Shown one piece after another: positions 1-64,000 of a stretch of 64,000 nucleotides of DNA (the stretch's first letter is position 1; each line of letters opens with the position of its first letter). The notes below the pieces were generated by a model, which saw only the letters and a list, made by a program, of their open reading frames with translations, did no database searches and was not told the DNA's origin. This DNA comes from Acidobacteriota bacterium. GTDB taxonomy: Bacteria; Acidobacteriota; Vicinamibacteria; Vicinamibacterales; UBA2999. The position numbers and the translations under genes were made by a program. Location: positions 12,704 to 76,703 of the forward strand of contig JABFSA010000003.1 of the NCBI GenBank assembly GCA_013140775.1, written 5' to 3'.

Positions 1-2
1 CG

Positions 3-548
3 GCCGATGCCGGGGCGAGCTCCGCGCCTTCTTCGGGGGCTGTGTCAGCCGCGGCCCCACCGGGAGCGTCGGCGCAGCGCATCGTGTTCGACGCGCCGCC
101 AGGTGAGCTGGAGTTGCGCCTGTCGGTTGAAGAGGCCACGGGCGGCGTGCTCGACAGTGAGATTCGCCGGGTACAAATTCCGGATCTGACCTCACCTGAT
201 GCCGGCGTCAGTACTCCTCGTGTCTATCGCACGCGGACCGCGCGTGAATTTCAGGCGTTTGCTGCTGACGCTGCGGCTGTCCCGACCGTCGGGCGGGAGT
301 TTTCGCGGACCGAACGCCTGCTGATCCGGTTCGACGTGTATGGCAGCGCGACACCGACTGCCGTACTTCTCAATCGCGGCGGCCAGAAGATGGCCGACCT
401 GCCCGTCGCCCCGGCGACGGTAGGCGGAACGCATCAGATGGATGTTGGTCTGTCGTCGATTGCGGCAGGGGAGTATCTCGTCGAGATCACGCTCAAGGGA
501 GCGACCGGCGAGACGAAGGAGCTGATTCCCTTCCGCGTCGGCGCGTAG
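3..548 (+). CDS. C-terminal part of a larger protein, probably an acidobacterial VWA-domain (VWFA-related) protein; 5' end outside the window
   Basis: Frame is open from base 3 to TAG at 548. The C-terminal beta-rich tail (PTVGREFSRTERLLIRFDVY...LSSIAAGEYLVEIT) resembles tails of acidobacterial VWA proteins; the VWA domain itself is not visible. Confidence 0.55.
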   Translation, partial: ADAGASSAPSSGAVSAAAPPGASAQRIVFDAPPGELELRLSVEEATGGVLDSEIRRVQIPDLTSPDAGVSTPRVYRTRTAREFQAFAADAAAVPTVGREFSRTERLLIRFDVYGSATPTAVLLNRGGQKMADLPVAPATVGGTHQMDVGLSSIAAGEYLVEITLKGATGETKELIPFRVGA

Positions 549-1799
549 TTACGCGTACATCCCGCGCATCTTGGTCACGGTTCCCACGCGTGAGATCGCC
601 ACGATGTAGGCGGCCGTGCGCAGGTCCACCTTGTATTTCATCGACGTCTGCACCACGTCGTCGAACGCTTCGCACATCTTCCGCTCGAGCCGTTCGTTGA
701 CCTCGCGCTCCTCCCAGAAGTAGCCGTAGCGATCCTGTACCCACTCGAAGTACGACACCGTCACGCCACCAGAGTTCGCAAGAATGTCCGGGACAACCAG
801 CACGCCGCGCTCGTGGAGTATCTTGTGCGCGTCGGGCGTCGTGGGGCCGTTGGCTGCTTCGATGAGAATCTTTGCGCGGATGGATCCCGCGTTGTCTGCT
901 GTGACCTGATTCTCGAGCGCTGCTGGAATCAACACGTCCACATCCATCGCAAACAGGTCTTCGTTGGAGATGGAGTCGCCACCCGGGAATCCATCGATCG
1001 TCTTGTGCTGGCGCGCGTAGTCGAGCATCGCGGTGATGTCGAGCCCCTTGGCGTTGTAGACGCCGCCTTTCCAGTCTGTGATGGCGACGACGCGCGTGCC
1101 GGCACGGGCCAGGAGGTCAGCCGACACCGACCCGACGTTGCCGAAGCCTTGAATGGCGACCGTCGCGCCTTCGAAAGCGAGTCCAAGGTGCCTCGCTGCT
1201 TCGCGCGTCACGATCATCACGCCGCGGCCAGTGGCTTCGCGTCGCCCGAGCGATCCGCCCATTTCGACCGGCTTGCCTGTGACGACCGCCGTGGAGGTGT
1301 GGCCGACGTGCATGCTGTACGTGTCCATCACCCACGCCATCACCTGGGCGTCGGTGTTGACGTCCGGAGCCGGGACGTCTTTCTCGGGACCGATGGCGTC
1401 GATGATCTCGGCGACGTACCGTCGTGTCAGCGCTTCGAGCTCCCTGCGTGACATCCGGGTGGGATCGCAGACCACGCCGCCTTTGCCGCCGCCGAACGGA
1501 ATGTGCGCGATGGCGCACTTCCACGTCATCCACGCCGCGAGGGCGGTGACTTCGTCGAGCGACACGTCAGGGTGGTAGCGGATGCCACCCTTGGCCGGCC
1601 CAAGGGTGACGTTGTATTGCACGCGATACCCGGTGAAGACCTCGATCTCGCCGTTGTCCATCTGCACCGGACACGACACGACAATCTGTCGCTTAGGGTG
1701 CGTCAGGATTCTCCAGATGCCGGGATCGAGGTTGAGGATGCGGGCGGCGACGTCGAATTCCTGGAGCATCGCGCCGAAGATGCTGCCGTGCTCGGCCAT
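549..1799 (-). CDS. gdhA: Glu/Leu/Phe/Val dehydrogenase (glutamate dehydrogenase)
   Basis: [33 protein letters not shown] and EAANGPTT motifs. Start placed at ATG 1799 (MAEHGSIF). Confidence 0.93.
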
Positions 1800-1859
1800 A
1801 TGGCGTCTATTGTAGGCCCGCCGCAACGCGTCGCCTTCGGCCCAGCTAGAATTGACAAG

Positions 1860-3488
<1,629 letters not shown>

Positions 3489-3497
3489 ACGGATCAG

Positions 3498-3911
3498 ATG
3501 ATGAGTCCCAGGATTCGCGTCGTTATCGCCAAGCCCGGCCTCGATGGCCACGACCGCGGCGCGCGTGTGATTGCACGGGCGCTCCGCGATGCCGGGATGG
3601 AGGTCATCTACACGGGCCTTCGGCAGACACCGGAACAGATTGTGTCGGCGGCCCTTCAGGAAGATGCGGACGTCATCGGCCTCTCGATTCTGTCTGGCGC
3701 CCACATGCACATCTGCCCGCGTGTCATGGCGCTGCTGGCCGAACAGGGCCTTCACGACGTCCTCGTCGTCGTCGGCGGGATCATCCCCGACGTGGATATC
3801 CCCAAGCTGCGGGAGATTGGCGTGCGCGGTATCTTTTTGCCCGGAACCCCGATGCAGGAAATCGTGGACTTCATCAGAGAGCATGCGCGCACACGCGTGG
3901 GAGCCGCGTGA
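3498..3911 (+). CDS. Cobalamin-binding domain protein (methylmalonyl-CoA mutase C-terminal subunit)
   Basis: [11 protein letters not shown] (DxHxxG) and GLSILSGAH motifs; adjacent to the mutase N-terminal subunit. Confidence 0.93.
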
Positions 3912-3913
3912 GT

Positions 3914-4303
3914 ATGGCCAATACACCGGATTCGAAACACGAGCCCTCGTCCAACTACCTCGATCGCTTCGACGCCGCATTTTCGGCGCTCGGCGCCTCG
4001 CCGCATCCGGTACGCGCCGAGGCTCCTGTAGATGTCGAGCACGGATCGACGGTGATCGCCGACACCTTTGCGGCGCTGCTGGCAATTGAGGAAGGGACGC
4101 CCGGTGCGAAGCCGGCGCGGCTGGTTCCCGCAGAGATCGAGCCACGGGTGACCGATGCGCTCGTCGAGGCGGTCACGAACCGCGTGGTCCAGCGCTTAGC
4201 GCCAGAAGTCGCCCGTGCCATGGTTGCGGATGTCGTCTCCGAGATCGCTGAGCGGCTCGTCAAAGAAGAAATCGCGCGGATTCGCAAGGGGCCGAATGCC
4301 TGA
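3914..4303 (+). CDS. Hypothetical protein with a RomR-like amphipathic C-terminal tail and no receiver domain
   Basis: ATG 3914 follows the previous stop and the stop overlaps the valS start. The tail VTNRVVQRLAPEV...VVSEIAERLVKEEIARIR resembles C-termini of RomR-type response regulators (recalled similarity). Confidence 0.55.
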   Translation: MANTPDSKHEPSSNYLDRFDAAFSALGASPHPVRAEAPVDVEHGSTVIADTFAALLAIEEGTPGAKPARLVPAEIEPRVTDALVEAVTNRVVQRLAPEVARAMVADVVSEIAERLVKEEIARIRKGPNA

Positions 4304-6878
4304 AGTGATCGACTATACCCATCCCATTACTCTGCCGGAGAAGCCGGCGCTCGAAGGGCTCGAAGCGAAATGGAACGCACGGTGGGAGGCTGAAGGCACC
4401 TACCGCTTCGATCGCACACGCGATCGCGGTGCCGTGTATTCGATCGACACTCCGCCGCCCACGGTGAGCGGCTCGCTGCACGTCGGCCACACGTTTTCGT
4501 ACACGCACACCGACGTCATCGCGCGGTTTCAGCGCATGCGTGGCAAGGCCGTGTTCTACCCGATGGGGTGGGACGACAACGGTCTCCCCACCGAGAGGCG
4601 CGTCCAGAACTACTACGGCGTGCGGTGTGACCCCTCGCTGCCGTACGACCCGACCTTTCAGCCGCCTGAGACTCCAGGCAAACAAGCGATTTCTATTTCG
4701 CGTCCCAACTTCATCGAGCTCTGCAACCGACTGACCGCCGAAGACGAGAAGACGTTCGAGCGACTGTGGCGATACCTGGGTCTGTCAGTGGACTGGTCGA
4801 TGACGTACGCGACGATCGACCGTCGCGCTCAGCGAGTGTCGCAGGCGTCGTTCCTCAAGCTGTTGCAGTGCGATGCCGCCTACCAGCTCGAGGCGCCAAC
4901 ACTCTGGGATGTGGATTTCCGCACGGCAGTCGCCCAGGCCGAGCTCGAGGATCGCGAACAGCCCGGCGCATACCACCGGATTCGCTTTGGGCGAGCGGAT
5001 TCCTCCGGGACGTTTGTCGAGATCGAAACCACACGCCCTGAGCTGATTCCAGCCTGCGTGGCTCTCGTGGCGCATCCGGACGACGAGCGATACAAGCCGT
5101 TGTTCGGCACTCACGTCACGACGCCCCTCTTTGGCGTGTCGGTACCAGTTCGCGCACACACACTCGCCGACCCTGCCAAGGGCAGTGGGATCGCCATGAT
5201 TTGCACCTTTGGCGACATCACCGACGTGACCTGGTGGCGGGAGTTGACGCTGCCGGTCCGCGCTGTGATCACGGCCAATGGCACCCTTGGTCCTGTCACG
5301 TGGGGCGCCCAGGGATGGGAATCGCGCGATGTCGCGGGCGCCCAACAGACCTACGACCAGCTGGCCGGACTCTCAGCCGCGAAGGCTCGAGCCCGTATCG
5401 TCGAGCTGTTGCGTGAATCGGCCGACTTGATTGGCGAACCACGACCCATCACCCATCAGGTCAAGTTCTTCGAAAAGGGTGACCGGCCACTCGAAATCAT
5501 CACGAGTCGCCAGTGGTTCATCAGGACGATGCCGCACCGCGAAGAGCTGATCGCACGTGGCCGGGAGCTCAAGTGGCACCCGGAGTACATGCGTCATCGG
5601 TACGAGAACTGGGTGAACGGCCTTGTGGGCGACTGGTGCATCAGCCGTCAGCGTTTTTTTGGCGTGCCCTTTCCAGTGTGGTACCCGCTTCGTGCCGATG
5701 GCGCAGTGGATTACGGCCATCCGTTGGTGCCGGACGAGTCGCGATTGCCGGTGGACCCATCCACGGACGTCCCGTCTGGGTTCGACGAGTCTCAGCGGGG
5801 AAAGCCCGGAGGCTTCGTCGCCGATCCAGACGTGATGGACACGTGGGCCACCTCGTCGGTGACTCCGCAGATCGCGGGCGGTTGGGCTGACGACGCCGAT
5901 CTCTTTGCGCGTGTGTTCCCGATGGATCTCCGTCCGCAGGGACACGACATCATCCGCACATGGCTGTTCACGACCGTCCTCCGTTCGCAGCTCGAGCACG
6001 GCACGCTGCCGTGGGCGAACGCGTCGATCTCCGGGTTCGTGCTCGACCCGGACCGCAAGAAGATGTCGAAGTCCAAGGGGAACGCGGTCACGCCCATGGC
6101 CATGCTCGAGCAATGCGGGTCCGACGGCGTGCGGTACTGGGCGGCCAGCGTGCGGCCTGGTGGCGATCCGGCGTTCGACCCCAAGGATCCCGGGCAGATG
6201 AAGGTCGGCCGCCGCCTCGCGATGAAGATTCTGAATGCCGCGAGGTTTGCGTTGCTGCAGTCGGATCCACGTGGGCCGATCACCGAGCCTCTCGATCGAG
6301 GCATGCTCACCAGTTTGTCGGTGCTCGTCGCGGAGTCCACGGAGCAGCTTGAAGCGTACGACTACGCACGCGTGCTCGAACGGTGCGAGCGATTCTTCTG
6401 GTCGTTCTGCGACGACTACCTCGAGCTGGTGAAGGCTCGGCGGTATGGTGACTTCACGCCCGAGGGGGCGGCGTCGGCGAACAGCGCCATGCTGGTGGCG
6501 CTTTCGACCATGCTGCGGTTGTTCGCGCCCTATCTGCCATTCGTCACCGAAGAGGTCTGGTCCTGGTGGCGCCCTGGCTCGGTGCATCGCTCGTCCTGGC
6601 CAACCCGTGAGGAAGTCGTGGCGTCAATAGGTGGCCCGGATGCGGCTGCGGTCAACGTGTCAGTCCAGTGCGAGCTCGCGTTGGCTGAGGTAAGGCGTGT
6701 GAAGGCGCTGCACAAGAAGCCGTCGAAGGCGCTCATCGAGCGCGCGGTGTTGCCTGCGGCGCTCGAGCCGCTCGGGCCTGCAGCGCAAGACTTCAAGGCC
6801 GCGATGCACATCTCGTCGCTCAGCTTTTCTGACGTGACAGAAGCCAGCCTCACCTTCGCGGAGGTGACCCCGGAGTGA
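4296..6878 (+). CDS. valS: Valine--tRNA ligase (short type lacking the C-terminal coiled-coil arm)
   Basis: IDTPPPTVSGSLHVGH (HIGH), MGWDDNGLPTE, DWCISRQR and KKMSKS motifs. Confidence 0.95.
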   Translation: MPEVIDYTHPITLPEKPALEGLEAKWNARWEAEGTYRFDRTRDRGAVYSIDTPPPTVSGSLHVGHTFSYTHTDVIARFQRMRGKAVFYPMGWDDNGLPTERRVQNYYGVRCDPSLPYDPTFQPPETPGKQAISISRPNFIELCNRLTAEDEKTFERLWRYLGLSVDWSMTYATIDRRAQRVSQASFLKLLQCDAAYQLEAPTLWDVDFRTAVAQAELEDREQPGAYHRIRFGRADSSGTFVEIETTRPELIPACVALVAHPDDERYKPLFGTHVTTPLFGVSVPVRAHTLADPAKGSGIAMICTFGDITDVTWWRELTLPVRAVITANGTLGPVTWGAQGWESRDVAGAQQTYDQLAGLSAAKARARIVELLRESADLIGEPRPITHQVKFFEKGDRPLEIITSRQWFIRTMPHREELIARGRELKWHPEYMRHRYENWVNGLVGDWCISRQRFFGVPFPVWYPLRADGAVDYGHPLVPDESRLPVDPSTDVPSGFDESQRGKPGGFVADPDVMDTWATSSVTPQIAGGWADDADLFARVFPMDLRPQGHDIIRTWLFTTVLRSQLEHGTLPWANASISGFVLDPDRKKMSKSKGNAVTPMAMLEQCGSDGVRYWAASVRPGGDPAFDPKDPGQMKVGRRLAMKILNAARFALLQSDPRGPITEPLDRGMLTSLSVLVAESTEQLEAYDYARVLERCERFFWSFCDDYLELVKARRYGDFTPEGAASANSAMLVALSTMLRLFAPYLPFVTEEVWSWWRPGSVHRSSWPTREEVVASIGGPDAAAVNVSVQCELALAEVRRVKALHKKPSKALIERAVLPAALEPLGPAAQDFKAAMHISSLSFSDVTEASLTFAEVTPE

Positions 6879-7729
6879 AGGCTGTTCCATTCGAGCCGCT
6901 TTCCCCGGACGTCTACCGGGAACTCGTCCGTCTGGCGCTGGCCGAGGACATCGGATACGGCGATGTGACGACGGATGCGGTCATCAACCAGTCGCAGCGG
7001 GCGCGTGGTGTGCTGCTGGCCAAGTCGCCGTGCGTCATTGCCGGTCTCGACATTGCGTCAGAGGTCTTTCGACAACTCGATCCTGCCGTTACGGTCGCCG
7101 TTCGGCATCCCGATGGATCACGATGTGAGCCTGGCACCGTCGTCGCCGAATACCAGGGCTCGGCCGCGGCGCTGCTCACAGCCGAACGCACTGCGCTGAA
7201 CTTTCTGCAGCGACTGTCCGGCACCGCCACCTTGACACGTCAGTTCGTTGAGGCGGCGGGTGAGCAGATCACTGTTCTCGATACGCGCAAAACGACGCCG
7301 TTGTTGCGGACCCTCGAAAAATACGCCGTCCGCGCCGGCGGTGGCGTGAACCATCGGAGGGGACTCGACACCGCAGTTCTGATCAAAGACAACCATGTGC
7401 GGTTGGGTGGTGGCGTGCAGCAAGTTGTCGAGCGCATGCGCCGCGCGAGGCCAGACATGCCGATTGAGGTCGAGGCGCAGAGCCTGACCGAGGTGGATGA
7501 AGCGCTGCGCATCGGTGCGGACATTGTGTTGCTGGACAACCTGTCAGCGCCGGACATCGTTGAGGCCGTGACGCGTTGTCGAGGCCGGGCGAAGACCGAG
7601 ATCTCCGGAGGTGTGACGCTGTCGCGCCTGCCCGAACTGGCGGCAACCGGTGCCAACTACGTGTCGGTCGGGGCCTTGACGCACTCGGCTGCGGCCGTAG
7701 ATTTGAGTCTGGAAATAGAACCGCTGTAA
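6875..7729 (+). CDS. nadC: Nicotinate-nucleotide pyrophosphorylase (carboxylating)
   Basis: LAEDIGYGDVTT, ERTALNFLQRLSG, DTRKTTP, LIKDNH and EISGG motifs. Confidence 0.95.
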   Translation: MKAVPFEPLSPDVYRELVRLALAEDIGYGDVTTDAVINQSQRARGVLLAKSPCVIAGLDIASEVFRQLDPAVTVAVRHPDGSRCEPGTVVAEYQGSAAALLTAERTALNFLQRLSGTATLTRQFVEAAGEQITVLDTRKTTPLLRTLEKYAVRAGGGVNHRRGLDTAVLIKDNHVRLGGGVQQVVERMRRARPDMPIEVEAQSLTEVDEALRIGADIVLLDNLSAPDIVEAVTRCRGRAKTEISGGVTLSRLPELAATGANYVSVGALTHSAAAVDLSLEIEPL

Positions 7730-8514
7730 TGCGGGAGCCCCTCCCGCGTGAGTTCGTGGAGGCACTGGCCGCGGCGTCCGGGCGGCTTGGGATCTTCACT
7801 CGCGAGATCCTCTGGTATCCCGTCGTCTCTTCGACGAACGACGTCGCAGGCATGCTTGCGGATCGCGAAGCGCCGGAAGGAACGGTTGTTGTCGCGAATG
7901 CGCAATCAGCGGGACGCGGACGGCATGGCCGCGTCTGGGCCTCTCCGCCGGGTGCGGGACTGTATGTCTCGGCGATCTTCCGTCCGAAGAGGGACGTTCC
8001 CCTGCTAACGATCGCCGCGGGCGTCGCCATAGCGGAAGGCATCCAATCGGCGACCGGCCTGGCTGTGGATCTGAAGTGGCCCAATGATGCGTTCGTGCAC
8101 GGACGCAAGGTGGCAGGCATTCTGGCCGAAGCCAACAGTTCCGCGACTGGTCCGTATGTGATCCTGGGATGCGGTATCAACATCATGCCGGCGGCGTATC
8201 CGCCGGAAGTTGCCGTGCGGGCGACGAGCCTCGAAGGCGAGTTGAGCCGGGCGGTCGATCGGGGTCTGCTGTTCGTGGAATGTCTCGCGAGTGTGTCGAA
8301 GTGGTACGAAGATCTGCAGCGCGGCCGGCTGGCGCAAGTCGTCGAAGCGTGGCGGCTTCGAGCCACGGCGACGATCGGGCGGCGAGTGCGCGGTGACGTC
8401 GGCGGGACTACCGTGGACGGCGTGGTGGAGACTCTGGACGACACTGGTGCGCTTGTGGTGCGCACGAGGACTGGATTGGCGCGCGTGACGGCTGGCGAAC
8501 TGACGTGGGTATGA
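7729..8514 (+). CDS. birA: Biotin--[acetyl-CoA carboxylase] ligase (no HTH domain)
   Basis: SSTND, QSAGRGRHGRVW, LKWPND and KVAGILAE motifs. TAATG overlap with nadC. Confidence 0.92.
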   Translation: MREPLPREFVEALAAASGRLGIFTREILWYPVVSSTNDVAGMLADREAPEGTVVVANAQSAGRGRHGRVWASPPGAGLYVSAIFRPKRDVPLLTIAAGVAIAEGIQSATGLAVDLKWPNDAFVHGRKVAGILAEANSSATGPYVILGCGINIMPAAYPPEVAVRATSLEGELSRAVDRGLLFVECLASVSKWYEDLQRGRLAQVVEAWRLRATATIGRRVRGDVGGTTVDGVVETLDDTGALVVRTRTGLARVTAGELTWV

Positions 8515-9248
8515 CTGATTCTGCCGAACGAGTGAGCGTTGACCCGGCATTGTATTGCCGTGAGGTCGAGGCGTATCTCTGTCGCAAGAACGATGGGCAT
8601 CTCGTCCGGATCGTCGGGCCTGCCTTCGACCAGGTGAGTGGATGGGCGGTACGCGGAGTGCCGATCCGGGTCGTGTGTCGCGGCATTGACCGGTATTTCG
8701 AGCGCTACTATGCGAAAGGGCCGCGGCGCAGGCCTGCGCGGATCGAGTTCTGTGAAGCGGATGTCCTCGATCTCTTCGACGAGTGGAAACGCGCGGTGGG
8801 TGTCGGCAGAGCCGTGAGTTCGTCCGAGGATCCGTCCCAGGGCGATGACACCGAAGTCTCGAGGAAGCGCGGAACGCTCGCAGCACATCTGGAGCGCGTA
8901 GTGGCCAGGCTCACGACGCTTCGAGCAGGAGAGACCCGCGCGATGGACGCCGTCCTGGATCGTCTGGTTCGCGAACTGGACGCGGCACGCTCGGGCGCGA
9001 AAGGCCTTCGAGGAGAGGCTCGAGAGCAATTGCTTGCCCGTTTGCGTGCCCTCGAAACAGATCTGGTGCAGGCGGCGCGTGACAGTTGCGAAGGGACAAT
9101 TCTGCAGAGCCTTGGTGCTGAGGCCGACCGGCAACTCGCGCCGTTTCGCAACCGGATGCCGGAGGCTGCCTACGAACAGGCCCGTCGGGCATGCGTCGAT
9201 CGGCTGTTGAGAGATCAGTTGAAGTTGCCTGCTGTCGCGTTCGAGTGA
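8505..9248 (+). CDS. Conserved hypothetical protein; N-terminal helical domain possibly DnaD-like
   Basis: 247-aa ORF in an operon with birA. The pattern GWAVRGVPIRVVCRGID...FCEADV...EW is reminiscent of DnaD/DnaB_2 domains (inference). Confidence 0.6.
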   Translation: MGMTDSAERVSVDPALYCREVEAYLCRKNDGHLVRIVGPAFDQVSGWAVRGVPIRVVCRGIDRYFERYYAKGPRRRPARIEFCEADVLDLFDEWKRAVGVGRAVSSSEDPSQGDDTEVSRKRGTLAAHLERVVARLTTLRAGETRAMDAVLDRLVRELDAARSGAKGLRGEAREQLLARLRALETDLVQAARDSCEGTILQSLGAEADRQLAPFRNRMPEAAYEQARRACVDRLLRDQLKLPAVAFE

Positions 9249-9279
9249 GCAGGGCTCGGCAGCGCACGGAATCCACCCC

Positions 9280-10560
9280 ATGTCAGTGCACGTTGGCTCA
9301 GAGATCACCCTCGACATAGAAAAGCCGGCCGCGGGTGGCCGCATGCTGGCCCGTTTCAACGGGCAGGTTGTCCTCGTGTGGGGCGCCATTCCTGGTGAAC
9401 GCGTCCGTGCGCGCGTCGAGCGAGTGGGGAAAGGCGTGCTCTTCGCGGAGTCCATCGACATCGTCGTGCCTTCACCCGATCGTCGCGATGCCGAGAGCGA
9501 TTGGCGGTGTGGGGGCAGTGTCTTCGGGCATGTGGCGTACGACCGTCAGGTGCGCCTCAAGGCAGAAATCATTCGCGATACGTTGGGCCGCATTGGGCAC
9601 GTGCCGCTGGCGAGCGCTCCTGACGTGCTGCGGTCTCCGGAGCGCGGGTACCGGATGCGCGCACGTCTGCATGCGAACGGCGGTCGTCTTGGGTTCTACC
9701 GGGAGGGCTCGCACGAGTTGTGCGATCCCGCTTCGACGGGACAACTCCACGAGCGAACGCTCGACTGGATTGCCTCGGCGGAGCGGCTCATCGCGCGCCA
9801 TGGTCTCAGCGGGCTCGCCGGAGTCGAGATTGCTGAAAACGTGTCCGGCGAGGAGCGAGCTTGTCACCTGGAGCTGCAAGGCGGCGTGGAGCCCGACGCG
9901 TTCGTGGTTCTGGCAGAGGCGGGTCCTGTCACGGGAATATCCGCTTCTTACGTGGATCGCGACGTTGCAGAGCGCGTGACAGGAACCCCGTCAGTCACCG
10001 ACCGTCTCCGGCTCGGTGAAGCAGACGGTGCGCTCGTAACGTTGCAACGCGACGTCCGCGCGTTCTTCCAGGCCAACCGCTTTCTGCTGGACCCGCTGGT
10101 CCGTCATGTCGTCTCTCTTGTGTCCGAGGGGCCGGTCGTCGATTTGTATGCCGGTGTGGGACTTTTCGGACTGTCGGTTGCGGCGATGGGTATCGAGGAC
10201 ATCACGCTCGTCGAGGGCGATCCCGTGAGCGGAGCGGATCTGAAGATCAACGCGCAAGCATGTGGTTCGCGTGTCCATGTGAAACGGAGCAGTGTCGAGG
10301 ACTTTCTCCAGAAGGCTCGTCACGCGGCAGCGGTGATCGTGGATCCTCCCAGGACCGGTTTGTCGAAGGAGGCCCTCCAGAGGCTGGTGCGTCTGAACCC
10401 CGGGCGCATCGTGTACGTGTCGTGCGACATCGCGACCTTCGCACGAGACACCAGAGGGTTGCTTGATGCCGGCTATGACCTCGCGGGCATCACAGGGTTC
10501 GATCTGTTCCCTGGAACGGCGCACGTCGAAACGGTCGCGTCCTTTGCAAGGCGCGGCTGA
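9280..10560 (+). CDS. TRAM-domain RNA (uracil-C5)-methyltransferase, RlmD/TrmA family
   Basis: N-terminal TRAM domain (GGRMLAR...GAIPGERV), FFQANR, DLYAGVGLF, VDPPRTG, YVSCD and DLFPGTAHVE motifs. Confidence 0.9.
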   Translation: MSVHVGSEITLDIEKPAAGGRMLARFNGQVVLVWGAIPGERVRARVERVGKGVLFAESIDIVVPSPDRRDAESDWRCGGSVFGHVAYDRQVRLKAEIIRDTLGRIGHVPLASAPDVLRSPERGYRMRARLHANGGRLGFYREGSHELCDPASTGQLHERTLDWIASAERLIARHGLSGLAGVEIAENVSGEERACHLELQGGVEPDAFVVLAEAGPVTGISASYVDRDVAERVTGTPSVTDRLRLGEADGALVTLQRDVRAFFQANRFLLDPLVRHVVSLVSEGPVVDLYAGVGLFGLSVAAMGIEDITLVEGDPVSGADLKINAQACGSRVHVKRSSVEDFLQKARHAAAVIVDPPRTGLSKEALQRLVRLNPGRIVYVSCDIATFARDTRGLLDAGYDLAGITGFDLFPGTAHVETVASFARRG

Positions 10561-10637
10561 AGCCGCGCACTACGACTGAAACGTACGAAACCGCGCACGA
10601 CGACTGAAACGTACGTAGTGCGCGGCTTCAGCCGCGC
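10551..10637. repeat. Inverted REP doublet (REPIN/BIME-like, GTAG type) containing an internal 25-bp direct duplication
   Basis: Perfect 20-bp inverted repeat GGCTGAAGCCGCGCACTACG (10555-10574) / CGTAGTGCGCGGCTTCAGCC (10614-10633). Each end is its own hairpin GCGCGGCT-NN-AGCCGCGC. Internal near-duplicate CCGCGCAC(T/G)ACGACTGAAACGTACG at 10563 and 10591. Lies between convergent genes. Confidence 0.8.
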
Positions 10638-10639
10638 CT

Positions 10640-11341
10640 TCAGCGGAGTTGTGAGGCCCGCACGAACGCTTCGAAGAGAGGCAGGAACTCGCCGGTGCGA
10701 TGGAAACTTTCGGGATGCCACTGCACGCCCACGCAGAAACGCCGCGCTGGATCCTCTACCGCTTCGACGACGGCATCAGGTGCAACCGCGGTGACTCTCA
10801 GCCCCGGTGCAAGGACATCCACCGCCTGGTGATGGCGCGAGTTGACGTCGGTGATCCTCGCGTCCGTGAGACGACTGCCGAGGATTGTGCTGAGCAAGGA
10901 GTCAGGTGCCACCTCGATCGTGTGGGCGAGCTTGTCAGCCGGATGTTCCGTGGTCGGAAACTGGTGCCGTGTGCCCGACGGTCGCTCAGTTGGCAGATCC
11001 TGCACCAGGGTGCCGCCCCGCGCGACATTCAGCACCTGAATCCCACGACAGATCGCCAGGATCGGAAGATCAGCTTCGAGCGCGCGCGCGACGAGTTCGA
11101 TTTCGTACTCGTCACGACCCGTCTCCTCCGCTTCGAATGCGGGGTGAGCCGCGGCGCCATACAAGGCAGGCCGGACATCGTCACCGCCCGTGAGAAGAAT
11201 GCCCGCGGCTTGGCGTACGACGGTCTCGGCATCGTGTGTCGTTCGATCGACCACGAGGGGTTCACCGCCGGCGAGGCGTACGGACTCGACGTAGTCCTGC
11301 GTCCTGCCACACCTGGCGATGGCGATGAGGGGGATTGGCAT
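10640..11341 (-). CDS. Gamma-glutamyl-gamma-aminobutyrate hydrolase family (peptidase C26, class I glutamine amidotransferase-like)
   Basis: GILLTGGDDV, PILAICRGIQVLNVARGGTL, VNSRHHQAV and GVQWHPE motifs. Confidence 0.9.
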   Translation of the reverse strand: MPIPLIAIARCGRTQDYVESVRLAGGEPLVVDRTTHDAETVVRQAAGILLTGGDDVRPALYGAAAHPAFEAEETGRDEYEIELVARALEADLPILAICRGIQVLNVARGGTLVQDLPTERPSGTRHQFPTTEHPADKLAHTIEVAPDSLLSTILGSRLTDARITDVNSRHHQAVDVLAPGLRVTAVAPDAVVEAVEDPARRFCVGVQWHPESFHRTGEFLPLFEAFVRASQLR

Positions 11342-11363
11342 ATTTCGTAAGGTGTAGGACTGG

Positions 11364-13385
11364 CTACATCATCGAAGGCACTTCGATGCCCATGAGGTCG
11401 AGTGTGCGGGTCAGCTGATCTCTGACATAGATGACGCCAGCGGCGCGCCATCGACGCACGTCATCGCGTTCCTCCTTGAGGATCTGGGCGCGGTGATAGA
11501 AGGCGTTGAATGCCTGTGCGAGCGAGAACGCATACTTGGCCAGCACGGAAAACTCGAGCGATCGAATGACGTGTTCAACTACTTCGTCCAGGCGCGCCGC
11601 CTCGAGGACGAGGGCCCAGAGTTCGTGGCTGCCGTTGTCGCCGGTCAGTTCGCCAGCTGGGACATCCTTCAGGGAGGACACGAGCGCCTGTTCGTCCAGG
11701 TGATCGCGCTCCTGAATCTTGCGGAAAATCCTGTTGGCGCGGACGACGGCGTACTGGACGTAGGGACCGCTTTCGCCCTCGAAGCTCAGTGCTTCCTCGA
11801 GGTCGAACACGATCATCTTTCCGCGCGAATACTTCATGAGGAAGTAGCGGACCGCGGCGATCCCGATCATCCTGGCCGTTCGGTCGCGCTCAGCTTCGCT
11901 GAGCTCAGGGTTTCGTCCAGCGACCTCGCGGCCCGCGTTACGTGTCAGGGTGTCGAGGAGGTCATCGGCTTTGACACCGAGACCCTTTCGGCCGGACACC
12001 TCGACAAAGGGACGCTTGGCCTCTTCTGAATTCGGATCGAGCACGTAGCCGAGCTCGCGCGCGGTCGCGTGCGACAGTGCCACTGTTTCGTACGAGAAGT
12101 GATGCGACCGCTCGGCGCCTTCGGGATGGCCCGCAGCCACCAGCGCCTGCTTCAGCAGCTTCTGCAGGTATGACTGGCGGACATCGATCACGTTGTAGAC
12201 GTAGCTGGCGCCGCCGAATGGCGGGTGATTGTGTTCGCCACCCGTCGAGCACGTCGCCCACAAGGGCCCTGAAGTCCGGTTTTCGAAGACCCGGTACTGA
12301 AAGTCTTTTCCAAGCAGCCCGAGCTTCCAGAACTGATACGCGATGTCCTTGCCCACATAGGTCACGACGCCATTCGAGCGGACGATGACCTTCTCGCGGG
12401 CTTCCGGATCTTCGGTGTCCCCCTCGGCAGTTGGCGTTCGGGATTCGGGATTCGCGGCTGGCGCCTCGGGATCCTCCTGGATGGGCATGACCCAGCAGCC
12501 CGCGAGCCGGCCTTCGGTCTGCAGATACACGGCGCCGCTCGCCTTCATGACCTCGAACGCCTGCGCCCAGAACTTCAAGCGCAGGATGTCGCCTTCCCAC
12601 GTCAACAGTTCATAGTCCACGTTCAGGCGGGCCATGGTTTTCAGGTGGCAGCGGACGATACGGTCAGCGATGAAGGCGCCAATCTCGGCGACATCAGTGC
12701 CACCGCTTTCGATGGCGTGCAGCGTGTCGGCGCGATGCTTGAGGCGCTCCTTGTCTCCGTCGTACCACTCGGTGACGCGCGCGTAGAGATCCCAGCAGAA
12801 ATAGTCGAACCTCGTGCTGTCGGCGATCGCACGAATCTCCGCAAGCGACTTTCCTTCGAGCACCCGGAAGCCGACGATGACGTCGGCCACCTGCACGCCG
12901 GTGTCGTCGATGTAGTTCTGTACCTCGACAGGCACCCCGCGAAAGCGAAGGACCCGGACGAGCGTGTCACCCAGTGCGGAATTTCGAAGATGGCCGATAT
13001 GTGCGGCCTTGTTCGGGTTGATTGCGGTGTGTTCGACGATGGCTTTCGCGGCCTGCCGGGGCGCCGGCTTTTCTGCATTCAGCCGGTCGAGTAGAAATCC
13101 GGGTCTTTCCAGAAAAACGTTCAGATAGCCGTTTGGTGCCGCGACGACACGCGTGATGCCGTCCAGGGTGCCGAATGCGGCCGCAATTTCCTGTGCGATG
13201 ACTTTTGGCGCTTTTCGGAGGCGACGCGCGAGGTCGAACGCGACGGGAGTTCCAAGGTCACCAAGATCGCGATTGGGCGGGTACTCGAGGACCAGCGATG
13301 GCGCGTCGGCGCCGGTGAGTGAGTACAGTTCGCCCAGGCGTTGCAGGAGGTGCGTGCGCACACGATCGTGAACGGGAAGAATCAT
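11364..13385 (-). CDS. argS: Arginine--tRNA ligase
   Basis: EHTAINPNKAAHIGHLRN, VIVRSNG, YNVIDVRQ, SGRKG and SFEGESGPYVQYA motifs plus a DALR C-terminus. Confidence 0.95.
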   Translation of the reverse strand: MILPVHDRVRTHLLQRLGELYSLTGADAPSLVLEYPPNRDLGDLGTPVAFDLARRLRKAPKVIAQEIAAAFGTLDGITRVVAAPNGYLNVFLERPGFLLDRLNAEKPAPRQAAKAIVEHTAINPNKAAHIGHLRNSALGDTLVRVLRFRGVPVEVQNYIDDTGVQVADVIVGFRVLEGKSLAEIRAIADSTRFDYFCWDLYARVTEWYDGDKERLKHRADTLHAIESGGTDVAEIGAFIADRIVRCHLKTMARLNVDYELLTWEGDILRLKFWAQAFEVMKASGAVYLQTEGRLAGCWVMPIQEDPEAPAANPESRTPTAEGDTEDPEAREKVIVRSNGVVTYVGKDIAYQFWKLGLLGKDFQYRVFENRTSGPLWATCSTGGEHNHPPFGGASYVYNVIDVRQSYLQKLLKQALVAAGHPEGAERSHHFSYETVALSHATARELGYVLDPNSEEAKRPFVEVSGRKGLGVKADDLLDTLTRNAGREVAGRNPELSEAERDRTARMIGIAAVRYFLMKYSRGKMIVFDLEEALSFEGESGPYVQYAVVRANRIFRKIQERDHLDEQALVSSLKDVPAGELTGDNGSHELWALVLEAARLDEVVEHVIRSLEFSVLAKYAFSLAQAFNAFYHRAQILKEERDDVRRWRAAGVIYVRDQLTRTLDLMGIEVPSMM
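12436..12456. repeat. GGATTCG heptamer tandem repeat inside argS
   Basis: gttcgggattcgggattcgcg encodes part of the low-complexity loop APAANPESRTPTAEGD. The same unit occurs at 13399 and 32379. Confidence 0.65.
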
Positions 13386-13398
13386 TGGCCTCGATTGA

Positions 13399-13426
13399 CT
13401 CGGGATTCGGGATTCGCGATTCGCGA
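13399..13426. repeat. Heptamer tandem array (GGATTCG/CGATTCG x4) in the argS 5' region
   Basis: ctcgggattcgggattcgcgattcgcga read directly from the sequence. Confidence 0.8.
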
Positions 13427-13678
13427 CTTTGCATGCAAAGACGCGAATCGAGTAGCGGTCAAGTATTTCGCGCGTGCTAGGCTCTTCATGCGCCTCAATG
13501 TGCCTGAATCTTTCTGCACGCGGCGGCGATTCCTGCCGCGGTGGACTGCACTTCGAGCCTGTCCACGCCGACGATCAGTATGTGGGACGTGAGACTGTGC
13601 AAGAGCGACAACTTCCGTTCGAGGATCGAACGAATGCCCGCGAGGATAGCTGCTGTCCAGGGAATGTCTCATTAGAGC

Positions 13679-14263
13679 ATGACTGAGGGGGGCATAGGAC
13701 GACTGCTGGTGGCCAGCCTGCACCAGGGAGTCGCGGATCTCCTGCCGTCGCGTCAGGACTTCTACGCGGCATGGCTGAATCCCGCGAATCTTCGTGCCGG
13801 GCGGATCGGACTCGCGCCGCTCGCGGCCGTGTTGAGTTTTCTCCGACAAGAGGGGCTCCCGTACACGCTGGTCACCGCGCGTGCAGGGGAGTATGCCGCC
13901 GAGTGGACCGTTGGAGGGCTGTCGGATCTGAAGCGCCGGCTGATTCACGCGGCGCCTCCACCCTTGCGGATGGTCCTCGTCGGATGGATTGCCCGGAGTC
14001 TGGTGCGCAACACCTACCGTCCAAGCCGCATGGAATTGCGCTGGAAGTCAGGCAGGGGCGAGGCCGTTATCCAGGGGTCCATCTTCTGTGAGGTCCGCGA
14101 CCCGGTCGAATTGCCGCTCTGCGAGTACTACGCGTCGGCCATCCGGCGATTGATGCAGCTGTTCAATCTGCAGGCTGAGGTCGTCATCGAGCACTGCCGT
14201 GGTGTCGAGGCCGGCGAGTGCCGTCTGGCGGTTCTGGTTCAGCCGTCACCCGTCCAAGCCTGA
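13679..14263 (+). CDS. Hypothetical protein with a V4R-like C-terminal domain
   Basis: The Cys pattern FCE...PLCEYYASAIRRLMQLF...IEHCRGVEAGEC matches the V4R (4-vinyl reductase-like, small-ligand-binding) layout. Confidence 0.6.
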   Translation: MTEGGIGRLLVASLHQGVADLLPSRQDFYAAWLNPANLRAGRIGLAPLAAVLSFLRQEGLPYTLVTARAGEYAAEWTVGGLSDLKRRLIHAAPPPLRMVLVGWIARSLVRNTYRPSRMELRWKSGRGEAVIQGSIFCEVRDPVELPLCEYYASAIRRLMQLFNLQAEVVIEHCRGVEAGECRLAVLVQPSPVQA

Positions 14264-14333
14264 TCCCTTCCTGGCGCCCCCCAGATCCGGAGGCCGTCCC
14301 CGACGCCACGCGCCTGTCGTTTGTGAACAAGTG

Positions 14334-14342
14334 TGCTAAACT
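14334..14342 (+). promoter_or_regulatory. Extended -10 promoter element upstream of the SPOR gene
   Basis: TG-c-TAAACT 16 nt before ATG 14359; no convincing -35. Confidence 0.35.
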
Positions 14343-14358
14343 GTGCACCGTTTAAACC

Positions 14359-15057
14359 ATGGCAGACGAAGGAGTTCGCGAGATCCAGCTGGACGGTAAG
14401 CAGCTCGTGTTCCTTTTCATGTCCGCGACGGTCGTCGCGGTCGTCATCTTCCTGTGTGGCGTGATGGTTGGACGCGGCGCTCCCCTTCGTGTTGGGCAGG
14501 GCGTCAGCGCTGAAGAGTTTGGGCTCGACCCCACGGTGCGCCCGGAGGATCCAGGCGCTCAGCTCTCGGCCAATGCCGATGGTCCTGTCGCGTCCAACGA
14601 AAATCTCTCGTACAACGCCCTGCTCGATGGCAGAGGATCGTCAGTCGATACGTTGACCCCTCCGTCGGAATCTCCCGAGCCGTCTCCGGCGGAACCTGTT
14701 GAGCCGCCGTCGAAGACGCCCGCAGCAAGTTCACCCAAGCCAGCCGCAACCGGGCCACCTCGTTCTGCGAATGTGCCACCTTCGCGCGCGGTAGCTCCTG
14801 TGGCGCCAGCGGCCGCCAGATCACTGGCCGAGCCCAAAGGTAGCGGCTACGTTGTGCAGGTCGCCGCAGTGCCGAAGAGGGAAGAAGCAAACGCCATCGC
14901 CAGACGGTTGGGCAGCAAGGGGTACCCGGCGTTTGTCACGACGTCCGGATCGAATTTCCGCGTGCGCGTTGGTAAGTACCCGAATCGCCGTGAAGCCGAT
15001 GCCGTGGCGAACAAGCTTGAACGCGAAGAGCGCATCGAGCCCTGGGTCACCCGATAG
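14359..15057 (+). CDS. SPOR-domain cell-division protein (FtsN/DedD-like)
   Basis: Single N-terminal TM helix, Pro-rich linker, and C-terminal SPOR domain (GYVVQVAA...FRVRVGKYPNRREA). Confidence 0.88.
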   Translation: MADEGVREIQLDGKQLVFLFMSATVVAVVIFLCGVMVGRGAPLRVGQGVSAEEFGLDPTVRPEDPGAQLSANADGPVASNENLSYNALLDGRGSSVDTLTPPSESPEPSPAEPVEPPSKTPAASSPKPAATGPPRSANVPPSRAVAPVAPAAARSLAEPKGSGYVVQVAAVPKREEANAIARRLGSKGYPAFVTTSGSNFRVRVGKYPNRREADAVANKLEREERIEPWVTR

Positions 15058-15138
15058 TCTGGCGTTTCACGCCTCTCGTTTCAGCCTCCTCATCACCTCA
15101 TCACACGATCTGGGCTCGCCTGAAGCCGAGCACTACGC

Positions 15139-16719
15139 TTGCAGCAATTGAACGACAATAGCGTGTTGGCTTACGTCCTTGCGATCGTGTCGGGCATTCT
15201 GCTCGCCCTCAGTTTTCCTCGCTTCGGACATCCCGCGTTCGCGTGGATCGCGCTCGTTCCCCTGACCGTTGCGCTCACTGGGTGGCGCGGTGTCCCAGGC
15301 GTGCGCGCGTTGCCGGGGCAGCCTCCGCTCCGTGCATTTGCGCTTGGTCTGACGACGGGGATCTTGTACTTCGTGGGCACGGTCTACTGGACAGGAACTG
15401 TCGTGCGGACATTTGGTGGGCTCGCGATGCCCGTGGCCGTGCTGGCGATGCTGCTTCTGGCGTCGTATCTCGCGCTCTTTCCAGCGGTGACGGCGCTGAT
15501 CACGTCGCGTCTCGTACGTCGCGTCGGCGTGGGGGCAATCCTGTTCATGCCCGCTGCCTGGGTGTCCACCGAGTTTGCGCGGGGCTATCTGTTTGGCGGA
15601 TTCCCCTGGGTGCCGCTTGGTAACAGCCAGGTCACCGTGCTTTCGGTTGCGCAGCTGGCGAGTGTGTTCGGTGTGTACGGACTGTCTGCACTGGTCGCGA
15701 TCGTGAACGCCGGGATCGCCTACGCGGTGTTGGCTCATGGCCGCGCGCGAGCCGTCGCGATTGTAGCGACAGCTGTGCTCCTCATCGTCGTTGCCGGTTG
15801 GGGGGGCGCCCGTGTAGCCGACGGGTCGCTCACGAAGGAAGGGACGCCGCTTAGGGTCGGGCTCATTCAAGCCAACATCGCGCAGATCGACAAGTGGAAT
15901 CCGCGCGAGGCGCGACGGATCATCACGACGTATGTCGCCATGACGCGCGACGCCGTGAGCCGGGGTGCTGAGTTCGTGATCTGGCCCGAGTCGTCTACGC
16001 CGTTCATGTTCGAGGAAGATGACGCCGGCGAGGCGATCGTGCGCGATCTCGCTCGTGAGGTGGGTGTCCCGTTGCTGTTCGGCAGCGACCAGGTCGAGCG
16101 GACGCCGCAGAGGACGCGGTTGTTCAACGCGGCGTTCGTGTTGTCACCGACCGGCGAGACCACGGGGGTGTACCGCAAGATTCACCTCGTACCCTTCGGC
16201 GAGTTCATCCCGCTGAAGAATCTGCTGTATTTCGTGTCGCCGCTCGTCGAGCGTCTGACCGACTTTTCTCCTGGCACGTCGGTCGTGATGCTCCCCGTTG
16301 GAGATCGGGTGATCAGCACGGCGATCTGCTACGAAGTGGTGTACCCGTCGCTCATCCGGGAGGCGGTTGCTGGCGGCAGCCAATTGCTGACCACCGTGAC
16401 GAATGATGCGTGGTACGGGGAATCATCCGCGCCGCACCAGCACTTCGCCCTCGCGTCGATGCGCGCGATCGAGCAGGGGCGGTATCTGGCCCGCGCGGCG
16501 AACACCGGGATCAGCGGTGTGATCGATCCGTATGGCCGCGTCGTGGTTCAGTCTGCCATCTTCGAGCAAGCCGGGCTCGTCGAGGATGTGCGGCTGCTGA
16601 CCGGTCGCACGATCTATTCGAGGATTGGCGATGCCGTTGCCTATTTCGCGATTGCGGTCACGATCATCGCGCTGCTGATGTTTCGCGCGAGCGGGTCTCG
16701 ACCGGTACGTTACTCATAG
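15139..16719 (+). CDS. lnt: Apolipoprotein N-acyltransferase
   Basis: Multi-TM N-terminus, GGFPW, WPESS, KIHLVPFGEFIP, ICYEVVYP, TNDAWYG and RAANTGIS motifs. TTG start is uncertain. Confidence 0.93.
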   Translation: MQQLNDNSVLAYVLAIVSGILLALSFPRFGHPAFAWIALVPLTVALTGWRGVPGVRALPGQPPLRAFALGLTTGILYFVGTVYWTGTVVRTFGGLAMPVAVLAMLLLASYLALFPAVTALITSRLVRRVGVGAILFMPAAWVSTEFARGYLFGGFPWVPLGNSQVTVLSVAQLASVFGVYGLSALVAIVNAGIAYAVLAHGRARAVAIVATAVLLIVVAGWGGARVADGSLTKEGTPLRVGLIQANIAQIDKWNPREARRIITTYVAMTRDAVSRGAEFVIWPESSTPFMFEEDDAGEAIVRDLAREVGVPLLFGSDQVERTPQRTRLFNAAFVLSPTGETTGVYRKIHLVPFGEFIPLKNLLYFVSPLVERLTDFSPGTSVVMLPVGDRVISTAICYEVVYPSLIREAVAGGSQLLTTVTNDAWYGESSAPHQHFALASMRAIEQGRYLARAANTGISGVIDPYGRVVVQSAIFEQAGLVEDVRLLTGRTIYSRIGDAVAYFAIAVTIIALLMFRASGSRPVRYS

Positions 16720-16736
16720 CGCTCTGAGGAACCTGC

Positions 16737-17874
16737 ATGGCGGTTGAACTGGAAGATCTGGTACGGCGGTATGACGATCTCGGTCGAAGGGCCGGAGAAC
16801 TGCGGAGGCATCTTTGAGGGGGCCAGGCTCGACGAGCAACTCGCCGAGGTGGAGCAGCGCATAGGCGCGGCGGACTTCTGGAGTAACCAAACCGAAGCCC
16901 AGAAGGTGATGCAGCGGCGTCGTCGGCTCGAAGAAGACCGGACGCTGCAGCAGTCACTTCGCACGCGGTCCGACGACATCGGAGTGCTGTTCGAGTGGGC
17001 CAACGCCGGTGAAGACGTGAGCGGCGACCTGATACGTGGCCTGGACGAGCTTCAGCAGGAAGTGGAAAGCGCCGAGACCAAAAAGATGCTCGGTGGTGAA
17101 TACGATCGCACCAACGCCATCGTCACGATCCATCCGGGCGCCGGCGGTACCGAGTCGCAGGACTGGGCAGAGATGCTCCTGCGCATGTACCTGAAGTGGA
17201 TTGAGCGGCGCGGGTTCAAGCGGGAAGTCATCGACTACCAGCCGGGTGACGAAGCGGGTCTCAAGAGCGTCACATTTCTTCTGTCCGGCGACTACGCCTT
17301 CGGGTTGATGACAGCAGAAGCGGGCGTACACCGGCTGGTACGGATTTCCCCGTTCGATCAGGCTGCGCGGCGGCACACCTCGTTTGCGTCTGTCTTTGTC
17401 TATCCTGAGTTGCCCGAAGACGCCGACATCGAGATTGACGAGAAAGATCTTCGAATCGATACGTATCGATCGAGCGGAGCGGGGGGGCAGCACGTCAACG
17501 TCACCGACTCCGCGGTTCGTCTGACGCATTTGCCGACCGGCATGGTAGTCTCCTGCCAGAACGAACGGTCGCAGCACAAGAACAAAGCGTCGGCGATGCG
17601 GGTGTTGAAGTCGCGTCTCTTTGATCTGAAGCTCAAGGAGCAGCAGGCCAAGCTCGATTCGATCGCCGGCGCCAAGAAGGACATCGGGTTCGGAAGCCAG
17701 ATTCGCAGCTACGTGCTGCAGCCGTATCAGATGATCAAGGATCACCGCACGAAGATGGAGGTTGGCGATGTCCATCGCGTCCTCGACGGTGATCTCGACC
17801 CGTTCATCAAGACGTATCTGATGCAGAAGGCCAGCGGGACACTCGGTGCACCCGCGGCCGCCGACGAAGACTGA
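16737..17874 (+). CDS. prfB: Peptide chain release factor 2 with programmed +1 frameshift
   Basis: ORF1 ATG 16737 (MAVELEDLVRRY...RRHL) ends CTT TGA at 16812-16817 with GGAGG just upstream. The +1 frame continues EGARLDEQ... with SPF and GAGGQHVN motifs. Confidence 0.95.
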
Positions 17875-17886
17875 AGGAGCACCCCC

Positions 17887-19842
17887 ATGCTGCGCTGGCT
17901 GTTGAGTTCTCGCGTGCCGGTTCATCGTTGGATACGCGTCACCGCGGTGCTGGCGGGGCTCGCCGTCGTGGCGCCGGCGTTGGCCCGTGCCGAGGTCACG
18001 CGGATCGAGATCACCAGCCGCGCCGACCTGGCGTTTGCCGGCTACGAGAAGATCGTCGGACGCGTGTTCTTTGCCGTGGATCCGGCGGATCCACGCAACA
18101 TGATCGTGGCCGACATCGACAAGGCGCCGCGCAACGCGATGGGACGCGTCGAGTTCTCCTCCGACTTCGAGTTGGTCCGTCCGAAGGCCAACGGCAACGG
18201 CGTCCTGCTCGTTGACATCGTCAATCGCGGTGGCAAGACCGTTCTCCCCAATTTCAATCGCGCGGGCGGCCGCGATCCCGATGTCGGCGACGGGTTCCTG
18301 CTTCGTCGCGGCTTCACCGTGGCCTCAGTCGGATGGGAGTTCGACGTCCCGGCCGGGAGGGGCCTCATTCGCATCGAGGTGCCCGTCGCTCGCGATGTTG
18401 ACGCGCCGATCACTGGCATCGTCCGTGCCTCGTTCACGCCAGCCGAGCCGGGTCCATTCCTGGTCGGAGACCTCGCGGCGTATGCACCACTGGATCCGGC
18501 AGGTGAGGAGTCGTTGCTCACCGTTCGGGATCAGATGGAGGGCGTACGCGAAACCATCCCGCGTGATCGATGGACGCTGACAGGGGCGACCGTCAATCTG
18601 CAGGGCGGGTTCACGCCGGGTCGGATATACGAGTTGTCGTTCCGGGCCGCGAATCCGCCCGTCGCAGGTCTCGGATTCATCGCTGTCAGGGATTTCGCGA
18701 CCTGGGTCAAACACGAACCAGGTGCGATCACGAGTGCTCGCTACGCCTACGCGTTCGGCAATTCCCAGAGCGGGCGATTCCTGCGTACCTTCCTCTACCA
18801 GGGCTTCAACAGCGACGAGCGTGGCCGGCAGGTGCTGGACGCGACGTTGATCAACATCGCCGGAGCGGCCCGCCTCGATTTGAACAGGCGCTGGGCCACG
18901 CCCACCACGGCTTCGGCCCCGGCGACGCAGTTCCCGTTTGCCGACACGGCGCAGGTCGATCCGGTCAGCGGGCTCACAGAGGGCCTCCTCGACAATCCGC
19001 GTGCTGCCCAGTGGCAGCCGAAGATCTTTTACTCGAACACGGGCGTCGAGTACTGGAGCAGTTCCAGCCGCGCCGCGGCGCTGACGCACACGACGCCGGA
19101 TGGATCCCGGGACCTCGAGTTTCCGGAGAATGTGCGGTCGTATTTCCTGGCGGGAGCACAACACAGTCCCGGCGCGTTTCCACCGGTGCAGGGCCTTGGG
19201 CAGCAGTTGGGGAATCCGCTCGATTACTGGTGGACCTTGCGCGCGCTCCTTGTCGCGATGGACCAATGGGTACGCGAGGGTGTCGCTCCACCGCCGAGTC
19301 AATACCCGCGGCTCGATCAGGGGACGCTTGTGGCGTCCACCCACGCGGCGTTCCCCGCTATTCCCGGCGTTCAATCTCCGCGTGAGATTCGACCTGCCGC
19401 GCGTACGTTCAATACATTGTTCGAGGGCGGCGCCGGTGCGGGTACGACGCTGCCGATGCTCGTGCCACAGGTCGATTCGGACGGGAATGAGCTCGCCGGC
19501 ATCCGCTTGCCAGACCTTGCGGTTCCGCTTGCGACGTACACAGGATGGAACTTCCGGAAGCCAGAGATTGGCGGGACGCATCTCGTCGTGTCGCTTCTCG
19601 GCTCTTACATCCCGCTCTCTCGTTCCGCGAGAGAGCGGGAAGCCCGCAGGGATCCCCGTCTCTCGATTGAAGAGCGCTATCGTGGAAGAGAGGCGTATCT
19701 GACTCGTGTGAAGGACGCCTCGAACACCCTTGTCAGGGACCGCTACCTGCTGGCTGAAGACGTGGACTCGATCATGAGACGCACCACGGACCACTGGGCC
19801 CGTCTCATGCCGTCCCCCAACGGATCGACGGCTTCGCGATAA
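17887..19842 (+). CDS. Secreted alpha/beta-hydrolase-domain protein (Abhydrolase_10-like)
   Basis: Signal peptide ending ARA-E; FGNSQSGRFLR nucleophile elbow, PKIFYSNTGVEYW, and VPQVDSDGNELAGIRLP motifs. Confidence 0.8.
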   Translation: MLRWLLSSRVPVHRWIRVTAVLAGLAVVAPALARAEVTRIEITSRADLAFAGYEKIVGRVFFAVDPADPRNMIVADIDKAPRNAMGRVEFSSDFELVRPKANGNGVLLVDIVNRGGKTVLPNFNRAGGRDPDVGDGFLLRRGFTVASVGWEFDVPAGRGLIRIEVPVARDVDAPITGIVRASFTPAEPGPFLVGDLAAYAPLDPAGEESLLTVRDQMEGVRETIPRDRWTLTGATVNLQGGFTPGRIYELSFRAANPPVAGLGFIAVRDFATWVKHEPGAITSARYAYAFGNSQSGRFLRTFLYQGFNSDERGRQVLDATLINIAGAARLDLNRRWATPTTASAPATQFPFADTAQVDPVSGLTEGLLDNPRAAQWQPKIFYSNTGVEYWSSSSRAAALTHTTPDGSRDLEFPENVRSYFLAGAQHSPGAFPPVQGLGQQLGNPLDYWWTLRALLVAMDQWVREGVAPPPSQYPRLDQGTLVASTHAAFPAIPGVQSPREIRPAARTFNTLFEGGAGAGTTLPMLVPQVDSDGNELAGIRLPDLAVPLATYTGWNFRKPEIGGTHLVVSLLGSYIPLSRSAREREARRDPRLSIEERYRGREAYLTRVKDASNTLVRDRYLLAEDVDSIMRRTTDHWARLMPSPNGSTASR

Positions 19843-20004
19843 ATTCCGCGAGGCGCAGGAGAATTTCCGCCATTCGTGCGGGAGTGCCGCGAAGCGAACC
19901 CGGTAATCAGGTGTCTCCCGACTACCCCATATGCGGCATTGCGCTTGCTGTGGTAGAGGCGTCTAATGGTCACAGCACGGCTCGGGGCCGCGAGGAGGGT
20001 CGTC

Positions 20005-20235
20005 ATGATTCGCGCGCTGCTGCATTCCGCTGATCGCTTCGTCGAGTCCGGTGGTGGTTGGGAAATCCTGGCTCTCGACGGAATCCTGCTCATACCGCTT
20101 GTGTTTGCCGGGTTCTTTTTCCCGGTGCCGTTCCTGATTGGAACGGTGATCCTTGCAGTTCTAGCCGCGGGCACGTTTGGGGTCGTTCGGCTGATGCACT
20201 GGCACCATCATCCACACACGCCCGGTATCACGTAG
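20005..20235 (+). CDS. Small membrane protein (76 aa) with a His-rich C-terminus
   Basis: GAGGAGG RBS before ATG 20005; two hydrophobic segments; ends MHWHHHPHTPGIT. Confidence 0.55.
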   Translation: MIRALLHSADRFVESGGGWEILALDGILLIPLVFAGFFFPVPFLIGTVILAVLAAGTFGVVRLMHWHHHPHTPGIT

Positions 20236-20336
20236 AAGATAAAAGGGTGGGTCCGCCTCGCGGTACCCGCCCTGCTGAGCTGTTCGCGTAGGCCCGGGTC
20301 CGGGTCCTTCGCCTGGCTCAGGACGCCCCGAGCGCG

Positions 20337-22682
20337 TCAGGGCGTGGCTGGAACTTCGGCCGGCGGTGGCTCCGGCTCTAGTGTCTGCAGCGTCTGTGGC
20401 TGCGTCCCGTTGATGAACGCTTCGGTCGTGCCCGATTCGAGCGTGACGAAGGCGATGTTGCCGGGCGTATCGAAGCTCGGCGGATTCTTGCGGTCGTTGC
20501 GCACGTCGATGTAAGTCCGCATGAAGTCCATCCAGATTGGCAGCGCGGCGGTCGCGCCTGTCTCTCCGTTGCTGCTACCCCCAATCGGTTTCTTCTCGTC
20601 GTAGCCCACCCACACGCCCACGGTAATGTTCGGGTCAAACCCGATGAACCACGTGTCTGTGTAGTCGTCTACGGTTCCCGTCTTGCCCGCGAGAGGCCAG
20701 TTGAGGGAAGCCGCCGAGGCGCCCGTGCCTCGTTGCACGACGCCTCGCAGCAGATTCGTCATGACGAACGCGGTATCCGCGCGAATGGTTTCGTGCGCCT
20801 GCGGCCGATTCTGCTCGAGCACACTTCCTTCGCGGTCCACGATCGTCGTGACAGCGTAAGGTGTCATACGCACGCCCTGGTTGGGGAAGACCGAGTACGC
20901 GGATACTGCATCGACCAGCGTGGCCTCAGCTGACCCGAGAGCGAGCGATAGATAGGGCTGAAGCTTTCCGCCGAGCTCGAAGCGTTGCGCGTACTCAACG
21001 ACCTGCGCGGGGCCGACTTCGATCAGTGCCTTGACGGCAGGAATATTCCGCGACTGTTCGAGCGCCCGTCTGAGCGTGGTCGGGCCCTCGTACGTCCGGT
21101 CGTAGTTCATCGGTGCGTACGGTGGCTGATTGGGTCCGGCTTCGAACGATACGGGTTCGTCGATGAAGATCGACACCGGCGTGAACCCTTTGTCGATGGC
21201 CGCGGTATAGACGATGGGTTTGAAGATGGAGCCGAGCTGTCGCCGGGCCTGCGTTGCGCGATTGAACTTGCTCCGGTCGAAGCTGAACCCGCCGACCATG
21301 GCGCGGATCTCGCCCGTGCGGTTGTCAATCGCGACGAGCGACGCCTCGAGAATCGGCGTCTGTTCAAGTGCGACGGTTGCCGGCACGTCGTCGCGGAGCG
21401 TTCGAATCTCGACCTCGACGACATCGCCGACCGTGAAGAGCGCATCCGGCGCGGGCCGCCGTGTCCATGCATAGCCTGCCGGGGGTAAATCCACCTCGTG
21501 TGGGCCGATGCGCAGGCGGGCCGGGCCGGCGCCGCGTTTGGGCGCTGCCGTCACCACAGCCGGCACGATGTCACCAACAGCCATGGGCTGAGACCATCTG
21601 ACGCTCTTGAAGCCTTCGATGGACTGGCCTTCCGCGATGAGGTTGCGGGCCGGCTTTCGGAAGCTGCTCCTGCGTTTGTCGATACGACGCAACCCTCTGT
21701 CGATGGCGCGGTTCGCGGCTTCCTGGAGCTCGAGGTCGAGCGTCGTCTGGACCACCATGCCCGCGTGATACAGCGCGTCGGCGCCGAACTTCTGCTCGAG
21801 CGTCTTGCGAATCTCTTCGGCGAAGTAGGGCGCGATCGAGCGCTCCGGCATCGGCTGACCCTTCACCACGAGCGGACGCTGAGCGGCAGCCGAGGCGTCG
21901 TTCTGGGAGATGAATCCTTCGGCGGCCATGCGGGGGAGCACGTAGTTGTCGCGTCGTGAACGCGCCTGATCGGGATTCACGAACGGGCTGAGACGAGCGG
22001 GTGTCTGGATGATTGCCGCGATCGTCGCCGCTTCTTCAAGAGACAGGTCTTTCGCCGGCTTGTCGAAGTACAGCCTCGAGCCCGCCTCCAGTCCATAGGC
22101 GCCATGGCCCATCGTCACGTGATTCGCGTAGAGCGTGAAGATCTCGCGCTTGGTATAGCGCTTCTCGATCTGGATGGCGACGATCATCTCCTTGATCTTT
22201 CGCTCGACGCCCCGCATCCCTGTGCGCTGAAAGACGCCGCCCTGCATGTACTCCTGCAGAAACAGCATGCGCGCGAGTTGCTGAGTGATCGTGCTGGCGC
22301 CAAACCGCTGGCCATACACGACATCGTTGAACGCCGTCATCACGATGCGCGAAATGCTCAGGCCGAAGTGCTGTTCGAAGTCTGCATCCTCGCTGGCGAG
22401 GATGGCCTGACGCAGGACCGGCGCAATGTCGTCGTAGCCAACAACGACGCGGCGCTCGACAGCGAACTCAGCTACGACCTGCCCGTCGCGGGCCAGGAGG
22501 CGGGTGATGGTCTTCGGCTGGTAATTGTCGAGCGCGCTGATCTCGGGGAGGTCGTCGGCGTAGGCAAACAGGAAGCCGCTGATGCCGCCTGCGACGGCAG
22601 CCGTGATGAAAAGGGCAGCAATAATCGCCTGTTTGGCGATCCGAACGACGATTCGGCGCTCACCTGTTGGGTTATCGCTCAT
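20337..22682 (-). CDS. mrcA: Class A penicillin-binding protein 1A
   Basis: N-terminal TM; transglycosylase motifs SEDADF, GASTITQQLAR and RKIKE; OB insert; transpeptidase motifs GSIFK (SxxK), SRN and KTGT. Confidence 0.9.
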   Translation of the reverse strand: MSDNPTGERRIVVRIAKQAIIAALFITAAVAGGISGFLFAYADDLPEISALDNYQPKTITRLLARDGQVVAEFAVERRVVVGYDDIAPVLRQAILASEDADFEQHFGLSISRIVMTAFNDVVYGQRFGASTITQQLARMLFLQEYMQGGVFQRTGMRGVERKIKEMIVAIQIEKRYTKREIFTLYANHVTMGHGAYGLEAGSRLYFDKPAKDLSLEEAATIAAIIQTPARLSPFVNPDQARSRRDNYVLPRMAAEGFISQNDASAAAQRPLVVKGQPMPERSIAPYFAEEIRKTLEQKFGADALYHAGMVVQTTLDLELQEAANRAIDRGLRRIDKRRSSFRKPARNLIAEGQSIEGFKSVRWSQPMAVGDIVPAVVTAAPKRGAGPARLRIGPHEVDLPPAGYAWTRRPAPDALFTVGDVVEVEIRTLRDDVPATVALEQTPILEASLVAIDNRTGEIRAMVGGFSFDRSKFNRATQARRQLGSIFKPIVYTAAIDKGFTPVSIFIDEPVSFEAGPNQPPYAPMNYDRTYEGPTTLRRALEQSRNIPAVKALIEVGPAQVVEYAQRFELGGKLQPYLSLALGSAEATLVDAVSAYSVFPNQGVRMTPYAVTTIVDREGSVLEQNRPQAHETIRADTAFVMTNLLRGVVQRGTGASAASLNWPLAGKTGTVDDYTDTWFIGFDPNITVGVWVGYDEKKPIGGSSNGETGATAALPIWMDFMRTYIDVRNDRKNPPSFDTPGNIAFVTLESGTTEAFINGTQPQTLQTLEPEPPPAEVPATP

Positions 22683-22732
22683 CGTTCCGCAGCCATCTTA
22701 CGCCGTGTTATCGGAGAAAGAACGCGTCAATC

Positions 22733-22762
22733 GTTGACTGTGATTCGCTCAGATTTGATAAT
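22733..22762 (+). promoter_or_regulatory. Sigma70-type promoter of the dnaK operon with an overlapping degenerate HAIR-like (HspR) site
   Basis: TTGACT (22734-22739)-N17-GATAAT (22757-22762). GTTGACT-N7-GCTCAGA is a weak match to HAIR CTTGAGT-N7-ACTCAAG. Confidence 0.5.
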
Positions 22763-22802
22763 ACTTGAAGCATAAACTCTACGCATTGAAGGACGTAACG
22801 AC

Positions 22803-24719
22803 ATGAGCAAAATCATCGGTATCGATCTCGGCACGACCAACTCCGTAGTCGCTGTGATGGAAGGGGGCGAACCGGTTGTCATCACCAATCCGGAAGGCGG
22901 TCGTCTCACGCCCTCGGTGGTGGCGTTCACGAAGTCAGGTGAGCGTCTGGTCGGCCAGGTCGCCAAGCGGCAGGCGGTGACGAACCCGGAGAACACCGTG
23001 TTCTCCATCAAGCGGTTCATGGGACGCCGGCATGCCGAGGTCACCGAAGAGATGAAGATGGTGCCGTATTCGGTGGTTGCCGCTTCGAACGGCGACGTTC
23101 GTATCAAGACACAGTCCGAAGAGTTTGCCCCCCCGCAGATCTCAGCGATGGTGCTTCAGAAGCTCAAGCAGGCCGCCGAGGAATATCTGGGACAGCCGGT
23201 GACCAAGGCAGTGATCACCGTGCCCGCGTACTTCAACGACGCACAGCGTCAGGCGACGAAGGAGGCGGGACGTATCGCTGGCCTCGAGGTCATGCGCATC
23301 GTCAATGAGCCGACCGCGGCCGCGCTCGCGTACGGACTCGACAAGAAGAAGGACGAGACGATCGCCGTGTACGACTTTGGCGGCGGCACGTTCGACATCT
23401 CAATCCTCGAGGTCGGCGAAGGCGTTGTTGAGGTCAAGTCCACGAACGGCGACACCCACCTGGGCGGCGACAACCTCGACCACCGAATCATGGAGTGGAT
23501 CATCGCCGAGTTCAAAAAGACCGACGGGATCGACCTCGGCAAAGACCGGATGGCCCTGCAGCGGCTGCGCGAGGCGGCTGAGAAAGCCAAGATGGAGCTC
23601 TCCACCGTGATGGAGACCGACATCAATCTGCCGTTTGTGACCGCGGATCAGTCGGGTCCGAAACACCTGCAGATGAAGCTCACGCGCGCTCGCTTCGAGC
23701 AGCTGGTCGAGGATCTGCTCCAGAAGACCGTCGGTCCCACGAAGCAGGCGCTGGCCGATGCCTCTCTCGGTACCGGGAAGATCGACGAAGTGGTCCTCGT
23801 TGGTGGATCCACGCGCATCCCGCGCGTGCAGCAGATTGTCAAAGATCTGTTTGGCATCGAACCGCACAAGGGCGTGAATCCCGATGAGGTCGTGGCGATT
23901 GGCGCGGCCATTCAGGCGGGCGTGCTTGGCGGAGAGGTCAAGGATCTGTTGCTCCTCGATGTGACGCCGCTCTCGCTTGGCATCGAGACCCTTGGCGGCG
24001 TGATGACGACGTTGATTCCAAGGAACACGACCATCCCTACCCGGAAGAGCGAGACGTTTTCTACCGCCGCCGACAGTCAGACGAGCGTCGAGGTGCACGT
24101 ATTACAGGGCGAACGACAGCTGGCGCGCGACAACCGCACGTTGGGACGTTTTCAGCTCGTCGGTATTCCGCCCGCTCCGCGCGGCGTGCCTCAGGTCGAG
24201 GTGACGTTCGATATCGACGCGAATGGCATGGTCAACGTGTCGGCCAAGGACAAGGGCACGGGCAAGGAACAGCGCATCACTATCACTGCATCGAGCGGCC
24301 TCAGCAAGGAAGAGGTCGATCGCATGATGAAGGATGCGGAGTCGCACGCAGAAGAGGACCGCAAGCGGCGTGAAGAGATCGAGGCCCGGAATCGTGCGGA
24401 CCAGGCGATCTATGCCGGCGAGAAGATGCTGCAGGACATGGGGCCGAAGATGTCGGCCGAAGACAAGTCCAGTATCGAGGGGGCGATCGAGGCCGTGAAG
24501 AGTGCCATGGCGGCAAACGACACTGCGGGAATGACGAGCGCCATGGAACGCCTGACGCAGGCGCAGCACAAGGTCGCCGAGGCGGTCTACAAGCAGACCG
24601 GTCCGACGGGACCCGAAGACTCCGCGGGTCCGGGCGGGCCTGGATCCTCCGAGGGCGGGGCCGGTGCGCCCGATGGCGATGTGATCGACGCGGAAGTGGT
24701 GGACGACCAGAAGAAATAA
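22803..24719 (+). CDS. dnaK: Molecular chaperone DnaK
   Basis: [27 protein letters not shown] and NPDEVVA motifs, ending in DAEVVD. Confidence 0.98.
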
Positions 24720-24722
24720 GTC

Positions 24723-25835
24723 ATGGATCTGTACGTCGTTCTCGGGTTGCCACACGGCGCGACCGAGTCCGAGATCAAGCGGGCGTATCGTCGGCTGGCA
24801 CGGCGGTTCCATCCGGATATCAATCCGGGAGACCGTGCGGCCGAGGAACGCTTTCGGCAGATCGCCGAGGCGTACGAAACGTTGACGGACCCGGATCGAC
24901 GGTCGAACTATGATTCGGGACGATCCTCCACGTCGAATCCCAATCGACGCCCCAGTGGGTTCGAGGGTTTTGATTTCTCGAGCGCCGGGGATCACTCCAC
25001 GACGTTCGGCGATCTCTTCGCCGAAGTCCTGGTTGATCGCACGGCCCAGCGGCCGAAGCACGAGCGCGGTGCCGATCTTCACCACACGCTCCAACTGTCG
25101 TTTGATGAAGCCTTGAGCGGGGCCACACGCTCTGTCACGGTGACACGCCGTGAGTCGTGCCACTCCTGCGCTGGCGTGGGCCGATCGCGCGTGAGCGCGG
25201 GTCAGTGCCACGTGTGCGAGGGCACCGGCTCGATCCGGTCCGTCCGGGGACACATGGTGTTTTCACGGAGCTGCGCGGCATGCGGCGGCACTGGCCAGTT
25301 GCGCTCGCAGGCGTGCGAGTCGTGCGGCGGCTCCGGGCTGGAAACGCGAAGCGAAACCATTCAGGTGCGAATGCCCGCCGGTATTGCCGACGGTGCCAGA
25401 GTCAGGGTGCCAGGCAAAGGCAACGCGGGCACGAGCGGCGGGCCGCCCGGCGACCTGTACATCACGACCCAAGTTGCTCTGCATCCGCACTTCCGGCGCG
25501 AAGGCGACGACGTGCACATCGTGTTGCCGATTGCGGTGCACGAGGCGGCGCTGGGAGCCCGCGTCGATGTGCCGACGCCGGACGGCCCCACGCGTCTACG
25601 CGTCCCGCCTGGCACGCAGTCAGGCCAGCGGTTTCGTCTCCGCGAACGGGGCGCCACATCCACTCGGGACGGACGACGCGGCGACCTCATCGTTGAGGTG
25701 CGTCTGATGCTGCCAAGGATTCTCGATGAACGCTCGAAGGAGCTGTTGAGAGAATTTGGTGAGATTAACGGCGAAAACGTCCGCGAGCGGGCCGACGCCG
25801 GTCAGAGCCGGCCCGAGCCCGGTTCAAACGATTGA
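24723..25835 (+). CDS. dnaJ: DnaJ co-chaperone
   Basis: J-domain with HPD; four CxxCxGxG repeats; C-terminal domain with GPPGDLY. Confidence 0.9.
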   Translation: MDLYVVLGLPHGATESEIKRAYRRLARRFHPDINPGDRAAEERFRQIAEAYETLTDPDRRSNYDSGRSSTSNPNRRPSGFEGFDFSSAGDHSTTFGDLFAEVLVDRTAQRPKHERGADLHHTLQLSFDEALSGATRSVTVTRRESCHSCAGVGRSRVSAGQCHVCEGTGSIRSVRGHMVFSRSCAACGGTGQLRSQACESCGGSGLETRSETIQVRMPAGIADGARVRVPGKGNAGTSGGPPGDLYITTQVALHPHFRREGDDVHIVLPIAVHEAALGARVDVPTPDGPTRLRVPPGTQSGQRFRLRERGATSTRDGRRGDLIVEVRLMLPRILDERSKELLREFGEINGENVRERADAGQSRPEPGSND

Positions 25836-25862
25836 GTCTCGAAGGACTGAGTCAGGGACATC

Positions 25863-26333
25863 ATGGCCAAGCGTACTGAGCGCGGGAAGGGGTACTACAT
25901 GATCAGTGCCGTCTCGCAGAAGTACGGAATCCATCCGCAAACCCTGCGTTTGTATGAGCGTGAGGGCCTGCTGAAGCCGTCGCGCACGGAAGGCAACACG
26001 CGGCTGTACTCGGACGAGGATCTCGAGCAGCTCGAAACGATCCTCGCACTGACACGGGATCTCGGCGTGAATCTCGCCGGCGTCGAGATCATCATGAACA
26101 TGCGCCGGAAGATCGAAGGCATGCAGTCCGAAGTCAATGAGTTCATGGATTACGTCAAGCGTGAGCTGGCGCGAGGCATCGACGACTGGGAACAGCGACT
26201 TGGTACGGCGCTTGTCAAGTCTTCTCCGACCGATCTCGTGAGGCGCGTGAGCGATTCCGATACGAACGCTCCAAAAGAAAAAACCCAGAACGCAAAAAAT
26301 GAACGTGACGCGGAGGGCACGAATAAAAAGTAG
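25863..26333 (+). CDS. hspR: MerR-family heat-shock repressor HspR
   Basis: YMISAVSQKYGIHPQTLRLYEREGLLKPSRTEGNTRLYS...GVNLAGV; located after dnaK-dnaJ. Confidence 0.85.
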   Translation: MAKRTERGKGYYMISAVSQKYGIHPQTLRLYEREGLLKPSRTEGNTRLYSDEDLEQLETILALTRDLGVNLAGVEIIMNMRRKIEGMQSEVNEFMDYVKRELARGIDDWEQRLGTALVKSSPTDLVRRVSDSDTNAPKEKTQNAKNERDAEGTNKK

Positions 26334-26363
26334 GGAGCCGAAGTACGTTAGGATCCCGAAATC

Positions 26364-27212
26364 GTGACCTGCGCGTTGTGCGACGACACCGGTTGGAAGA
26401 CGATTGAGGCCAACGGCGTCACGCGCGTTGCGCGTTGCGATTGCATGCGAGAGTCGGCCGCTGCGCGCCTGCTCTCTGACGCCCGCATCCCTCGACGCTA
26501 CCAGCACTGCGATTTCACCAACTACATCGCTTACAACGAGCGTCTTACCAAGGCGCAGCAGTACGCGGCACGGCTTGCAGAGGGGTTTCCCGTTGTTGAC
26601 AGAGGACTGTTTTTGCTCGGTCCTCCTGGAGTCGGCAAGACGCATCTGGCCGTTGCTGTGCTCCGGCACGTGATCAGTAACCGCGGCGCGCGTGGCCTCT
26701 TCTACGACACGCGCGATCTGTTGCGTGTGATTCGGAGCACGTACGATCCCGTGAATCAGGTTGCCGAAATGGACGTACTTCGGCCGGTCATGGAATGTGA
26801 TGTGCTCGTTCTCGACGATCTCGGCGCGGAGAAGACGTCCGAATGGGTCGAGGAGACGCTCAACCACATCGTCAACGCCCGGTACAGCGCCCAGCGCACG
26901 ACCTTGTTCACCTCCAACTACGAGGACAAGCCGGACACGACGGATCCCGATTCGCTGCTGTTTCGCATCGGCTATCGGATGCGCTCCAGACTCCACGAAA
27001 TGTGTGAATTTCTCGACCTGGACGGCGCTGACTACCGGGAACTGCCTCCCAATGGCGGGGTGGACGACCTGGTCACGCTCTGGAAGCTGCGCAGCAAAGC
27101 GTCGCGCAAGACGACGCTGCCGTCACGTTCGGCCGGGCAGGCCCGTGCCCAGATCCGCGAACGCGATGGCAAGGCCGACCTCAAGTGGTCCGGAGGACGG
27201 GCTGGATCGTAG
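26364..27212 (+). CDS. DnaC/DnaI/IstB-like AAA+ ATPase with an N-terminal Zn-binding motif
   Basis: CxxC...CxC N-terminus, Walker A GPPGVGKT, Walker B VLVLDDLG, TSN, and RMRSRLHEMC. GTG start. Confidence 0.82.
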   Translation: MTCALCDDTGWKTIEANGVTRVARCDCMRESAAARLLSDARIPRRYQHCDFTNYIAYNERLTKAQQYAARLAEGFPVVDRGLFLLGPPGVGKTHLAVAVLRHVISNRGARGLFYDTRDLLRVIRSTYDPVNQVAEMDVLRPVMECDVLVLDDLGAEKTSEWVEETLNHIVNARYSAQRTTLFTSNYEDKPDTTDPDSLLFRIGYRMRSRLHEMCEFLDLDGADYRELPPNGGVDDLVTLWKLRSKASRKTTLPSRSAGQARAQIRERDGKADLKWSGGRAGS

Positions 27213-27215
27213 GAG

Positions 27216-27293
27216 TCAGTCTTTAGTCTCTGGTCTTTAGTCTTTAGTGGTCTTGGTTCAACTAGAGACCAAAGACTAGAGTCTAGAGACTGA
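27216..27293. repeat. Two head-to-head heptamer arrays (TCTTTAG/TCTCTAG) forming an imperfect long inverted repeat
   Basis: tcagtctttagtctctggtctttagtctttag ... ctagagaccaaagactagagtctagagactga. Confidence 0.8.
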
Positions 27294-27304
27294 GGCTCTT
27301 CCCC

Positions 27305-28426
27305 ATGCTCGGTCTCTACCTCCACATCCCGTTCTGCTCGGCTATTTGTAACTACTGCAATTTCAATCGCGGCCTCTTTCAGCCTGCGCTGAAGGAGCGC
27401 TACGTCACCGCGCTGCTCACCGAGATTGCCCGTGCTGCCGACGGAGCTCCTGCCGATACGATCTTCTTCGGTGGAGGTACGCCTTCGTTGCTCGAGCCAG
27501 CGGAGATCGCAACGATCATCCGTGCATGCCGGATTGCGTGGGCGTTGGCGCCGGATGCGGAGATCACGCTCGAGGCTAATCCAGAGACGGTCACCCCCGA
27601 GCGGCTGTCCGGGTTTCGCGAGGCCGGCGTCAACCGTCTGAGCTATGGTGTGCAGTCGTTTCGCGATGATGAGCTTGCGCGCCTCAGCCGGCTTCACTCC
27701 TCTGGTCGCGCCGTCGAGGCGTTCCACATGGCGCGAGGGGCGGGGTTCGACAACATCTCCCTCGATCTGATGATGTGGCTGCCTCAACAATCGGTGAGTC
27801 ACTGGCTGGAATCCGTGGACGAGCTGATCGAACTCGGTCCGGACCACGCCTCGATGTATCTGCTCGAGCTGTATCCGAACGCGCCTCTTCGCGACGAGAT
27901 GGCGCGCGGGCAATGGTCGCTGGCTCCGGATGACGACGCGGCGGAGATGTATCTGACGGGTCTTGCCCGAATGGACGCTGCCGGCTACGTGCAGTATGAA
28001 ATCTCGAACGTCGCGCGCGCGGGCCGGCATTCGCGTCACAACATGAAGTACTGGATGGATGGCGAGTGGCTCGGCTTCGGGTGCGGTGCGCATTCCACAC
28101 GCGCGGGTACGCGCTGGAAGAATGTGTCGTCCACTGAGGACTACATCACGGCCACGATGAATGGACAGTCGATCGCTGCCGAGGTGCGGGCGCTCTCGTC
28201 GCAGGAGCGCCTGGAAGACGCGCTCTTCACCGGGCTGCGATTGAACGCCGGCCTGGATCTGGCGGTCATGAACGACCGGTACAAGGTGGATGTCTGGTCT
28301 GAATACGGCGGAGAGTTACAGTCCTTCGCGGATCAGGGCATCTTGTCTTATGATGGCCGCTCTCTACGGCTGACTAGGGCTGGAATGCTCCTTGCTCATG
28401 AAGTTATGGCCGTTTTCATTCGGTAA
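27305..28426 (+). CDS. hemW: Radical SAM heme chaperone HemW
   Basis: LYLHIPFCSAICNYCNF, FFGGGTPS, EITLEANP, RLSYGVQSF and YEISN motifs. Confidence 0.92.
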   Translation: MLGLYLHIPFCSAICNYCNFNRGLFQPALKERYVTALLTEIARAADGAPADTIFFGGGTPSLLEPAEIATIIRACRIAWALAPDAEITLEANPETVTPERLSGFREAGVNRLSYGVQSFRDDELARLSRLHSSGRAVEAFHMARGAGFDNISLDLMMWLPQQSVSHWLESVDELIELGPDHASMYLLELYPNAPLRDEMARGQWSLAPDDDAAEMYLTGLARMDAAGYVQYEISNVARAGRHSRHNMKYWMDGEWLGFGCGAHSTRAGTRWKNVSSTEDYITATMNGQSIAAEVRALSSQERLEDALFTGLRLNAGLDLAVMNDRYKVDVWSEYGGELQSFADQGILSYDGRSLRLTRAGMLLAHEVMAVFIR

Positions 28427-28467
28427 TGTGTACGGTAGAGTTAACGCCTTTCCCAGGAGGCTTGCAG

Positions 28468-28935
28468 ATGCGACGACTTTCCGGGTTCCTACTGGCTGGC
28501 GCCATCATGTTGCTGCCGGCGTTTTCGCAAGGCCACGACGTAGTGCGCGCGCAGGCTGCTCCGGCGTTTACCTTCGACGGCGAAGTGGCGCTCTGGACAC
28601 TCGCGATCAAGCCAGACCAGACGGCGGCGTTTGAAACGGTCATGGCGAAGGTCCGCGAAGCATTGTTGAAATCCGAAAAGCCCGAGCGCAAGGCGCAGGC
28701 GGCCGGGTGGAAGGTGGTCAAGGACGTGGCCCCTCTCAAGGACGGCAACATCCGCTATACCCACATCATCAATCCGGTCGTGAAGGGTGCTGACTACACG
28801 ATCGTCGCAATTCTGTACGAGGGGTTCACCGACCCGGCTGAACAGCGCGCGCTGTACGAGCAGTATCGCAACGCGTTCGCCACGAACTACGGTGCGAGCG
28901 TCGGCTCGGTCGTGATGGATCTGTCCAAGCCCTGA
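28468..28935 (+). CDS. Secreted hypothetical protein, paralog 1
   Basis: AGGAGG RBS; signal peptide; homologous to 29036-29575. Confidence 0.75.
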   Translation: MRRLSGFLLAGAIMLLPAFSQGHDVVRAQAAPAFTFDGEVALWTLAIKPDQTAAFETVMAKVREALLKSEKPERKAQAAGWKVVKDVAPLKDGNIRYTHIINPVVKGADYTIVAILYEGFTDPAEQRALYEQYRNAFATNYGASVGSVVMDLSKP

Positions 28936-28963
28936 GCACGCCCGCCATTCGCACACACGACAC

Positions 28964-29001
28964 GAGCCACGAGCGGCATCCGCCGTTCGTGGCTCTTTTT
29001 T
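28964..29001 (+). terminator. Intrinsic terminator
   Basis: Stem GAGCCACGAGCGGC-ATCC-GCCGTTCGTGGCTC followed by T6. Confidence 0.85.
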
Positions 29002-29035
29002 CAGGGCTGAGGCTGGCCCATTCGAGATGCACCTG

Positions 29036-29575
29036 ATGCGTACTTTCACCACGATTCTGGCAATGCTGGTGCTTGCCGGAGCCGCGCCGCGGGCGCAGCA
29101 GCCCGTCCAGACACCACCGGCGTCTCCACAGCAAACCGCTCCGGCCGCGCCAGTTCCGGCAACACCAGCGTCCGGCGCTCCCGCGACGCCGGCGGCCGCA
29201 CGGACGTTTACGGCGCCCGCGGGTGTGATTTTCAATGCGGTCCGTCCCGACCGGGTCGCGGACTTCGAAATCGTGATGGGTTACCTGAGGGCCGCGCTCG
29301 AGAAGTCCACGGATCCTGCGGTGCAGGCACAGGCGCGTGGCTGGCGTGTGTTCAAGGCGTCAGAGCCCGGACCCAACGCCACGGTGTTGTACGTGTTCCT
29401 GCTGGATCCTGCGACACCCGGAGCCGACTATGGCCTCGGGCGCATCCTGAGCGACGCGTATCCCGACCAGGTGCAGGATATCTGGAAGCTGTATTCCGGC
29501 GCGCTCGCTGGCGGGGGAAGCCTGCTGAACCTCACGCCGGTGCAGGCGGCGCCGCCCCCGGCGGGCGCCAAGTGA
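29036..29575 (+). CDS. Secreted hypothetical protein, paralog 2 (Pro/Ala-rich linker)
   Basis: Signal peptide ending PRA-Q. Shares PD..A.FE.VM...R.AL.KS..P...AQA.GW.V.K and GADY...IL with 28468-28935. Start could be 29027 or 29036. Confidence 0.75.
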   Translation: MRTFTTILAMLVLAGAAPRAQQPVQTPPASPQQTAPAAPVPATPASGAPATPAAARTFTAPAGVIFNAVRPDRVADFEIVMGYLRAALEKSTDPAVQAQARGWRVFKASEPGPNATVLYVFLLDPATPGADYGLGRILSDAYPDQVQDIWKLYSGALAGGGSLLNLTPVQAAPPPAGAK

Positions 29576-29597
29576 ACGATCGGCGAGTTCTCGTCCT

Positions 29598-30077
29598 CTA
29601 GAACGCGAGGTTCAACCCCGCGTAGACGCGATGCACCACTGAGTGCAATGGTTCGCCCCGCAGCTTGAAAATACGGTAGTCGATTCGTGCCCGGATCGGG
29701 CCGGCCAGCGAGATCTTGACGCCCCCGCCTGAGTTCGCGCCGAACTGTGTCTCGTGCTGGTCACCAAGCCGTTCGCGATACGCCCCGCCGCCCGCGGTCG
29801 CGTAGAACTGCATCCCGGCGACAGGGAAGGGCGTCTGCACCAGCACGTTCCCCATGCCCGTTCTCAGTGAGGGCGCCGCGTTCTCCGCTGACTCGCTCAC
29901 CTCGGCGTACTCGAACTCGAAGCCGAGCACGAGGATGCCGGCGCCAATGGCGAATCCCTTGACCGGCCGATTGTCGGGGTTGAACGCGCTTCCGATGAAC
30001 ACCGTCGCGTCGGCGAAGGCCGGCGATGCCGCGGCAACGAGCAGCGAGACGAGGATCAGGACCCTGGTTGGCTTCAT
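29598..30077 (-). CDS. Small outer-membrane beta-barrel protein
   Basis: Signal peptide (AFA-D), alternating beta-strands, and C-terminal YAGLNLAF. Confidence 0.75.
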   Translation of the reverse strand: MKPTRVLILVSLLVAAASPAFADATVFIGSAFNPDNRPVKGFAIGAGILVLGFEFEYAEVSESAENAAPSLRTGMGNVLVQTPFPVAGMQFYATAGGGAYRERLGDQHETQFGANSGGGVKISLAGPIRARIDYRIFKLRGEPLHSVVHRVYAGLNLAF

Positions 30078-30113
30078 ACCGAATGATACGATCAGTCCGC
30101 CTCCCGAAATCTG

Positions 30114-38164: not shown

Positions 38165-39092
38165 TCATCGAGGCTTCGACTCTGGGCTGGTCGTGGCGCG
38201 CACCGCGTCCAGCGGGCTCCGGACGCCCCGGCCACCCTGGTTGAGGACGTGGGTGTAGATCATTGTCGTGCTCACGTCACGGTGTCCCAACAGTTCCTGG
38301 ATGGTCCTGATGTCGTACCCGGCCTCCAGGAGATGGGTAGCGAACGAGTGACGGAGAGAATGGCACGTCGCGGGTCGGGGAATGGCGGCCGCCCGTGCGG
38401 CGTCCTTCACAGCCCGCTGGAGCACCGACTCGTGCAGGTGATGACGCCTCCGCTCGCCGGTCGCCCGATCGACATAGAAGCGCGTGGCGGGGAATACCCA
38501 TTGCCACGCCCATTCGCGAGGCGCGTTGGGGTACTTCGCCCTGAGCGCGCCAGGGAGCGCGACGCTGCCGCGCCCGGCAGCGAGGTCTGCGTCGTGCTGG
38601 GCCTTCACCCGCGTCAAATGGTCCACGAGGGCCGACTTGATCGTGGCCGGCAGCATGGTCACGCGGTCCTTGCCGCCCTTGCCATCTCGAATCGCGAGTT
38701 CGCCGCGGTCGAAGTTGATGTCCTTGACGCGTAGCTCTGCGCACTCGAGGAGCCTCAGACCGGCACCGTACATGAGCGAGGCCATCAGCCAGACGGGACC
38801 ACGGAGCCGCGAGAGAAGCGATCCCACCTCGTCGCGCGAGAGCACCACGGGCAGACGCACGGGTCGTTGCGCTCGGACAATCTCGTGCATCCAGGTGAGT
38901 CGAGTGCCCAGCACGGCGTCGCACAGCGCTTCGGCCGCCGACAGAGCGATCCATCTGACGCGGCCGTGTGGGACCGTCGGTCCGGAGCAAGACCGTGGCA
39001 AGCGTATTGGCGCAGCGTGTGGGTCGGTGGCGAATGCTGAGGTGATCGGATCGGATCAGGTCGGTCTTGCGGAGCGACCGATGGTCCCTCAC
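38165..39092 (-). pseudogene. intI: Integron integrase with an intact catalytic domain but a decayed, frameshifted N-terminal domain
   Basis: [25 protein letters not shown], the integron-specific insert [35 protein letters not shown] and TTMIYTHV are intact. The N-terminal remnant (IRSDHLSIR...PRQMD) is in another frame and the ...STQNQ segment is missing. Confidence 0.8.
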
Positions 39093-39142
39093 GGCTGCGG
39101 TTTGGAAAGTGGCGCCGGGATCACCACGTGGTGGTCGTAATA

Positions 39143-40621
39143 CTAGCGGTCGAATGACTCCCGGCGCGAGGACTCGGTGAGCCGGATGACATAACGCTCC
39201 GGGTTCTTCCGGAACATCTCCTGCATTTCGCTCAGGCTTCGCGCACCGCCGTAGCTGATGGCGGAGCAGAGGTGCTTGAGCATATCCCTGAGGATCGGGC
39301 GCGCGGAGCCACGTGCGGGGACGCTGATCTCCATGCCCTCGGCGCCCAGCGCCTCGACATCCGCGTCATCGAGGTCTTCCACGTCCAGTCGATCGACAAT
39401 CGCCTCGAGCGAGGCCATGCCGCGGAAGACCTTGAACGGCACGCGAACGGTCTTGTTCGACTCGGGGACGACGACCGGTTTTTGTACGACGTCTCCAGGG
39501 GTCTCCGTCGTGCCCGCAAACGCGCTTCCAAGCATCACCGTATCGCCGCCGAACGCCAGTGCCTGAGCGAGAGCGCCGTGGCGTTTCACGCCTCCGTCCG
39601 CGATGAGTGGCAGGTCACCCGCCGCCGCGCGGCACTCCACGAGTGCCTGCACCTGCGGGACGCCGAAGTTCGTGTTCAGTCGCGTCGTGCATCCGCCCCC
39701 GGGGCCGATGCCGACCTTGATCCCGTCCACGCCACGCTCCGCGAGGAATCGCACGCCGTCGCCGGTGGCGACGTTGCCGGCGACAAGCTCGACATCCCCG
39801 AATCGCTTACGGAAAGCCTCGATCGCCTGTGCCATGACGGCCGAATGCCCGTGCGCGATATCGATCACGAGCACATCCACCTGCGCCTTGATGAGTTCGG
39901 CTGCGCGTTCGAGGTAGTCGCCCTTGGCGCCAATCGCCGCGCCGACGCGAAGCCTGCCCTGGCTGTCTCGCGTTGCAAACGGAAGCTGGCGCTGCGCGAT
40001 GAGATCCTTGGCCGTGATCAGGCCTCGCAACGTGCCGTCCGCATTCAGGAGCGGAAGTTTCTTCACCTTGTTCTCGCGCATGGTGTGCTCGGCGCCTGTC
40101 GTCTCCTTGTCACGGTGGACGACGAGCTGATCGAGAGGAGTCATGCGCGACGCGACGGTGCCCGACAGGTCAGCGAATCTGAGGTCACGAGTCGTCAGCA
40201 GCCCCTGGACACGCCGGCGATCATCGAGCACGACGAGCGTGCCCACGCCTGTGGTCTGCATCCGCGCAGCAGCTGCTGCAAGGCGGTCCTCGATCGCGAT
40301 GGTGTAGGGGTCGTTGATGATGCCGTGCTGCTTGCGCTTGACGATCTGCACCTCGCGCACCTGCGGCTCGATTTCACCGCTTCGAAACCCGCGGTCGATG
40401 ATTCCCAGGCCGCCTTCCTCCGCAACCGCGATGGCCATCGCCGCGCGCGTGACGGTGTCCATGTTGGCCGACACGATTGGCCGCTTGATCGACAGTCGGC
40501 GTGAGAAGCGCGAGGAAAGATCGATGGTGGCGGGGTCACGGCGTTCGACCACGCTGTATTGCGGCGTGAAGAGGAAGTCGTCGAACGTACAGCCGCGGAC
40601 AAGTGAGAGCAGATCGGTCAT
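39143..40621 (-). CDS. IMP dehydrogenase/GMP reductase family protein with CBS domains (atypical)
   Basis: TFDDFL.TP, PIVSANMDTVT, CBS pair, IDIAHGHS, KVGIGPGGGCTTR, IADGGV and FRGMAS motifs; flap lacks Arg-Tyr. Confidence 0.85.
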   Translation of the reverse strand: MTDLLSLVRGCTFDDFLFTPQYSVVERRDPATIDLSSRFSRRLSIKRPIVSANMDTVTRAAMAIAVAEEGGLGIIDRGFRSGEIEPQVREVQIVKRKQHGIINDPYTIAIEDRLAAAAARMQTTGVGTLVVLDDRRRVQGLLTTRDLRFADLSGTVASRMTPLDQLVVHRDKETTGAEHTMRENKVKKLPLLNADGTLRGLITAKDLIAQRQLPFATRDSQGRLRVGAAIGAKGDYLERAAELIKAQVDVLVIDIAHGHSAVMAQAIEAFRKRFGDVELVAGNVATGDGVRFLAERGVDGIKVGIGPGGGCTTRLNTNFGVPQVQALVECRAAAGDLPLIADGGVKRHGALAQALAFGGDTVMLGSAFAGTTETPGDVVQKPVVVPESNKTVRVPFKVFRGMASLEAIVDRLDVEDLDDADVEALGAEGMEISVPARGSARPILRDMLKHLCSAISYGGARSLSEMQEMFRKNPERYVIRLTESSRRESFDR

Positions 40622-40689
40622 GAATAACGCTCGGGGTTGAGAAACACGGGACGTCTAAGCTACTTCGTTTCCGGTCCCGGTGTCCCCGG

Positions 40690-43600
40690 CTACAGGCCGG
40701 CGGCGTATCTGGTGCGGGCGGCCGCGACAATCTGTCCGTATTTTGCCTGCATGAGCTCCCATTCGGTTTCGAGCAGTGACAGGCGTGCGTCGTTCAGCTC
40801 TGTCGCGGTGATGACACCGTTCTCGTAGGACACCTCGGCGATCGAGAGCCCTTCACGCGCAAGCTCTACGGCCTTCTCCTGGGTCGAAACGATTTCATGC
40901 GCTGCGTCGAGCTCCGTGGATGCGGTGGCCAGCTCGAGACGCGCGCTGTCGAGAGCGGCGTTGACACCGTGCTCAGCCTGCCGGACCCGGGCGGTTGCCG
41001 CGCCGCGACGAGCCGCGACGGTCGGCTGATTGAAAAGCGGGATCCGAACCGCCAGGCCAAACTGAAAGCTCCGGCTCGAGTTGTTCAGCAGTGAATCGAG
41101 ACCATCCTCCTGGTACTGAAAGTTGCCTGACAGCGCGACGGTCGGCTTTCGTTCGGCATTGGCGAGCGACACGAGCCGCTCGGCCGCCTCCCGTTGCTGA
41201 CCAATGGCACGGATATCGGGTCGCCTTGTGACGGCGCCTTCAATTGAAGCCACGTCCGGGACGGAGGGCACTTCCTCGAGCGACCCGGACAACTGGAGCG
41301 GTTCGTTCTGAGGCAGCGACAGCACGCTCCGTATCGCCTGATACGAGACTTGCGCCGAGCTGCGCGCGCGGATGAGTTTCGCGCGTGCGTTCGCCAGCTC
41401 GACCTCGGCGCGAAGCACATCGAGCCTGGCAGCCGACCCGGCGCTGAACCGCACTTGCGCGAGTTCGAGATGCCGTTCAGCAATGGTGACGCCTTCCTGA
41501 GCCACGCGCACGCCCTGGTCAGCGGTGAGCGCCGCGTAGAACGTCTCGTAGACGCGCAGCCTGAGCCCCTGTTGTGCGCGTTCGACATCCAGGCGGCTGC
41601 TTTCACTCGCTGCGGCCTGCGCTCCATACGCGTGCTGGAGCCGTCCTCCGGTGTAGACGGGCTGTGACACGTCGAGCCGCATGATGTTCACGCGTTGCAG
41701 GTTCACGCGAAACGTCTGCTCGGTCGGTGCGAAGATCCCTGCGGGGATTCGGAGGATCGGGCTTTCCTGCAGGGGCGTGTAGAGGAAGCTGAAATCCAGG
41801 GACGGGAAAAATGCCGCCCGGGCTTCGAGCGCGTTCGCCTGGCTTTCATTCAGTCGTTCGCGGGTGCCTTTGAGCCCCTCGTTTCGAGCCGCCGCCAGTT
41901 CCAGCGCCCGGTCAATCGTAAGCGGTCCACCAATGATTGGGGATGGCGTACCACCACTCTGGACGGCCGGCGCGCTCGCCGGCGCGTCGTCGTCGCCGGT
42001 CGCGGCAAACGCTGACGCTGCGCTGAGGAACGCGCCAACGAGCGCCAGCAGCACCAGCACGCCGGCGATGCGCGCTGCCGTGCGAATCCCCGCAGGCATC
42101 GGCGATTGACGCCACACCTTGAACCGCGCCACAGCCCCTTCGAGCAGCAGGTACGCCACAGGCACGACCACGAGTGTCAGCAGCGTTGACGTGATCAGTC
42201 CGCCAATCGTGGCAATCGAGATCGGCGCACGGAATTCGCTGCCGTCACCGTTCGCCCAGGCGGACGGCAGCATGCCGAGAATCATTGCGACGGTGGTCAT
42301 CACGATGGGCCGAAGCCGAACCGGTCCGGCCTGCAGCAGGGCATCCTTGAGCGGCAACCCTTTCTGGCGAAGCTGATTCGTATAGTCCACGAGAAGGATC
42401 GCGTTCTTCGTCACGAGCCCCATCAGCATCACGACACCGATCATGGCCGGCATGCCGAGATTCATCCCCATCGCCAGAAGCAGCAGGAGCGCACCGACGA
42501 GTGCCAGCGGCAGCGACAGCATGATGATGAAGGGCTGCAGGAATGACTCGAACTGCGACGACAGCACAATGTAGATGAATGAGACAGCCAGAATCATCGC
42601 GAGGCCCATGGCCGCGGCTGATTCCTGCATCAGTTCCACATCACCCGCGAATCCCCACTCGAACGTCCCCGGCATGGCCACCGACTCGACCGCGCGCTGC
42701 ACCTCGGCCGTCACGTTGCCCAGGGCGTAGCCGCTGGCCAGATCGATGCCGATCTTGGCCTGCCGCCGACGCTGCTCACGATCGATGTTGCTTGGACCGA
42801 CGGCTGGAGCGAATCGCACGATGTCGCTCGCTTTCACCGCCGCACCGGTCGGCGAATAGAGCGGCGCGCGCAGCATCGCTTCGGGATCGTTGCGATACTC
42901 CGGGGCGAGCCTGACGCGGATGTCGTGCTCGCGATCGCCGTCGCGCAGTCTCGTGGGCACCACGCCCTCGACCATGCCCCGAAGCTGCATGGCGACGCTG
43001 CCCACGCTGAAGCCCATGTCAGCGGCGAGAGAACGATTGACGCGCGCGACAACCTCAGGCTGACCGCTCACGAGGCTGTTGCTCACATCCACCGCGCCGG
43101 GAATCTGCCGCACCTTGGTCTGAATCTCGCTGGCGATGCGCTGCAGTGTTACGAGGTCATCCCCGCGGACGAACACGTTGATCGGTGGCTCGTACGGAGC
43201 GCCCTGCATGAACTCGGGGTCAGCGACCTTGCCGTCCACGAACGGAATCTCTGCGAGCATCGTGCGGACTTCGTTCTTGATCTCGCCAATGCCGCGCGTC
43301 CGCTCGGCCTTCTTTGTCGTCTTGACGCGCAGGCTCGATGCCCGTGTCTGTCCGTTGACGCCGACCGTGCTGAAGACCTGCGTCACCTCAGGAATGGCGA
43401 GCAGCGACCGTTCCACACCCGCGACGGTCGAGACACTCTGGTCAAAGGACGTCCCGGGCGGCAACTCGACGATGACCTGGAACTCGCCACGGTCCTCGGC
43501 CGGCACGAATTCAGTGCCCATGAGAGACGCTGCGCTCAAGCTGGCCACGAAGATGACGACGGCCATGCCGAGCGTCTTCCAGGGATTGTTCAGCGCCACC

Positions 43601-45168
43601 GCAAGGATGCGGTGATATCCGCGATCAAGGCTGTCGTACCCGCGGCCCATCCGCTCGAAGAGCCTGCCCGTTCGTGACCGCGTGCGCTCCTCGAGCGGCA
43701 CGAAGCGAACGAAGCGTGACGAAAGCATGGGGTCGAGCGTAAAGGCGACGAGCAGCGACATCGCGACGGCGAACGCAATCGTCAGCGCGAACGATTTGAA
43801 GAACTGGCCGACGATCCCGGTCATGAATCCAACCGGGAGGAATACCGCCAGGATGGTGAAGGTGGTCGCCATCACCGCGAGGCCGATCTCGGACGTGCCA
43901 CGTCGCGCCGCGGTCACCGGATCCTCGCCGTGCTCGAGGTGGCGGAAGATGTTCTCCCGCACCACCACGGCGTCGTCGATCAGGATGCCGATCACGAGCG
44001 ACAGCGCCATGAGCGTCATCATGTTGATCGTGAAGCCGGCGATCCACATGAAGAAGAAGGTCGAGATCACGGACGTCGGAAGGGCCAGCGCCGTGATGAG
44101 CGTGGAGCGCCAGTCACGCATGAAGACAAAGATGACGAGTACCGCCATCAGCGCGCCAAAGACGATCGCTTCGCGAACCTGTGCCACGTTCTCCTTGATG
44201 AACTCGGAGTCGTCGTGGACCGCCTTGATTTGCAGGTTCGGGAAGGTCGCGCGTGCCCGCTCGAGTGTCGCCTGAACGCGTTCGGCGATCGCTGCGGTAT
44301 TCCCGCCGGACTGCTTCTTGATGGAGAAGGACACGGCATCAGCGCCGTCGAGCCTGGTCGTGGATGTCCGCTCCTCGAAGCCGTCAACGACGCGCCCGAT
44401 GTCGCGGAGACGCACGGTTGACCCGGCAGCCGACCGCAGAATGACGTCTTCGATTTCATCGGCGGTTGCAAACTCGCCCTTCGTGCGAAGCGCGATCGTC
44501 TGTCCCGGTTGCTGCATCTGACCGCCGGGCAGGTCCAGGTTGTCGGCGGCGAGCGCGTCTGCGACGACGGATACAGGTAGTCCGAGGGCGTCGAGACGTC
44601 CCGGATCGAGCTCCACGTGAATCTCGCGTACCTCTCCGCCGTTCACCTCAACGGCGGCCACGCCGTCGATTTGCTCCAGAAGAGGTTTGAGGTCGTCTTC
44701 GACCTGGCGGCGCGTGATGTCGGATCGCTGTGAGGAGGCGACCGCGAACGTCATGATCGGCAGCGCCGAGACGTCGAATCGGACGATGGTCGGATCCTCG
44801 ATCTGTTCGGGCAGGCGGCTGCGAATCGCGGCGACTTTCTCACGGACCTCCGCTGCGGCAGTCTGCGGATCGACTTCCAGCCGCAACTCGAGGCCGACAA
44901 GCGCGCGGGACTCAGTGGACGTGGACATCACGCGCTTCACGCCGTTGATGCCGGCGACCGCATCTTCGATGGGTCGCGTCACGAGCGTCTCCACCTCTTC
45001 CGGAGACGCACCTGGGTACACCACGCTGATGTTCACGAACGGGAAGTTGATCTCGGGAAAGAGATCGATGCCCAGACGTGTGAGCGACACGATGCCCAGC
45101 ACCATGAAGCTCATGATGACCATCGTCGCGAAGACGGGCCGTCGGATGGAGATGTCAGAAATCCACAT
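40690..45168 (-). CDS. Fusion: RND efflux permease (AcrB/MdtB-like) + TolC-family outer-membrane factor
   Basis: About aa 1-1015 is RND (GIDLFP, GILIDDAVVVRENI, VTKNAILLVDY, RLRPIVMTT). About aa 1056-1492 is OEP/TolC (LTIDRALELA, FFPSLDF, GLAVRIPLFN). Single frame with no stop. Confidence 0.9.
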   Translation of the reverse strand: MWISDISIRRPVFATMVIMSFMVLGIVSLTRLGIDLFPEINFPFVNISVVYPGASPEEVETLVTRPIEDAVAGINGVKRVMSTSTESRALVGLELRLEVDPQTAAAEVREKVAAIRSRLPEQIEDPTIVRFDVSALPIMTFAVASSQRSDITRRQVEDDLKPLLEQIDGVAAVEVNGGEVREIHVELDPGRLDALGLPVSVVADALAADNLDLPGGQMQQPGQTIALRTKGEFATADEIEDVILRSAAGSTVRLRDIGRVVDGFEERTSTTRLDGADAVSFSIKKQSGGNTAAIAERVQATLERARATFPNLQIKAVHDDSEFIKENVAQVREAIVFGALMAVLVIFVFMRDWRSTLITALALPTSVISTFFFMWIAGFTINMMTLMALSLVIGILIDDAVVVRENIFRHLEHGEDPVTAARRGTSEIGLAVMATTFTILAVFLPVGFMTGIVGQFFKSFALTIAFAVAMSLLVAFTLDPMLSSRFVRFVPLEERTRSRTGRLFERMGRGYDSLDRGYHRILAVALNNPWKTLGMAVVIFVASLSAASLMGTEFVPAEDRGEFQVIVELPPGTSFDQSVSTVAGVERSLLAIPEVTQVFSTVGVNGQTRASSLRVKTTKKAERTRGIGEIKNEVRTMLAEIPFVDGKVADPEFMQGAPYEPPINVFVRGDDLVTLQRIASEIQTKVRQIPGAVDVSNSLVSGQPEVVARVNRSLAADMGFSVGSVAMQLRGMVEGVVPTRLRDGDREHDIRVRLAPEYRNDPEAMLRAPLYSPTGAAVKASDIVRFAPAVGPSNIDREQRRRQAKIGIDLASGYALGNVTAEVQRAVESVAMPGTFEWGFAGDVELMQESAAAMGLAMILAVSFIYIVLSSQFESFLQPFIIMLSLPLALVGALLLLLAMGMNLGMPAMIGVVMLMGLVTKNAILLVDYTNQLRQKGLPLKDALLQAGPVRLRPIVMTTVAMILGMLPSAWANGDGSEFRAPISIATIGGLITSTLLTLVVVPVAYLLLEGAVARFKVWRQSPMPAGIRTAARIAGVLVLLALVGAFLSAASAFAATGDDDAPASAPAVQSGGTPSPIIGGPLTIDRALELAAARNEGLKGTRERLNESQANALEARAAFFPSLDFSFLYTPLQESPILRIPAGIFAPTEQTFRVNLQRVNIMRLDVSQPVYTGGRLQHAYGAQAAASESSRLDVERAQQGLRLRVYETFYAALTADQGVRVAQEGVTIAERHLELAQVRFSAGSAARLDVLRAEVELANARAKLIRARSSAQVSYQAIRSVLSLPQNEPLQLSGSLEEVPSVPDVASIEGAVTRRPDIRAIGQQREAAERLVSLANAERKPTVALSGNFQYQEDGLDSLLNNSSRSFQFGLAVRIPLFNQPTVAARRGAATARVRQAEHGVNAALDSARLELATASTELDAAHEIVSTQEKAVELAREGLSIAEVSYENGVITATELNDARLSLLETEWELMQAKYGQIVAAARTRYAAGL

Positions 45169-45173
45169 GGCGT

Positions 45174-46364
45174 TTACCGGGCAAGAACCGCATTGACCTT
45201 GGTGCCTGTTGCGACGTCCTGGCGGGCGTCGGACACGATCGTGTCGCCTGCCTGGAGGCCACTGGCGATTTCGGTGACAACGCCGTCGGTGAGACCCTCA
45301 GTGACCGGCACCGGCTGGATCGTGTCGTTGTCGATGCGCAACGCGACGCGTTTCCCGTCGCGCGTCGTCACCGCGTCGCGGGGGACCGCAAGGACCTGGC
45401 TGGCTTGCTGAAGTGGGATCGCGGCCTCTCCGTACATCCCCGACAGCAGGGCGGAATCCGGGTTGGACATTCGAACTTCGATTTTGAAGTGCCGGTTGCG
45501 AGCGTCAATTTCAGGTGCGATTGCCGCGAGGCGTCCCTCGAAGGTTTTGCCTGGTAACGCCTGAGCCGTAACCCGCGCTGGCATGCCGACGCGCAATCGA
45601 CCGGCTTCGAGCTCTGAGACGCCAGCTTCGAGTTTCATCACCCGCACGTCCGCAATGACAACGACCGGTTCGTCGCCGGGTCCCACGAGGCTTCCCGCGT
45701 CGAAGTGGCGCTCGACGACGACGCCATTGACCGGGGAGGTGAGCGTGGCGTCGCGCTGGATCTCGGACGCCCTGCGGAGGGCCGCTTGCGCCTGAGCAAG
45801 GTTGGCCTGCGCAAGGTCCCGCTGGGCCGCCGTCGATCGCCGTGCGGTGTCCGCAGCGTCGAGGCGCTGCTTTGGAAGGGCACCGCGCTCGAACAGATTC
45901 TTTGCGCGCTCCTGTTCGAGGGTGGCGTTGGCGAGGCCGGCCTCGGCCGCTTCAACACCGGCAATTGCGACGTTCACGGACGCAGATGCGGCATCCACCT
46001 GAGCATCGATTTCCCGTCGGTCTATCGTGGCCAGAACCTGGCCTGCACGCACGCGGTCGCCGATGTCCACGTTGATACGCGACAACGTGCCCGGCAGCTT
46101 CGCCCGGATTTCAACGCGCGTCTGCGGTGCGAGATTGCCCGAGATCTGCAGAGACGATTCCAGGTCTGTCACTCCGACCTTCACCGCTGCCACGTCGATG
46201 CGGTGGTCGACTGGGGCGACCTCCGCAGAGGCGGCTGGTTCTGTTCCGCCGCATGCCGCGAATGAGCCTGCTGCAAGCAGGGCGAAAGCGGCGAGCAAGG
46301 GGAGACGGCGCGGTCGTCGAAATGAGCCAGGGGCCGGGTGGAGCAAACGGTTACGCTTGATCAT
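45174..46364 (-). CDS. RND periplasmic adaptor (MFP) subunit, probable lipoprotein
   Basis: FAAC lipobox-like segment, GDRVRAGQVL, coiled coil, SPVNGVV and LLSGMYG motifs. Confidence 0.9.
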   Translation of the reverse strand: MIKRNRLLHPAPGSFRRPRRLPLLAAFALLAAGSFAACGGTEPAASAEVAPVDHRIDVAAVKVGVTDLESSLQISGNLAPQTRVEIRAKLPGTLSRINVDIGDRVRAGQVLATIDRREIDAQVDAASASVNVAIAGVEAAEAGLANATLEQERAKNLFERGALPKQRLDAADTARRSTAAQRDLAQANLAQAQAALRRASEIQRDATLTSPVNGVVVERHFDAGSLVGPGDEPVVVIADVRVMKLEAGVSELEAGRLRVGMPARVTAQALPGKTFEGRLAAIAPEIDARNRHFKIEVRMSNPDSALLSGMYGEAAIPLQQASQVLAVPRDAVTTRDGKRVALRIDNDTIQPVPVTEGLTDGVVTEIASGLQAGDTIVSDARQDVATGTKVNAVLAR

Positions 46365-47037
46365 GAAGCACCTTTGAAGGGTCGCCTACGGCGTGGAACG
46401 GACAAACGGAGGCAACGAAGGTTGTGCCGACGTCGGTCGTGAATCCTGCGAGCATCGATTCGAGCAGGTCATGAGCCAGAGCGTCGGGGTCCTCGCCAGG
46501 GGCGAGTCGCTGTGACAGGCCGATGGTCGAGGCGCCGAGCATCCCCACCCACAATACGTGGAGCGCGGCAGACGGATTCAACCGCTTCGAGAACTGTTCG
46601 CGCTCGATGCAACGCTGGATGCAGTCCTCGAAGATCGCGGTTGTCGCCTGGAAGAACTCGAACCGCTGGAAGTCCTGGTTGAGACTGGGAACCGAACGAT
46701 CCACGAACATCAGGTCGAAGTACTCCGGGTGGGTTTTGGAGAACTGATAGAAGGCCCACAACCCGGCGCGCAGGCGATCGAAGGGATCCGCCACGTGCAC
46801 GCAGGAGGAGCCGCTCTCGGCAAGGAGCCGGAAGCCCTCTTCCGCGAGGGCGAAGAAAATATCGTCTTTACTGGGGAAGTAGCTGTAGATCGCCGCCGGG
46901 CTGTACTCGATTCGCTCCGCGATTTTCCGCATCGACACGTTGCGATAGCCCTCGGCGACGAACAGCTCACGTGCTGCCGTCAGAATGGCTTCGCTGATGC
47001 GATCACGCTCTCGTTGCTGGCGTTCCTTAGTGCCCAT
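46351..47037 (-). CDS. TetR/AcrR family transcriptional regulator
   Basis: ILTAARELFVAEGYRNVSMRKIAERIEYSPAAIYSYFPSKDDI HTH; heads the efflux operon. Confidence 0.92.
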   Translation of the reverse strand: MGTKERQQRERDRISEAILTAARELFVAEGYRNVSMRKIAERIEYSPAAIYSYFPSKDDIFFALAEEGFRLLAESGSSCVHVADPFDRLRAGLWAFYQFSKTHPEYFDLMFVDRSVPSLNQDFQRFEFFQATTAIFEDCIQRCIEREQFSKRLNPSAALHVLWVGMLGASTIGLSQRLAPGEDPDALAHDLLESMLAGFTTDVGTTFVASVCPFHAVGDPSKVLHDQA

Positions 47038-47067
47038 GAACACCCATCATGTAGTAAACAGTGTTCA
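47037..47067. promoter_or_regulatory. Candidate TetR operator(s)
   Basis: TGAACAC-N17-GTGTTCA inverted repeat, with the near-palindrome TAAACAGTGTTCA at 47055-47067, overlapping the tetR start. Confidence 0.45.
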
Positions 47068-47309
47068 GATGTCTAATGGTGTTTGATGCCTCGTGTGGTG
47101 TCGCAAACTCCGTCCCATGCGCTCCTGGCCAGGATGCCGGGTCAGGTAAACAACCGCAGTACAAGTGCTTGTTCCGTCTACCCGCTCGTGAGCGAATGCT
47201 GCGGCTGATGCGCGGCGGTCGTCAGTGTGCGGAAAAACCCCCGGTCACGCGTGTGGTTCCAGACACTTCGAGCCCCCAAGGATGGATCGCGTGATTCGAA
47301 CAATAATGA

Positions 47310-47690
47310 GTGCCGATGCCGCGATCCACGACGATGACGTATCTGATTTGTGCTGCCGCGTGGGCCGTGCCCGGCGCCGGTCACTTGTGGCTGGGTCGGG
47401 CCCAGAAGGGCCTGGTGTTGCTGATTGTTCTGCCGCTGATGTTCGTGACCGGGCTCTGGTTCGACGGGCGGCTTTTCCCTTTCGAGTTGGGACAGCCACT
47501 CGTGGCCCTGGCCGCATTCGCTGACGTTGGTATGGGCGTCCCTTATCTCATCGCCCGGGCGATGGGGCAGGGGGCCGGTAACGTCATCGCTCAGAATTTC
47601 GAGTACGGCAATGCGTTTCTGATAGTGGCTGGCCTGCTCAACATGCTGGTCGTACTCGACGCATTCGACGTCGCCGAGGGACGCAAGTGA
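47310..47690 (+). CDS. DUF6677-like membrane protein
   Basis: AWAVPGAGHLWLG...FEYGNAFLIVAGLLNMLVVLDAFD; start uncertain among three ATGs. Confidence 0.65.
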   Translation: MPMPRSTTMTYLICAAAWAVPGAGHLWLGRAQKGLVLLIVLPLMFVTGLWFDGRLFPFELGQPLVALAAFADVGMGVPYLIARAMGQGAGNVIAQNFEYGNAFLIVAGLLNMLVVLDAFDVAEGRK

Positions 47691-47860
47691 GCTCACATCT
47701 CGGGGCGATGATTCTTTTTGCACTGTTCGTCTCAATCGTGTTCGCCACCCTGATGCGGGACGATCCCTCGGCGCAGGTGCGGCTGGGACTGCGCCTTTTC
47801 GGTGGACTCGTCGGCGGCGGTGTCTTGGCGGGGTGGCTGCTCTATCCTCTGCCGTTCTGA
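47687..47860 (+). CDS. 57-aa two-TM membrane protein (not in the ORF track)
   Basis: GTG overlaps the upstream stop (GTGA) and TGA 47860 abuts the next start. MSSHLGAMILFALFVSIVFATLMRDDPSAQVRLGLRLFGGLVGGGVLAGWLLYPLPF. Confidence 0.7.
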   Translation: MSSHLGAMILFALFVSIVFATLMRDDPSAQVRLGLRLFGGLVGGGVLAGWLLYPLPF

Positions 47861-48241
47861 GTGCGGTCCCGCTCTCTCCAACTCTGGCTTCCCGTTCTCG
47901 TCTACATGGCGGGCATCTTTGCGGCCTCGTCACTGTCGTCTCCGCCCGTTCCGGGAGGCGCCGACAAGCCCTGGCACGCGCTCGCGTATTGCGGCCTCTC
48001 GGTTCTCGTCGTGCGCGCGTGGGTCCACGGCCTGCCCGCTCGCATCACACCCAGGATCTTCTTCATCTCGGTGTGCCTCGTGGTGTTTTACGGCGTGACC
48101 GACGAAGTGCATCAGATGTTTGTCGCAGGTCGAACAGCCTCGATCGACGACCTCTTTGCCGACACGATCGGCGCACTCATCGGAGCGGGGCTGTGTTGGG
48201 CGTGGGGTATAATCACGCCAACGTCGCGCAATGAGCTTTGA
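47861..48241 (+). CDS. VanZ family protein
   Basis: WLPVLVYMAGIF.ASS, DKPWHALAY, YGVTDEVHQMFVAGR and DDLFADTIG motifs. Confidence 0.85.
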   Translation: MRSRSLQLWLPVLVYMAGIFAASSLSSPPVPGGADKPWHALAYCGLSVLVVRAWVHGLPARITPRIFFISVCLVVFYGVTDEVHQMFVAGRTASIDDLFADTIGALIGAGLCWAWGIITPTSRNEL

Positions 48242-48428
48242 CAACCTACCTTACCGGCGCGACGGCGCAGTGGCTGTGCTGCCTCCCAACGTCGCGCAGA
48301 TTTTCGACACGCTCAGTCTTCCCAGAATTGACGAACCACTCCAACTCGCTGTGAGCTGTTCCCGCGATGTGGCCGACGTGTCCCAGTGGCACACGGCGAG
48401 TGGACAGGCGTTTGAGAGTGGCCGATGA
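48231..48428 (+). pseudogene. Probable remnant of an enoyl-CoA hydratase gene
   Basis: Begins MSFDNL..RDGAVAVL like crotonase N-termini, then degenerates and stops at 65 aa; overlaps both neighbours like an operon member. Confidence 0.45.
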
Positions 48429-48904
48429 AGGAACTCCGAGGCGCACCGATCGCTTCAGGCTGTCGCTTCGCGATCGTCGTGGCTCGATTCAATGAAGAGA
48501 TCACCGAGGGATTGCTGCGGGGTGCCCGCGAGGCGCTCGTCGAAGCGGCGGTCCGCGATGAAGACGTGACGATCGTTCGCGTCCCTGGATCGTTCGAGAT
48601 TCCTGTGACCGCGCTTCGCATCGCGGAAACGGGCGGGGTCGATGCCGTCATCTGCATCGGGTGTCTCATCAAGGGCGACACGATGCACTTCGAGTACATC
48701 GCGAGCTCCGCGTGTCAGGCCATTGCGGCCGCGGCCGCGGCGACGGGCGTGCCGATGGCGTTGGGCGTCCTGACGACGCTCACCGAGGAACAGGCAGTCG
48801 CACGCGCGTCTGCAGGTCGCGACAACAAGGGGCGCGAAGCCGCGCTGGCGGCCATTGAGATGGCGACGCTGTTTCGTCAGCTGGAAGAAGGGTATCCGGA
48901 GTGA
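48425..48904 (+). CDS. ribH: 6,7-dimethyl-8-ribityllumazine synthase
   Basis: VARFNEEIT, VPGSFEIP, IKGDTMHFEYI and NKGREAA motifs. Confidence 0.93.
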   Translation: MKELRGAPIASGCRFAIVVARFNEEITEGLLRGAREALVEAAVRDEDVTIVRVPGSFEIPVTALRIAETGGVDAVICIGCLIKGDTMHFEYIASSACQAIAAAAAATGVPMALGVLTTLTEEQAVARASAGRDNKGREAALAAIEMATLFRQLEEGYPE

Positions 48905-49368
48905 CGACCAAGACGGTCAAGGAGCATGTGGAGCCGGCGGCGAAAGACTCGCGGCGTCAGTCTCGCGAGGTTGCGGTGCAGATGCTCTATCAATGGGAAG
49001 TGGGCCGATCTGCGATGGCCGAAGTCATCGAAACTTTCTGGCTGCATGAACAACCCGACGCGCCGCCGCTCACAGAGGACGCGAGAACGTTTGCCGTCAG
49101 GCTCGCGACGGGAGTCGTCGACACCGTGGTGAGCCTCGATCCGGTGATTTCCGACGCGGCCGACAACTGGCGAATTGAGCGGATGAACGTCATGGACCGC
49201 CTGATTCTTCGTCTTGCTGTGTACGAGTTTCTGCACGAGACAGCCACTCCGTCCAAGGTCATCATCAACGAAGCGCTCGAGCTGGCACGCACGTTCAGCA
49301 ATGACGACTCGGTGCGGTTCATCAACGGGATCCTCGATGCGATCCGACGACGTCTCGAACGCGCATGA
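48901..49368 (+). CDS. nusB: Transcription antitermination factor NusB
   Basis: RRQSREVAVQMLYQ, NWRIERMNVMDRLILR, VIINEALELA and FINGILD motifs. Confidence 0.93.
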   Translation: MTTKTVKEHVEPAAKDSRRQSREVAVQMLYQWEVGRSAMAEVIETFWLHEQPDAPPLTEDARTFAVRLATGVVDTVVSLDPVISDAADNWRIERMNVMDRLILRLAVYEFLHETATPSKVIINEALELARTFSNDDSVRFINGILDAIRRRLERA

Positions 49369-50867
49369 CCACCGCAGAAGAATCCGATCAGGTCGTTCAG
49401 CGCCGCGCCAATCTTGACGAGCTTCGCAAGCTCGGCGTGAATCCCTATCCACATCGTTTCGACCTCGGCGAGTCGATCGAGGCGGTCGTGGGGGCGCACA
49501 GCAGCAAGACCGGAGAGGTGCTCGACGCTGAGGCGATCACCACGCGCACAGCGGGAAGGATTCTCACGATTCGGACGTTCGGCAAGGCCAACTTCCTTGT
49601 GCTCTCGGACGGCAAGACCCGCCTGCAGGTGTACATCCGGCAGGACGCGCTCTCCGAACGGGACTTCAAGATCTTCAAGCTGCTGGATTTTGGTGACTGG
49701 GTGGGAGTGGAAGGACGTCTCTTCCGCACCAAGACCAACGAGCTCACGATCTGGGCGTCGAGCCTCGAGTTTCTCGCCAAGTGCCTTCTGCCGTTGCCCG
49801 AGAAGTGGCACGGACTGACCGACGTCGAGACGCGCTACCGACAGCGCTATCTCGATTTGATCGTCAATCCCGACTCGCGACGGGTGTTCGAGGTCCGCAG
49901 TCGTGTGGTGTCGGCGATCCGCGAATTCCTGACCACCAGAGGGTTTCTCGAAGTCGAAACGCCCATGATGCAGTCGATTGCGGGCGGTGCGCTCGCCCGG
50001 CCGTTTACGACGCATCACAATGCTCTCGACATTCCGTTGTACATGCGCGTGGCCCCCGAGCTGTTCCTGAAGAGGTTGACCGTCGGGGGAATCGAGCGCG
50101 TCTTCGAGATCAATCGAAACTTCCGGAATGAAGGGATCTCGACGCAGCACAATCCCGAGTTCACGATGCTTGAGTTCTACTGGGCGTACGCGGACTACCG
50201 GGATTTGATGACGCTCAGCGAAACGCTGCTGGCGGACGTCGCACAGAAGGCGATCGCAGCCGACGAGGTCGTTTATGGCGACCACACGATTTCGCTTCGT
50301 CCTCCGTTCCGTCGTCTGTCGCTGCGCGAGGCCGCGAGGGACGCCGCCTCACGACGTCTGGGTGAATCAATCGACCTGGAGGTCCTTCGTTCGCGCGATA
50401 GCGCCGCGGCGTTGGCCGGACGCCTGGCGGTGCCAATCGAGCCAGGCATGGGGGCGGGCAAGATCACCGCTGCAATCTTCGAGGCGTTGTGCGAGGGGGA
50501 TCTCATCCAGCCGACGTTCGTCTACGACTTCCCAACCGAAGTGTCGCCCCTGTCCAAGCAGAAAGCGGATGATCCCGACACAGTCGAGCGGTTCGAGCTG
50601 TATGTCGCGGGCTTCGAGCTGGCGAACGCGTTCAGCGAACTCAACGATCCCGTCGAACAGCAGCACAGGTTCGAAGAGCAGCTTCGTCAGCGCGCGGGCG
50701 GAGACGAAGAGGCCCATGCGATGGACAGCGACTACATCCGTGCGCTGGAGTTTGGCATGCCGCCGGCCGCGGGTGAGGGGATCGGGATCGATCGTCTTGT
50801 GATGCTTCTCACGGGGAGCCTGTCCATTCGCGACGTGATCCTGTTCCCGTTGATGAGGCCGAAGTAG
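49365..50867 (+). CDS. lysS: Lysine--tRNA ligase (class II)
   Basis: RYRQRYLDL, EVETPMM, GGALARPF, FRNEGISTQHNPEFT and FGMPPAAGEGIGIDRL motifs. Confidence 0.96.
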   Translation: MTTAEESDQVVQRRANLDELRKLGVNPYPHRFDLGESIEAVVGAHSSKTGEVLDAEAITTRTAGRILTIRTFGKANFLVLSDGKTRLQVYIRQDALSERDFKIFKLLDFGDWVGVEGRLFRTKTNELTIWASSLEFLAKCLLPLPEKWHGLTDVETRYRQRYLDLIVNPDSRRVFEVRSRVVSAIREFLTTRGFLEVETPMMQSIAGGALARPFTTHHNALDIPLYMRVAPELFLKRLTVGGIERVFEINRNFRNEGISTQHNPEFTMLEFYWAYADYRDLMTLSETLLADVAQKAIAADEVVYGDHTISLRPPFRRLSLREAARDAASRRLGESIDLEVLRSRDSAAALAGRLAVPIEPGMGAGKITAAIFEALCEGDLIQPTFVYDFPTEVSPLSKQKADDPDTVERFELYVAGFELANAFSELNDPVEQQHRFEEQLRQRAGGDEEAHAMDSDYIRALEFGMPPAAGEGIGIDRLVMLLTGSLSIRDVILFPLMRPK

Positions 50868-50896
50868 GCCGCCAGTCCCTGTCTGGACACTGACAA

Positions 50897-52120
50897 GTGG
50901 CTTTTGAGCTCTTCATCGCGCTTCGCTACCTGTTGGCCCGCCGCAAGCAGGCCTTCATTTCACTCATTTCTCTAATCTCGACGATCGGCGTCGCGGTGGG
51001 CGTGATGGCGCTCATCATCGCGCTGGCATTGATGACGGGGTTGCAGGGCGAACTCCGTGACCGGATCCTCGGATCGACGGCGCACGTGTACGTGTGGCGT
51101 TCGGGTGGGCTCGAGGACTACCGCGCAGAGGTCGCGAAGCTGACCAAACTGCCCGGTGTCACGGGTGCAGGCCCGGCGATTCTGGGTAAGGCATTGATTT
51201 CAACCGAGCGCGCGGATGCGTTCATCAGCCTGAAAGGCGTCGATCCAGAGCTCGAGGCGAACGTCACGGACATCCAGCGCGCGATGCTGGAGGGCCGCAT
51301 CACCGATCTGGAACCCGCGTCTGCAGACGACGTCCCGGGCATTTTGGTGGGCCGGAACCTCGCTCAGCAGCTCGGCGTCGCCGTGGGAGATACGGTCACG
51401 CTCCTCACGCCGCAAGGGACGCTTTCGCCGATGGGAATGATTCCGCGAACTCGACGCGTCCGGGTCGCCGGGATCTACACGCTGGGTCTGTATGAATTTG
51501 ACGCGGCCTATGGATTTGTCTCGCTGGAGTTTGCCGAGCGGCTGCTCGGCAAAGCCGCGCCAGACCTGATCGAGTTGCGTGTCGCCAATATCGACGAAGC
51601 GCCCGCGATCTCAGACCGCGTGGTTCGCGAGTTTGGCGGCGACTACGTGAGCCAGGACTGGGCCGACATGAACCAGGCGCTTTTTTCTGCCCTCTGGCTC
51701 GAGAAGATGGCCATTTCCATCACCATAGGACTCATCGTCATGGTAGCGGCTCTCAATATCGTCGCTTCGCTGGTGCTGCTCGTGATGGAGAAGAGTCGCG
51801 ACATCGCCATTCTGAAGACGATGGGGACCTCGTCGAGGCGGATCATGACGATCTTCATGTTGCAGGGCCTGGTCATCGGTGTGGTGGGGACGTCGATTGG
51901 CGCCGTGGGCGGGCTCGTGCTGTGCTGGGTGTTCGACCGCTATCGCCTGATCCAGATCCCGATGGACGTATACCAGGTGTCGTACGTGCCGTTTGTCGTC
52001 CAGCCGTTCGACTTTGTCGTCGTGGTGATTTCGGCCATCGTCATCTGTTTCCTGGCCACGCTGTATCCGTCGCGCCAGGCATCCCGTCTCGAACCTGTGC
52101 AGGCTCTTCGCTTCGAGTGA
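50897..52120 (+). CDS. Lipoprotein-releasing ABC transporter permease (LolC/E family)
   Basis: FIALRYLLAR, SQDWADMN, VAALNI, EKSRDIAILKTMG and YPSRQASRLEPVQALR motifs. Confidence 0.92.
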   Translation: MAFELFIALRYLLARRKQAFISLISLISTIGVAVGVMALIIALALMTGLQGELRDRILGSTAHVYVWRSGGLEDYRAEVAKLTKLPGVTGAGPAILGKALISTERADAFISLKGVDPELEANVTDIQRAMLEGRITDLEPASADDVPGILVGRNLAQQLGVAVGDTVTLLTPQGTLSPMGMIPRTRRVRVAGIYTLGLYEFDAAYGFVSLEFAERLLGKAAPDLIELRVANIDEAPAISDRVVREFGGDYVSQDWADMNQALFSALWLEKMAISITIGLIVMVAALNIVASLVLLVMEKSRDIAILKTMGTSSRRIMTIFMLQGLVIGVVGTSIGAVGGLVLCWVFDRYRLIQIPMDVYQVSYVPFVVQPFDFVVVVISAIVICFLATLYPSRQASRLEPVQALRFE

Positions 52121-52148
52121 GCGCACCCGTGAGAATGCGTGGCGCCCT

Positions 52149-52201
52149 CGCACCGTCGCACCCCGGCACCGTCGCACCCCCGCACGCCCGCACCCTCGCA
52201 C
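52149..52201. repeat. Degenerate octamer tandem array (GCACCSTC/GCACCCCS, about 7 units)
   Basis: cgcaccgtcgcaccccggcaccgtcgcacccccgcacgcccgcaccctcgcac between lolC/E and lolD. Confidence 0.8.
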
Positions 52202-52220
52202 TGTCTCATTGAGTCGCGCC

Positions 52221-52895
52221 ATGTCTTTTGTCAGCGTCAGCGGGCTCAACAAGTCGTTCACGGTCGGCAGCCAGCGCATTCACATCCTTCGTGACCTGCA
52301 TCTGGAGGTCGCGGCAGGGGAGATGGTGGCGATTGTCGGAGCATCGGGCGTTGGAAAGAGCACGTTGCTGCATCTGCTCGGTGCGCTTGATCGGTGCGAC
52401 TCAGGTACGGTCCGTGTGTCGGACTCCGAGCTGACGTCGATGAGCGATGCGGCGGTGGTGGAGTTCCGAAACCGTCACGTGGGTTTCGTGTTTCAGTTTC
52501 ACCATCTGATGCCGGAGTTCGATGCCGCTGAGAATGTCGAGATGCCGATGCGCGTGGCGCGAGTTCCGCGCCAGGAGTCTCGACGACGCGCGACCGAACT
52601 GCTGTCGCGCGTGGGACTCGCCGAGCGCCTCTCACATCGTCCTGGAATGCTGTCTGGTGGCGAGCAGCAGCGTGTGGCTGTGGCTCGCGCGCTCGTGATG
52701 CAGCCGCTGTTGCTGCTCGCGGACGAACCGACTGGCGACCTGGATGAGAACACAGGGGACGCGCTCCATCACCTGCTGCGTGAGATGCACGCCGAGCACG
52801 GGCTCACGTCGGTGATTGCCACGCACAACCCGCGGCTCGCCGCCGCATGCGACCGCGTGCTCCGTCTGGAGCGCGGCTCCCTCCACCCGGCGTAG
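52221..52895 (+). CDS. lolD: Lipoprotein-releasing ABC transporter ATP-binding protein
   Basis: [28 protein letters not shown] and [10 protein letters not shown] motifs. Confidence 0.9.
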
Positions 52896-52960
52896 GCCGG
52901 GTGCCACGGAGTGGACCCGGCAATCGATCAATCGACGGATCTGTCGCGCGAATTCGCTCT

Positions 52961-53875
52961 CTATGCAGGAGTGGACGCAGGAGCCTCGGGATCGATACCC
53001 GAGAGCTGGAAGATGACCTTCGCGAGCGCTGAGTAGTCTTCTTCGCTTCGCCCTGACGCGACGAGCGATTCCACCAGCTGCTGAACGACCGCGCTGACCG
53101 GCGCCGCACTGTGATGCTCCGCCAGCGTCGTTGAGATGATCCGGTAGTCCTTCGCATACAGGCCCGCGCGGAATCCAGGTTTGTAGTTCCCTGTGAGGAT
53201 GCGTTCTCCATGCACCTCGAGAACGCGGCTTGCGGCAAAGCCTCCGAGAAGAGCCGACCTGACTGCCGCCGCGTTGACGCCGGCCTTGCGCGCGAGAGCA
53301 AACGCTTCCGAGACGACCGCCAGCGTTCCCCCGATCACCATCTGATTGCAGGTCTTGCAGACCTGACCCGCACCCGACTCCCCGATGCGAATCACCCGCT
53401 CAGGATTGCCCATGGCATCGAGAATGGGTCTCACCGCTGAGAACGCTTCCGCGTCGCCGCCGACCATGATGGAGAGCGTGCCGCTGATGGCGCCAATTTC
53501 TCCACCGCTCACCGGCGCGTCGAGCATGACGGCGCCGAGCGAGGCAGCCCGTGCGGCAAGGCGGCGCGCGGTCGCTGGCGCGATGGTGCTCATGTCGATC
53601 AGGATCGTGCCGCGCTGAAGGGAGGCGAAGATGCCCTCGGGACCTTCCGCAACCTGCTCGACGTCGGGTGAGTCGGGAAGCATCGTGATGATGCGGGTGG
53701 CTTGCCGCGCAACCTCGCCAGGCGAGGAGGCCTTGCGTGCGCCATGGGCGACGAGATCATCGACCGGACTCTGGCTCCGGCTGTGAACGATGAGGGGGAA
53801 GCCCGCCTTCAGCAGATTCTTCGCCATGGGCCGGCCCATCAGGCCAAGTCCGATGAAGCCGATAGTGTTAGTCAT
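52961..53875 (-). CDS. NAD(P)-dependent beta-hydroxyacid dehydrogenase (2-hydroxy-3-oxopropionate reductase-like)
   Basis: GFIGLGLMG, LDAPVSGG, LSIMVGG, GAGQVCKTCNQ and YKPGF motifs. Confidence 0.88.
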   Translation of the reverse strand: MTNTIGFIGLGLMGRPMAKNLLKAGFPLIVHSRSQSPVDDLVAHGARKASSPGEVARQATRIITMLPDSPDVEQVAEGPEGIFASLQRGTILIDMSTIAPATARRLAARAASLGAVMLDAPVSGGEIGAISGTLSIMVGGDAEAFSAVRPILDAMGNPERVIRIGESGAGQVCKTCNQMVIGGTLAVVSEAFALARKAGVNAAAVRSALLGGFAASRVLEVHGERILTGNYKPGFRAGLYAKDYRIISTTLAEHHSAAPVSAVVQQLVESLVASGRSEEDYSALAKVIFQLSGIDPEAPASTPA

Positions 53876-53972
53876 GGCGGAAAGTATATAGAGGGTCACC
53901 GGACCGCGAGCCGCCCTGACGCGACGCGTCCACGGAAGCTCAAGCAGGCGTACGACTTAGCGCGACCCAACG

Positions 53973-54001
53973 TTGGTCGTGTCCACGCTTTGCCTTATAA
54001 T
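53973..54001 (+). promoter_or_regulatory. Sigma70-type promoter of clpC
   Basis: TTGGTC-N17-TATAAT. The near-palindrome CGACCCAACGTTGGTCG overlaps the -35, and an AGAAGAG/CTCTTCT hairpin lies in the leader. Confidence 0.6.
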
Positions 54002-54059
54002 GACGATAGAAGAGGCGGGTACTCTTCTTCGTGACGAACCACTAACGCTAGGCGGGCCG

Positions 54060-56495
54060 ATGTTCGAACGCTACACAGAACGGGCGCGGCGGGTTCTCTT
54101 CTTCGCGCGCTATGAGGCCAGCCAGCTCGGCAGCGTGTCTATTGAGACCGAGCACCTGCTGCTCGGACTGATTCGCGAGGGGAAGGGCCTCACCAGCCGG
54201 ATCTTCGCGCGCTCACACCTGTCACTCGAAAATATTCGAAAAGAGATCGAAGGACGGACCGTTTTCCGCGAGAAGGTGTCCACCTCGGTCGAGATTCCGT
54301 TCAGCGCCGAAACGAAGCATGTGCTGCAGTTTGCGGCCGAAGAGGCGGATCGGCTGCTGCACAACTACATCGGCACCGAGCACCTTCTGCTGGGAATCCT
54401 TCGGGAGGAGCGGTCGGTCGCGGCCTCGATCCTCATGGAAAAGGGGATGCGGCTGCACACCGTCCGTGAGGACATCGTCCAGCTGCTCAACGAGAAGACC
54501 ACGCTGACCCGCGTGAAAGAGACGCCGCTGCTTGCCGAGTTCAGCCGCGACCTGACCGAAGCCGCCATGAAGAACCAGCTCGACCCGCTGGTTGGCCGCG
54601 ACTATGAGCTGGAGCGCGTGCAGCAGGTGCTGTGCCGCCGGACCAAGAACAACGCCGTCCTGATCGGCGAGCCTGGCGTCGGCAAGACCGCGATTGTCGA
54701 GGGACTGGCGCAGAAGATCGTCTTTGGCGACGTTCCGCACTTCCTTGCCGACAAACGGATTCTGGCGCTCGATATCTCGCTGATCGTCGCTGGCACCAAG
54801 TATCGGGGCCAGTTCGAAGAGCGCCTGAAGGCGATCATGAAGGAGCTCACCGAGAACCCGAACATCATCGTGTTCATCGACGAGCTGCACACGCTGGTTG
54901 GCGCCGGCTCGGCCGAGGGTTCTCTCGATGCCGCGAACATCCTGAAGCCCGCGCTGTCGCGCGGCGAGATACGCTGCATCGGCGCCACGACGCCCGCGGA
55001 GTACCGCAAGTACATCGAGAAGGATCGGTCACTGGAGCGCCGCTTCCAGGCCATCAAGGTCGATCCGCCGGCCGAGAAGGAAACCATCGACATCCTGATG
55101 GGCGTGAAGGACCGCTACGAGCAGTTCCATCACGTGGAGTACACGCAGGAAGCGCTCGAGGCCGCTGTCTATCAGTCGAGCCGCTACATCACGGATCGGT
55201 TCCTCCCCGACAAGGCAATCGACCTCGTTGACGAGGCTGGCGCCCGGGCGAAGCTGAAAGAGGCGGGCTACAGCGAGGAGTTCGGCGAAATCAACAAGAG
55301 CATCCGGGTCGCCGTCGAGCAGATGGAGAACGCGGTCTCGCAGAAGGACTTCGAGCGAGCGCAGTTCTATCGCGAGCAGGAAGTATCGGCGCGCGAGAAC
55401 CTGCAATTCGTCCGCGAGAAGTTCGACGTCAAGACGAGCGCCCGCAAGGTGGTGGTCAACAAGGCCGACATCGATGATGTCGTGTCGAAGTGGACCGGGG
55501 TACCACTCGCCTCGATCAATCAGGATGAGGGGGACAAGCTCCTGCGGATGGAGGCCGACCTCCACAAGCGGGTGGTCAGCCAGGAGAAGGCGATTTCCGC
55601 GATTTCGCGGGCGATTCGCCGCTCACGGGCGGGGCTCAAGAATCCCAACAGGCCCGTGGGCAGCTTCATCTTCCTCGGACCGACCGGTGTCGGTAAGACC
55701 GAACTCGCACGCGCACTGGCCAATTTCCTCTTCGGCAGCGACAACGCACTTATTCGTTTTGACATGTCCGAGTACATGGAGAAGCACTCGGTCTCGAAGT
55801 TAATCGGATCGCCTCCCGGTTACGTCGGGCACGAGGAAGGCGGTCAGCTCACCGAAAAGGTCAAGCGCAACCCGTACTCTGTGGTGCTGCTCGATGAGAT
55901 CGAGAAGGCACACCCGGATGTGTTCAACATCCTTCTCCAGGTGTTCGAGGATGGCCACCTGACGGATGGTCTCGGAAACCGGGTGAACTTCAAGAACGCG
56001 ATCATCATCATGACGTCGAACATCGGCGCCCGCTTCATCCAGAAGAAGGCGTCGCTCGGGTTCCAGTCGAGCGATTCCGGCGCCATCGACAAGAACGTCC
56101 ACGACATGGTGCTTGGGGAGGTCAAGCGGACCTTCAACCCCGAGTTCATCAACCGTATCGACGAGATCATCGTGTTCGAGGCGCTCACTGACGACGACCT
56201 TCGTCGAATCATGGCGCTGCTCGTCGAGCAGCTGAACATCAATCTCGTAGACCGGCGCATGAAGATCGTGATGGCGCCGGAAGTGGTGGATTGGATTATC
56301 GACGTCACCTGCCGGGACCGGTCGTATGGCGCCCGGCCGTTGCGTCGCGCGATCCAGCGATACGTCGAGGATCCCCTCTCGGAGGAGCTCATCCGCGGGA
56401 ATCTCCGCGACGGCGACGTCGAGGTGTTTCTCGAGGGTGGGCAGCTCTCGTATCGCCCGGCCGGAGAACTGACCGGCGGTCGTCGGCTCGCATAG
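54060..56495 (+). CDS. clpC: ATP-dependent Clp protease ATP-binding subunit (ClpC-like)
   Basis: [16 protein letters not shown] Clp_N; Walker A GEPGVGKT and GPTGVGKT; [10 protein letters not shown]; [10 protein letters not shown]. Confidence 0.92.
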
Positions 56496-56641
56496 CGACT
56501 GACCCGTCAGCGGGTCCGCTGCGTCCCTCGACACGCTCGGGACGAAGTGGACCCGGCAAGAGCCCACAAACGCACGGCCATCAGCTCGTCCCGTTCGTCT
56601 GAAATCCAGTAGACTGAAGCGTTTTGAGGGAGATCCGCAAC

Positions 56642-64000: not shown

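Follow-up and report, generated by a model that had tools for sequence, protein, structure and literature searches.

A conserved RND permease-TolC fusion of Acidobacteriota is probably the precursor of two efflux pump subunits

The window, a 64,000-nucleotide stretch of acidobacterial DNA, carries a single open reading frame (ORF) in which an RND permease is followed by a TolC-type outer membrane factor (OMF). Judging from its sequence, the product of this gene is probably a polyprotein, cut at an internal signal peptide, from which two subunits of a tripartite, TetR-regulated RND pump of the HAE1 type arise. Such three-part efflux pumps serve as a central model both of drug resistance and of trans-envelope machines, and to our knowledge their three parts have always been described as separate proteins. 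Here, a single chain, a conserved natural precursor, comprises both an inner-membrane transporter and a beta-barrel of the outer membrane, with the following parts.

40690..45168, minus strand: whole RND-OMF fusion ORF, 1492 aa plus stop
42142..45168, minus strand: RND permease domain, aa 1-1009, 12 transmembrane (TM) helices, HAE1/MdtB-C-like (ACR_tran at 3-1009; NF033617)
42070..42141, minus strand: cytoplasmic basic tail, the putative n-region, aa 1010-1033, EGAVARFKVWRQSPMPAGIRTAAR (K/R content, entropy)
42025..42069, minus strand: hydrophobic core, the putative h-region or "13th TM" helix, aa 1034-1048, IAGVLVLLALVGAFL (conservation, AF2 helix)
42004..42024, minus strand: putative c-region SAASAFA, aa 1049-1055, with the predicted signal peptidase I (SPase I) cut after A1055, nt 42004/42003 (small-x-small)
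41923..42003, minus strand: disordered low-complexity spacer, aa 1056-1082, ATGDDDAPASAPAVQSGGTPSPIIGGP (variable length, entropy, pLDDT)
40693..41922, minus strand: complete TolC/OMF domain, aa 1083-1492 (TIGR01844 at 1083-1491, AF2, Foldseek)

The preliminary description had read the 1492-aa frame as RND plus a complete TolC-like domain; the Pfam and NCBIfam matches agree, and every detail it gave of the frame was correct. The permease half matches PF00873 (ACR_tran, a profile of 1021 positions) at aa 3-1009 with an E-value of 6.8e-263. Its top NCBIfam model is NF033617 (multidrug RND_permease_2), and since the score of 831.9 bits lies under the strict 1250-bit cut-off, the permease is HAE1-like but no equivalog of any named pump. 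The full-length match to the AcrB/AcrD/AcrF profile is accompanied by the proton-relay residues of an HAE1-type permease, D398 and D399 (the TM4 Asp-Asp) and K921 (the TM10 Lys), which are invariant in 63 aligned sequences and which we take, from motif context and without structural superposition, to be equivalent to AcrB D407/D408/K940. The OMF half shows the features of its family, beta-strands, long alpha-helices and two PF02321 (OEP) repeats that extend to aa 1491. Its monomeric AF2 model (pLDDT 84) has the canonical H1-H8/S1-S5 topology with helices of 68-69 residues, and Foldseek aligned 411-425 columns of it with SilC, CusC, TOprJ1, TolC, OprN, VceC and OprM (E down to 5e-20; TM scores of 0.7-0.85 against all solved OMFs over about 415 columns). 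There is no lipobox Cys of the NodT/OprM lipoprotein type in the linker or at +1 of the fusion protein; the OMF half is evidently TolC-type and non-lipidated.

The fused gene belongs to an operon with the following upstream features.

47046..47075, minus strand: candidate sigma-70-like promoter upstream of the TetR gene (TAGACA-18-CATGAT, 9/12, a weak pattern match only)
46351..47043, minus strand: TetR-family regulator, first operon gene (Pfam TetR_N 5.8e-18, TetR_C_33)
45174..46364, minus strand: periplasmic adaptor (MFP), a lipoprotein (TIGR01730 RND_mfp 6.6e-65; lipobox)

The TetR gene overlaps the MFP start by 14 nt, 5 nt separate the MFP stop from the start of the RND gene, and the MFP N-terminus carries the lipobox ...LLAAGSFAAC/GG (here and below, a slash marks the cut).

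The fusion is genuine, its conservation is ancient, and chance does not account for it. Metagenomes yielded over 110 full-length fused homologues, and of 151 genomes sampled from the same order, at least 43 have the junction in one open frame. Fused copies also occur in other families of the phylum (the groups named are Vicinamibacterales, Acidobacteriota and Thermoanaerobaculales); altogether, hundreds of genes of Vicinamibacterales and other Acidobacteriota share the fusion, in two clades only about 35% identical. The source organism is a soil or water acidobacterium. A sequencing or assembly error joining adjacent genes, or a recent inactivating mutation, might be suspected, because stop and start codons of the RND and OMF genes overlap in unfused relatives, so that a one-nucleotide error could fuse them, and because a few homologues are frameshifted (L028, P0129, P0137, L023 and L024). 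However, Logan contigs from four metagenome runs of three studies cover positions 41700-42400 with no gaps and at most one substitution. Since these independent contigs reproduce the junction, there is no hidden stop or frameshift between the genes, an eventuality that the preliminary description had provided for. Moreover, the hundreds of intact orthologues, 1456-1515 aa long and found across the order and beyond, are strongly constrained in both halves (0.46 and 0.66 bits). As far as sequence allows, an artefact or pseudogene is refuted, and we give it practically no credence. The fusion locus was not found in RNA runs.

Between the two halves, the basic stretch (RFKVWR...RTAAR), the hydrophobic core and the site ASAFA/ATGDDD (aa 1055/1056) all lie where they had first been noticed. 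We base the signal-peptide call on the -3/-1 rule and on comparative patterns. The basic tail holds 5 Arg/Lys in 24 aa in the window protein, and the last 12 residues before the core include one to three K/R in all 112 homologues; an h-region of 15 aa and a c-region of 7 aa complete the n-/h-/c-region layout of a Sec signal peptide, which is kept in the 112 and in the 38 homologues compared. Only its position is not that of an N-terminal signal peptide: the segment, aa 1010-1055, stands behind 12 TM helices. At the predicted cut (A-F-A/A in the window), the -3 and -1 residues are small and uncharged, with no Pro from -3 to +1. As expected of fused homologues if the site matters, the small-x-small pattern is retained, in 38 of 38 at the species level; among the 112, position -1 is Ala in 108, Gly in three and Pro in one, and position -3 is Ala or Val in 111 (A83/V28/T1). 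Column entropy is 1.28 bits in the basic tail, 0.86 in the hydrophobic core and 2.53 in the spacer, with the step from 0.80 to 2.53 bits falling exactly at the predicted cut. Both clades keep the basic tail, the core and small-x-small. Because ASA/FA, two residues upstream, fits the -3/-1 rule as well as AFA/A does, the bond itself is uncertain by about 2 aa.

The residue after the cut is informative as well. Gln stands at +1 of the internal site in 62 of 112, 12 of 17 and 17 of 21 homologues, and among the genome's candidate signal peptides 36% have it at +1, where the background is 3.6%; indeed, the standalone OMFs of the same genome end their signal peptides in ...APAFA/Q, ...AIASA/Q and ...SLATA/Q. 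The genome has a glutaminyl cyclase gene and at least two SPase I genes, and the concept of a Q-rule, applied here to Gln at +1, has been described (PMC5837995). The enrichment would make sense only if this residue becomes a free N-terminus. Together with the n/h/c and small-x-small conservation in both clades, the hypervariability right after the site and descent from an unfused OMF, this supports the original proposal that the linker is a cleavable internal signal peptide releasing TolC.

That descent is documented by two unfused orthologues, G235 and G480. Their OMF is encoded separately, by a gene that starts at an ATG of its own behind a GGAGG Shine-Dalgarno sequence, and its N-terminal signal peptide stands where the linker stands in the fusion. 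The ancestor of the linker was evidently the signal peptide at the N-terminus of an OMF that had its own, translationally coupled gene. In the OMF-domain tree, G235 and G480 belong to the clade-2 supergroup and share a polytomy with fused forms, so that the tree does not separate independent fusion from fission. The fusion may simply go back to a one-nucleotide event that joined overlapping genes by accident and was tolerated, since the internal signal peptide still works.

The alternative raised at the outset is internal initiation at Met1024. On this reading a separate pre-OMF would be made from a start codon within the linker, and the full-length fusion would be of little or no importance. 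M1024-PAGIRTAARIAGVL...ASAFA would indeed be a textbook signal peptide. As originally stated, the ATG at 42099-42097 has no good ribosome-binding site; the only one is AAGGTG, badly spaced at 15 nt upstream. A Shine-Dalgarno sequence is often missing even at the true RND start in clade 1, which makes its absence at Met1024 weak counter-evidence, and the case against internal initiation rests for this reason on start codons that are not conserved. The Met1024 column reads CTC, CTG, GCC, GCG or a gap in all 38 species-level homologues, the Met being private to close relatives; across the tail and the signal peptide no in-frame ATG, GTG or TTG is conserved, and L037 lacks any. Just 5 of 39 sequences show a Shine-Dalgarno-like motif, at non-homologous positions; in clade 2, a G-rich Shine-Dalgarno is conserved where the RND protein truly starts, with nothing comparable internally. 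The ATG and GGAGG of the unfused relatives imply that these signals were lost on fusion. Nor did a consensus scan find a promoter-like site near the RND/OMF junction. Internal initiation is therefore very unlikely.

If the chain is made whole, the hydrophobic segment might remain uncut as a signal anchor, that is, a permanent 13th TM, so that a single polypeptide would serve as the pump of the inner membrane and, tethered to it, as the channel of the outer membrane. The uncharged stretch of clade 1 has a fixed length of 22 aa, enough to cross a membrane, and at 0.8-0.9 bits it is unusually conserved for a signal peptide and could be a stable anchor; conservation of AxA could in principle reflect a helix-packing constraint instead of peptidase recognition. 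AF2 predicts a helix over aa 1026-1055, in a model of aa 1-1075 whose shallow alignment and mean pLDDT of 63.7 give no reliable packing of a 13th helix. The segment is also intact, without any TolC, in one genome (G074): in its syntenic TetR-MFP-RND operon, the RND protein matches aa 1-1055 and has ...ASAFA as its last residues, and no TolC is encoded nearby. An RND protein that ends at the predicted cut also speaks, as a single case, for cleavage at that site. No further RND-only orthologue ending at AFA was seen among the best 120 matches, which are almost all fusions, the short ones being contig fragments or spacer frameshifts. Another set of RND genes (L134-L140), which seemed to run past a stop into a stretch resembling a signal peptide, have no TolC downstream; they were chance Ala-rich matches and were rejected.

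Geometry and sequence speak against an anchor. The RND headpiece is about 70 A high in AcrB structures, and the OMF barrel stands above it. The OMF N-terminal helix H1 lies at the equatorial belt, halfway up the roughly 100-A alpha-barrel, as described in section 6.2 of PMC8277102. A tether would consequently need to span at least about 120 A, and even fully extended the spacer is too short for this in 106 of 112 homologues, which makes a permanent tether geometrically implausible. In clade 2, moreover, the core has only about 10-13 aa and the c-regions are rich in Pro and Gly, which leaves too little length for a stable TM helix, and the +1 Gln enrichment would have no rationale unless the N-terminus is free. 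We regard an uncleaved anchor as improbable.

A release cut might also be made by another protease or elsewhere, for example in the spacer, without SPase I. The spacer is disordered (AF2 pLDDT below 50) and exposed, and the two candidate bonds, ASA/FA and AFA/A, leave the SPase site itself ambiguous. However, the spacer conserves neither sequence nor length (2-39 aa among 112 homologues, median 14, and just 2-5 aa in 22), and the sole conserved motif is a canonical SPase I c-region like those of the organism's N-terminal signal peptides. A different protease or place of cutting is improbable.

Under cleavage by SPase I, maturation would proceed as follows. One chain would leave the ribosome, and its RND part would enter the inner membrane co-translationally, ending with TM12 and a cytoplasmic C-terminus. 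Like any Sec signal peptide, the basic tail and hydrophobic core would enter the membrane in the N-in/C-out orientation, and the OMF domain would be exported by the same translocon. SPase I would cut after ...SAASAFA (A1055, within 2 aa), freeing into the periplasm an OMF of about 46 kDa that begins with the disordered spacer. Chaperones and BamA, whose gene is present in the genome, would then bring the OMF to the outer membrane in the normal way, and it would trimerise as the exit duct. What had been the signal peptide would stay on the RND subunit as a 13th helix at its C-terminus, and RND trimer, lipoprotein adaptor and OMF trimer would assemble as in AcrAB-TolC. Equimolar synthesis of RND and OMF, which matches the 3:6:3 stoichiometry of the pump, would follow from the fusion; its benefit is something we infer.

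A further step, which we hold to be less likely than not, is that the former signal peptide escapes degradation to become a functional 13th TM helix of RND, with the OMF handed over in cis. The carboxyl end of the helix, ...AFA, would then lie free on the periplasmic side, and each RND trimer would seed its own exit duct. The helix might, for example, pack against the TM bundle much like the small protein AcrZ on AcrB. Hints of this role are the much better conservation of the segment than of its flanks, its fixed length in clade 1 and its survival in G074, where the TolC domain is lost.

The fusion makes several questions testable: whether SPase I efficiently processes a signal peptide behind 12 TM helices; whether an outer-membrane protein can be targeted co-translationally, via SRP and its upstream partner, versus post-translationally; whether equimolar, co-localised synthesis aids pump assembly; and whether an RND protein tolerates, or uses, a 13th helix. 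For annotation, fused genes labelled simply "RND permease" or "HAE1" mean that the OMF is missed in many Acidobacteriota genomes.

RND-OMF fusions had been called known in the preliminary description; the statement could be traced to database architectures but to no paper. Our search found no paper on natural RND-OMF fusions and none on efflux-pump maturation by a signal-peptidase cut of an RND-OMF chain. A precedent for such a cut is reportedly the FbcH cytochrome b-c1 polyprotein of Bradyrhizobium japonicum, said to have been described by Thony-Meyer, James and Hennecke in PNAS in 1991. Both FbcH products stay at the inner membrane, whereas the OMF of the window must go on to the outer membrane and form a trimeric beta-barrel there. 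In Streptomyces, the Rieske protein has, like the fusion, an internal signal peptide after the TM segments of a polytopic protein, in that case a Tat signal peptide that exports the C-terminal domain; it is uncleaved and the domain stays attached, whereas the fusion has Sec-type features and an SPase I site (PMC13186574). AcrAB-TolC of E. coli, MexAB-OprM of P. aeruginosa and MdtABC-TolC have the same three components and folds as the pump of the window, which shares with such canonical pumps a 12-TM HAE1 permease with the DD/K relay, a lipoprotein adaptor, an OMF of the TolC/OprM fold and a local TetR. In contrast to them, its RND and OMF form one frame joined by an internal signal peptide, its RND would carry an extra C-terminal helix after the predicted cleavage, targeting of its OMF would be co-translational, in the wake of a polytopic protein, where theirs starts from a free precursor, and its TetR gene is co-oriented with the pump genes, not divergent.

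The RND-OMF fusion joins a full-length inner-membrane efflux permease (RND) to a TolC-type outer-membrane channel (OMF), and is the last gene of a compact operon that begins with a TetR gene followed by a lipoprotein adaptor gene. A promoter-like site precedes the TetR gene; the scan showed no such site near the fusion junction. The features are as follows, a slash marking the predicted cut in this and later sequences.

46351-47043, minus strand: TetR gene, first in the pump operon
45174-46364, minus strand: lipoprotein adaptor gene, lipobox ...SFAAC/GG
40690-45168, minus strand: RND-OMF fusion ORF, one reading frame of 1492 codons
aa 3-1009, minus strand: full-length AcrB-type RND domain (Pfam, E 6.8e-263)
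aa 1010-1033, minus strand: basic tail, EGAVARFKVWRQSPMPAGIRTAAR
15 residues between tail and c-region, minus strand: hydrophobic core, IAGVLVLLALVGAFL
terminating at A1055 (nt 42004), minus strand: c-region, SAASAFA
27 residues after A1055, minus strand: spacer of Ala, Pro, Gly, Ser and Asp
aa 1083-1491, minus strand: TolC-family match (NCBIfam)
ending at aa 1491, minus strand: two OEP repeats (Pfam)
42099-42097, minus strand: ATG codon of Met1024

Read from the ORF sequence and the Pfam and NCBIfam domains, the linker has exactly the layout of the preliminary description: tail, core, c-region and spacer. For the fusion, the top NCBIfam RND models belong to the multidrug (MdtB/C-like) group rather than to the heavy-metal one. 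A tyrosine recombinase (Phage_integrase, 2.5e-35; 38165-39001, minus strand) is encoded two genes downstream of the operon.

A hidden stop or frameshift separating the two genes, raised earlier as a possibility, is absent: independent contigs in Logan, assembled from four runs that belong to three studies (drinking-water and other metagenomes), span 41700-42400 with 0 gaps and at most 1 substitution. A query with the linker and TolC part gave 494 matches; among the best 120 of these, nearly all are 1456-1504 aa long, carry both Pfam domains and are 64-95% identical, and a query with the RND end gave an equivalent result. Among 151 species-level genomes sampled from the same order, at least 43 carry the complete junction in a single stop-free frame (~1480-1570 aa). 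Screening 401 genomes of the phylum with a profile revealed more fusions in other families (genomes G359, G203, G294, G386, G431, G476, G393 and G397). By name, the carriers are Vicinamibacterales, 'Acidobacteriota' and Thermoanaerobaculales MAGs (protein P0120). Full-length comparison separates two clades: clade 1, orthologues of this gene that are 63-78% identical, and clade 2, only ~35% identical and nevertheless alignable over residues 1-1491. The Logan coverage and the distribution of fused homologues across order and phylum exclude an artefact, a reading to which we give practically no chance.

Some individual records are irregular. Acidobacteriota-type fusions of 38-73% identity occur in MAGs assigned to Bifidobacteriaceae, Desulfocicer vacuolatum and Acidimicrobiia (loci L055, CAZUGF010000080.1, and L129, CAMBQS010000110.1, and protein P0042); the contigs are probably mis-binned or mislabelled. 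In locus L028 (G105:C19) and proteins P0129 and P0137, a frameshift in the low-complexity spacer right after the signal peptide puts TolC out of frame, which could stem from faulty MAG sequence in the GC-rich repeats or from genuine inactivation of the OMF part. Loci L023 (G116:C6) and L024 (G056:C13), in two genomes that belong to one genus, have an RND divided between two frames, broken near aa 752 and aa 511 respectively, with junction and OMF intact; both may be pseudogenes or products of misassembly.

We consider it probable, from the sequence comparisons, that the linker acts like a cleaved signal peptide. The predicted bond follows A1055; ASA/FA, two residues upstream, is also compatible with the -3/-1 rule. 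The AxA site named in the preliminary description proved to be conserved among fused homologues, with Ala at -1 in 108/112 and Ala or Val at -3 in 111/112.

Residues around the predicted cleavage site in 112 full-length clade-1 proteins.
Position -3: A 83, V 28, T 1
Position -2: F 101, W 9, C 1, G 1
Position -1: A 108, G 3, P 1
Position +1: Q 62, G 17, A 15, S 12, D 3, E 2, N 1

Column entropy averages 0.46 bits over the RND and 1.28 over the tail, and drops to 0.86 for the h-region and 0.80 for the c-region. The 20 residues past the site average 2.53 bits, and the OMF domain returns to 0.66, so that the jump from 0.80 to 2.53 bits coincides exactly with the predicted cut. Cleavage by another protease has little to recommend it, the spacer having no conserved feature. 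The 21 clade-2 genes differ in sequence and share the layout: an RRRR/RK tail, a core of ~10-13 residues and a small-x-small motif (e.g., APASA, TVASA, ARASA), with Gln at +1 in 17/21. The short core and the Pro/Gly-rich c-regions make the clade-2 segment signal-peptide-like, not TM-like.

The N-terminal signal peptides of the organism's standalone OMFs end alike: ...APAFA/Q (twice), ...AIASA/Q, ...SLATA/Q and ...GAGA/Q. In a crude scan of this genome, Gln follows AxA in 36% of 219 N-terminal signal-peptide candidates, versus 3.6% after AxA elsewhere, and a glutaminyl cyclase gene (Glu_cyclase_2) is present (G000:C80:17284-17931). In Bacteroidetes, to which the published Q-rule is described as specific, Gln at +1 is selected since the freed N-terminus gets cyclised (PMC5837995, PMC10653852). 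By our count, this Acidobacteriota genome shows a similar bias. A +1 Gln retained at an internal site, amid otherwise unconstrained sequence, is difficult to account for if the bond stays intact.

The preliminary description offered initiation at Met1024 as an alternative, in which the OMF would be translated from a start inside the linker. It rightly saw no good RBS there: the sole Shine-Dalgarno-like element is AAGGTG, 15 nt upstream, a spacing too long for that function. The codon itself is not conserved, its column being CTC, CTG, GCC, GCG or a gap in 38/38 species-level genes. The linker contains no other conserved in-frame start, and locus L037 lacks any across tail and signal peptide. 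In clade 2, a conserved G-rich Shine-Dalgarno motif lies at the true RND start and nothing internal; in clade 1, absence of the motif is weak evidence because true starts there often lack it. We regard internal initiation as very improbable.

A permanent tether, with RND and OMF remaining one uncleaved chain, meets a problem of distance. The headpiece of an AcrB-type RND is about 70 Å high. OMFs have a ~40-Å beta-barrel and a ~100-Å alpha-barrel, with the N-terminal helix H1 at mid-height, in the equatorial belt (PMC8277102, section 6.2). An AF2 model of aa 1015-1492 (pLDDT 84) has the topology of solved OMFs, with H1 from aa ~1085, and is superposable on all of them over ~415 columns (Foldseek). 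Given the headpiece and a mid-height H1, H1 would lie at least ~120 Å from the inner membrane, even with direct OMF-RND docking. In the 112 clade-1 proteins, 2-39 residues (median 14) separate the site from the conserved OMF start PLTIDRAL, too short for this distance in 106/112. A lasting tether is accordingly a poor candidate.

Unfused relatives indicate the origin of the linker. Orthologous RND and OMF pairs occur in two genomes from other families of the phylum, G235 and G480. In G235 (locus L141, G235:C128, nt 1278-1285 of the locus), the OMF ATG overlaps the RND stop (ATGCGTAG) and is preceded by GGAGG 7 nt upstream, a classic arrangement for translational coupling; the product begins MRRKRDMRAGLLLLAVALLAGAIRAGEA/RALTLPEA.... 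In G480, the RND terminates at TGA and the OMF starts 26 codons on in the same frame, as M...FRRRGPAPAPGLACLLVTAGVLLGMAGSARA/EVRMLTLEDA.... From these pairs, the fusion linker corresponds to the OMF's own signal peptide. On fusion, the stop codon, start codon and Shine-Dalgarno motif were lost and the n, h and c regions kept; where the genes overlap, a 1-nt change suffices. In the OMF-domain tree, the unfused proteins fall within the supergroup of clade 2 and share a polytomy with fused proteins, which implies at least one event there, either a fusion or a fission.

A syntenic TetR-MFP-RND operon (58%, 60% and 72% identity) occurs in genome G074, from the same order (L133/L153, G074:C10, about 807788-810949). 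The RND encoded there matches query residues 1-1055, retaining the tail and the 22-aa hydrophobic segment, and a TGA immediately follows ...VIAVASAFA. No TolC gene occurs in the roughly 7-8 kb to either side. This free-standing protein stops where the RND is predicted to end after cleavage, and would be a natural 'pre-cut' RND. G074 is the only example; the remaining short orthologues proved to be fragments or to have spacer frameshifts.

The genome encodes BamA and has at least 2 SPase I genes, so the proposed maturation route is available. Its best BamA (TIGR03303, E 6.3e-133) is also in this window, at about 56948-59320 (plus strand), ~12 kb from the fusion gene. Cleavage of the linker is a prediction, and 1:1 synthesis may bring a selective benefit; for the helix that the RND would retain, a model of aa 1-1075 (pLDDT 63.7) is too poor for judging how it packs. 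Our literature searches turned up no study of natural RND-OMF fusions, and a major review is silent on them. The pump itself is ordinary; its biogenesis as a two-membrane polyprotein is unusual.
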